64,000 bases of DNA from Adineta vaga (lineage: Eukaryota; Animalia; Rotifera), in the NCBI GenBank assembly GCA_021613535.1, contig CP075495.1, positions 6,696,001 to 6,760,000 of the forward strand. The letters are read 5' to 3'. How positions within the stretch are numbered: the first letter of the stretch is position 1; each line of letters starts with the position of its first letter. This document shows positions 1-64,000 of this stretch, piece after piece. The notes under the pieces are model-generated. The model saw only the letters and a list, made by a program, of their open reading frames with translations, was not told the DNA's origin and made no database searches. The translations under genes and the position numbers were made by a program.

Positions 1-269
1 ACATTACAAACTGATTACCCTCTGACATCATCAATACTCATTTGTAATTACTCATAAAGAAAAAAACAAAGCCAATAGATTTTTGCGATCTATTGTAACA
101 ATAGACTATTGAAGGTCGATTAAAAGGAAATTTGCACTTGCTTATAGTATAAGCTATTTCATCGACTAAACAAGCGACACGTGTCAATTTTTCTCATCTT
201 CTTTCTATATATATATACTCGATAATAATCGATGCTCACCTCTCTTTCTTTATCTTATTATTTAAATCA

Positions 270-1887
270 ATGTCGTATATCTTGCTTTTCTTATTATTTG
301 GATCAATAACATTAAGTTTTACTGAAATTTCTGCTAATTTTGAACGGATAAAAGAACGATTAGAATCTTCGGGAAAACAAATCTCTATCGTAGGCTACTC
401 TCAACCACCTGAAGCAGCTTCTTATTTGAATCATGATTTAACACAAAATGTACCACATAAAGTCAATTTAACAAAAGAAATAACTAAAAGTATTCGTGAA
501 TGGACTCCACGTCTTCTGGCACTTGATCCAACGTGTCCATATTATTTTTCAAAATTAACTGATCCATTAATACCTGAACAAGATCGTAATCTTCTGTCGT
601 ATTTATTAGCAAGTAAGTTTCAATAAAATTAATTTAACTTATTATCATTTTCTCTCTTATTTGTTCTTTTTTTTAAGTTGAATCCAATAAAACACTTGAA
701 TATCCATTCATTAGTATTCTACCCGATTCTTATCGTAATGCTGTGCCACTTCTATCGATTTTTCGTTGTCATCACTTAGTTTATCCAACATCAGATTCCT
801 TTTTTCATAATGTTGAACTTATTATTGGACCTGGTAAAACTGAATTACCTTTCGAACAACAATCAAATATGTATTCACAATTGTTTTGTTCTCTCTACGG
901 ATGGCCACAAGTTGTCCTTGTCGATCAATCAAAACAATCGACGACAACAACAACAACAACAACAACAACATTTAACAAAGAAAGTTTCCTTTCTCAAGAA
1001 AAATTCAATGGTATCGATTTTATTTCGACAAATTTAGCACCAGGTACTTGTCTCTATGTTCCACCTGAATGGGTTATTGGTGGTGAATTAAATAATAGTA
1101 TTTCATTAAGTTATACATTAAAAAAAATTGAGAAACCAGCTTCTGATGAGGAAACATTATCATGTACAAAAACTGGTAAAACAACAATCGATAATATTGA
1201 TTTTGATATTACAGATCAATTTAATATAACTGAAATTGGTTTAGTTGTTTATTTCTATCAATATCTTAATCCTCCTTTATTCGATCGACAATATACTGCA
1301 CAAGAATTCTTTCAAAATTTTCAGTCAGATCGAAATATTTCTCAATTAGTAATGAAATGGACACCGGCATTAATTGATTTGATTAATAATACACTTTTCC
1401 AACGACTTGATCTCAATAAAGATAATAAATTTAGTGTTGATGATTATTTCGAAATCAAACGATCAAATTTAATAAATTTACAAGAATCAGTTTTGGATGT
1501 TTTGGAAAAATTACGTGTAATTATTGTCGAACAATATCAAGAATTAAATGAAACAATATCAAAATTTAGTCAACAAGTTCGTGATTCTGCCTCTCAAGGT
1601 AATATGGTGAAGCAATCGAATCACTTCTAAATGAACTACCTGATACGATTAAAGAAAAATTAGGAGAACAAAATGCTGAGGTTAAAGAAACAATAGATAA
1701 AGTGAACAAAAAGAAAACAAAAAGACCATCAAGCACTAAACAACGTGTTCGAGAAGATGATGCTTCAGTCCTATTCGATGATAAACAAGATGAAGAAATT
1801 ATTTCAAATGGTGATCAAGAACAAGAAGAAGAAATAACTGCTGAACCAGTTGATAACGATACTGAACTTCATCGTACTGATTTATAA
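270..1887 (+). CDS. Secretory-pathway (probably ER-luminal) protein with a degenerate cupin/JmjC-like segment, an EF-hand and C-terminal RTDL; apparent 1-nt frameshift near 1605
   Basis: Signal peptide MSYILLFLLFGSITLS. The GT-AG intron 613-677 joins ORF 270 in frame to ORF 743. LAPGTCLYVPPEW...SISLSY is cupin/JmjC-like, DLNKDNKFSVDD is an EF-hand loop, and the protein ends HRTDL. Coding-like sequence continues in another frame after 1605 (EAIESLLNELPDTIKEKL...) into ORF 1702-1887. Confidence 0.6.
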
Positions 1888-1959
1888 TGACAATAATGTG
1901 TTGATTTATCGTTTTTTCTTTCTCTCCTAGTTTTAATTAATAATAATTACATCACTAAC

Positions 1960-2503
1960 CTTTGTTTGTCTTCGTCTGTTTTTAATGAAAATACCAGCAA
2001 TGTAATGTGAAGTGTTGGAATCGATATGCTAGCTTTTGACAGTAATGGATTGGATTCGATGATATGTTTTTGTACTTCACTAGCATGATCAATAATCTAA
2101 ATAAACATGAAATAATAATTTGATTTCTTTTTTTCTCCTTCTAACAGATCAATGATAGACTATTTTCTATTGACATAGAAATACATGATTTAAAAACACA
2201 TACTTACTTGCTGATTTGTAATTCTAAAACTCAAGAATGCATTTGGTCGTTGAACGTTTTGTCGTTTATCTTGTTTACCTAGAATATAATCATTAACAAC
2301 AATAGATCAATTTCTCTTCACAAAAACCTGATTGATATGTATGTCTATGTTGAGTAGAGTCTTCTTGACTTTCCATCAGTATCTTGTATTTTTACATCAC
2401 TTTCAGAAATTGGTCGAGATCGTTTATTTGTCGTCGTTGTTGTTGTTGTCGCAAATTTTCTTCCTTGATTTAAAAATCTTTTAGCTTGTTTAGACGATGC
2501 CAT
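1960..2503 (-). CDS. AKAP7: AKAP7-like 2H phosphoesterase, N-terminal half only (at least 3 exons; mostly missed by the ORF track)
   Basis: Hand-spliced exons at ~2328-2503, ~2208-2278 and ~1960-2096 read ...QRPNAFLSFRITNQQ|IIDHASEVQKHIIESNPLLSKASISIPTLHITLLVFSLKTDEDKQR. This matches the AKAP7 PNxFLS and LHITLLV (first HxT) motifs. There is a frame disruption or an alternative ATG near 2375. Confidence 0.7.
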
Positions 2504-3200
2504 AACAATATCTATAGAAAAAAAAAGGAAAAAGATCATCAATATTTACTCATGTTGTCTTGATTTATGGCGGAAAATAACATTTTCATACAATTTGTCG
2601 AAAACATCGACAGACAATATCATGTAGACATGATATCAACTTGAAAAATTTACAGTATTTGAAACAACTGTTCAAATAGGAAATGAAATATTTGATATCT
2701 GAAATGAATGGTCGTCTTCTACACTATCTATCAGTCATGTCATGTACTTATTATGATTCGACATACATCTACTGAGAAAAGTTATTTTTTAATCTATTCA
2801 CTTGGTTTTATTGAGAATCTCAGTTTGACTTTTTCAAAAACTACTATTAGGTAATATCATTTCCTATGAATAAAACATTGAAAGTGAGTCATTTTTTTCA
2901 AATATTTATGCGAAAAAGAGGAAAAAACAAACATATAAATATTCACAATATCAAACGTAATTTGTTTTTGTTTTCAAAATGTTATAATCTATACAAACAA
3001 CAAATAACATAAACAAAGATCGAGATTAGTTTGCGTTTTTATGAGAGAATTAACAAGAGAATGAATGACTGATGTAAACTAGAAAGCAAAAAAAAGAGCA
3101 GTGAAAAATATTGCAACTCAATTGGCTTATAATAATCATCCATATTATATTCACTGTTTGGAATGAATAATCAAAACAAACGAAGAAGAAATGAGCGTTT

Positions 3201-6200
3201 TTATCTTCGAATATCGATTAATAAAAACATGATTATTAGTAAAAGAATAAAATGAAAATGTATTTGTGATGAATGAGAACAAGGATTGAGTAGTTTAGCT
3301 GAATAAATTGATATGGATGTTTCATCTTCGGAATTATTTAATGAACATTCATGACTATTATTTCGAATAATAATTGAATCACGCATTTGAAAACTCTATG
3401 TAGAAAAGAAAAAAAGAGACACAAATTTGAAGAATATTCAATATTAATCATAACATACAAGACAATAACTAGCATTTGAATATGTTGATTGAGCAATAAG
3501 ATATATTGTCGAGTGATCATCAGTTTGCCAAGATGCAAGACATGTGTCTGTTCGCGTTAGTAAACGATATCCAGAATCTAAATATAGAATTATCATCTTA
3601 TTCTATTTATTCTCTAGTATTCTCGACAATTGAGAATCATTGAACTGTATTGAGTTCCTCTCAGATCTAAACGAACAGGAGATCAAAATGTCATTCACAA
3701 GGATATATGAGAAGATACATGGAAATCTGAAGATTATTCTCATGACGAAATCAATTATAATACATTTTTGATAAAATGATTAAACGGTTCATGAGTACAT
3801 CTCAATCTATCATTTTCAAGGCTATTTCTCATCTATTACATGACGTTAGATTGTTTTTCTAGTTTACATTGTACTCTTTCTACAAACCTTTTTCAGTTTG
3901 ATAAATCATCAATTTCTCTCTATTATCACAACCAACAGACATATGAAATGCTTTTTTTCGTAAAACAATTTTTCGATGATGATTATGATGATGATGATGA
4001 TTTATTTCCAATAATAAATGTCCAATTGATGTTGGACATGATGAAAAATGATTCGATTTAGTAACAAACGTAATGGTTTTCTTATATCCATTTGTTGTGC
4101 AATCATTTAAAATTAATTCTAAAACATTATGCGTTCGTCGATGAATTCTTAAACATTCATTATTAACATTACTAGAAGAACAACAAATAAACGAGTTTTA
4201 TTCGAAAAAATTAAATCAACGATGAATATCTTTACCAATTAGTAAATGATCGTATTCGATAATTGAATAGATGTAAGTCTTCCAGACAATGAAATCTTTG
4301 ATTATATCCGTTCTTTTCCAGATTAAATAATTCAATATCAGTATTTTTTATCACCATTTGAATGGATCGATTAAGTGAATACCAAGCCGAATGCTGTAAT
4401 TCTTTCGGAAATATACATGATCTATTAGATTCATTTTCTTTATGTCGATCTAAATTATTTATCATATATTAGAGAAACAATAGTTTATAAAATAATGTAC
4501 TTGTCGATGATAATGCCATTACTGTCGGCATATATTTAGAATTAAGATCACGACAGGAATCATCCGTTGCCATACTTAATGAAACTGATGTTGAAAGATC
4601 TTCTTGTTTCGTTATAAGATGCTAAAAGAAATGTTCAAAGAATGATAAAAAAAAAGAAACATTTTTACACTTACGAAACATGCATATTGATTATCATTAT
4701 CTGACGATTTGGATAGAATACGTGTAACAAAATAAGTATGAAAACCATCAATCCATGTTCCAACACAAAGTAGTTGAAGATCAAATGTTCGTTGATAAGA
4801 TGAACAAGATGATAGATGAAGACGAAATTGATTATCATTAGCACATTCGCTAATGTAGGATTTTGACAGTGATGTGTGATCACATATCGAACCATCTTTG
4901 AATAAAGTTGTCAATTGAAATGGTGGTTGAATTGGACATAATTGTGGTTGTGAATCATCTTAATATGATAAAAATAACAATCATGATGAGCATGTTGTCA
5001 AAAGAAAAATAGTATTGTTCTTTCTTTTATCTTTTTCCTTCTTCTGACACACACGCTCATAATCTTTTAACCTCATCATCTTTCGATGTTGTATGTTAAA
5101 ACAACAATGATAACAACCACCAGAATCATAATAATACTCACTTCGATGAAGTGTATACAGCGCAGCATCGGGTGCAATCATATTTGGACATGAAGTAACA
5201 TTTGATAGATCATCTGCATCACTACATTCACCTAAATGGAAAAAAATTTTAAACAAAATTTAATTAATCAGATTTCTGTTTGTTAAAAGAAATGATTTGA
5301 AAACATACTTTCACGATATTGAAGTAAATTTCTATGTCGTTCAATGAATAGAAGACATCGAGTGCAGCGATTGATACTATTTCGAGGAAAAGAAAAGAAG
5401 AAGAAGTATGTTAAAGCCATTATTACGCTTCATTACTGAGAGCAAACATTATTTTCTGGTGCACTGATTTTTATCCTCGTGCGTACATATATAATATGAT
5501 GCAATGAATTTGAACAGTTAGATTCCTTTTTTCCTTTTGGTCTAACTGGTCAGAGAAAAGAGAAAGATTCAACGGAAACGTATACAAATAACATTTGCTC
5601 GAGCTTTTACACTTTTTTGTTAAGCTGAAAAGCTGTTTAATTAATTTTTTCTTTCACTCATATATGTCAAAACTATATTGAACACGTGCATCAAAATAGA
5701 ATGATAAACGTTCATCATATTGATTAAGTATATAAATAAACAATTTGGATAAGTTAACAATGATGACAAGTTATATCAACATACCGATCATTGAAAAGGT
5801 AATATTGTTCACTAGGAAGTACATCGATACAACGTCCTTTTGTCTGAATATGATCGATGGTTATCTCTAATAGTGAACTCATACCACGTTGATACCATGA
5901 GCCAAGCCATGCTGTCGGCATATTGCATAACGAGCAAGCTAAAAGATAAAAAAAAATCGGAAATACGTAAGAAAATTCTTTGAAGGCTATTTGTGAATTG
6001 CAATTGATTCTTTCATTCATTCGCGCGTTCGCTTTCTTATCTTTGGCGTTCAATGTCAGTACTACGCCCTTCAATCATTTTTTTTGTCGCTATGTCATCA
6101 ACGATGAAAAAGTCATTCACATGAATATTTAAACGTTGATTAATAACAAAGTTTCTAGTAGAACTAGTCACTCTTCATCTCTAGCGATGGACTATCGACG

Positions 6201-7301
6201 CAATGTAAGAAGAAGATGTAATCTTTTTCGTTTGATGAAATTAAATCATTTTGCATGTAATTATGTTGTCATTTAAGTATTGTAACAAACGATAGATAGA
6301 CAGATATATCTTTTCTAAAATTATCTACAATGTTGTCTGAGTTCATCAGAATTACATCATCGAAATAGAAAATTCCATCAACAATGAAATGAGTAAACAC
6401 ATCGATGTGCATACACTTAGAATCATCATCAATCGTCATTGTCTTTCTTCAGATTAGATAGTTTGCTATGGGCGGATATATTGTAATAGCAACACTTCAG
6501 GATGTGGAATTTTTCTCATCATACAGTAACACTTGAGAAAGACAAAACAATTGATATAGCTACTGTGAATGTTTCAATTGATCACTGTACAAAAAAGAGG
6601 CTCAAGGCTCATGATAGTCACAGTCAAATAAGAAGAGAGGAAATTCTCTCATACTTAAAAAGGCTTCTCTGTTCCTCTCTGTGTCTATGCGTATTGTTCA
6701 CTCAGTCACTCGAGCATCTGCCCAATTCTAATCATCACTTAAATAAGAAACAAAATAACGCAGTTTGATGATTTGAATTCGCCTATTTAATATCGATGCT
6801 TTATCGCGTGCGCTTCCAAATTTAATTAATGATGATGAATGAATGAATGAATACATTTAGTATAACTAAAGACGAACGAGAATGGGTGGGGATTTCAAAC
6901 AAAAAGAAAAAGAAGAGAAACAACTAGGGCAGATGGACAACAGTTCACATGCATCAAAGCATGAATGACAGTCACGTAGAAAGGTGTGTTGTCTAAATAA
7001 ATCTAATTGACGAAAGAACGCGTGTGCATATCATTGTTCATTCTTCATCTTCATTCTCTGGACAGCTGTCGTATACATAGACGTATATTCATTGATTGAT
7101 CAGTCTAAACACTCATCTATCTCTTTTGACAAATCGTTCACACTATCGTCAGTGAAAACAATCATCAAGATGACTATTATTACTATCATAGTACGCAAGT
7201 TATACATAATGAAGAGTGAAAAGTGAAGTTTAAATATTACCTGACTTAATGTAGATGAATAGAATAATATTAAAAAGATCTAATCGACGAATACCATTCA
7301 T
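3201..7301 (-). CDS. Multi-exon Cys-rich secreted/surface protein of the invertebrate DUF7042-7045-type family; C-terminal hydrophobic tail (TM or GPI)
   Basis: Exon 1 (7241-7301) encodes MNGIRRLDLFNIILFIYIKS and splices to ACSLCNMPTAWLGSWYQ. Later exons carry CLLFIQRHRNLLQYRESEC, PQLCPIQPPF, LLCVGTW and CIFPKELQHSAW. The protein ends in hydrophobic HFILLLIIMFLLIDIRR. The family name is from recall of the motif pattern. Confidence 0.6.
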
Positions 7302-8354
7302 CCGTGTGCCATTAGAAAATGTTAATGTTTCAATAAATCTGTATATATATATATGTACGTGGATTTTCTTTTCTCCTTGTTAAGCTAAGAAGAACAAGTC
7401 TACATACAAGAAAAATGAATGATGACTAAAATGGTATAGCACGACGTGTCTTCCGCCTTCTTCTACCATACAACGATGACGACGGCGACATATATATATA
7501 TACATACATACAATCTTTATTTCTTTTCTACATAGAGAGGAAGAGAACGAAAGAGTGATGATCGCCGTTGTAATGAACGATAGAGAGAGAGAGAGCAAAG
7601 AGAGAGAGCGAGAAAGAAAAAAAGAACAAAGTGGCACGCGAATTACTCGTATATAAAAACTTGATGATGAAGAAGAAGAGAGAAGGAGAGAGAGAGCCGA
7701 CAAACAACTGTCCGGACGATGAACAAATGACCTCATCATTGCGAGACCTTTCTATTTCAATATACTCAATGTCTTTCTAGTCACGTCCGTTAGTTTTTAT
7801 ATTCACATTTTTATTACATGTCTAAAAGTGTCTCACACCTTTCTATACATTTACTAAAGCAAGATCATGATCTATGTATTTTAAGCTTAAAAGATCTCAT
7901 TCTATTCATTGATATTTGAATTATTTAAGTAAAAGCAGCAAAATAGATGAAGTACACTTTGCACCTTATGTACATACATATATGTATATACATATTAACA
8001 ATTGACAATTATAGTTTTGTCTTTTCTATTGTTTAATATACACATATATTCATCAAGAGGAGTGTATGTATGTATGCATATATAACATACGAGAGTTGAA
8101 GGAAGTAATCAACAGATGGATAATGATGATCTATCATTCACTCACCGTATTCTACATATCTGTTGGTTAGCCATCTTGAGATTAAGAATATAGAATCTGA
8201 AAAAGTAAATGCATTGAAAGGATTAAGATTTGTGTAGACGTTCATGATTAAAAAGTTAAAAAAAATTGACAAAAGAAAAGTTTTCTGAATTACTGTTGAT
8301 AGAATTGAAACGACTTTTCAATAAAAAGAAAATAATCTGTTCATATGATTACTT

Positions 8355-10210
8355 TCAGTCATGATGTTCAGGTGTATCCATGACTGTAGAAGGACGATCC
8401 ACATGATGAAGCTTTTCGTCATTGTCAGTTTTCTCTTCATCGGTTCCTTGTTTCGAGTCTTCATTAGTCACTCGTTTGGTTTCTCCGTCAGTTCCTTTTT
8501 CTTTTTCTTCTTCTTCGTTTTGTGAATTAGCATTGCCTATTTCCATTCTATAATACAAATCGAAATATATAAACATTTTTTTTATCAAAAGATATTTCTA
8601 AAGAATTTATTATATTAGATAATTTTAGTGGATAAACAATGAAGTGTTATCTAATTTAGGATACATACGTTGTCTGAGACTGCTGATTGTTTTCAACATC
8701 CATTGAATTTTGATTCGAATCTAAATTTTGTGTTTTTTGACTATCAGATAATTCATGTGGAGTAGTAGGTGGATCGTCGGATATATCTTGTTTCCCATCT
8801 TGTGTTTTTTCTTCTGTCCTATCTGTAGTCGAAAGATCTATAATATTTTTATTGAATGTTGATGTCGATTTTGACTCATCATCACTTGTTTTTGACTGAT
8901 CAGTAGTATCTTTTTCATCTTTATCATCAGTCACATGTTTAGTTGGATTTGTGAATACAGATGATTCAGGATCGAATGGTGTAAGTTCTAATTCTTCAGC
9001 TTTTTTTACCCATGCATCATATATATGATCATCCCAAAGGACAAATACAACTACTGGCAATGAGTCGGCATGCTTATCGATTGTTCTAAGAGCAACATCC
9101 GCACCGTCATTTGCTGGCTATTAAATATAATATTATTTTTATTTAATTAAGAATAACTGATACTCACATAACCAAATATACCACAACTAATAGCAGTGAA
9201 ACCAATTGATTCAAGATCATATAGATTGGCTAAATCAAGTGCCGTTTTGTAACATGATGATAATTGCTTGGCACATTCTTTTGCCGCTCCTCGATTGTAT
9301 ATAGGACCAGCTGTATTAATAATATAATAAGTTGTCGATGACATATTATAGCTCAATAAAATACGTGAACGTCCAGTTGGTAAACGGACACCGTATTCAA
9401 CTTCTTTATGGGCCACACAAGCTTTACGAAGCATATCTCCAGCCGCTCTATGAATCATTCCATCGACTCCACTACCACCCGTCATATGCTCATTAGCAGC
9501 TATTGAAAAATCGAAATATAATGAACATGATTTTCTTTCAATAAGATCAACAAACCGTTAACAATAGCATCGACTACTGTTCGAGTGATATCACCTTGAA
9601 GTATAATCAATATTGTACGATTGTTATTAATAGAATAATAGCGTGAAATGCGTTTTTTAGTATTTGTTTTAGCCAATAAATAAGATCCATAATTTTCTTC
9701 TAAATCCTTTTGATTTCTAGACACCACAGCATAATATATTTCTTATATATGTTTGACTTACTTCTTCCAATATTTCATCACATTTTGGTCCTTATTTAAT
9801 GAATAATCAGGTTCGGAGATAATCGATTTTGAATGATTTTGTGTGTCAGATCTAAAAATACGTTATAGTTTGTTTTGCTGATCTCCAATAAGCTAAATGC
9901 GTACATTGCTACGTATTCACCAGGTATTATATAACGTAAAAGATATGTTAGAAAGGGTCGTAGGAATTTGAAAAAGCCAAGTCTGAACAAAACAGCAAGT
10001 TAAAAAACAAAAATTCAGTGATTAATCAAAACGTTTAGCTCTGCCTATCTTTCAGTTTGATTCCATTAGATTATTGTGATTATTAATTAGTGACTTGCAT
10101 ATCATCGAGCTAATTTAAAAATTCCTCACACGAACAATAAAATATATTTACCGACTAGCTTGATTCTGCGATGATTTCGCTGATTTATCTTCCACTTGTC
10201 TTGATGTCAT
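8355..10210 (-). CDS. MacroD-type macrodomain protein (ADP-ribosylhydrolase / O-acetyl-ADP-ribose deacetylase) with a long acidic low-complexity tail
   Basis: Spliced motifs QGDITR..VDAIVN|AANEHMTGGSGVDGMIHRAAG, NTAGPIY and FTAISCGIFGY|P are intact. ATG at 10210. The D/E/T/S-rich C-terminal exons are ORFs 8656-9060 and 8355-8588. Confidence 0.85.
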
Positions 10211-10736
10211 TCTTATTCGAACGTTTATTTATTATTTATTTATCTAAAATTATCTGTGTTTTTTTATAGTTTCAGAGTTAAACCATATTCAAATATGATC
10301 AATTATCATTCTCCAGCAATAGAACTGATTTTTGATGAATCGTCTAGAAAGTAAACAACATTCATAAAATAATCGCATATTTTCCACCGAAAAAAAACAA
10401 TTTTGTTTGATAATTGATTAGATAAAACATATGATTTTATATTTTATATAAACAACAATTACTAAAAGTAGAGTTTTCTCTTTTTCGTCGAATAAAATAA
10501 ATAAGGGAACATTTTATGCTTTTTTTTCGGCGAAATAAATGTTTAAAAAGAAAACTTAAGCTAAGCAACGGATATGGAGACGACACCGAATGGTAGTTTA
10601 GAAGAACGAACGGATAAAAAAATTTTTGACACGCATTGAAAATGATGATAGATGTCGAGAAGTATCGCTAAATATTGTATATCGACTTTTTGAAATTTAT
10701 AATTTCTTTTTTGAAAAGTTCCAAAAATAGAGTGAA

Positions 10737-11780
10737 TTAATTGTGATCTATTTGTTGACGAACATATAAACGATTGATTTGTTTTTGATTATGGAATACT
10801 TCAGTTGTGGCTTGAAAACCTCGATCATTTGAATTTGGAGAACGTTTACAAACGCGAAAGAATAACTGTTGACATTCTTGTCGAAATGTTTTTGATGCGA
10901 AAAGATGAGCATAAAATAATGAACATGGATTAAGAAAAATGAGAAAACTAACTGCTAAATAACGAATAAATCCTTCGATAGCTAAACGATCTGTTGTTTT
11001 GAAAATGTTTGCTGTAATGACTGTATAAATTGTATTCACTGGAAACCATGTTGTTGAGAAAACATAAACAACTACTTCGCTAATTAGAATTGCTATCAAT
11101 TGAATATCACGTCTTCTAATATTTATGTTCGTATTAAGATTTTCATTCGTAAGATTTATAATTGGTCGTATACGAGCTTGTGTTTGTTGAAGACTTTGAA
11201 TAGCCCAAATTGAAAAGACAATCATAATGATCAATGGAATAGAAGTAACAATCGCCGCATAGATAGTATAAACAATCTGATAGATACCTGAAGCACTACA
11301 TCGACCAGGAGGATAGATATCAATATAAATGATTATATGAGTTGGAATAACGATCCATAGAATAGAAACAATAATGATCAATATTAAAGCTATACGACGT
11401 TGACATAGACTACGAATAAAGACATTTCGTGAACATAGAGCAAATCGATCTATACAAGTTAAAGCTACACTTGATCGTGATAACATAAGAAATACATGTG
11501 TTGTATATGATCTAGCTTTACAATATATGACTGAATATTTCGATGGATCTTGTGCTAAATATGAAGCAACAAGTACTGGAGTCATACCAAATACAATAAC
11601 CAATAAATTAAAAATCGATGTTGCAATAAAATATATTGAACATGTACTTTTACGAAGTTTCCTCTGATAAAAAACCATCAGATTACAGATACAACCAATG
11701 AAACCCAATATATAACCGATTGTTAAGACATAACGTGTAAGCATATCTTGAATAGAATCAAGATTGTCGATTAGTGTCAT
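10737..11780 (-). CDS. Intronless rhodopsin-like (class A) GPCR, orphan lineage-expanded type
   Basis: 347 aa with seven hydrophobic helices, a TM1 GxxCN, CIDRF at the end of TM3, and NP..Y with SKTFR after TM7. Confidence 0.9.
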   Translation of the reverse strand: MTLIDNLDSIQDMLTRYVLTIGYILGFIGCICNLMVFYQRKLRKSTCSIYFIATSIFNLLVIVFGMTPVLVASYLAQDPSKYSVIYCKARSYTTHVFLMLSRSSVALTCIDRFALCSRNVFIRSLCQRRIALILIIIVSILWIVIPTHIIIYIDIYPPGRCSASGIYQIVYTIYAAIVTSIPLIIMIVFSIWAIQSLQQTQARIRPIINLTNENLNTNINIRRRDIQLIAILISEVVVYVFSTTWFPVNTIYTVITANIFKTTDRLAIEGFIRYLAVSFLIFLNPCSLFYAHLFASKTFRQECQQLFFRVCKRSPNSNDRGFQATTEVFHNQKQINRLYVRQQIDHN

Positions 11781-13355
11781 TGATATATTTTGAGTAACTA
11801 TAAATCTACAAAAAAAATGATCTGTCTTATAAGAAAAAATTATACGTGTACAGAATGAGAATAGAAAATCAACTTAAGACCATCAAATAAGTCTTTCAAT
11901 GATGACGTTTATCTTAATTTATTTAGATCTCGTGTTTCAAAACTTTACTTCATTTAGCTTGATTATTGCTGTTCTAGTTCGTGACATCGTTGACGAATCA
12001 ATGTCGATTAGTAAATTACGTTTGTTGATGTTTCCGGCCGCTTATAAATCTGTCTTAATTTTTAGATACTCTTTGATAACTTTAGTCAATTAAAGGAAAA
12101 ATAATTATAAGTAGTCATTTTCAATTAAACTACAGTTCTATTTAAAACATACTATAGATACACATAAGGCAGTTTTTGAATTTCATTGTCATTCTTCTCT
12201 GTAACAAAAACTAAATAGATTAATCGAGGAGAATCTGTGAAAAATTCCAACCTGTATCTATATTTTATTTTATACGAATTTATATTTTCTGACGCCATGA
12301 ATCATCAGATAGATATAAATATATACCAATAAGAACTACGTTATTTAAAAACAATAATATAGATAAAGTGAACTTTATAGACGCTCCATAAGATTTGATA
12401 CAAGTACACTCAAAAACTTCTTCAGAGAAGAAAATTGAATATCAATCAACCACTTGAACTCAACTCTCATCTATTTACTATTGGCTCTCTTCTAAACAAG
12501 AACAATGCTCATCAAATTAATAACTTTGATTTTTATTCCGGATTGAACTATACCATCATTTGCTTTGATTGTTCCTTTCCCACCCTCACACTTCATTTAG
12601 ATTCTTTGAACAAAAAAAAGTCTTCTAAATCAACTTGTTTATTTCTTACATATTATCGTGATATTTTTCTCGTGCTAAAAAAATAAAAGCTAAAACTCGT
12701 TAAATATCTCTTTTATTATTGACATCATCATCTTCATCAAATGAACATTGGCTTATCGTCACGCTGATCAATAATGAGAAAAAAAACAATGTATTCTTAC
12801 TCCTGATGTGTCAATCAATATCAAAGACAATATCGGCATCAACCATATCACAATACATAAGCACCAGTTCCCGAATATTCCGAGGATATTTTTCCCGTAT
12901 CTAACCGAAAATACTGCTGTCTTCTTTGATCTTTGTCATTGATTCAAAACTTTACGTAACTACAACTAAAACCTATTGTTGAATTAAAAACGTTAAAGTT
13001 AATATCAATCAGTTAAGATAATTCTCAGCATTATTTGATCATTCAAAACTACCAAATGGCATGTTGTTCCTTTTTCCTTCTTTGATCATTGTCAATCAAC
13101 AGATGAGCTTAGGTGTATTAATTAGTCTCTCTTTTTTCTATCCTTTTGATGTCCTTCTGTCGATTATTATTATCTGTTGCATTGTGATTGGTGAAGAAAA
13201 TTAAAAGACATTTTTTCGTTCCTATGAATAGTGCTGTTTCTCTGTTCAATTGCTATCATTTCTTTCGATAAACATTTTCAATTATTTATCATAACAAGTT
13301 AAGTAATCGATTATTTTTCTACAGATACTCTCTTGTTCTCTGTCATTTCTAGGAT

Positions 13356-13991
13356 ATGGATCCATATTATTCTTCACCATCATCTTATTATTATCATCAT
13401 AATCATCATGCATCGTGTTCTTCTTACGATACATCACCATCATGTATATCTGATTCTTATATTGATCCCTGTTTATCGTTTCCAACTCCATCAACAACTT
13501 ATTATTATCCATCATATCATGACCAAACATCATCACCCCTTGTTTATTATAATAATTCAACAAGTATTTATGCTCAACCAAACTATACAACACCACCACC
13601 ACCGCTACCGCCACAAACAAATATTCAAGTTACTCCAACACCATCATTGAATAAAACATTTGAATCCGGTATGATAATATGGTCGAAAAATGATTTATCT
13701 ATTTCAAATTTCTGTTTGTAGCTCCACCACCAGGCCGTCGTCGTCGTCAACGTACTATATTTTCTAAAGATCAAGTTGATATTCTCGATCAAATCTTCGA
13801 AAAAAATCAATATCCTGATTTTCAACTCCGTGAACAAATTTCTGAACGACTCGATGTTCCTGAAGCTCGTATCCAAGTATGAATTTTTGATAATAAAAAT
13901 CTGTTTTCACATGTATCTAAACTATTCTATGTTATAGGTTTGGTTTAAAAATCGTCGTAGCCGTGCTGGTCGAATAAAATCCAAATATTAA
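13356..13991 (+). CDS. Divergent PRD-class K50 homeobox protein
   Basis: Exons 13356-13668, 13721-13876 and 13938-13991. Homeodomain RRRRQRTIFSKDQVDILDQIFEKNQYPDFQLREQISERLDVPEARIQ|VWFKNRRSRAGR, with the PRD-typical intron before VWF. The N-terminus is Tyr/Ser/Pro-rich. Confidence 0.9.
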
Positions 13992-14195
13992 CTAAAATTT
14001 ATTTGTTGAGTTTTTCTGTATTTTATTTTAGTTAATAAAATGTTTCGTTTATAAAAAAATCTTTTGTGCATGAAAGATAGTTGATCGACGAGAAAAATGG
14101 GTAGATGAGAAAGTAAAGCAGATGTCTATGTGTGACTATACGAATAGGACAGGATTATTCAGTATGAATATAAGAAAGAAACGTATTGTTTGAAA

Positions 14196-16201
14196 ATGGA
14201 TGAGGAAGAAGAAATCTTCATTGATACTCAAGAGTTTCGTCCGTTGAAGAAAACTCGGTTTGCTGCGTGCTGTGTCATGTTTAGTTTGATTTTCACGTCT
14301 ATTTTCTGCATAATTGTGATCGTTCGGACGAGTACAAAAGCTGCTACTAATTTGAAAGTCAATTCATTATGGTTTCCATCGACGGGTAGTGAATCATGTA
14401 TACGTTTATTGGATATCGATGGCGATGGACTTGATGATGTGATTGTGGCAGTCACTGAAGTCACAGCAATTACGAATGAAGTAAAGAAAGAACAGAATCG
14501 TTCGATCTTCTGTGACTCCTTACAAGTAGAAGTACCTTGTAGTGGAACTGTTTATGGAATACGTGGATATGATTTCAAACTTCTATGGTCATTTCGAATT
14601 AAAGAATCAATCTTTGAACTTGTCTGCGATGTTATTGACATGAATAATGATGGTCGTCGTGATTGTATAGGTGCTGGACGACAAGCAACGGTTATAGCAT
14701 TTGATCCTTATCATGGAAAAGTAATTTGGGATAGTAAAAAGATCAAATCACGACGTAGTCTATGGAATTTTTATAATCCTGTACTTCTATCGGTTGATGT
14801 TGATCATGATGGAATGAATGATATACTTGTTTCTCATGGTGGAAATCCAACCATATCATCGGAAGTACATGAACGTGAAGCTGGTTGTTTATTGATTATT
14901 TCCAGTCGAAATGGAGATCAAATTGGTGAACCATTCTGGATGCCTGATGGAAAAGAAACATACATGTCACCTATTTTATATGACAATTCAACGATGCTTT
15001 TTGGAACTGGTGGTGAAACAGTATCAGGTGGATTGTATAGTATATCCATAAATAATCTTCTTGGACAAAACAATCGATATATAACAGTAGTGAAATCATC
15101 AACAAAAGGTATAATGGTACCACCTATTGTACTTGATATTGATCATGATGGAATTGATGATATTCTTGTTAGTTATTTTGATGGAATCTTAGAATTAATT
15201 GATGGAAAAACGATGAAACCATTATGGACAAGAATATTCGATGGGTGTGAGTTCTATACATCACCAGCACCAGGAGATTTGAATGGTGATTCATTTGTTG
15301 ATTTTATGATTATTATAAATCATGGTAAGTGAAACGAAAGTTTTCAAAAGAAGATTTGTCATCTCATTAATGTTAAGGTGAATGGGATCGATATGAGTAT
15401 AGTGAAGTATTAGTTCTCGATGGTTTAACTGGTGAAACAATTTGGAAGAGAAGAAATCGTTTTGGTGAATTCACAGCTCCATTGACATTACAAATGAAAA
15501 GAAATGGAAAATATCAAGATAGTTTTATTTATCGTCAACGTGGTCAAACAAACGAAGAAGTGTTTTCCAATAGTTCATCGATATTATTTCATGGTATAGG
15601 TTTACAAGATGGAGAAATTGCAAAGTATAGAGTTATCTCAATTGATTTTCTTCTAACATTCTTAATATTTAGAAATGATATTATTATTTCATCGAATCTA
15701 TCTTATTCTTGTGATTCGTTTACGTTAAATGATTCTATTGCCAATATATATTTAAGCAATATCGATGAAACTTATCTAATTGGTAGTATCTATCCACCGA
15801 TGAGTGATCACAATGATTTCTGTAGTGATTTTGAACCGATGGAACGATCAGGTGGTGCTATTGGTGATCTTGATGGTGATGGTATTTTAGAGACTGTTGA
15901 TATTACAACATTTATTACGAAATTAACTTCACATACTTTACATAATTTTCTCGCTCATTCTGTTCTAACTCGCTTTTCTTTAGATACAAATCTAATAGAA
16001 CAGCAGATCGTCGCCAGTTATCACAAAGACATTTCAAATAGAACAATCAATCAAAAACTTCTTCAATCATTAAGAAGAAAAATATCTTTATCAACAAAAT
16101 CAATGACTTTCAATAAAGATTCGTATGTGATACAGAAACAAACATGGAATGCTTATTTAGGTCGATTTGCAAATAGTCATTATTATCGAAATATTGAATA
16201 G
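14196..16201 (+). CDS. FAM234: FAM234 (ITFG3)-like type II membrane beta-propeller protein
   Basis: N-terminal TM, SESCIRLLDIDGDGLDDVI, DGKETYMSP, LFGTGGET, several DxDxDG repeats and a C-terminal QTWNAYLG. Introns at ~15327-15377 and ~15625-15672. Confidence 0.8.
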
Positions 16202-16277
16202 GGTACAAATATGTTTCGTTCTTTGTGCATATGAATGAATTACAAAGGAAGAGTGAATGAAAATTCAAGTTTGTTTT

Positions 16278-17981
16278 TCAATAAATGATCGTAAGTATTG
16301 GTGAAATTGTATGAATAATTGCTCCACTAAAGTTTGTAATCACTTGAGTTGTTAAAGAATAATTATATAAAACATAAACATTATTTTTAAGAATTCGAAC
16401 TTGTCCATTTGATATATTCGCTGGTTGCATATAGATCTGTGTATTCGTTAAATTTCTCAATTGATTTGTTAATTGCGTATCTCGTTGATTCATACATTGA
16501 TTATCACAACTTGTCGGAAAATTGATCACAAATTCAACGATAACTTGTATAGTACTATTTGAATACCTGAAAGCAAGCAAACAAGCAAAATTTATTATCA
16601 ATACTTTTGATCTTAATAGTTTCTTTCGTTATTTTTTCTTCTATACATTACCAAAATTGTAAGATGATATGATTGATCGTTACATTAGATGAATTAGAAC
16701 CATTAGAAAATTGTATTTGTCGTTCAATCTGATAGAACCATATAACGGACAGAGTGATGATTTTTGCTTTCAAACAAGAAAAAAGTTCATTTTTATCTTA
16801 CTATTTGTGTTAATGCAGGATACATAGTAACAGCACCCATAAGTGGAACAGGTCCATCGTTTTGGTTTGCTGAAGTTTGTGTACTTGTTTCATCTAACGT
16901 TGCAAAATAATTACTTTTGGTTGTTGTAACAGTTAATGTATAATTTGTTGCTAAAAATTCTAAAAGAAAAGATTCAATCGATTTATCCCATGAATAAACA
17001 TTCGTTTCTTGTACGGACTATTACTAAATTGTGTTGAATTAGTAGCTCATTGCTATTGATCTGATCAATGGATGGTACATTTGAGATAATTTCTATTAGA
17101 AAAATAAAGATTAGAACAAATTAAATGGTATATCTTACTAGTGATGACAACTATATTTTCGATTGGAATATATGAAGTATACATTATAGTGGCATCAGAA
17201 AGTGCATAAGAAAGATTTGTATACTGAATAAGAATATTTATAGGTGTTGATAACTGATTATTTGAACATAACATTTCGAAAATAGTCAATTGACGACGTC
17301 GATCACACGATACACATTCTCGTGTATAAACAATTAAAATATCCAATGTTACACTAATAAAAAAAAAGTTCATATAACAAGACATGTTTTCATTCGTACC
17401 TCATATTATTTAGATCATCCGTATTTGTAAGCATTTGTAGTATGAATATATTAAATTTATCTGGATTATTATTTGCTTTCAATTGTTGTTCGAGCTACAC
17501 ACAAAAAAAAGGAACGATATTCTTTCTAATAACAATGTTTTCAAACTTACTGCGTATTGAATGGACCTGTTCATAGTCATTTGAGCATCATCTAATGTCG
17601 ATACATTTGTTGATAATATTAATCGAGTAAGATCTCGTTTGCCTAACGATCGACTCGTATGTAAACTATAATTGCTCATTCTCACCGCTAGAAAAAGAAT
17701 CCAATTTTTTCTTTTATTCTTATGAGAAACTATTTCAAGTCATACTAGTAAGAATAAAACGTGTTCTTTCCATTGATTGGTTGTCTAAATATAATGGAAT
17801 GATTGATAATATAATCATTGATGCCATAAGTAAGGCAAAACTAAGAAATCCAAACATGGTTAATGATGGCAGAATCATTTGTAAATACGATTTCCTTAAG
17901 AATAATTAAATGTCGATATCAATGATCTTTTTCTTCTATAACTTACGTTATTTGTAATGTTTGTCTTGTTGATAACATCAT
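16278..17981 (-). CDS. Lineage-specific type II membrane protein with two related ectodomain modules, each containing a Cys pair (~8 exons)
   Basis: MMLSTRQTLQITK spliced to the TM segment FGFLSFALLMASMIILSIIPLYL. Module motifs IVYTRECVSC and VINFPTSCDNQC. Consistent GT-AG introns. Confidence 0.55.
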
Positions 17982-18378
17982 TAACGAATTCCGTCGTTAC
18001 AAAATAGAAGCTTTCCTTCTGTTTATGAAATTCAAACAAAAATTCGGCAATTTATACTCCTACTTTTCTCTTTACTGTAATTGATCGATGTAAAATAGTG
18101 ACCCTTGCGGGAATATTTAAAATTTAGATGTCTTCGTCTGATATTCATTTTTGAGAACATCATGATAACAAGAACCTCTTTAATGTGTTTTTATTTTAAA
18201 ATTGTGAATGTTAGACATCAGATGAAGTGGTATCATATTACTTAAAAAAAGAAAAAGAGAGAGTGAGAGCGATAGAAATAACGATGTTGCTATGTTTTCT
18301 TTTTGTTAATAACATCTTTTCAAGTTGAAATAATAAAAAAGGAAGTTTGCCTTTTCTGTTATTTGACAAATTGACTTA

Positions 18379-19650
18379 ATGGAACGTCGGAAGACAACAA
18401 GTCAAGTATCTATTGATAGAAAACAGAAAATTTTCAAATGTAGGAATAATTCGACATCAATTAATATACAAAATGAAATAGACAATCTTATTAAACATGA
18501 AATTCTTCAATCAATTGTTGCATATGATCCAAAACTTGATTTTAGCTGTGTTCCGATTGTTATTGATGAACACATAGATAAACATATATGTCGACAAACC
18601 TATGGTTTAATATGGAATTCAATTCGATCGTCAAATATAAGTAAATTAGTGTTCTATGATCAACTACATGCATTCGTTGAAATTCTTCAAATACCAATCG
18701 AATGGTCACGATATGATATAGATCTTCTTCTTTATAATCATCGTCATAAAAAATTTCTTAATGGCCTTGCTTTACGTGATGAGATTGTACACGTATTACA
18801 ACGAATTTTTAAACAAAGTTTAAATCCAAACAAATCTCTCTATGAATTGAAAGATCTAGATTTTACTCGTCATACGATTCAATTAAAATTTCGCAATCTA
18901 CAAGAAACTGACCTGCAACTTATTCTTTCGTTTGTATTGCTAATTGAATTTGATATTTCATGTACAACGTTTTTCCCTGATGCATGCACATCACTTTCTC
19001 ATCATGAGGAATTCAATGAATATTTTCAAGATCATTCCGATATCAAATGTACACATGTAACTCCATCAAATTCAATCAAATTTCAATTTGATTTTGCTCT
19101 TATAGAAGCGAGGTTATGTGATTATTTATTGAAAAATTCCAAGGTATTTTCAATCATCTTAACAGATCTTTTTAAATTACGAAGACAATCATTGAAATAT
19201 GTACATCGAGCAGCAAAATACGTCATAGAAATAACGCAAAAACAGACATGTCCATTGAATTCACAACTATCGAAAACATCAGGTAAGCTCAATCTTTATT
19301 CTGTTCGAAATCTATAGATATTCGTTGTTATTTTTCTAGAATCAATACAATATTCTGCAATATTATCAAGAGAAATTGAAGATGCAACGGAAGTGCTATT
19401 TTCTATACCGTTACTGCGTCTTGTCTTTCTAACAATTTGTTTCAATTATAAAGAGCTCAAATTGACAATTGCAGATGCTTTACAAACTCTACTCAATGCT
19501 TTTGAAAACAACTATTTTGAACATCCATTGTTAAAAACTAGAAATGTACTTCCAAATATTTTCTTGACCTATGATACAAATATTAAATCTGGATTAATAA
19601 AATTGATTATTGATATGCAACGAGATTTGAAAAGAAATTTACATCAATAA
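18379..19650 (+). CDS. Hypothetical protein (2 exons), no recognisable domain
   Basis: The 312-aa ORF joins the 85-aa ORF via an intron at ~19283-19339. Composition looks globular. Confidence 0.6.
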
Positions 19651-21673
19651 ACTAACTTGATGAGAAATTATTTTTCTGTTTATGTCTTGTTTTTTTATTA
19701 TGATTGACTTAATAGGAAAACATAATGTTGAGTTGTTTTTTTGTCGATGAGAATTTATTTTCTAACAATATAACCCGTCAATAGATGTATATTTGCATAA
19801 GAGGCCAGTTAGTCATTTAGAGTTATAATAAAATATAGCATAATATAAAAATAAGAGGATAACCTTGAATCGTCGATTGTGCCATTTTGAAGAAGAGAGA
19901 AAAAGACAGAGAGAGAAAGAGAAGAAAAAGATCGTTAGACAATTATTTTATATTCTCTCGGTTTCTTGTCAACATTAAATTGATCAATAGCCAAGTTTTG
20001 TACTTACTTAAGTATTTAGTAAGTTTTTTCTTCTCTCTCTCTCTCTCTATAAAATAATTTTTCATACAAACACCTCCGCGTTGTTTCTTCCTGTTGGTAT
20101 TTTTTGTAAAAAATAACACGACGACTTGGTTGCTTCGTCATCATCATTGCTAGCTTTCTCTCACTTTTTTTCTCGTTGTCCCATTCTCCCTCCTTCTTCT
20201 TTTTCCTTGTCATCCACCTTTTTATGAATAACGAAACGACAACAACGACGACATCCCTCCTGACAACGACACTGGGGTGAAAAGCATAAAGAAAGTTAAC
20301 GATAAAACACGCAACAAATAATCAACGTTCGAACAGAACCATTTATTTGATTATTTTGACGACAACAAAAAACAACTATGTATTTCTCCTATAAACACAT
20401 GTAGTCAAACAATATACGAGGTAAGCGTTCGTTATTTCATAAGACTGATGATAACATAAAACGAAAAAGTTAAAAGAAAAAGAAATTATATTTTATAATT
20501 ATGTAGTCAGCTTAATCATGTATATGTTTTGACGGCCTTGTTGTACATATTAGGTATGTGTTAGCATGTATCAACTATAAAACAAGGCGAAGAAGAGAGA
20601 AAAAAAAATCAATTTTTCATTTTTCTTTTTTATTATTTGTAAAGCCTTGACTTTATTATGGAACTATGTATTCTTTTTTCTTTTCGTCTTCTATGCCCAT
20701 CCGATTATTGTTGTGAAATAATCATTCCTTCAGTTGCTACGTGCTATTCGCAAAAAATAATCATTTGTCGGATGCCAGACGGCGCAGTTTTTTTTTAATA
20801 TAACATGCGTTTTTTGATCAATAAAACAGAAAAAACGTCGACGAGTAAAGTAAAAGGAGAAGAAAAATATATGTATAGGAAAGATTAACTAATAAAATAA
20901 ATGGCACAATAAAATGCTTCAATAAAAAAAGGACTGAGCAATAATCTGAAGTCAAATTTTGTAAAAAAAATCATGATTGAATTTTTCTTCTTGAATATCT
21001 CAATAGTTCATCCAACCTTCATTTGTCGCTATAATAAATTTCGAAATCTATGCGTACATAGAGAATGCCCGAGAATAAACAGAAACAATTAAAAGAAAGG
21101 CATTGGCATTCTCTAACAGACACACACACACACACTGAGCTTACTTTAATATGTTAAAGTGTATGTATATTATTTTTCTTTTAAATAAAAAAGAAAAAAA
21201 ACTAAAACATTATTATGCTATCGGCTAGGTCTTTTCTTCATTTCTTAACTGACAATGTGTCATTGTTATAATCAAATCGAGACGTATGAAATCATAACTC
21301 ACGATTAACTATGGAAGACGAAGAGATAACAACTAGGGAGTTATTTCATCCATAGAAGGCGTTCAAAATCAAAATTTCATTTTACTCTGTTTTCTTTTTG
21401 TCTTTCGTAAGCCAAACTGTCAATACACGTTTTCGCTTCGTTTCTTTTCGTCGCACATCTAAACATCAAACCTACTCCTTTTCTTTCCCTTTCGTTTTAC
21501 TTATTGTACACATGTATGAGGAAAGGCCGTACCATGCATACACCGACAAGTTTTTAACACACATATACTTATACACTTCTTACATACATATATATATACG
21601 CACAGTTTGAGCTTATTCTATGTATGTTGACACAATTTTTGGTCGCGTCGGCTACTGTTAAATATATATATCT

Positions 21674-21706
21674 GTATGTATGTATGTATGTATGTATGTA
21701 TGTATG
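21674..21706. repeat. (TATG)n microsatellite
   Basis: About 8 tandem TATG units in an intron. A similar shorter tract lies at ~52557-52585. Confidence 0.8.
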
Positions 21707-22280
21707 CGTTGATCTTGAACTATACAACGACAATATATATTAATGACAAAGAAAAAGAAAATGATCTAGAAGATGAATATTATATTAGTTGAAGGTACTA
21801 CTTAGCTATTGTTAACTCAATCAATGAACAATTATCTTCTTCTATATGTGGCATTGTATTTTTTTGGTGACGTCAGATCAACAAAAAAACACATGAGTGT
21901 GAGTCAGTAGATTATCCTTGATTATATTACCATAAGGTCTTTTTTTCCGATGACGCTTGAATAGATGTGTAATGACGAGACAGATTTTTTTTATATGTCG
22001 GAAAATTTAATCATTAATCAAGGTGAAATAGGCGATAGTAACAAAAAGAAACAACGAATTTAATCAGGTATAACACAATGAATTCGAAATAGAAGAAATA
22101 TCATAAGTAATTGTATGAGATGTTTATCATAAAAAAGGTGAAGAAAAATTATTTTTTTGGAGAAAAATTAGATTCTAATTTGATGTTATTATTTTTTGTG
22201 TAAACATAAAAATATTTCTCATATTTTTTTTTGTTTTGTTATTTTTAGGTGTGCCATCCGCTCTTCCTTAGCGGTCTCCA

Positions 22281-22939
22281 ATGACCGAGAGTTATTTAAC
22301 CACAGATATTATTGTTATCATCGTTTTAGTCGTCGTCTTAAGTATGTTGAATATTTTGTGAAACAAAAAAACAGCTCAACTTAATATGAAAAACTTCTTT
22401 TCATTTTAGTTTTAGTCGGTGTATGTGCCTTTTTTACGCATTTCTATTGGACAAAAATCGGTGTTGCTGATATTTGGAATACAGCAAAATGGAGTTCGAT
22501 GCGAAGTTCATTTTATCAAACAATGCGTCGTTTCAGTCGAGCTAGTAGTGGTAAATATGGTTCTGAACGTCCATTTTCTGCTGCATCCGTTTATTCGGAA
22601 GAATCGGATGGCAGTGCATTACCAGCTCCATTACGAAATAAAAAACCACAAACTGCTCCTCAGACTAATATACCACCTTCTCCGCAACAGTCATCTCATC
22701 CTCCTCCTCCTCCTCCTGCTCCTCTGTCTAATGCTTACTCATCGACTGACAATAATGGACGTCGAAATTCACGCAATCAAGTACAACCGGTTTCTACAGT
22801 TTCATATAATAATTCCGGGAGGAAAAATTATGGTATTAAAATAGGGCAAGCCCCTGAAAACACGAAAATTCGAAATGTTCATGAGAACGACGATAGAAAT
22901 CCTGATGGATCTGTTGTTATTGATACACATCGGTTTTAA
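22281..22939 (+). CDS. Small single-pass membrane protein with an N-terminal TM and a Ser/Pro-rich cytoplasmic tail
   Basis: ATG 22281 gives MTESYLTTDIIVIIVLVVVL|ILVGVCAFF, spliced (~22342-22409) in frame into ORF 22499-22939. A probable 5'UTR exon ends at the donor at 20421. Confidence 0.65.
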
Positions 22940-23372
22940 ATGAATACAAGTCTTTATTTAATCATCCCGAGCTTTCCCTTTTCTTTTCTTTTTCTCAATA
23001 ATTTGGTGATATACGACTTCACCCTGGTGATAAAATCTTTCTTGTTCTTTATTTTTGTCTTTTTATATGTATTCATTTAATTGATGATTTATCATTTCTT
23101 TCTCCCTATTTCTTTTGTCTCCCTTTCTTTTTCTTCTTGCTTTTTCTATTTTTATGATTGTATTACTATTGTTATGGCTGATGACGACGATGGCTCGACT
23201 ATTTTTTTGTCTGTCTTTAATGTGAATATGCATGCGCAAGTGCGCGTTTGTCTTTCGGTGATATCTGTTGTGGCTTCTAAATGCGTTTGCATAAAAAAAT
23301 ATACATAAAAAGCTCAAGCAAAAAAAAACCGAAGAAAACTTTATTGTACAACAAAATAAAAACAGATCACAG

Positions 23373-25449
23373 TTACGGATGAGATGGTCGACTAGTCTGA
23401 GATGTCGATGTCTGTTCACTTTCCATACGTTCAGTTGTATCCATTGACGCATTTTCATATCCTAAACCTTGACGACAATTTCGATAATTGATTTGTACAG
23501 GAGCAGTGATACCATTTTGATTAATACCAAGACCATTACCTGGAGTCCAACCAATTTTTTCTAATAATTGATGTCCAATATTAGTAGCATCAATGGGTGC
23601 GACGAGTTCATCTATAAATTAAGAAAATCGTTTATTAACAAAAGTACCCAATTGAAAATTACTAATAGTAACATACTATGTTTATGTGAATAATGATCAC
23701 TTTTGACTCGTTTATGATTATAACTATTATGATGTGACCGACGAGTTTCTTTTAATAAACGCACATGACGCTTTTGATGAGGATGCGTATAGGCATTCTG
23801 AAATAATATAAACGTAAATGTTAAGAGAGATAGACTTTTTCTTTTCGCTTAGATCAACTTATAACCTTGAACTATATGAAACTAATATTATCGAATGTGT
23901 AGACAGGATGCGAACTGTAAGAACGAAGAGAAGAAGGTAACGATATGCGAATGAAAAATAAACTATGTGACATATTGAAATATGTAATGATTTTTCATAT
24001 TTGTCTTTTCATCTTGTTAACTGATTCGATTAAATACGTCATTTTTATTTTGAATTATAATAGTCAAATGAAACCATAGATCAATTCAAAATTTAAATGC
24101 AAGGATAGAGAATATTACGTATAGATCAAATACTTCGTAAATAATCTTAACTGTGAATATCACTACGAGAAAGATGTATTCTAAAAGGATATTTGATTTC
24201 AATGGATTGAAAAAATTTCTTTACGAATGAAAGATGCTATTTATGAAAATCTAAAGAAAAAAAACGACCTTTTCATATTGTCTTACTTTTGATCCGAGAT
24301 TTCTTCGATTTCCTGTCAACATTTCTCTATTAACATATGTTTTAATTCGATTTTGTATTGTATTTTTCGAAGTTGCTAACATCATACTGAGTGCACCATT
24401 GACAATTTTCTGTAGAGTTCCATCAGTTGTTGTTAACATTTTTTCATCATTATCCTCATCATCTGGTTCTGATTTATTATCATTACTATCTTCCCACCAT
24501 GATATCACACGTGGTACACTACTTTCATCTCTTGGCCAATCTGATTGTTCATCATCAGCTTCGTTACTCGTTAAACATGGATCTTGATCACTATCGCTTA
24601 AATTTAAACTGCTACTACTACTGAAATTTGTTCTAAATAAGAAAAACAAAGACAAATGATGAGTGAGATTTTTTTGCAACAACAAAACACGTACAGATTA
24701 GGATCATCGATACATGCCATATCATAATCATGTAGACTATTATTTCGTAATCGAAAATCATCGTGAACTATTGTACGTGATCGTTTACGTTTACCAGCAT
24801 AATTGGTATTATTATTTAATAATGATAATGAAGATGAGGAAGGAAATGTTGATGGATTTTCCGGAAGATCGGCCATACGACAATGACTATCACTACGACA
24901 ATTTCGTCGTCGACGACGTAGAGGCGTGCTTATCGTTGTTACATTAGTGATTTTAACACTTGGACAACGTGTTAATCTAATTGCTTGATCCGTTTTCCAT
25001 ATAGATGTTGTTGTTGGTGGTATAATTGGTTTTTTAAATGGACGACGTCGTCGTTGTAAGTCATCTGTTTGTGAAGCTGAATCTGATTCTGATGCTGCAG
25101 CTAAGGATGATGATTGTGTTTCTAAAATAAGTAACAACAAATATTGTATTTTTTTTTTGTTTTCTGACAAAAACAAACTTGATTGCGTAGGCATATCATC
25201 ACTATCACTAACAATCGATTGTTTATTACTTTGATGTCGACTTTGACTATTTTCTGGTGTTGTACTATCCGATGCATCAATCTTTTGTTGTTGCATTTCA
25301 TTATTGATCGGTCGTTTTTTTCGACGTTTTATTTTTGTAATTGTTGCTGCTGATGATGATGACGTGATTGGAATATTTGATAGTGAAGATGATGGAAGAA
25401 TATCTGCATCATTTAATGCACTATTGAGATCAGCAGCTAATTGATCCAT
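23373..25449 (-). CDS. GPATCH2: G-patch domain-containing protein 2-like
   Basis: N-terminal MDQLAADLNSAL, central EADDEQSDW, and a terminal-exon G-patch IDATNIGHQLLEKIGWTPGNGLGINQNGITAPV...RQGLGY (~23450-23610, missed by the ORF track). Confidence 0.85.
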
Positions 25450-26446
25450 AATTTTCTTTTGAATACAACGAACTTTGTCTTTAATTAGAAAAACATGAGA
25501 AGTCTCATCCATTCGAATGGAAATTTTTAAGAAATATCGTGTTGGAGAATATTTAGTGGAATATTCAACAAAATATCAATCATCTGAAAAAGAGAAATAT
25601 ATCATGAGATTATCAGATATTTCCACTGACAAAGTTGTCTTCAGAAAAATGAAAAAAAAACAATTCTTTAACATCGAGCAAAGTCGATTGTTTTACTATC
25701 AAAATATGATATGTTTTTGAAAAAAAACGTTCTTCTGTTTATGATCAAATTTCTTTTGATGTATGTATTTCTAGCTGACTGCTGCTATCAAGATATCGCT
25801 TATAATAATAAACGATCGATCAATAATCTTAATCAATCAACTGCTGTTCTAATCATTAATATTATCTAGAAAAAGAACCAGATAAGTTTTCATCATCTAC
25901 GTTTGCATATTTAATAACTTCAGACTATAAGAAGAAGAGAAAAAAACGGTATTTCTTCCAGATATGATCTAAAAAGTTTATGTAAAATAAATCTAGAAAG
26001 AAAACCAATTCTTTGATGAAGTTTCTTGTATAGAAGAATGTAAAAATTTTCATTATACATCTGGCATTCTCTCATAAATAAACACATTCTTCATATCGTT
26101 ATTTTTCAGAAAAGTCAGGAAAAAAAAGAAATCATTTTAAATTCATGTATGTTATTCAATGAATTAGAACAGAAAAAAAAACAAGAGACAATTATTTATA
26201 TGTATGTATACGTATATATATATAAGAATAAATGTGCACACATTGAAAGATGAGCATAAACTCGTGAGAAGAACAAAAAACAAACGAGAGAACGTTTTTG
26301 TTTCGAGACAAAAAGAAAAAGATATGCAGAAGCATATTGAGCAAAAACACAGATGCCGATTGAATCGAACAAAAGACACTCTCTTCGTAGATATGTGTAT
26401 ATCGATACACAACTCGATTATAACAAATAAATCTATATTATTATTA

Positions 26447-27948
26447 TTATTGCTGTTGTTGTTGTTGTTGTAGTTGTAATTTATGTTGAAGTTCTAACGA
26501 AATACGTTTATCGATAAGATCTGTCAATCGATCTTCCCAATGTTTAAGTTGTGCTTTAAGAACAGAATTTCGTGTTTTAGTTTGACTCAATGCTACGTGA
26601 AGATTTTCAATAGTTGCAGTTGATGGTGTTGTTATGATTGTTGCTAATTCTTGTAAATGATCTGGTTGTAGTAGATCACGTATTTGTCCGAGTAAAGCAT
26701 TTGCATCTGATTGTTGAGGTGTTGATACAATTGATGGACGCGTGCGATTGTAAAGATAAGGTGTCGTATTCGTAGATGAACTATGATTATTACTGTTTAT
26801 TATATTAGTATTACGTTGAGGTGTATCATTGATAATTGTACGTGGTGGTAGAACTGGTTGTTGAGGTGTATCGATTGATGTTGTTCGACCAGGCGCACGT
26901 GGCGGCGGTGGAGGTGGTTGTGGTTTGTTTGCAGTACTTGAAGTAGTTACTGGATGTGGTAAAGGAGGTGGTGGAGATAGACGAACAGGTACTGGTGCTA
27001 CAATACGATGATTATCAGCTAATGGTGGTCCATAAATAAATTGTTTTGGTGAATTTGGATTTTCATCGAGACTTAATTTTGGATTAGTTGATAATTCACT
27101 GTTGGTAGTTTTAAAATTTGCCCAATTTTCTATTTGTTCATTTATTTGTGGTAGATGAATTGTGGAATCTGATAAATCAATCAATGGTGTGTACGGTTGT
27201 AATTGTGGTGGAAGTTCATCGGGTAATTCGAAACCATTAACTCGCAAAACAACAAGATGCATAGCTGTACAAAATTCAGCAAGTGATAATGCACCATCAT
27301 GATTAACGTCAGATAGATTCCAAATTTGTGAAAGTTCACTAGTAGGTAAACGTGATCGTTCAAAAAATTCCTTTGCTATATTACCTAGAAAAAAGAAATA
27401 TACAAATGTAACATCACTAAATTTCATTGACATTTCTAAATCTATTTACCACTAATCAATTTTGTTATATCTGGTTGAATATCTCGAAATTGTTTTGTAT
27501 AATATTCTCGTTGTACAGTATTTATTGTCCATGGATCGTCAACAAAATCTTGGTCACTTCCATCATCATCTGAAATACTTGATGATGATTCGTCATCATC
27601 ACTGTCACTTGTATCACTTGAACTTTCATTATTATGACGATGTTTATTATGACTACCATTACTCGTTTTAGTTAAATACATAGCCCAATCTTTTTTAAAT
27701 GCTGATGGTTGATGTTGTGATGATGATGATGTTAAAGATGATGATTGAGCAATAGCTTCATGTAGACGAGATGAATTACTACCAACTAAACCTTTACCTT
27801 CATCATCCGATTCAATATAAGATGATAAATGTTGAACACTATCCGATTGAGAACTAAGTATAGAGATAGTATCAATATCTAATCGAGGATGAACATCAAC
27901 CATTGGAATTGGTGGATGACGAAGTGTGACGCCATCACTGGTCGTCAT
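26447..27948 (-). CDS. REPS1: RalBP1-associated Eps15-homology domain protein (REPS1/2-like)
   Basis: EH domain [21 protein letters not shown]|[47 protein letters not shown], a Pro-rich PPPPPPR segment and a C-terminal coiled coil. Confidence 0.85.
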
Positions 27949-28720
27949 TGTATTTGCTCACCGGTGCTCGATAGATAGATTTCGAAGTGACAAATCGAAA
28001 ATTCTAAAATCAAAATAAGAAAAAGAAATAATCAAATTCTCAGCATGATACTACTAATCTCACAGAAAAAAGAAAGACAGATTTATTAGCAATCAACCAT
28101 CATGCTGTTCTAGTTAGAGAAAAAACAAAACTCCTATTAGTTTATTTTTTGAGAAAATAAAATTGCTAATCATGATAATGTCTTTGTGTTTTCTTCTATT
28201 GACTTAAGATTCTATTTTATAAGACTGATATGATAGTTATTTTACGATCAAGAAAAAAAAACTCTGACGAGAGAGAGAGAGAAAAAATAATATTTTCTTC
28301 GTCGACCTAATAATAATGTATAGGAAAATAAAAAAACGCGATCGATCTATCTCATTGGAATTAAAACGATAACGAATAGGATGTATGATTCATGTTTGTC
28401 TTAGTCTTTCGGTCAAGTGGTTAAGCGGTGAACGAAACATAACATAACATGGCTTATGTCGCTATGTTGATTGTGAGTATGCGTATATATATACATATAT
28501 ATATATATCGATTTGTAAATAAAATATCACAGTAGATGTCACTAATTATCGATGATAAAAGTCAGAACAATATATAAATACACGCAGAATAAAGTGAAAA
28601 GAAAAAAAACGAATTTTTCATTGAACATGTGACAGAAAAGAAAAACAAATATGAATATTTCTGAAAACTAAGTATATTTATAAAATATAATAAAAAATGA
28701 ATAATGTCAGAGAAACAAAA

Positions 28721-31700
28721 TTAACAAAGACGAAGAAGAATTCTTAAACTGTCAGTACCATTATTTGCAACTGCAACATCCGATTTTCCATCATTATTAA
28801 AATCACCGATCACAGCGGAAAATGGATGAGATCCATAATTCATTGGGAATAGAATTATATTACCAAATGTACCATCACCATATCCAAGAAATATACCTAG
28901 TTTGTTATTATCATAATTAACAATAGCAATATCTACTATTAAATCGTCGTTGAAATAACCAATAGCTACAAAAGAAGGAGATGAAGAGGAACCCGTTGAA
29001 TATTTTGTTATATTTGTAAATAATTGACTATCATTTCCAAGAAGTACACTGATATCATCGGAACCGTAGTTAGCACTAACAATATCAAGTCGACCATCAT
29101 CATTGAAATCACTAGCTGCTATAGAATATGGTTTGGAACTCAAACCGGTTGAATATGTTATTTGGTCTGCAAAAGAAATATTACCATTTCCAAAAAATAT
29201 ACCAATATTATTAGTGCCCGAATTTGCTACTGCAATATCATTTTTACCATCATTGTTAAAGTCGCTAATAATGATCGATCGTGATCGTGAGTTTTCCCCA
29301 GTTAAAAGTGTCGTGTATTTTTCAAATACTTCATTACGACAACCAAATATTATAACAACAGTCTGATCACCTACATTAGCAATAATAATATCTAGTTGAT
29401 CATCACCATTGATATCTGCAACAGCTAAATATTGTGGATTAGAACCCGTTGAATAGGAAACTGGATCTTCGAAAGAACTATTGCCATATCCAAGATATAC
29501 ACTTACACTGTTGCTACCAAAATTGCCGACCACAATATCCAGTCGAGAGTCATTGTTGAAGTCACCCGTAGCCACAATTGATGGGAAAATACCTGCTGAA
29601 TAATATCGTTCGTATGTAAAAGTACCGTCGCCAAGTCCAAAAAGAATATTTATTTTCCTATTACCATAACTAGTGACAACAAGATCTTTTATCTGATCAT
29701 TATTCAAATCAGCAATCGCAAAGCTAGATGGTCTTGGGTCAGTTTCAGATGTTACTGGTGATTCAAATGAACCATCACCATTTCCAAGAAGAACGCTTAT
29801 AGTAGCAGCTAATACATTACTAACTAGAATATCCAGCACAAGATCATCATTAATATCTGTTACTGCGACAAAATACGGAGTTCTACCACTTGGATATGTA
29901 ATATGATTTGCGAATGTGCCGTCACCGTAGCCAATTAATACACTTACAGTACCACTATTAATATTAGTAACAACTAGATCCAATCGTGTATCATGATTAA
30001 GATCACCGATAGCTACACAACTTGGACCAGAATCCGTTGAATACAAGGAGTGATTTGCAAAGGAACCGTTACCAAACCCTAAAAATATGCTGACACTTCT
30101 GTTACCAGTATTAACGACGACTAGATCCAATCGAGAATCATTGTTGAAATCACCCATAGCTACATAGTTTGGTAGAGCACCAGTTGGATATGTTTTTGGA
30201 TCTGCAAAAGAACCATTACCAAATCCAAGAAAAATGCTCACATCTTGAGAATCAGTATTGACAACAACCATATCAATATGACTATCATTATTAAAATCAC
30301 CGAGAACTAGACCGTATGGACGTGTACCAGCTAGATAAGCCGTTTTATTCGTGAAAGATCCAGTATTACGAGTAATGAAAATATCGATACTATCGCTATC
30401 ATCGTATGCAGCAACAACTTCTGATTTTCCATCATAATTAAGATCACCAGAAGAGATGATAAACGCAGGATACATAAAAGCAGTTTGGCGGATTGCTTGA
30501 CTAGTATATAATCCTTGACCATTCCCTAGCAACATTCCAATTTGTTTAGTACCATATGTGGCTACACCAATATCTAAATGACTATCACCATTAAAATCAC
30601 CAATACTAATAGATGACGGCTGTGAGTTTGAGTCCATATCGATCATCATTTGACTTCTAAAATCACCTGTACCCATACTAAAGAGAATACCTACATTATC
30701 TGTACCAAAATTAGCAACAACAATATCAAGTAAAGTATCATTATTCATATCAGCAATGGCAATAAATTGTAATCGAGAACCACCACCAGATGCGTAAGTC
30801 GTTCTATTCATAAGTGCTCCTCTATTATATTGAAATAGTATTTTTACCGAAGCAGTATCATTGTCTGATACAATAATATCCAATCGACCATCGTTATTTA
30901 AATCAGCAACACTAGTAGACAGTGTTCTAGCATTTGTATAATATGATGCACCGTTCTCAAATGAGCCATTACCATATCCGAATAGAGCATATACATTTAG
31001 TGAACCTTGAGTAGCTATAATAACATCAAGTTTAGTGTCATTATTAAGATCATCAATAGCCAAACATATTGGATAGGTACCAGTTCCATATGTAACTTGC
31101 GAAGCAAAGGAACCATTGCCATATCCAAGAAAAATGCCAATATTATTTTTCGCAAAATTAGCAGTGGCGATGTCTAGTCGACCGTCATTGTTTAAATCAC
31201 TAAGAACCATAAAATATGGGGCTGCTGCAGGTAAACGTATCGTTTGATTATTAAAAGCGCCATTGCCATATCCAAGAAAGACGATAATCTCACTAGCATA
31301 ATAATTTGCAACAATGATATCGAGTTGTGCGTCGCTATTGCAATCACCAATAGCTACAGATCGCGGTTGAGAACCAGTTGAATATTTAACTGGTTTATCA
31401 AATGAACCATCAGAATATCCAAGAAATATGTAGATATCATTACTTCCATAATTGACAACAACCAAGTCTTGATGCGTATCGTTATTTAAATCGTTGATAG
31501 CCACTTGTACTGGATTAATACCAGTCGCATAGTTAACCTGATCTTGAAAAGAACCATTGCCATATCCAAGAAAAACGCTAAGGTTATTGCTAACATAATT
31601 GACAACAACTATATCTTGATAATTATCATTGTTTAAATCACTGATCGCTACATGTATTGGCCTACTTCCAGTTGAATAGGTATTAGGATACCGATAATTG

Positions 31701-33484
31701 CCATTACTATATCCCATAAGCACCATCATATTATTACTAACATAATTAACAACAACTATATCCTTTTGACCATCATTGTCGAAATCACCAATAGCCACAA
31801 ATCGTGGCGCAGAACCAACTGAAACTCCTGATGGAGTTGTAAATCCTTCGAAATAACCTGTTAGAACATCTATACTACCAGTGTCATTATTAACAATAAT
31901 AACATCCAATCGATTATCTTTGTTCAAATCAGTAATAGCAAATGAGACTGATGATGAAGATCCCGATGAATTCATACTTGGTTCTGTAAACTCACCGTCT
32001 TTATTTCCAAGAAATAAACCTATATTTTGAAGGCCAATATTAATAAAAAATAAATCCGTGTGATTATCACCATTAAAATCACCAGCACCAATCGCATAGG
32101 GAGAGCCACTGGCGATAAAATAATCGTATTCAGACGTTAGAGTGCCATCACCTTGATTAAGAAATATTTTTATCGTATTTGTTCCATAATTTGTAACGGC
32201 GACATCGAGTGATATATCACCATTAAAATCGCCAACAGCTACTGAAGTTGGATGAGATCCAATGCCAGTTGAAAAAGTGATCTGTTCATCAAAAGTTCCA
32301 TTACGATTTGCAAGAAATAGACCAATATTATCAGTACCATAATTCGCGACGATAATATCTAAGTAGGTATCATTATTAAAATCTGCAACCGCCAATGAAT
32401 ATGGTAAAGAATCATAGCCTGTGAAATATGTTATCGGTTGAGAAAACATTCTATTTCCATATCCGTATAATACACTTATACTATGAGTACCAACATTAGT
32501 GGTAACAATATCAAGAAATGTGTCATTATTAAAATCAGCTAAACTAATGAATGTTGGACGTGACGAATATGTTGATAGTTGCTGTTGATTATCGAAAGAA
32601 CCATTGCCAAATCCAAAAAATAAACCAATATTATTCGTACCAAAATTTGCCACTACGATATCTAATTTTGAATCATTATCAAGATCATCAATAGCAACCA
32701 TACTAGGATTAGAACGAAGACCAGTTGAATATTCCATTTGCTTTGAAAAAGTGCCCGTGCCACTTCCAAAATAAATACCTATTCTATTGACCATAGAATT
32801 GGCAATAACCATATCCGCCCACGTGTCATTGTTCAAATCTCCGACAGCAACAGATCGTGGATCATAATTGTATTCGATTGGATCTTTAGCTGTTGGTGTA
32901 AAACCTAACTCACATTTTGATGCTAAACAAGAAAACAAAGTGATATGAAGGCCATTGTATCTACTTTGATTAATAACTTAGTTAAAATAATTTAAGTCTG
33001 ACACGCAAATACAATAATATCTCCTTTGCATTCTTCTTAAGCGATCTTAAGACAGTTGTTGATCACTGCTTTATATGATTGCAATAGATGTTTACATTTT
33101 TCTTATTTGCTCCAATATTATCTAATTATATCAATTACAGCTAATAGAAAAAGGCATACTTTTTGGTTTTGGTACTGTAACACAAACAATCACTATGCCG
33201 ATTGCCATTAGGATACACATAAATATAATAGCCAAAATTACACGAATCATTGAACTCGATATTATAAAACAAATACATCTTCTAAACAATATAACACAAT
33301 TACTTTTTGTAATTGAAGTGAGAGAAAATAAGACATACACATTCCATGGAGGTGTTGGTGCTAGTTCCGTGACTACGTTCTTCGCATTCGATGCTGATTC
33401 TGACTTTATTTCAAGATCGAAAGGAGATTCTTGGTGATTACTTACTATTTCGACTAGTTCATTACTATTGTTGATAAAATCCAT
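28721..33484 (-). CDS. Giant FG-GAP/VCBS repeat type II membrane protein (~1500 aa)
   Basis: Two short N-terminal exons encoding a TM helix (ORF 33131-33484) splice to a ~4.2-kb exon with more than 20 repeats of the form VAxGDFNNDxxLDIVVxNxGSxxxSVLLGxGxGxF. Confidence 0.9.
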
Positions 33485-35334
33485 TTCAATCTAAATAGAG
33501 ATATCATCTAATTTGAGAAACTAGTCACTACTTGATCATATCGATCAGTAACTGTTACATGTGCCTATCTATTTACATCTGGAAACATACAGGAGTATAT
33601 TCTGTATATAGAGCCTATCCAATTTATTAGACATCTTTGAATCATTGAGTGGAATGATTAGTTAAACTTATATACAACACATGTCACTGAAACGGTAATT
33701 GACGAGATCAATTATCGTCACTATTGAATAGCGCTACACTAATCTAAATCATACATTTCAGTTCCTCATGATATTTTCTATTACATACCTTATTTGCATT
33801 GGTTTTCATTGTTAACTTGTATCCTTCTATTCGCTGACGATGAATAGAAAAATGTTGAACTTGTTAATGAGTGCTTTCTGTGTTCAAAACATTATTGTCA
33901 ACTATTGCATATGAAAAATAAAGAGAAAATATACTGATAGCTTCACAAATTGATTCGATGATTCAAATTTCATGTATTAATGAATAATATACAGATTTAT
34001 CCATAGAATTATTTTGGAAAAAGAAATAATTACTAATTTGATTTTATTAAACCATATCTCATTTAATAGATAATTATCATAGTATATTCCTTTCTTTTTT
34101 TGTACAGCGACTGATACATCGTAGACTAGAAAACTTGTATGTATGAGATTCATTATAAGTCATACGAATATCATCGTGATCTATTGATCACGGCTAGATC
34201 AGAGTTCTATCACTGGTACTTCATTATCTCAGGGCGAAAGAAAAACGCCGTCAGAAAGTTTATACAGAAATAATATGCTACAAAAAGATATAAATTAAAA
34301 TATATTTTGTAAATCTTGATTATTGTACAATTGAATTTTATCGAGTATCATATATCTTTCCTTTTTTTATACGTTCCTAATTTCCGATTGTAATATCTGA
34401 ATTGTAAGAACAAGATAACAAGTTTTATAAAGAATCCGCCCTCTCTCTGCTAACGCCTAACAATTAACACGTCTCATTCAAATATCCTATCACTAATATA
34501 AATCATATGATAAAATTTACCTTTAGAAAAAAACGTTCGCAACGATTAATGTATACGAATGAAAAGATTGACTAACTATAAATATTATAGAAAGTTAAAA
34601 AATAATGACGACGTATATATTTTTTTGTACCTTTACATTTCACTAGTGTCATCCTCTTCGTTTCATTTTGTCCAAATGATAATGAAAGTACATGCATGAC
34701 ATGATATATCTTGACAGTATCGACAATAAACTGTCACAAAATTAACTAATGCTTTTGGCGTCACATTTTACCTTTCCTATTCAACATAACCAAAGGTGGA
34801 TAAATATTTCGATTACAATCCGAAAAACAAAATAACGAATAACACGGGAGAAAAACTAATATTATTAATGAATTTTTTTATTTCGTATACGTAAAGTATA
34901 AAAGAACTATACGTAATAAAATGGTCAATTATTTTCATTGATTGAAATTACATCAGAACCTTTTTTTTATATTATGTTAAGTAAACAAACATTAACTAAT
35001 CATCGTTGAAAGTCTATCTGATCTTGATTTAGAAAAGAGAAATACTAATTTCTTGTTTTCTAAATGATGAATAAGAGATAGACAAGTACATAAATGGTGA
35101 TAATCATTATAAATATATTGATAGATCATGAAGACATTATATCGTCGAAAAACAAAAACAAATTTTCGTCTTTCAATACAAATAGGGAACGTCAATTTAA
35201 GATCAATATTCATATTATTTCACCATATTGATCAAATTTAAGCTACGAACAAAAAACACAAACTTATATACACTAACGAAGCAATTTCGTTGAAGATTAA
35301 TCTTTATAAAAGCACATAAGAACAAATCAAGTAA

Positions 35335-35745
35335 TCAACATCGTATTTCTGACCATGATGGGTCTAGTATTGTTCCAGTAATAGAATAACATGAATTGAG
35401 TAATCCATTTGGAACCTCTACGATGAATATGGATCGATATGTCGCAATAAAAGTCAATGCTTTACATTCTAATTGAGACCAAATAATATCATATGGTATA
35501 TTTAAAGTAGAACATTGAACAACTGGAAATAAACCTGTATCGGATCGATGAATTTGAAGTCCATAACTAAATGTTTGTGCTTCAAGATAACATTTTGCTA
35601 AAAATCCACCTCGATTACAGATACGAACATAACCACCAATTGATATAGTAATATCTAAATAATAATAAATTTATTTAATAAAATCTTGTTTTATACATTT
35701 ACTGATAAAGAAAAGTAGACTAATGATGAGATAATATTTCAACAT
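35335..35745 (-). CDS. Secreted 120-aa protein resembling the stand-alone C-terminal domain 4 of thiol-activated (cholesterol-dependent) cytolysins
   Basis: Exon 1 35745-35703, a 48-nt GT-AG intron, exon 2 35654-35335. Product: MLKYYLIISLLFFINITISIGGYVRICNRGGFLAKCYLEAQTFSYGLQIHRSDTGLFPVVQCSTLNIPYDIIWSQLECKALTFIATYRSIFIVEVPNGLLNSCYSITGTILDPSWSEIRC. Not in the ORF track. Confidence 0.75.
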
Positions 35746-36224
35746 GTTTGAAGAGTAAATTTGATGAGAAATGAAATAGAGATTTTTGTTCGCACAATTG
35801 TTCTTTTAACGTATGTATTTGATTACAAAGTAACAGATGATGATGATGATCGACATCAAAATACAAATTTCATATCAGTTGTGCATTGTAACCTTCGAAG
35901 AGAGTTCATGTACAATGTGTAGAGTTATGTGAAAGTTAAAAATAATCTCGACTCAGTTAACATCCAAGTTTTACTTCGAAATAAACAAAATTAGATAAGA
36001 GCTGTATTGAAACTGTTCTTTTTCTTTTACTGTTATTAATGCGAATGACTCATTCTATCGACATAACGTTGTATTTTTGTTGTCATAAATACACACACGT
36101 TTCATTCTTCTTGTGAAATAATAAATGCAAGGTTGTATCAAACTTATTCCAACGATTTCTTTTGCATTTTACATAATGAAAATGTAATTCACCTACTTTA
36201 ATCATTGTAATAGACAATTCGTTC

Positions 36225-37803
36225 ATGACAACAGAAGAGCCGACTTCTGCAATAACGTCTGCTGATATATTAACTTGTATAAAAGTTCTTTCAAAATTTC
36301 AAGCGAATAATGGCTATCCATCAATAACATCTAGTGAATATGATCTTGTTCGACCATTCATCCAAAGTCTATATCATATGGATCAACGAATTTTTCGAAA
36401 GAAAAATAAAGATGATCGTCGACAAATTCGTCAGCAAGATCAAACGGCAAAAAATACCTGTTTACTTCGATCAGGTCGAGCTCAAACAATTGAACAACTC
36501 CAATTAAAAGATCTTCTCGTACCTGATGGTGTCGTACAAATTGAAAATCATGCCATACCTTCGGATTCTACTCAAGAATTAGTACAATTATCTTCATGTT
36601 ATATTTGTAAACTTAAATATCGGACACTTCATTTTTTCTATGATAGACTTTGTCCGACATGTGCCGCATTTAATTACCAAAAACGTTTACAAACAACTGA
36701 TCTTTCGAATCATATTGCATTAGTAACAGGTGGTAGAGTAAAAATTGGTTATCGAATTGTTTTAAAATTATTACGTTCAAATTGTTTTGTCATTGGTACG
36801 AGCCGTTTTCCGATGGACTTTTTAAATCGTTTAAATAAAGAACAAGATTTCGAACAATGGAAAGATCGTATCCATATCTATGGTGTTGATTTTCGATATT
36901 CACAACTAGTAGAATGTTTTACTGAAATGTTAATTGAAAAATATGATCGATTAGATTTTTTAATAAATAATGCTTGTCAAACAATTCAACGATCAAAAGA
37001 TTATTATCAATATCTATATAAAAATGAAAGATTAATTAATTATTCATTACTATCAAATGATGAACAGAATATTCTTGAAGGAAATTTACAATTCTATCAA
37101 CGATTTCGACCATTCTCTAATCGAATATCAGATATATCTAATCCATTAGCTTTATCTGCTTCGAATGAAATTATTGAATATGCATCATCAACAAAATTTG
37201 ATGTGAATCATCAACCAATTGATCTTCGTCCAACAAATTCTTGGTTATTACGTCTCGGAGATTTATCAAGCAATGAAATCAATGAAGTTCTTACAATCAA
37301 TACTCTAGCACCATTCATTCTTAATAGTAAATTAAAAGTTTTAATGGCTGATCGACATCCGAACCCAAATGAAATGAAATTTATAATCAATGTTTCAGCA
37401 ATGGAAGGTTCATTTTCTCGTTTGCATAAAACTGATCGACATCCACATACGAATGCTGCTAAAGCAGCATTAAATATGATGACACGAACATCTGCGATGG
37501 ATTATAAACGATCAAATATTTACATGGTTTCCGTTGATACTGGTACGTTTCATTTCAAGAAATGATTAATGTAAAATATTGTTTGATATGTTCCTAGGTT
37601 GGATTAATGATGAAGATCCTCCGGAAAAGGCAATGAAAAAAATGATTGAAAAAGATTTTCAAACTCCACTTGATGAAGAAGATGCTGCTGCTCGTATTCT
37701 TGATCCAATTATTCATACTTACCAACAAATAGCTGAAGGCAAAACTGATCTTCAAATAGTCTATGGATGTTTATTAAAAGATTATCAAATATGTAATTGG
37801 TAA
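36225..37803 (+). CDS. Atypical SDR oxidoreductase with an N-terminal zinc ribbon (microbial-type family)
   Basis: CYICK...HFFYDRLCPTC, ALVTGGRVKIG, LINNACQT, NVSAMEG, HPHTNAAKAALNMMTRTS and VDTG|WI. Single intron 37543-37597. Confidence 0.85.
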
Positions 37804-38252
37804 TTAGAAGAGAAAATTATTTTCTTGAGAAATAAAGTTTGTCACTGTATATTTTTGAGTAATCCATTCTACGTAAAATACGAATCGAAAAGAAAAGAAA
37901 AACGAGATTAAAATAAGCAGCAGAAGAGAAAAAAGACGACGAAAGATAATTCACATTAGAGTTTTGTCTACTTTGCCAATAAAATGCATTTGAAAAAAGG
38001 AAAAAGAGAATGAAACAAAACATCATTGTATTCAAAATACTTCTAACCATTTTTTTGTATATAAGTATGTTTCGTAATACAAAATCGTTGTCGAAGACTA
38101 TTATCATGAGCTAATTAATGTGGAGAGAGAAAAAAAAATGGAGAAGACAATGGAAAAAAGAAAGAAAAAGGCATAGATCGTTTAACTTTCTATATATATC
38201 TATATAAATGAGATTTTTTTCTTCATAAATGATTGTCTGATTGAATTTAAAT

Positions 38253-39873
38253 CTATTTTCCACTCCAGGCCATAATTACTTTGCTAAAACCAACAAATAC
38301 ACCTTTATTTGGTTTACTAAAAGAATAAAAAGAAGAAATTAGCACTTTCTTTATTGGTTAAAATTCTTCGAGGTTTACCATTGAAATAAACGTTGTCCTT
38401 GATAAACACCATCATGTTTACTCTCTAGAAAAAAGAAACTTTTACATTTATGAAGACTGAAAGAATTGTCATTATATTTTTCTTCGAACCTTCATCTTCT
38501 AATTCTAAGCCAAGATATTGATCACTTTTGTCTGGTATAGGTCCAATATATTTGACAATACCTTTACTAATTTTACCACCTGGTCGAGAAAATTTCACCA
38601 GATCATTGACATGAATATCAGTAATAGATGATGGAGCATAAGGACGTTTCGGACTAGAATAAGAAAATAAAATTCTCAATTAAGTTTTTATTATTTTGTT
38701 AATCAAATTTACCTAGCTGTTTCGACACTTGGCTGACGATTGCGACCATGATGACGATCTATATTCATTGAATAGACAAATATGTACAGTCGAAAAACTA
38801 AAATCAAACTATATTTACGAACCATCATGTTGCATATCATCAGCATCGTCATTGTTTACATGTCTATTTGACATATGATAAGTATTTGAACGACGTGAAT
38901 GATGATCAGATTCAGGTAATGTAGCACTTCGATTCAGACTATAATTCTGTTGATATAGAGTAGGCGAGGATGATGCAATTGGTGGAGACATATAATCGTT
39001 GGCTCTATCGGGTGATCGTTGTCTTGGTAAACGATGTTGATTTTCATAAGATCCAAGATCTAATTTTTCGAAAAAAGAAGAGTATTTGACAGAATTTTCT
39101 TATGAATAAGTTATTTACCTCGGCGTTGCGATCCTAAGTATAAAAGACAGAAAAGGAATGTAAATATGAATAGAAAATATATGGTGCAAAACTGAACTAG
39201 GTGTATAACTACAATAATTATACGTATAGACATCGAAAGGGAAAGGAGAAGAAGCATTGATCGATGCATGTTCCGAGAAAAGTGTGAACAAATATATATA
39301 TACATATGTTTTTACCGGTATAAGGCACTAATGCATATTTAAGAGAATCTATAGACACAAAACATGGTTAAACGATGGATTAGTTATGTGTTAGCAATAC
39401 ACATCGTGAAATAAAACTTGTTCTGGTTAGAAATTTACCTTCATTTTGTTGAATATTTTCTTCGTCCCATTCAACTGATCGTTTGGATTTGGATGAGCGA
39501 TAGTTTGCTTGTGGTTCGATTGATTTTGAAAATGAATTTGGATAATTATTTCGGTTGAATTCATCTTGAACATTTGTTGAATTATATTTGGATGATGGAT
39601 GACGATTGATTCCATCCATTTTTGTTGAACGATGTATTGCTGATGTTGGCCGATTATGATATCGTTCAACAGTAACAGATGTTAAGTAATTAGTTGAATC
39701 ACTTCCTTCAGACATATTTGGACTTTCAGTTCGACCTAAGAAAACAAAACAAAAAAATCAAGATAATAAAATGATATTCGATGAAAGATCTTACCCTTCG
39801 GACGTTCACGTCTTGAGTCTATATGAGGCACTTTTGATGGTGATGGAGGTGGTCCATTGTCATTATGTGATCC

Positions 39874-39933
<60 letters not shown>

Positions 39934-42018
39934 TGAATGTGGATCTGCAAATGCTTGTTGAACTGTTGTTCGCCAAGCAAGATTCTGTTGTTGTCGTTGT
40001 TGATCTTGTAATAAACGACGATTTTCTTCGAATAACTCATCATTTCGTTGTTTGAACGTTCTATTAATAAAACAAATATCAATAATATCTTTTATGAAAA
40101 TGTTTAACACAATTCAAAATATACTTCAGATCATTTCGAAGGGCATTAAATTCTTGATAAAGTAATTCATCATTTCGTTTCTTTGTTTCAGTGACCTATG
40201 AACAAAGTAAAAATTATATTTTGTCTAGAGATCATATATATATATAGATATAGATCTAAATCAAAACTAGGCATGCACTAATTGAAGCAAATCAACCTGA
40301 GAAAGTTTTTTCTTTCGAGAAAAAAAAGTATCCGATGCAAATGAAGGATCAATTAAAGAGAGAAGAATTGAAAGTTTTTTAATGATTTTCTAGATATATT
40401 TGAATATAAATAAAACAAAAGAGCATGTTTGAATGATGAGATATGATTTACTTTTTGTTGTAATTCTTCATTTTCACGTTTTAATTGAGTAATGGTTCGA
40501 TCTGTTTGTTGAATTTGTTGTTTTAATTTATCATTATCACTTGTTAATGCACGCATTTGCTTTTCATATGCTCCTAAATATCATCGAATGAAATATGGTT
40601 GATAAAAAAACAAACAAACAAATGAATTGAAATTATAACGAACTTAATTTCTTTTCTAATGCTTCTTTTTGATGTAAAGTAACTTCATCAATTTTATTTG
40701 AACGTGCAACAATTCCATTATGATGTTGTTGACTTTGAAGTTTTGCAATTAATTCTTGTTGAACTCGTAATTCCGTTTGTAAAATATCTTTTTCACGACG
40801 AAGTGTTTCAGTTTCACTATTATTCTATGTAGAAAACGCATTTTTTTTTAAATATATATTTCAACCCAAATAATTACTTACATTCGTATGACCATTTTGA
40901 TATTGAATTGGTATTTTAGCTTTCAATATTTTATTTTCTAATTGTAATTCTTGAATTTCTTTATGTAAATGTATTATATCAAGTTCTTTTTCTTGTAATT
41001 CACGTTGAAGTGATGTACCATCACCATCGTAAGAAAGAAACTAATTGAGAAAAGATAGTTATATGGCTTTTCTATTTTGAATATTTTTTTTCATTACATA
41101 TAGTTAAAAAAAAATATCGGTATCGAAAATCCAATAGAAAAGGATGAAATTTCCTTTTATATATAAAATGAAAATGAACATTCCTGGTGCATAGTTCCCG
41201 ATTTTCGTGTATATACTGCTCTATAAACACTTAATTCATATATTGCTAATCAATAACTTCATATTAATCAATGTAGATATATATTTCTATCTTAATAGAT
41301 CTTGGAATATACTCTTTGTGATGTATCTATTTTTTAATGGAATCTTAACTATAATCAATAGATGCCTTATATATTCTCATTTTGAAAGAGTAATGTTGAT
41401 CTACAAGTTCTCCTTTACTTAGAAGCATTATAATGATATTTGTTAATACTCGGCCTTTTTCTTTTGCAACTAGTTATTTGACTGATTTCGAATGTCTTTA
41501 TATAATAAACTTACATCGACATTTTCCACATTCATTTTTGTTTCATCATCAGCTTTCAAGGCTATTGTTGTTGTTGTCATCGGTCCTTTACTTAATATAG
41601 GAATTGAATAATCGGAAGCATCTGACGATGCTCGATCATCATTTAATGATGTTAATAGCTTTCCATCATGTAAATGTTTTAAAACAATATCGAGTTCTTT
41701 TCGTCGTTCATCACTATTTCTCATCGTTGACGATGAATTTGAACGTGGTAAAGTTAAATTTAAACGATCACGAATTTCATCAGTTAAAACTGTTGTTCTT
41801 GTTGAATTTTCATTTTGTTCACTTTTTGATTTATTATTATTATGGAATAAATTTGGAATGTTTGAATAACTTGAATAACTTCTTGCTGGCAAAGTTTTGA
41901 CGCCATCCATCGCAAACGATGAAACAGAATTGGAATGAAATGATCCGGACGATGGTGCTTCGACAATATCATCAATTAAATCGTGACGAGGGGCACGACC
42001 TTCAATTTTCGTAGGCAT
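38253..42018 (-). CDS. Multi-exon coiled-coil protein with a polyQ tract and a C-terminal CAP-Gly domain (start uncertain, possibly ~42130)
   Basis: The terminal exons give VNDLVKFSRPGGKISKGIVKYIGPIPDKSDQYLGLELEDE|ESKHDGVYQGQRLFQC|KPNKGVFVGFSKV. Coiled-coil exons lie at ~40000-41040. Confidence 0.75.
39854..39933 (-). repeat. (CAA)n polyglutamine-coding tract in the CAP-Gly gene
   Basis: Long TTG run on the + strand, giving a run of more than 20 Gln in ORF 39736-40110. Confidence 0.85.
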
Positions 42019-43462
42019 TTCAGTCTATCTACAATAGAAATAATGCCATGAAAGTAATAGAAGAAAAAGTAAATAGAAAAAGAAAAGAAAAAAGACGTTT
42101 TGAAATATACCCGGAGAAAACGTTCATTGTTATTCGTAAGTTTTTATTTAACTTGGGATATTCTTTAACAGTTATATAAAAGCAGAAGAAAAAAATCGTC
42201 ACTGAATAGACGTAATTACGGGCGATTAGAATTCAAATTTTTTTTTTCGTCCTAACTTAAAAAAAGAAGCAAACAGAAAGGTACCGAAGAAGCTCTAGAA
42301 TAAAGACGAACAAAAATACTTTTATCGCATCGGCTATCGTCAACCATTAACGTCTCTCTAGAATTTCATCTTGAATTATATCCACATGAAACATGACTTT
42401 CAAACATTTTTTTTTCTTCTTCTTCGTTTATTATTCATAACTGGATGATGATTTATTTGACCCTTCATGAGTCTTTTCAATCATATGATGAATAGCCAAA
42501 TTTCACTTACTTGACCAAAGTGGTTAGTGACACTCTTTTCTTTTCTTTTCTTTTCACATACTTCCATTTTCATTTAAAATGTACCACGCAACCAATGTAC
42601 GCCATTCTTCAAAATCTCTCCTCGGTTTCTTCACTAGTTAGTAACTAAGATATTTACAATGGATAGATGTCGTTAGTTATCAAGATGTCAATGACTAGTA
42701 GTGTTATTATTTTGATCGATAGAATTGATGAAAACAATACTGAAATACGTCTCGATATAGTAACTCATAAATATTCAAGTAGTGTCATTTGATTACTTTT
42801 CGGATAATTAATAATAAATTGTATTTGACCTAAAATTTGAATGCTGAAAAGGAATATTCTTGTTTTTATCTTATCAAAAAGAAAATAAAAAAAGGTAAGA
42901 ATCGTCAATAAATATAAGTGTAGTAAACTATGAGTGCAGTAAGTAGAATTAATAGAATGTAACTTAGAATTGTGAAAATATGGATATTGTTATCAAAAAG
43001 ATCAAATTCTATTTCACAAATAAATATTAAGTATACAAATGCTGATTATTTTGTTTTTAAATAAAAGAATAGACTTTGTGCTCGTGAAGGTTAGTAAAAC
43101 ACACTGATTATTTAACTTTGTTTTCCTTTCTGTACATAGAGTATAAACGATGTCTTATCAACGAAAAGTATTTTATAGTACGTATGATAATATTTATAGA
43201 AAATTTTGTATATTTTTTCTTTGAAATATATTTTGTTTTAAAACATAATCAATTTAGTTTGGCATCATATATAATAAATAAAGTTTTATCGAGTTTGTTT
43301 TGAAAATGAAAAAGAAAATCACGATTATGAAAGTCAAAAAGAAAGAAAGAATAATGTAACAATCGAATGGAGCAGAGATTAATTCTTCTGTAGGGGAAGA
43401 CAATTAGTCAAGTATATATGAATGGATATATGTATATTGCAGCAATCAAAATGAGCAAGATT

Positions 43463-46216
43463 TTATTTGTTGGATTTCTTTTGTTTGACAATTAATGCAC
43501 GAATTTCATCATTTGTACAGCATTGATCATAGGGAACACCATCTGGACTAGTACCGTTGACGTCAGCACGCTAAAAATAAATAGAAAAGAATATTTAAAG
43601 GAAATAATTAAACTGTAAATCTTAGAGGCTGATTGAGTTAAGTTCATATTTATAAGATTGAGAAGATGATATGTTTGAAGTAATAGGTAATTTATATCGT
43701 TTTTCTTTTTATATAATCCAGAACAAACCGAAAAAATACGTTATGAACGATAGCAATGAAAAGAAAGAAATGATTGAAACAAAGAGTAATCGATAGTCTA
43801 AATAACGCACTGAAGAAATGATAAACTTTGTTAGTTTTTCTGTTTTCTTTTAAATTACACAATCAAACTAGTTCAAAAAAAAACACTCACACACTCACAA
43901 ACACAGAAAATGTGCCCTCGCATATGTACATCCGAATAATTATGATCATAATACCGAGATGGGAAAAGAAGAAACGAAAAAAAAAAGAAGGTGACTAGAC
44001 ACACCGAGAACGTCGAAAGAAGATAACACGTATACTTTCTACTAGTATAAAAGAGACAGGAAAATGTTGTTTTTTTATTTAATAAGTTTACAACCAAGTT
44101 GTTGAGCAGCTAAAGCTACACAAACTCCATCTCTACATGATTCACAACCATGATGTTGTCCTTTTGGATTTCCAATACGACGATAGTGATTTGATTTAAT
44201 AGATGTTGTTAAATTTGGATATGCATGTTCATTAACAATAACGAAAACATTTCTCATTACACGACATACTTCTTCAGGATACCATAATGGTGAACAAATA
44301 TCTCCACATCGATCACAATTTTGTGTAAATAATTTGAAATAAAGAATATGAGATTTACAATCATAAAAAAATGATATCTGTCCACGCATCGATGTCCAAC
44401 AATGTGCACATGAATCACATTCGAAACGTACTTTAGCAATTTCAACATCGCATAATGCATCCGATGGTAATTTGCATGTACCCTCTGTACTCAATGGCAT
44501 TAATATCCATTGATCAGATGTGAAATATCGTCCAAATGTTAATTGAAATTCAGCATGAAATACTAAACACATATCCGAACAGAATTCTTTTTTACTTTCA
44601 TCCGATAATAGCATTGCTAAATCATAATCATCTTCATTTATACATAATTCAGGTGATGATCTTGATGATGTTGTTATCGAATCTGCAAAACCAGATTCAT
44701 CGTCAGCTATACTTGAGCGATGTTTATTTGTTAATTCATCTTTGTTTGGTAATTCTTCCACTTGTAGACCATTGTTAGCAACATGTTTAGCTGCTATATG
44801 ATCAATTGAACAATGGGAGATTGATAATATTTCGACTTCACGTACCATTTTTCTGTTTAACTATGGGTTAAGTCTTTTCTTGTACTTGTTGGCCTTTTTT
44901 TTGCTTTCTTGTGTATGCAGCGGGTAGCGTCTTGTTTAAGAGAATGCTGCTACGTCGCTTGCTTTATATAGTCGACGGGTTAAACCCTCGTTCGTTCGCT
45001 TTCTTTCTACTTTATATTCTCTTTCTCTCGTTCTTATGCGAACGAGCGATGTTCGCTCGTGTCAGTGTTAACGTGACGGCTCGATTTTAAGGCCACGAAC
45101 ATTTTTTTGTTCTTTTCATTCTCATTTGCTTGAAAATCGAGCAAAAAAAAACGAGAGTAGAAGAGAAAGAAAAAAGAAGAGAAATACAATTGTCTGCACG
45201 CCCAATGAGAACATTTCTATGATCAAATTAGACGAGCTAATACTTCGCATTCAACTGGATGACCTCTATAATTCTTTCTGATTATCAACAATCGATTAAT
45301 CAATATGAGATCATCGAAGTACATATGATTATTATTCAAGTCCATCGACAATATTTTGTTTCTTATTTCGCAAGAAATCTCGTTATATAATGCGGGACGT
45401 AATAAAAACATTTGAAGATAGCATACCTTACAGTTAAATCTATTTATAGACATCACATTTCCTTTCATTCTCTCTTTTTTTTCTTTCTTTCTTCCTTTAA
45501 CTATCGTAGTTTTCATTATTTACTATTATACTGTTTGAAGTACAACCAATCGAATCTATCTACACATGGATACGTCATACATAATGTATATAACAGATAT
45601 AAAATACGAATGAAAAAGAAAGAATTGTCAAATAAATCGGAAAACTTTTCCAGCCAGACAAAAATAGTAACGACGACGACGACGACGACACTAGAACTAT
45701 GTCATTCTAATTGTACAAACTCTGAAGAGCAAATGAGACTTGTTTCGTCGTCAGTCAAACATTTACTCAAGGTTATAGAGTATAAAAATGAGTGCAAACC
45801 TGTTCAAGAAGATATTTAACACAGTCTGTATGATCTTCGTATATTGCAGCAAGAAGTGGTGTTAAGCCAAATTTATCTTTGCTCTGAAAAAGAAAAACAT
45901 TCTTAAAAATAAGCGTATTTATTTCTACACATGAACTTACGTTAACATTAGCACCGTTATTAACAAGTTCTTTTAGTACATCAAAATTTCCTGCATCAGC
46001 TGCATAATGTAATAATGATCGACCATTCATTTGTTCATTTACCTTTTCTGGATGCTAGATAGATAGAAAAATTGATATTTGATGCAATCAATTCATTTTT
46101 CATTTTATTTTCTTTTAAATTCTCACTTCTTTAAGAAGAGTTTTCAATGATTGAAGTTCGCCTGTTTTTGCACACCAAATCATGCTTTCATTTGTACTAA
46201 CTGTTGAATCACCCAT
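43463..46216 (-). CDS. MTPN: Myotrophin (V-1) ankyrin-repeat protein, 4 exons, 131 aa
   Basis: Exons 46127-46216, 45941-46054, 45800-45883 and 43463-43570, all phase 0. Translation ...MIWCAKTGEL...GRSLLHYAADAG...DKFGLTPLLAAIYEDHTDCVKYLLEQ|RADVNGTSPDG...TNDEIRALI is colinear with myotrophin. Confidence 0.9.
44075..44848 (-). CDS. 3CxxC-type zinc-binding protein (RTP/ZAR1-like), intronless, nested in MTPN intron 3
   Basis: AKVRFECDSCAHCWTSMRG, LFTQNCDRC, PLWYPEEV and HHGCESCRDGVC form the zf-3CxxC pattern. No C-terminal TM. Confidence 0.85.
   Translation of the reverse strand: MVREVEILSISHCSIDHIAAKHVANNGLQVEELPNKDELTNKHRSSIADDESGFADSITTSSRSSPELCINEDDYDLAMLLSDESKKEFCSDMCLVFHAEFQLTFGRYFTSDQWILMPLSTEGTCKLPSDALCDVEIAKVRFECDSCAHCWTSMRGQISFFYDCKSHILYFKLFTQNCDRCGDICSPLWYPEEVCRVMRNVFVIVNEHAYPNLTTSIKSNHYRRIGNPKGQHHGCESCRDGVCVALAAQQLGCKLIK
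44962..44987 (-). promoter_or_regulatory. TATA box plus an adjacent palindromic GGGTTTAACCC element upstream of the 3CxxC gene
   Basis: TATATAAAG on the minus strand at 44970-44962, ~115 nt upstream of the ATG. GGG(W)5CCC at 44977-44987. The surrounding region is CpG-rich. Confidence 0.45.
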
Positions 46217-46459
46217 CGTCAATAATTAGGAAATAAATTAATCAAAGATATCTAAAACAAATATAGATAAATCGAGCAATCTGTTTCAAAAAATATCTGA
46301 TGACGTCATTTTTCTCGAGAAATATATGTTATTGATCAATTCTATACCAACAAATTCCTTCCTACGTGTTTTCACTTTGTAAACTTTCTTTTTTTTTATA
46401 AAGATTCATTCGAAAGATTCTTATTGACTTGTTTTTTTAAACTTGTGCTTGTTTTTATT

Positions 46460-47210
46460 GTACGGAATTCGCGATTAAAAGGCAGTTTTCTTTCTTGATT
46501 GTGGACTAAAAAAATACACCAGAAAGTAATTGAAGAACTAAACAGAGAAATGATAGATGAAAATGTTTGTCTTTTCGTAAGTGTATTCATGAGAATATGA
46601 GAATTCAAAAATTTTGTTTTAATGTGATAACATAATGGATGGACTGAAATGACTACAAATTTGACAATGTTGAAGCAAAATTCCGAAGACGAGGAAAATG
46701 AAAACAAATAGGAAAGTTTAGAAACATAATGTTTGCGAAGTAAATAATGCCCACTGTGAATCGATACAGCTATTTTCCATCAATAATCAACAGATTCAAC
46801 GAAGGAAATAAAAAGATCTATAACTGTACTATTTTCGAATTGGACAATTCAGAAAAAGACACATTTCCTTTCAGTTCAATCTCTGTCTTAAATACTCTTC
46901 ATTCAATGGAAGCAGAGGAAATCTTCTTATGGATTGCACTACAGACCATAGCGACACTATCGACAGAGGGATCCCATATAGAAAAGGTATTACTGAAAAG
47001 AGAAGACTTTGATTTTATTGTCTCTTATCATATTTTACTGACCTTGATGATAATCTAAGTGATTTATGATGATCAAAACGTTTTTCTTCAAGTATCTTTC
47101 TAAATATTCATTATCCAGAAAGTAAGCTCGTATTACACTAGAGATACAACAGTTATCAAGAAATTGTCCATCATTACAGTCGAAGATGAGCATAACGAAT
47201 GTAGGTTAAA
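46460..47210 (+). pseudogene. Possible degraded coding remnant of unknown origin
   Basis: The 103-aa ORF 46747-47058 is flanked by coding-like stretches broken by stops. No family recognised. Confidence 0.2.
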
Positions 47211-48437
47211 ATTAACTAGAACTTGACATAACCTTAGACATAAGTATTTTTCGATTTAAATAGTGTAATTGAAGTCAAGTACTAAAAAAAAGGGGACATA
47301 ACTCAAATCAAGGATGACTCTTCGTTAGGTGATATAAACTTTAGTTATCATTCTTGCAAGTTTTGTAGATGTTTTTAACGGAGAATGAAAGATATCCATC
47401 CATTTCTTTGTACATTTCAAACTGATTTCGGTTCTTTCTAAGATTGTTTTGACATAAGTATGATGTAGTTTCTTTATTCATCTCTTATAGCAGAGCATCT
47501 CTCTCGATACCAAATGAAGATGATAAAATAGACTATTCTAAAAAAAAATATTATTTTTGATCGTTTAACCTTTTCTTCATTTTTTTTCTTTCATCCATCA
47601 AACTAAATGAAGATAAGTCTTAATCTCTAGAAAGAAGAAGTGACTTATTTGCTATTTTTATCTTGATATCGCATTTGTCATTTGTGTCACATTCATATAA
47701 AGATACAATTTAATTTTTCAAATCTGTTTCATATTTTCCAAGTTTTTCTTTCTTCTAAAAATATAACAAAGAAAATACATGCGTTTTTTTTTATAGATTC
47801 ATTTCTTACGATTTTCGATAAGATCTTTCATTTCGACATGCTAAATTAAAATCAGGTAACACTGCATCAAAAAATGAAATATATTATCAAAAATAACCAG
47901 TTGAATATGAATTTATTTGTCTCTTCATGTGAATTCTACCAATCGAAGTGTTCTTCTAAGCTGTAACGCCATCTATGAAAATGTTTTCTAGATAAAAATC
48001 AAAGTCATGTTTATATGATAAATCCATGAGAAAAATAGAATTTTTTTCAATGAAAATTCAATAATATTTTCTCATTGATCATTGGTTGTTATTTAAAGTA
48101 AACAAATGAATAATCATCCGCCTTCTCTTCTGTCATGATCGTGACGATTGTCATTCACCTTTCCTTTCCCATAGTTTGCTTTGTTTTTTAATGTATATGT
48201 TTGAAAACAACTCGATTCGCGCTCGTTTCTCTTTTTTAGATCTCTATTTTTCTATTGACAAATCAAATAAACAAGGTAAAATTCTTCTTTTTTTTTCTAT
48301 GAATGATATTTCATTTCTATCTATTATCTCTTTTTTTGTCTTTATTAAATTATGTCATATTTTTTTCTAATGTATCTATTCTACTCATATCCTTAGGAAG
48401 TCTATTGAATATCTAAGCAAAAAGAAACCAGAAACTA

Positions 48438-50720
48438 ATGGGTTATTTGTAAGTATGGATATCTAACTAAACGAATGTGTATATGTAACTTCGTAATATA
48501 TATAGTGAATGTTCGAAAACTAGTTTTTGATGTCTATTTTGTCTACTTGCTTTTGATATGTTAACACCTAATTAGAATTGATTTACGATTCAAACTAAAC
48601 TTTATTCATCCTTGTTTAGCTTCGGCAAAGACAAACATCGTCAGCAAAAATATGATCAGCATCAGTGTGCACTCTATCTCTTTATTATTATTGCATCTCT
48701 ATTGCTTCATATAACTAATGCTGACACTAATACTACGAATAATAAAGATGGATTCATCGCAACAGTCACAAATATCCCTACGAAGATTTTAACCAGTTTA
48801 TTTGGAAACTCCAGTAATAATTTAACAACAACAACAACAGCAACAGCAGCGAATGAAAGTTCGAGTGGAAATACAACGACAACTGCATCTCAGAAGAAAA
48901 CAAATTATTTTGATTTTCGAGTTATTTTGCAAATTCTTCTTCGAATTTCTGCTCAAGCATTGATAGTCGTAAGTTATCACATTCAGTAAAAGTCAGATTG
49001 CCAAAACAATTCGTTCTATTCTTGTATCCTTTTGAGAAAGACATATGATATTCTCGTTACTAACTTTTAATCAGATATGACCTGTCATGAACAACGACAT
49101 CACGAAAATTGTGTTTCATTAAGGATAATATCAGGAATTTATTATAGTTTAGTATATTTTATCTCGAAAAAATCTAATTGAGTTTTCTTTCTAGAAGAAA
49201 TATAAGACAGAAAAACAACCGATTATTAATATGATACATCATCATTTTCAGTCATTTGAGAAGAAATAACCCATATTTATTTCATCGAATAGAAAACTAA
49301 GAATTCAAGATGAGGATATGATATGACTGACGGTCGTTCACTGTCTACATATATATTAGTAATGACTGAAAATTGTCCTTGAAATTCATAAGAGATTGAT
49401 TATGATAAACAAGGTGATGTCTACAATATGTTCTCATTTATCTATTCAGACGTATTTTGTTTTGTACGACAAAAGAAGTAAATACATGATTGTTTTACGA
49501 TAGTCAAGTATGCGTCACCTGATTTTATTTGTTATGAAACGTACATTGAAGCCGACATGTCTTTTAATATGAATAGAATAGATTTCATGATTATATAACA
49601 TCTGCTGAGACTAAAGGTAAATCTTTTCAATAGGTCTCATGTACATATATTAACTAGAGTTATACGAAAGAAAGGACAAAAGAATAGGAATCGATGTTTT
49701 TTTTTATTGTATATAATCAATCGTATTAGGCATGCATAATCTTTAGAAGTGTGACATATGTTATATCACATTTTTGCTTTAGTTTGGTGGTGTACTTCCA
49801 TATATTCCACAATATTTGATAATCAAACGTAAACAAAATGCTGAAGGTTTTTCGAATTATGTCTGTCTTACATTACTTGTTGCGAACATTATTCGTATTG
49901 AATTTTGGTTTGGTAAACATTTTGAAATTCCACTTCTTTTACAATCAATAGTGATGATTTTTTGTATGCTTATTATGTTGGAACTTTGGACGCGTATTCA
50001 TGCATTAACAATGCGTCGACAAATCGATACAGAAGAAAGTGTAGTTGGTTCAAAAGAACAATTAACAGAAGAATTCTTGGATAAAAGATTTACAGATTTT
50101 GAAGTGGATTATTTTTGGCGATGGACAACGTACGTAGTAAACGGAAAATTTCACTTCTATCATTATGTTTCATTTTAGATTTGCCAGTTATCTTCAATTT
50201 TTATGTATAATTACATTTATTTTCAGTAAGTTTGAAGAGGAGATCAATATTTATTCTAAAATAGTTTATCTGTGTTTTGTTTTGTTTTGTTTTCTAATAC
50301 GTCAATATGAAACTATTTGTTAAACATAACATTGAAATATTCTTTTAGGCGTTATGACATGGTTGCTTCTCAACAATGTAGTCTATATTGAAACTATTGG
50401 ATTTCTTGCTGTTGTTTGTGAAGCTCTTCTTGGTATACCTCAATTTCTACGAAACTATCGTTTAAAATCAACTGAAGGCATGAGTGTGAAAATGGTAAAG
50501 ATTGAACATTCTTTTTGTATTCTTATTTTATTTCTCGTTTTAAATCATTAATCAGGTTCTTTTATGGGCATCCGGTGATATATTTAAAACAGTTTATTTC
50601 ATTATTCGAAATGCTCCAAAACAATTCTGGCTCTGTGGTATTCTACAAATCAGCATTGATATTGCCATACTTTTTCAAGTTATGCTCTATTCAAGAAAAT
50701 ATCGACTAGGTCAACAATGA
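48438..50720 (+). CDS. SLC66A2: PQ-loop transporter PQLC1/SLC66A2
   Basis: FGGVLPYIPQY...EGFSNYVCLTLLVANIIRIEFWFGKHFEIPLLLQSIVMI and a second PQ loop EALLGIPQFLRNYRLKSTEGMSVKM|VLLWASGDIFKTVYF. Stop at 50718-50720. Confidence 0.88.
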
Positions 50721-52300
50721 AAAGTGAATAAAGAAAGAAAGAAGGAAAGAAAGTATTTTCTCTATATCTATCTCTTCTCCTTTTCTCTTTGCTGCATGCG
50801 CCAGTCTCTTTCTTCATCTCTTTGTTCTTTTGTTTTTGTATATGTCTCAATTTTATATTTGTATTTTGAACGATTTAATGTAAAACAATGAATACAAGTG
50901 AAGTACATTTTCGTGTTAAACTCGCTTGATTAATGTCTATTTTGTGCTAATATCCGTTCTTTTAATTTCTGTTTATTTGTCCATATCATACGTTTGTAAA
51001 CGAATCATCATTTGTCCGTTCTATGTTCTCTTTTATATATCACTTAATTCACTGTATTTATATTTCAATATCAACGAAAAAAATGTTTTTTTTTCTTTCA
51101 ATTTTATTATCAATCTATTTATACATTGTGAATATGTATCAATGTCCAACTGATGAAAGCTTTTATAGAATCAAATGAGTGATTGTAATGTTTTCCCGAA
51201 AGATTCTCTTGCGTCTGAATATATATGACTGATTGAAATTTACGGCATTTTCAAATTACCTCATCAGAAATTCAAGTAGTACCTCTTGAGAAGTAGAAGA
51301 TGATAAATAATATTCGAAAAAAAATGTCACTTTTTGTTTATTCTTGCAATACTTGTAATGAGTGCTTTTAACTGGAGAATTACTCTCCTTGACATAAAAT
51401 CTTATAGACACAAATTACAACGCGAAATATGATTTTGACCTTTAGCTATACGATATAAAAATAACAATTTTCTTTTTTTACATTATCTCACGCCTATGCA
51501 CATTTGTGTATATTATTCTGATGGATATGTATGGGGGTTAAAGATAACAAGATGTAATTTGATAAACAATATGAGGTGATGCATGAATAAAAAAAATGTT
51601 AATAGTTTGAACCTTCGTCTATCATTGATAGGGATTTCTTTATTCACATTGGAAAAGAAAATGAGTACGAACTGTGAGAATGATTGACATGCATGTTCAA
51701 TCATTCATCCAAACTTATTTCTAATCTCCTTGTCTGAAATCGCGTTCGCTTTCAGTCGCATGTTCAATGACATATGAGCGGCGTGTGCTCGCACAGATTT
51801 GATTATCACCAACACCAAAACCACGCCCCGTACGCATATTTGCATGTCAACACTTGCGTAATAACGTTTTCTTTTTTATACGAAGAAGAAGAAAAAGAAG
51901 AAGGAGAAAGAAAGAAAGAAGAGTTATTATGTGCTAGGCGGAAACTGAATTCTCATTCTGTCTTTGCTCATTTCTTTTTTTTTACGATTTTGTTTTACAT
52001 ACAGATCCGTACAGTATGAATGAGCAAAAGTGTGCAAAGTAATGACACGCTCTTGTACATTTCAAATGTCGGTATATGTATACGCTTCAAAAATGGAGTG
52101 TTGAAAAGAGAGGAAAGAAAAGAAGTGAAAGAGAATGAGCGAAACAGAGAAAAAGGAGGGGAAAGAGAGAGAGAGAAAGTCCAATCACTATCACACGGTT
52201 GATTGCCATGCGAAAGTGAGAAGAACAATAAGAAAACGACTTTAAATGAAAAAAAAATGAACAACGATTATTAAGCATAAAACGTCCAATATCTCCGCTT

Positions 52301-55300
52301 ATGTTTAAACGAGGTATGTCTTAAGGGTTCTCTTCACGTCTATTTTACGTTAAAGACGAAGAATTTTTGTCTTATTTATTGTCCTATTCATTTCTAATCA
52401 TAAGTACTTGAGAAAGAACAATTCGAGAGTTGAAAAAATGACATTATCACACATATAAAATGTCATTTATGTTTCGTCATCGGATAAATTGATTGTCGAT
52501 AGTTATGGTGAACATGTCGTTGCCTATACAGCCATTGGGCTTCGGTTACTAGTGATAGTATGTATGTATGTATGTATGCATGTATACGTATATGTCACTA
52601 ACGAAAAAGAAAGGACAATGTAACACACGATGCGAACATGTAACATTCGAACATTTATTTATATTCATTATGACTACATCATACTTCATTTAGTGTAGGA
52701 ATTCGTCGGGAAGTTATTCGTATCATTCAATTGAGATAGTTGTCTTCGTTTGTCTTTTTTGCATTCGATCTAATTTCATTCTTTTCTGATAGGATACATT
52801 CTATATCAATAGATTCTAAGTTATATATAATTTTATAAAAGTATCCTATCCATTCCTCTTTTTTGTTTTGTTTTAGACCTTGTCCTGTTTCGTTCGGCTC
52901 GTTTTTTTTCATCATCAGCAGCAAAGAAAAAGTTTTCTACCAACGACGACGATCTATGTATTTCCCGTTCATCAAATCACTCATGTCCGATATGTCGATG
53001 TCCATATGATAATCAAAAACACAAACGCTTAATCGATACGACATGTCATCATGAAAAGTGCTATTCATGTATGTTCAAATATGAACAGTGTTCGATATGC
53101 TTGTCACATTTAGGTAAGGATATACACATATACACGTCAAAAATGATTTTCAAAAAAAAAACTAAAATTAATCAAGCAGAACTACAAGACATTAATTGAG
53201 ATATCGAACATAATTCATCGAAAAATTTCATATTTTAAGAGCAGAATAATGTGTTTATTTTAGTTAAAAATCGATCTTCACAAGATAGAAAATCAATAAT
53301 TAGATCAATGTCTCCTTTACCTCCTTCATCATCAACTGCCTCTTCATCTCAGGCTGTTCCTTCATCTACCATTATTGCCAATAATTTACTTGTTCAAGCA
53401 TCTCCTCCTATTTCACGTGCCGTTACTGCGAATGCAGCTGAACGACCTCCTCCAACACCTGTCAAGCCAGTTTCTCATTTTCAGAAACTTCTCCATCATT
53501 TCAATGGAAATAAATCATCGCATAATTCATTTCTACGTGGTACATCTCTAACATCCAGTCAACAACGGTCAACAATAAAAACAAATGGTTCTATGGTGAC
53601 TATTCTTAAAAATAATCATAATAAATATTCTGAATGTACACACTCTAAACAACAACAACAAACTGAAAAATATGATGAATCTTTTCCTCCGCCACCTCCG
53701 CCTGAAATGGCTCATGAACAATTACTTGGCATTTTATTTCAAGGTAATCAAACAAGACTTTCTTCTATATCTCCATCTCCATCAACATCGTCAGCAACAA
53801 CACATACATCAATTCAACGACTTATAATAGGAAAAAATAAACAACAGCAGCAGCAGCAACAACAACAACAATTACAACATATGAATACAGCAAGTATTTC
53901 ACCTACTATGTCCAATTCTGATCTTTCATTTGCACAATCCGGTATTAATGTTCTATCACCAAGTAAATCACTTTCTTTATCTATTATTATATCATTGATT
54001 TTTTTCAATCGTTTGTACTTTCAAAGGTGTTGATACATTTTCTGGTTATGAACTTGGTCAAATGAGTAAATCAGTTCCGAATACAATGTTAGAATCTCAA
54101 ACATGGTCTCCACCACGTTATATAACAACTCCTTCATCAGTCTCACCTTCAAATCATACATGTCATTGTGGTTCAACTGTCAAAGATGAATTAATTTCCA
54201 TAAATGATGACGAAAAATTCTTTATTCAACGTGATTGGATCTATGATGAAATGTATAAATTATTAAAAGGAACGACAAAACCTGGTCTTGTACTATTAAG
54301 CCATGTACCAGGAATGGGTAAAACATTTCTTATGAAAAGTTTGTTACGAACAATGCTAACAACTCCTATGACAACATCATCAGCATCTCAACAAATAACA
54401 TCAGTTATCACTCGAAATGAAAAAAGTATGAATATGCAAGTAAACCTTTTTTTTCCTTTTCATCTCGATAATAAAATCAATGACATCATCAAGGTTAACA
54501 ATGTTGAATCGATGTCAAGTTTCAACATATAAAAAGAAGGAATTTATCAAATAAAACAACCGATTTCGAATTTCATAGGATTTTCGAGAAGACTCATCTT
54601 ACATTACATGATCAGTAAAGGAGAATCTTCATTCATCTATAGTTAACACTTTTTTTTGAAAATAAATCCGACAATGAAAAAGAAAATATTGATACGATCA
54701 TCGAGATCTAATCTTGATCAAACATTTTAAATACTCTAAAATAAAACTAATCTCTAAACTGAATTAAATCTGACACGTTCATCAATAAAGAAAAGATTGC
54801 AATCAATTAACTCATATTCTTCTTCTTTTTTTCTAGCTTCTATTATTCTAGTAAATTCTCCTAAACGTTCTTCATATGAATTGTTAAAATCACATATATT
54901 ATCATCACATTTTTGTGATTGTTCTCAAACAAATTCTTGTTCATTACCTGACATTATTCATTCAATCATCTATCGTGCACTTGAACATCCACTCTTACAT
55001 GCTTACCGTGATGTTATCCTTCGTGAACAACATACACGAAAAGCTATTACACTAAATGCATGTATTCAAAATATTGAACATGCATTTTTTACTGGTAATA
55101 GAACAGATTAAACAAACGAATTTTTCTAAAATAATATTGATCTTTTTTCTCTTTAGCTTTTCTTGATCAATTAAATCAATTGAAACTTCTTGGCCATTTA
55201 GAAGATTTATTTTCTTTATCAAATCATGTTTATTTAATAATTGATGGTATTAATAATGAATTATGTGATACCGAAGGGCAAACGATAACAGAATTTCTAT

Positions 55301-58300
55301 TTGCCAATCTTCATCGTCTTCCATCATGGTTAAAATTAATCATAACAATGAATCGTTTAGAAGATGATCAACATCAGCAAGAACAAAATACATTCTTACA
55401 AAATTTTGTTCTCTTAGATATTGAAGATGAACCACGTTTTTCCAATTATCTATATAATTATATGATCTGTCATCATCCATGTCCAATATGGATCAATTAT
55501 GTACATTATCTCATGGAAATCTTTTTTTTATTCAACAACTTTGTGATATCTTTGAACAACGAGAATTTCCATCCAATGTTGATCTACCACGAACATTAGA
55601 TGAAATCTTTTACTATCGATTTTTGAATGAAAATATTCAAAGAAATCTGGAGATTTGTCGAGCTATTCTTGAAATATGTTTAGCATCACGACGACCAATT
55701 AATTTAAATGTATTATATGATTGTTTGAATATTGATGATACATTTCAAGTTGAATGGTCAATATTTTTACAAGTATATTGCTTTGATTTGAATAAAAACA
55801 AAACAGTATTCACATTTGTTTTATTCTTTTAGAATATTTCTTATCTATCAGTATTTTTAATACAACTTCCAAATTCAACATATGCTATTAGTCATGGATC
55901 TATTCGAAATTGGTTATTAACCAATTCTAAACAATATTTCAATTGTAATATCCAGTAAATATTTTTCTGTCACTTTCATTTCGTTTTTTTTTATTACTAA
56001 ATTTATTCATCGTTTTAGAAAAGGTCATTCACGTTTAGCACTCTATCTATCTCGTTCATTAACAACTCCTTTGCATGGTCCAGAAGCTATCGAATGTATT
56101 CGTCATATTTCGTTAAGTGATTTATTTGCAAATAATATTATGCAAATTTGTCATACGATTAAACATTTAATCGATGATCCATCACGTTTATTGGCTTCAC
56201 TAAGAAATGCATTCTATCCTGAATTAGATATTTGTGAATTACTTTTAATGATATCAGCTAATCCAAATTCATTGGTCGATTCTATCCATATGCCACTCTT
56301 ATGTATTGCAGCTCGCAATGGTTATGTTTCATTTGTTGAATTACTTTTAAAATATCATGCAAATGTAAATATAACAACGAAAAATAATGAAAATAAAACA
56401 GCTTTAATGTTAGCTGCAGAATATGGACATGTAGATGTTGTCAAATTATTATTAAATTATAATGCGGATGTAAGTAATAATGAGTTCATTTTTGAAAGGA
56501 TTCTATTTCAAACACTTGTCTAAAGATTTTGATTTCAAACAAAAAAAAGAAAAGAAATCAATATGACAATGTTTATCATAAACATGTCTAATGAATGTTT
56601 TCTTTTCATCTATTAAGATTACTATTAAAGATAAATATCAATTAACAACTGTTGCTTATGCAACAAAACATGTTCCCATTTTGAAACTACTCGATTGTAA
56701 AGATGACTTCATACAACAACAAGCATTTGTTTATGGTGCATCAAATGGCTCATTAGATGCTTTAGAATATATGTTAACTGACAATACTTATTTAGCGATT
56801 GATATCAATGGTATTGATTATGTACATGGTGAAACAGGTAAACGAAGAATAAATAAAAATATTCTAGATAAGAATATATTTTGATTGTATAGCTTTAACA
56901 AATGCGGCAAGTCACGGTCATATCAAAGTAATTGATTATTTAATAACAAATCATCAAGCAGATATTGATCGAATTAATACACGTCAAATGACACCATTAT
57001 TATTAGCAGTGAAAAATGGTATGTGGTCATGTGTAGAATATTTACTAGATCATCAAGCATCAATAGAACATTGTGATAAACAAGGACGAACATGTTTAAT
57101 AATTGCAGCTACAGAAGGACATTTAGCTGTTCTTGATAGTTTATTAGAAAAAGGTTTGTACATTGATGTTCTTTTGAATGTTATGGAATTTTGGTTTCTG
57201 CCATAATAGGTGCTAATGTTCATCATGAAGATGAAGAAGGTTTAACAGCTTTATCATGGGCTTGTTTAAAAGGACATTATCATGCATGTGAAACATTATT
57301 AAATCATGGAAGTGATATTAATCATGAAGATATTAATGGACGTATACCCATGGATATGGCATCATTTTATGGTGATGTTCAGCTTGTTCAATTACTTATT
57401 GATCATGGTTCTGTTGTTGATCATGTTGATAAAAATGGAATGCGTGCATTAGATCGTGCTATTGGTTGTCGAAATGTTGCAGTTGTTAATTGTTTGTTAA
57501 AAAAAAGTGTTAAACTTGGTAAGTTGGTTAACAGATCGAAATCATTTATTCATTTGAAAATTTTAATGTGAGTGAAGAATGATTCTTTTGTTGACAGACA
57601 CATACATTCATTTGTGTTGATTCAGATTTTTGATAGATAAGTTGACACGATGTCTGCTTTCTTGAAAATGTGTTTCCTAGATCTGATGTAAATGTGCGTC
57701 ATCTATACATTATTTGGAGGCATTTGAATAAAATCCTACTGCTTCTTTGGTTATTGCTATAATACATTCTATTCTATTCTATTTCTATTATATGATGTTT
57801 TGATTTTGTGCCTTTCATATGAAAATTACTCATTAAAATTATGAATAGATTGATTGACGTCAGATTTGATGTAAGTGAAATTCTTGTGCTAGATCAGAAC
57901 CAAAAGATTCTCTAGACTCATCCTTTCACTTCCGATGAACATCTAGGAAAATTCGTCTAATGTTAATTCTAGGTCTTTCAACATGGGCATTGGCAGCCGG
58001 TAAAAATGATATGATGACAATATTAATATCAAAACTGATCGATGATGGTATTTCACTTTATAAAGTAAATTTTATTGATTTTTTCCTTCTATTTATTATC
58101 ATTATGTTTTCTTTCTAACATAGAAAAATCAATACAAAGATGCTGCTTATCGTTTTTCATATGCACTGAAAAAATTGCCCGCTGATATCGATCAACAAAC
58201 AACTGATCAATTTTCAACTAATTTTCGATTAATGAGATATAATTGTTTAATTAATTTAGCTAAATGTAAACGAAAACTAGATGTATGAAAAAATAATGTT

Positions 58301-58642
58301 GATTTCTCATTCTTCATTTCTTTCAAACCAATTTTATCTGTTATTCTAGTGTTATGAAGTAGCAGTTGATTATTGTACACAAGCACTATGTATTCATAGT
58401 ACATCAGACGTTCTCTTACTTCGATCAAGAATTAAACGTGATCAAAAGTATATTCTTCATCATTGAAAATATATCGTTGAATTCAAATTGAATTTCTTTC
58501 TTTTTTTTTCCATAGATTATATGACGATGCATTAACTGATTTACTTGCTGCTAAAAATCTTGATCCAACAAATACAGAATTAGATAGATATATCAATCGA
58601 TTACATACGGATCTTCAACATTGTCATGAAACGCTTCTGTAA
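52301..58642 (+). CDS. TANC2: TANC/rolling pebbles (RING, P-loop, ankyrin repeats, TPR, C-terminal PDZ ligand); apparent 1-nt frameshift near 55460
   Basis: RING CPICRCPYDNQKHKRLIDTTCHHEKCYSCMFKYEQCSIC (~52984-53100), P-loop FFIQRDW...PGMGKT, SHFCDC, ankyrin repeats including MRALDRAIGCRN, TPR AAYRFSYALKK, and terminal ETLL. The start is uncertain and TANC1 versus TANC2 cannot be resolved. Confidence 0.9.
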
Positions 58643-58941
58643 CATTCCATTTGCAAATGGACCCCGGTCGATAATCTCGTTCTTCATATTTCGATATATT
58701 TTTTCTTTACATGTAAACATTTCTTGTTGAACAGTTAAATAATACTAATGTATAGCTATGTTCTTCTATTAAAAACAAAAACATTTTCTCTCTCTCTCTC
58801 TCTCTTCGTTTCCTTCTGCTACTATTACTATTCCTTCTTTTTCTTTTGTTAATTTGATTAAAGTTATAATAGAGATGAAAAGCCAAACTAGAATATTTCT
58901 TGTTTTAGAATTATAAAACAAAGATATGATGTTTCGAACAA

Positions 58942-59489
58942 ATGTATGAGAAAATTTTTGGTACCCAACATCGTGTAACTGTCTTGAGATTATATAAAAC
59001 TATTCTTCGTTTACATCAAAGTCTTCCACATGAATTAAATCAATTGGGTAATCAATACGTTCGAGATGAATTTCGCCGTCATAAAGATGCTCAACCCGAA
59101 TTTGTTACTCATTTTATGGTTGAATGGAGTGTAAGTATTGTAAAACGTACGCAAAAGAAGAATACGAAATAGGGTTTGTCTTTATTTTTTCGTGTATTTC
59201 TATTCGTCAGCATTGCATGACACACAATTTATTCTTTTTCGTTTCTTTGATTCATGATAAGCGTTAACATTGGTGACTGTCATCTCTTTTTTTCTTCTTA
59301 TTTTACTTTTTTTTTCTTCATTTGTAGGAGTATGCTCGACTATTAACTCGTCAAGTTTCATCGAAAAATACTGCTTCGTTTGGTAAAACAATTGATATTG
59401 GTGCACTCGATCTTCTTAAAGAAGATCAACTTGGTCAACTTTACGAATTATATACTGAAATACAAAAAACGACTCAATCAACAAAATAA
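58942..59489 (+). CDS. SDHAF3: Succinate dehydrogenase assembly factor 3 (ACN9/Sdh7, LYR family)
   Basis: Exons 58942-59130 and 59328-59489. [30 protein letters not shown]...FMVEWS|EYARLL...FGK...[10 protein letters not shown]. Stop TAA at 59487-59489. Confidence 0.92.
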
Positions 59490-61402
59490 TGCCTAGTAAA
59501 TCAAAATTAGGAAATTTAATTCGTTTAACAAGTAATTTAGATGATCCAGATCAATATCCTTCTCCTCCAATTAAAGATCCACATATACTTTCAATTGATA
59601 TTGGCACATCATCAATACGTGCTTATATTTTTTCCAAATCCTTTGAAATAATATCATCATGCCAGAAATCACAAACACTTCTTTGTCCTGAACCACATGG
59701 TTTCGAATTTGATCCTAACGAATTTTGGTCCACATTACTTGATGTGATCAATGAAACTATTCAACGTGCTAAGCCATTAACTGTCACAGATATTACTTGT
59801 TTAGGAATATCAACATTAAGAAATTCTGTTATTCTATGGGATCGTAAAACGGGTGAAACCTATTCAAATATTATTCTTTGGAATGATTCAAGATCAAGTT
59901 CACATGCCACATCAACAAATTCATCATTAACATGGAAAACTATACGTGGCTTTGCTAAATTTGTATATCCTATTGTGCAAACTGCTCGTATGTCAACATT
60001 ATCGAATCTAGAATTTCGTACACAAATGATTGCATTTAAATTATTATGGTTATTTGAAAGAAAACCTGAATTAATTCAACGTGCACGTAATAATCAATTA
60101 TTATTTGGTTGTATTGAAACTTGGTTAATCTGGAAATTAACAGGTGGACAAGAACATGTAACTGATGTATCATGTGCAAGTTCAACTGGCCTCTATGATC
60201 CGTTTTTATCCCAATGGTCCACATTACTTTGTCGAAATCTAGGCATTGATATGAGATTATTACCAACAATTAAACCAACATTTGGAGAATTTGGTCGATG
60301 TGATCCAAATTTATTTGGTAAGATAGTTTTCCATTATATTCAGAATATCATTCGATGATATTAGTAAAGAAAGAACATGTACTTTGATGAGTACAAAATA
60401 CGCTGATAAAACGTAACATATACTTATCAGTAGTGAATAAGAAAGAATGAGTTGGACGTCTGAATCAGTTTGTCTCACCTATTTATTAAAGATAAAATGA
60501 CAAGTATACTTTGTATAAATGATTCACAATGTTCGAAGAAACAATATCTTTAATGGAATAAATAATTTATCTTTATAGGATGTGCAATTCCTATTACTGC
60601 TGTTATTGGTGATGTTCAAGCCAGTATGTTTGGTCAATGTGTATCTCAACCTGGTGAATGTTTACTAACGCTAGGTACCGGTGCTTTTATTAATATCTTA
60701 ACTGGTGCAGTGAGTGCTTGTACAGATGGTATCTATCCACTTGTTGCTCACTCGGATCTGTCCAATGCAAATGAAAATGTTCATTTCATGCATGCTATTC
60801 ATAGTGGTTGTGCAACGGTGCTCAATTGGGCAAAGGAAGCTCAATTTTTCAATGATTTTTCTGAACTTAATGCTGTATCAATTGAACCTCGACCAGCCAA
60901 AGTATTTTTTCTTCCAGCATTCGGTGGATATAATAATGATCCGTACTGTGGTTCAGGTTTTATTGGTATCGATGGTGAAACAAAACGTGAAGATTTACTC
61001 CGTGCTATACTTGAATCTACTGCTTTTGTTATTTATGATGTCTTTTCGTTTGTTCGTGATGATTACCGAAAACATCAAGAAGACAAACCATTGAAATGTT
61101 TACGCGTAGCTGGTGGTGTAGCTACATGTGATTTCATCTGTCAAATTATTGCAAACTTATCGAATATGTCTGTAGAACGTTGTCATGCGTTTAATTTAGC
61201 ATCTGGTATTGGTGCCGGATTTCTTGCTGCTTATGGTTATGGTTTAATTGAAGATTATGAATCTTTTCAACGAATTATAACTGTTGAGAAAGTATTTAAA
61301 TCTAATCAATGCGAAATAACAGAAGCAAATTTTAAACGTTGGAAAACAATATTACCCCGTTTTTCAAAATGGTATTCATCGGATGATAGAAGTGATATAT
61401 GA
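59489..61402 (+). CDS. GK5: Glycerol kinase 5 (FGGY family)
   Basis: [60 protein letters not shown] and LTLGTGAF, with the GK5-type insert after WNDSR. Intron 60318-60578. Confidence 0.9.
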
Positions 61403-61630
61403 TTTCATATTTTCTGTTTCTCTTTTTTCGTGATCTCATCTTTTATTTATCAACTGTGTTTTCGTTTTTTGTTTTTCCTTTTTTGATATATCAATTGAAC
61501 CAACTAACTGTATGCTTTCCCTGTGTACACTATTATGTGTGATAGAAACAAAGACTATTATTATAAAAACAACTAATTTTGCACCTTTAGATATGATATT
61601 TTTCTTATTACTGAATTGAATATAGACCAC

Positions 61631-62881
61631 ATGTCATCAGTTATGTTACGTACATCCTTGCGTGGTAAGTTCAGGACTAAATGTTTTTGAACAACTCATT
61701 TCATCACCCCCGTGTAGATGCATGAGATTGGCATTACAATAAATGAGTTATGTTGAAGATAGCCAAATTGTAAAAGAATTGTTTTGTTGAGCATTTTCAA
61801 TTTTTTCATTCAGTGTCATCATCGATTGCACGACGTTTGGTCATCGCTAATGCTTCATCCAATAGTCAAAAATCAGCAGCAGCAGCAGCAGCAGCACCAT
61901 CATCAACAACAACAACAACAACAACGAATAAGTCAAACAATCGTCCCCAAATTAAAGTTGCTCTATGTATACAACGATATGCCCATTTATCACCTGAAAT
62001 GACTTCACTAGAGAAAGACTATTCCAATTTAAATCTACAATTAGAAACAGAAAATAGTTATTTGTCAGATCATGAATTAAGACATAAACGAGAAGTGTAA
62101 ACGAACGAAAAACTGAAAATGATTGTTCTTAATAAAACCCCCGCATGTTTGTTTCATTTAGTGAACTTGTTAAACAACGACAAGCTTCACCGACTGGTAC
62201 AGCTACATCCGTGAATATTGTTGAAACAGCTGTTGATTTAGAAGATCGTTTAGCTAAAGAATTTTCTAATTTTCAATTTATGTCAAGAGAAACAGGTATG
62301 TAACATGTGTTTCTTTTTCTTGATTTTCATTTATTTCAATATTTATTCTTCTAGAGGATGATAAAACAAATAATCTTCGTAGTCATAATCGTAAACTTGA
62401 TGATAATTTGTTATTGATTGTTCAACAAAAAGATAATCAAATAGATAAAGATGAATGGATTTTTCCGGAGAAAAACTATGATGGTGAACCATCTTTACGA
62501 GCAGTATGTCATTGATATATTCAACAATCATGTGAAATATATTTCTATTGGTATTAGGTTATTGAACAACTGATTCCTACATGTGGAAATCTTCATGTTC
62601 AAATAGCAGGTAATGCACCATTAGCATGCTATAAAAATGATGCAGATACATCTTCGAAAAAAGTAAGACAAATATCAGAAAATATTTCGTTTCATTAAAT
62701 ATGTTCTCTTACATAGATTTTCTTCTACAAAGCTGAATATCTAGCTGGTGTTGTGAAACAATTTTCTACTTTGAAATCATCTCCATATAAAGATCATGCA
62801 TGGGTAACTCATGCAGATCTTCCCAAATATTTGTCACCATCATATTATAAAGCTGTCAAAGATATGTTGTTTGTGTTCTAA
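61631..62881 (+). CDS. MRPL46: Mitochondrial ribosomal protein mL46
   Basis: Arg/Ser-rich presequence, ENSYLSDHELRH, SRET|EDDKTNNLRSHNRKLDDNLLLIV, WIFP, GNAP, IFFYKA and HAWVT. Six exons. Confidence 0.9.
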
Positions 62882-63233
62882 GGAAGAAAAACGTTCTCTC
62901 TAGGATAAATAAATATATTATTAGAAAACAATTATGTTTTATTTTAGTATATACACAAGAAGGATCCAGAAGCACTCGTATCTCTCTTTGAGATCATTTA
63001 TAAATAGAATGATAGATTCACTGAATATTGGTGGTTTTAAATCATAGTACAGATTTACCTTTGGTAGTATTCTTTCTTCTAACTATGCTATACGAAATGA
63101 AATAAACAAGATTGATATTTATACATGTTCATACTCTCTCAAGATGATATCTTCATCAAAAATTGTATAACATATAACAATTAAATTTTGTAACTTTCTT
63201 TTATTACAGAAGTCTTTAGAATAGAAGAAAGAT

Positions 63234-64000
63234 TTAAATACTAAATATACTACAGATAGCAAAAAGCATCATGGATATAAAGTATTTATTACCATTGCCA
63301 GTAGCTCGATCATATTGTACTTGATACAATCGATTATTTCCATCTTCACTAAATAGTAAACTTCCATCCTTTAATACTAATAATCCAACAGGTCTTCCAA
63401 ATGTTTTTGGTCCTGATGGTTCTGTCAGAAATCCATAGACGAAATCTTCGTAATATCCCATTGGACGATTGGTGTCTTTGTTAAATGGAATAAAAACAAT
63501 CTTATAACCGGTTCCTTCATTTTTATTCCATGATCCATGTAATGCAGCGAATGCACCATTTCTATATCGATCAGGAAATTGTGAACCATTATAGAAAAGC
63601 ATATCGAGAACTGCTGAATGAGCTTGAAAAAGAACATCTGGTGTTTGTGTTTTTGATACTAGATCCGGTCGTTCACTTGTTCCATTTGGAAAACGTCGTC
63701 GTGGATCGATCAAAGTTGAGCTAAGATACGCATAAGGCCAACCAAAAAATTGATTTTCTTGTACGCGTGTAAAAAAATCCGGTACAAGATCATCACCGAG
63801 AAGATCACGTTCTTGACAAGCAACATATAAATCATTTGTTACTGGATGATATGCCAATGCTGTAGGATTACGAAGCCCATCAGCGAATGTTCTCTGGTTT
63901 CTTCCATCGAGATTTGCTTGTTGAATCGATGCTCGTGGTGAATCTTCGATATTAACATTCGATCCTGAACCAATACCAACCAAAAGTTCATTGAGAGATC
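63234..64000 (-). CDS. PQQ-dependent glucose/L-sorbosone dehydrogenase family protein (5'-truncated by the window edge), with a hydrophobic C-terminal tail
   Basis: FADGLRNP, ERDLLGDDLVPDF, FFGWPYAY, AHSA, AALHGSWN, GYKIVFIPF, GRPVGL and DGSLLFSED. The frame stays open to 64000. Confidence 0.88.
   Translation of the reverse strand, partial: SLNELLVGIGSGSNVNIEDSPRASIQQANLDGRNQRTFADGLRNPTALAYHPVTNDLYVACQERDLLGDDLVPDFFTRVQENQFFGWPYAYLSSTLIDPRRRFPNGTSERPDLVSKTQTPDVLFQAHSAVLDMLFYNGSQFPDRYRNGAFAALHGSWNKNEGTGYKIVFIPFNKDTNRPMGYYEDFVYGFLTEPSGPKTFGRPVGLLVLKDGSLLFSEDGNNRLYQVQYDRATGNGNKYFISMMLFAICSIFSI

Follow-up and report, generated by a model that had tools for sequence, protein, structure and literature searches.

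The window, a 64,000-nucleotide stretch of DNA from the bdelloid rotifer Adineta vaga, contains on its minus strand a gene for a small protein that is a homologue of domain 4 (D4) of the cholesterol-dependent cytolysins (CDCs) and is predicted to consist of a single D4 β-sandwich. The protein is not a CDC toxin. It is one of a family of stand-alone, putatively secreted D4 homologues that has apparently not been described before, and a literature search in which few subscription papers were covered found no D4-only family described in rotifers or other animals.

Gene structure and transcript evidence

An earlier note on this DNA had proposed a two-exon gene with a 48-nucleotide intron, and the spliced product of this model (Table 1), a protein of 120 amino acids with 6 Cys as counted in that note, is letter-for-letter identical to NCBI entry UJR26543.1 (P0002), "hypothetical protein I4U23_007866" from Adineta vaga. 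The gene had been called unannotated, which holds for the list of open reading frames but not for NCBI, where it is already annotated without characterisation. The proposed model hinged on a spliced junction across 35655-35702, and a joint from 35654 to 35703, skipping 48 nucleotides and reading CT..AC on the plus strand, is present in contigs of two of eight runs (X3 and X4), both of which come from one study and have an RNA status that is only guessed, no run carrying the gene being recorded as RNA. In a contig of one run (X8) the intron is retained. The gene is real and spliced. Besides this, a join from 36197 to 35654 (542 nucleotides skipped, CT..AC, short side of 27 letters) occurs in a single X2 contig of low depth, possibly from a transcript that runs antisense to the dehydrogenase gene, is spliced onto exon 2 and would lack the signal-peptide exon.

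Because the N-terminus combines a basic residue with a hydrophobic core (Kyte-Doolittle mean of 3.3 over the best 9 residues), as it does in 8 of 8 named orthologues (9-residue means 2.4-3.5), the protein is probably secreted, in agreement with the signal peptide seen earlier; the signal peptide was called from hydrophobicity.

Table 1. Coordinates of the D4-like gene and of its loop equivalents in the window
Feature	Positions	Strand	Description
Probable 5' untranslated region	35746..35793	-	Reached by spliced contigs of runs X3 and X4 (to 35793); contigs cannot reveal the true transcript start
Gene start and stop	35745 (ATG); 35335 (stop codon)	-	
Exon 1	35703..35745	-	43 nt; contains the ATG and the larger part of the predicted signal peptide
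Intron	35655..35702	-	48 nt, GT-AG, phase 1, 10% GC
Exon 2	35335..35654	-	320 nt; end of signal peptide, predicted eight-stranded CDC-D4-like β-sandwich with 6 Cys, stop codon
Loop-2 equivalent	35596..35616	-	NRGGFLA (CDCs: HSGAYVA)
Loop-3 equivalent	35521..35532	-	LFPV; hydrophobic, nearly invariant across the family
Undecapeptide equivalent	35434..35460	-	ALTFIATYR; shortened by two residues and free of Trp, with an almost invariant Phe-Ile where the hairpin turns
Loop-1 equivalent	35359..35376	-	GTILDP; Ile-Leu replaces the Thr-Leu cholesterol-recognition pair
Probable 3' untranslated region	35227..35334	-	Limits uncertain; X2 and X6 contigs pass the stop codon to 35227 and 35242

The predicted fold matches domain 4 of cholesterol-dependent cytolysins

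An AlphaFold2 model built on a 41-row alignment contains eight strands and has a pLDDT of 85.9. When this model was compared with known structures by Foldseek, all 27 matches listed among ranks 1-32 were CDCs (E 2e-7 to 1e-4; best E 2.1e-7; TM by query 0.66-0.75) and the first non-CDC fold followed at E 9.2e-4. In a VIA-align comparison with 48,161 chains, the top three were CDCs, D4 of pneumolysin being matched with Z 13.1 and an rmsd of 2.6 over 101 residues, and the next-best fold had a Z of 9.3. Similarly, the first 25 rows of a second structural comparison were CDCs, including perfringolysin O (Z 13.1, rmsd 3.1, 104 aligned). The structural match thus spans 101-104 of 105 residues and lies well above unrelated β-sandwiches (Z of the next fold 9.3-9.4 over the two comparisons), bearing out the resemblance to CDC D4 that had been noticed by eye.

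Sequence homology to CDC D4 is supported by a profile and by an intermediate link. The broader profile A3 (27 rows) matched D4 of suilysin (E 2.9e-4) and of listeriolysin O (E 2.3e-3), and the phmmer match P0053 (E 2.9e-4) scores 30.2 bits on PF17440, for which the gathering cut-off is 23 bits. This cut-off was reached neither by the window protein nor by any of the 41 members of alignment A2. Identity to CDC D4 is only 16-19%, and no CDC was retrieved when Pfam and the PDB were searched directly by sequence, whether the query was the protein itself or alignment A1 or A2. The first match in the ESM Atlas was a mostly bacterial 110-amino-acid cluster in which 17% of members carry PF17440; its score of 0.93 is below the level of reliable recognition and it was taken as a lead. 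A Pfam match to TSP1 (E 0.07, 16 residues) was dismissed as weak. No viral relatives were found in BFVD (best E 6e-4, TM 0.56), among 50 candidates screened for viral contigs (none) or among phages (none).

Toxin-specific motifs are altered or absent

The motif register was obtained from an alignment with five CDC D4 sequences, in which ALTFIA--TYR lies over the undecapeptide ECTGLAWEWWR, NRGGFLA over HSGAYVA and GTILDP over GTTLYP. Two spacings, 12 between the invariant Pro and the undecapeptide and 20 between Arg and the Gly of loop 1, are identical to those in 4 of 4 CDC D4s measured, and the register to perfringolysin O D4 that had been drawn by eye is confirmed by these spacings and by the alignments with real CDC D4s. 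An hhalign comparison of A2 with one CDC D4 (5.5% probability) paired ECKAL with ECTGL; this pairing was discarded, as a strand would have to lose 3 residues (spacing 9 versus 12) and profile A3 and the multi-CDC alignments disagree with it, and ECKAL, three residues before the true undecapeptide equivalent, is a coincidental look-alike.

The window protein therefore shares with D4 of perfringolysin O, pneumolysin, suilysin and listeriolysin O (PF17440) the eight-stranded β-sandwich (predicted here), the order and spacing of the loops, the G-T-x-L-x-P pattern of loop 1, the Pro and the loop-2 pattern. It differs from them in that the undecapeptide equivalent is two residues shorter and has lost all three Trp, only the Thr, Ala and Arg positions being shared, and in that Ile-Leu stands in place of Thr-Leu; both the erosion of the undecapeptide and the exchange of GTTL for GTIL had been recognised before. 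Unlike the toxins, it has six Cys, an intron and its own predicted signal peptide, and domains 1-3, whose absence had also been recognised, are missing from the 120-residue product: a scan of the product and of the A2 members for PF01289 gave no match.

CDC-like (CDCL) two-component toxins are relatives of CDCs that also lack the undecapeptide and the Thr-Leu signature, as far as the available text of PMC7527733 and PMC11169675 goes. They are defined, in the available part of PMC7527733, by domains 1-3 with an F/Y-F/Y-Xn-YGR motif; they keep these domains and have an unrelated binding domain, whereas the window protein is the reverse, with the D4 fold only and no domains 1-3, and is not a CDCL. 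One subunit of such toxins serves as membrane anchor (PMC11169675, available text), which raises the alternative that the window protein does the aiming for a two-part pore-former of rotifers, with the gene for the pore subunit lying elsewhere, and an Acidobacteriota locus described below pairs a full-length CDC-type gene with a tandem-D4 gene. The anchors of CDC-like systems, however, keep domains 1-3 to recruit the pore subunit (same source, available text), the window holds no second D4-like match and none of the nine window ORFs scanned has a cytolysin domain, so that we consider a two-part toxin very improbable.

A rotifer family with variable loop-1 residues

Homologue searches were restricted to near lengths. 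Paralogue counts are lower bounds. A profile search yielded 41 proteins, all named ones being from bdelloids. A phmmer search against 1.84 billion representatives gave 17 matches, two of which (P0044 and P0047) were excluded as repeat artefacts, and the remaining ones include sequences from Brachionus calyciflorus, Didymodactylos carnosus and the scale insect Parthenolecanium corni. In 42 rotifer-type sequences the loop-1 pair is Thr-Leu in 21 (one of them read by eye because the pattern missed it), has Ile at the Thr position in 17, and is Thr-Phe in 3 and Ala-Leu in 1. All 8 of the named species of Adineta and Rotaria have an orthologue with GTI[L/F], and GTTL and GTTF subfamilies exist alongside. 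Nei-Gojobori dN/dS values of about 0.4-0.7 among four sequences are distorted by AT bias and carry no argument.

In the window, the D4-like gene has as neighbours an EH-domain gene, an FG-GAP repeat gene, a short-chain dehydrogenase gene and a CAP-Gly gene. In three metagenome loci (L001-L003) a D4-like gene adjoins the EH-domain gene (26.2-28.4 kb in the window), and in the one locus that extends far enough, the opposite flank is occupied by the dehydrogenase and CAP-Gly genes. Two of the three syntenic metagenome copies have kept Thr-Leu, so the Thr/Ile position toggles within the orthogroup. The intron noted in the A. vaga gene is conserved in orthologues, both loci that include exon 1 (L001 and L002) having a 47-nucleotide phase-1 intron at the same place.

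Other features were observed in the vicinity or in related genes. In A. vaga, an FG-GAP/VCBS gene (1418-amino-acid open frame, 25 repeats) and a 119-amino-acid ORF without Pfam match (window 28721-33490) sit between the D4-like and EH-domain genes, and because these two are directly adjacent in L001-L003, about 7 kb looks inserted in A. vaga. The A. vaga protein P0064 (I4U23_018130) is annotated as a Ras-family, Rab-like GTPase fused to a D4-like domain of the GTTF subfamily, probably two neighbouring genes merged by annotation. Parthenolecanium corni (P0056, P0076) has at least two D4-like genes with signal peptides on multi-megabase contigs, possibly an independent acquisition.

Among animals, D4-like genes were found in rotifers and in a scale insect, a distribution that might suit a protein scavenging or carrying sterols for nutrition rather than for defence. 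Insects depend on sterols, and Brachionus is reportedly co-limited by them. Against such a role, D4 binds membrane surfaces and we know of no sterol-enclosing pocket in it, and no sterol-related genes were found around the window gene; a sterol carrier is therefore regarded as improbable.

Free and enzyme-fused D4 modules in bacteria

D4-like domains were also found in bacteria outside toxins. P0053, the protein above the PF17440 cut-off, is a papain protease from an Acidobacteriota MAG with four C-terminal D4-like repeats, and P0049 is an astacin-like protease with three such repeats at its C-terminus; the C-terminal position in enzymes is as expected for a targeting module. Stand-alone D4-like genes occur on plasmids of Leptolyngbya and Clostridium (4 and 9 records). 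Profile A3 was run on 301 genomes from each of four phyla: 3 genomes per phylum matched in two of these and none in the other two, a zero count not showing absence. The six matching genomes contain a papain fusion, a PI-PLC-like fusion, an N-terminal fusion (from Planctomycetota) and three full-length CDC-type genes. Some of the bacterial proteins are already named "thiol-activated cytolysin C-terminal domain-containing" at NCBI.

On the C. novyi plasmid pCN1 (L021:991-4700), five small hypothetical genes within 6.3 kb match the D4-like profile (E 1e-19 to 6e-4) and, going by these matches, form an unrecognised tandem cluster of stand-alone D4-like genes. In contig C73 of the Acidobacteriota genome G216 (L016-L019), a full-length CDC-type gene adjoins a gene with two tandem D4 domains, which are closely related to the D4 of the adjacent toxin itself (starred, 100/100). 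In genome G021 (L017:1480-3225), a PI-PLC-like protein (weak Pfam match, E 8e-4) ends in a D4-like domain, which suggests that D4 may serve there as a phospholipase targeting module.

The window protein shares with these bacterial modules, which are themselves uncharacterised, a size of about 100 residues, the lack of pore domains, a Trp-poor hairpin, 14-34% identity and the region of the tree. A Cys at the start of strand 7 is present in most non-toxin bacterial modules and a terminal Cys in many, whereas classical CDCs have neither. The main bdelloid clade adds the intron and the four remaining Cys, which are invariant in it and confined to it. Some bacterial modules also have a signal-like N-terminus. 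The earlier suggestions that the signal peptide and all three disulfides were gained in the animal thus find no support in that form, only four Cys being specific to the main bdelloid clade.

Origin of the rotifer family

An unrooted tree was calculated over 101 columns from 47 of 52 domain rows, after removal of a truncated row, a near-duplicate and three copies from C. novyi that are strongly divergent. Sixteen bdelloid rows with six Cys group together in a starred clade (99/99), which Brachionus and two other sequences join at 94/91, unstarred. The rotifer group is placed among the non-toxin modules and classical CDCs lie in their own starred clade; the deep branches are unstarred. When rotifers were forced together with classical Gram-positive CDCs, the topology was rejected (AU p 0.009, for a hypothesis taken from the earlier note and a row set picked after the tree was seen), whereas neither grouping with all full-length toxin D4s, corresponding to descent from a full-length toxin of Gram-negative type (p 0.14), nor a single animal clade (p 0.2) was rejected. 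The nearest bacterial relatives found are free or enzyme-fused D4 modules and not pore-forming toxins.

Because the distribution in animals is patchy, a bacterial origin of the rotifer D4 family is probable. The idea that a bacterial module was domesticated by an animal is upheld in this respect, but derivation from a trimmed classical toxin, and with it a sister position to the Gram-positive CDCs, does not agree with the AU result or with the pre-existence of free modules in bacteria. The module would have reached rotifers before the split of bdelloids and monogononts, being already free or enzyme-fused in bacteria.

Domestication of full-length CDCs by leafhoppers has already been published (PMC13670155), and for whitefly there is a gene with the annotation thiol-activated cytolysin (PMC5426028), each as given in the available part of the paper. 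In both leafhoppers and rotifers, bacterial cytolysin genes would have been domesticated by animals, carry introns and have lost Thr-Leu in some copies. According to the available text, the leafhopper CDCs are full-length (490-680 amino acids), nested in Gram-positive CDCs and in some cases pore-forming; in contrast, the rotifer family has D4 only and was rejected as sister to the Gram-positive CDCs.

A conserved docking end and its possible ligands

The loops with which CDCs dock on membranes have their counterparts here in those that follow strands 1, 3, 5 and 7. Across 40 relatives, the mean entropy of the 19 docking-end positions is 0.80 bits versus 1.86 bits for 15 far-end positions, a difference that none of 20,000 permutations equalled, and 8 of the 19 positions are occupied by large hydrophobic residues in more than 90% of sequences, although the difference in hydrophobicity between docking and far loops was not significant by itself (p 0.09). 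As the docking loops are far better conserved than the opposite end, the functional surface would be the one that toxins place on membranes, and as domains 1-3 are missing, no pore is expected. We lean towards the window protein being a secreted, non-lytic membrane-surface binder. It would dock on lipid membranes via the four conserved hydrophobic loops, with LFPV, Phe-Ile and Ile-Leu inserting shallowly into the outer leaflet, and would be held by three disulfides, probably Cys12-47, 21-63 and 88-105 (exon-2 numbering), as deduced from the strand order and the D4 topology.

Alternatively, the conserved hydrophobic patch could be a protein interface, which would also suit a secreted protein rich in disulfides. 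The protein might bind a receptor or partner, or act as decoy for incoming cytolysin monomers, in the manner of intermedilysin D4 with CD59, and intermedilysin-CD59 complexes are among the fold matches. However, the patch consists of the very four loops that CDCs use on membranes, and no evident partner gene is found among the EH-domain, FG-GAP repeat, short-chain dehydrogenase and CAP-Gly neighbours, so that we consider protein binding distinctly unlikely.

For the membrane-binding protein that we favour, a sterol-containing membrane is named tentatively as the most likely ligand. Retention of Thr-Leu in half of the rotifer-type sequences speaks for this, whereas the loss of all three undecapeptide Trp and the replacement of Thr by Ile in all eight named Adineta and Rotaria orthologues speak against it. 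In perfringolysin O, Ile at the Thr position alone lowers activity about 100-fold (PMC11416283); in a selection study, perfringolysin variants that lack Thr-Leu could still act on cholesterol membranes when the surrounding sequence was different (PMC11416283; PMC9057304); and a domesticated leafhopper CDC with a mutated motif has lost cholesterol binding (PMC13670155), all three statements following the available parts of these papers.

The alteration of the Thr-Leu pair in the orthogroup of the window gene might alternatively point to a secreted lectin, in which the D4 sandwich would bind glycans of microbes or of the rotifer surface and the hydrophobic loops would stack on sugars. Lectin activity is known for CDC D4, and the titles of PDB entries for pneumolysin mention sugar binding and a complex with mannose (4zgh, 4qqq). 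The conserved tip residues, however, are mostly aliphatic plus Phe with few polar partners, and the retention of Thr-Leu in half of the family also argues against a lectin, which we regard as unlikely.

Returning to sterol-containing membranes, these would be read less strictly than by the toxins, and the Thr-Leu, Ile-Leu and Thr-Phe subfamilies may each prefer different lipids, serving at the animal surface or in the gut as a soluble sensor, tag or shield.

Implications

D4 is known as the part with which a four-domain toxin docks, and isolated D4 is used as a laboratory cholesterol probe. The present analysis indicates that isolated D4 occurs in nature, in animals as a conserved and probably secreted family and in several bacterial phyla as a module that is free or fused to enzymes. 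Because the rotifer paralogues vary at the supposedly essential residue pair, they offer a direct test of how cholesterol specificity is coded. More speculatively, and with considerable doubt, D4 could be a mobile membrane-targeting module of which the free domain was taken up by rotifers and expanded into secreted, disulfide-locked sterol-membrane sensors, the subfamilies telling host cholesterol from fungal ergosterol or other lipids in a non-lytic form of pattern recognition. If true, this would be a pattern-recognition system built from the aiming part of a toxin and a natural source of lipid probes. Without lipid binding, the proteins would still be an orphan family with a newly assigned fold. 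For rotifers themselves, the D4-like family may point to a membrane-sensing arm of defence or nutrition.
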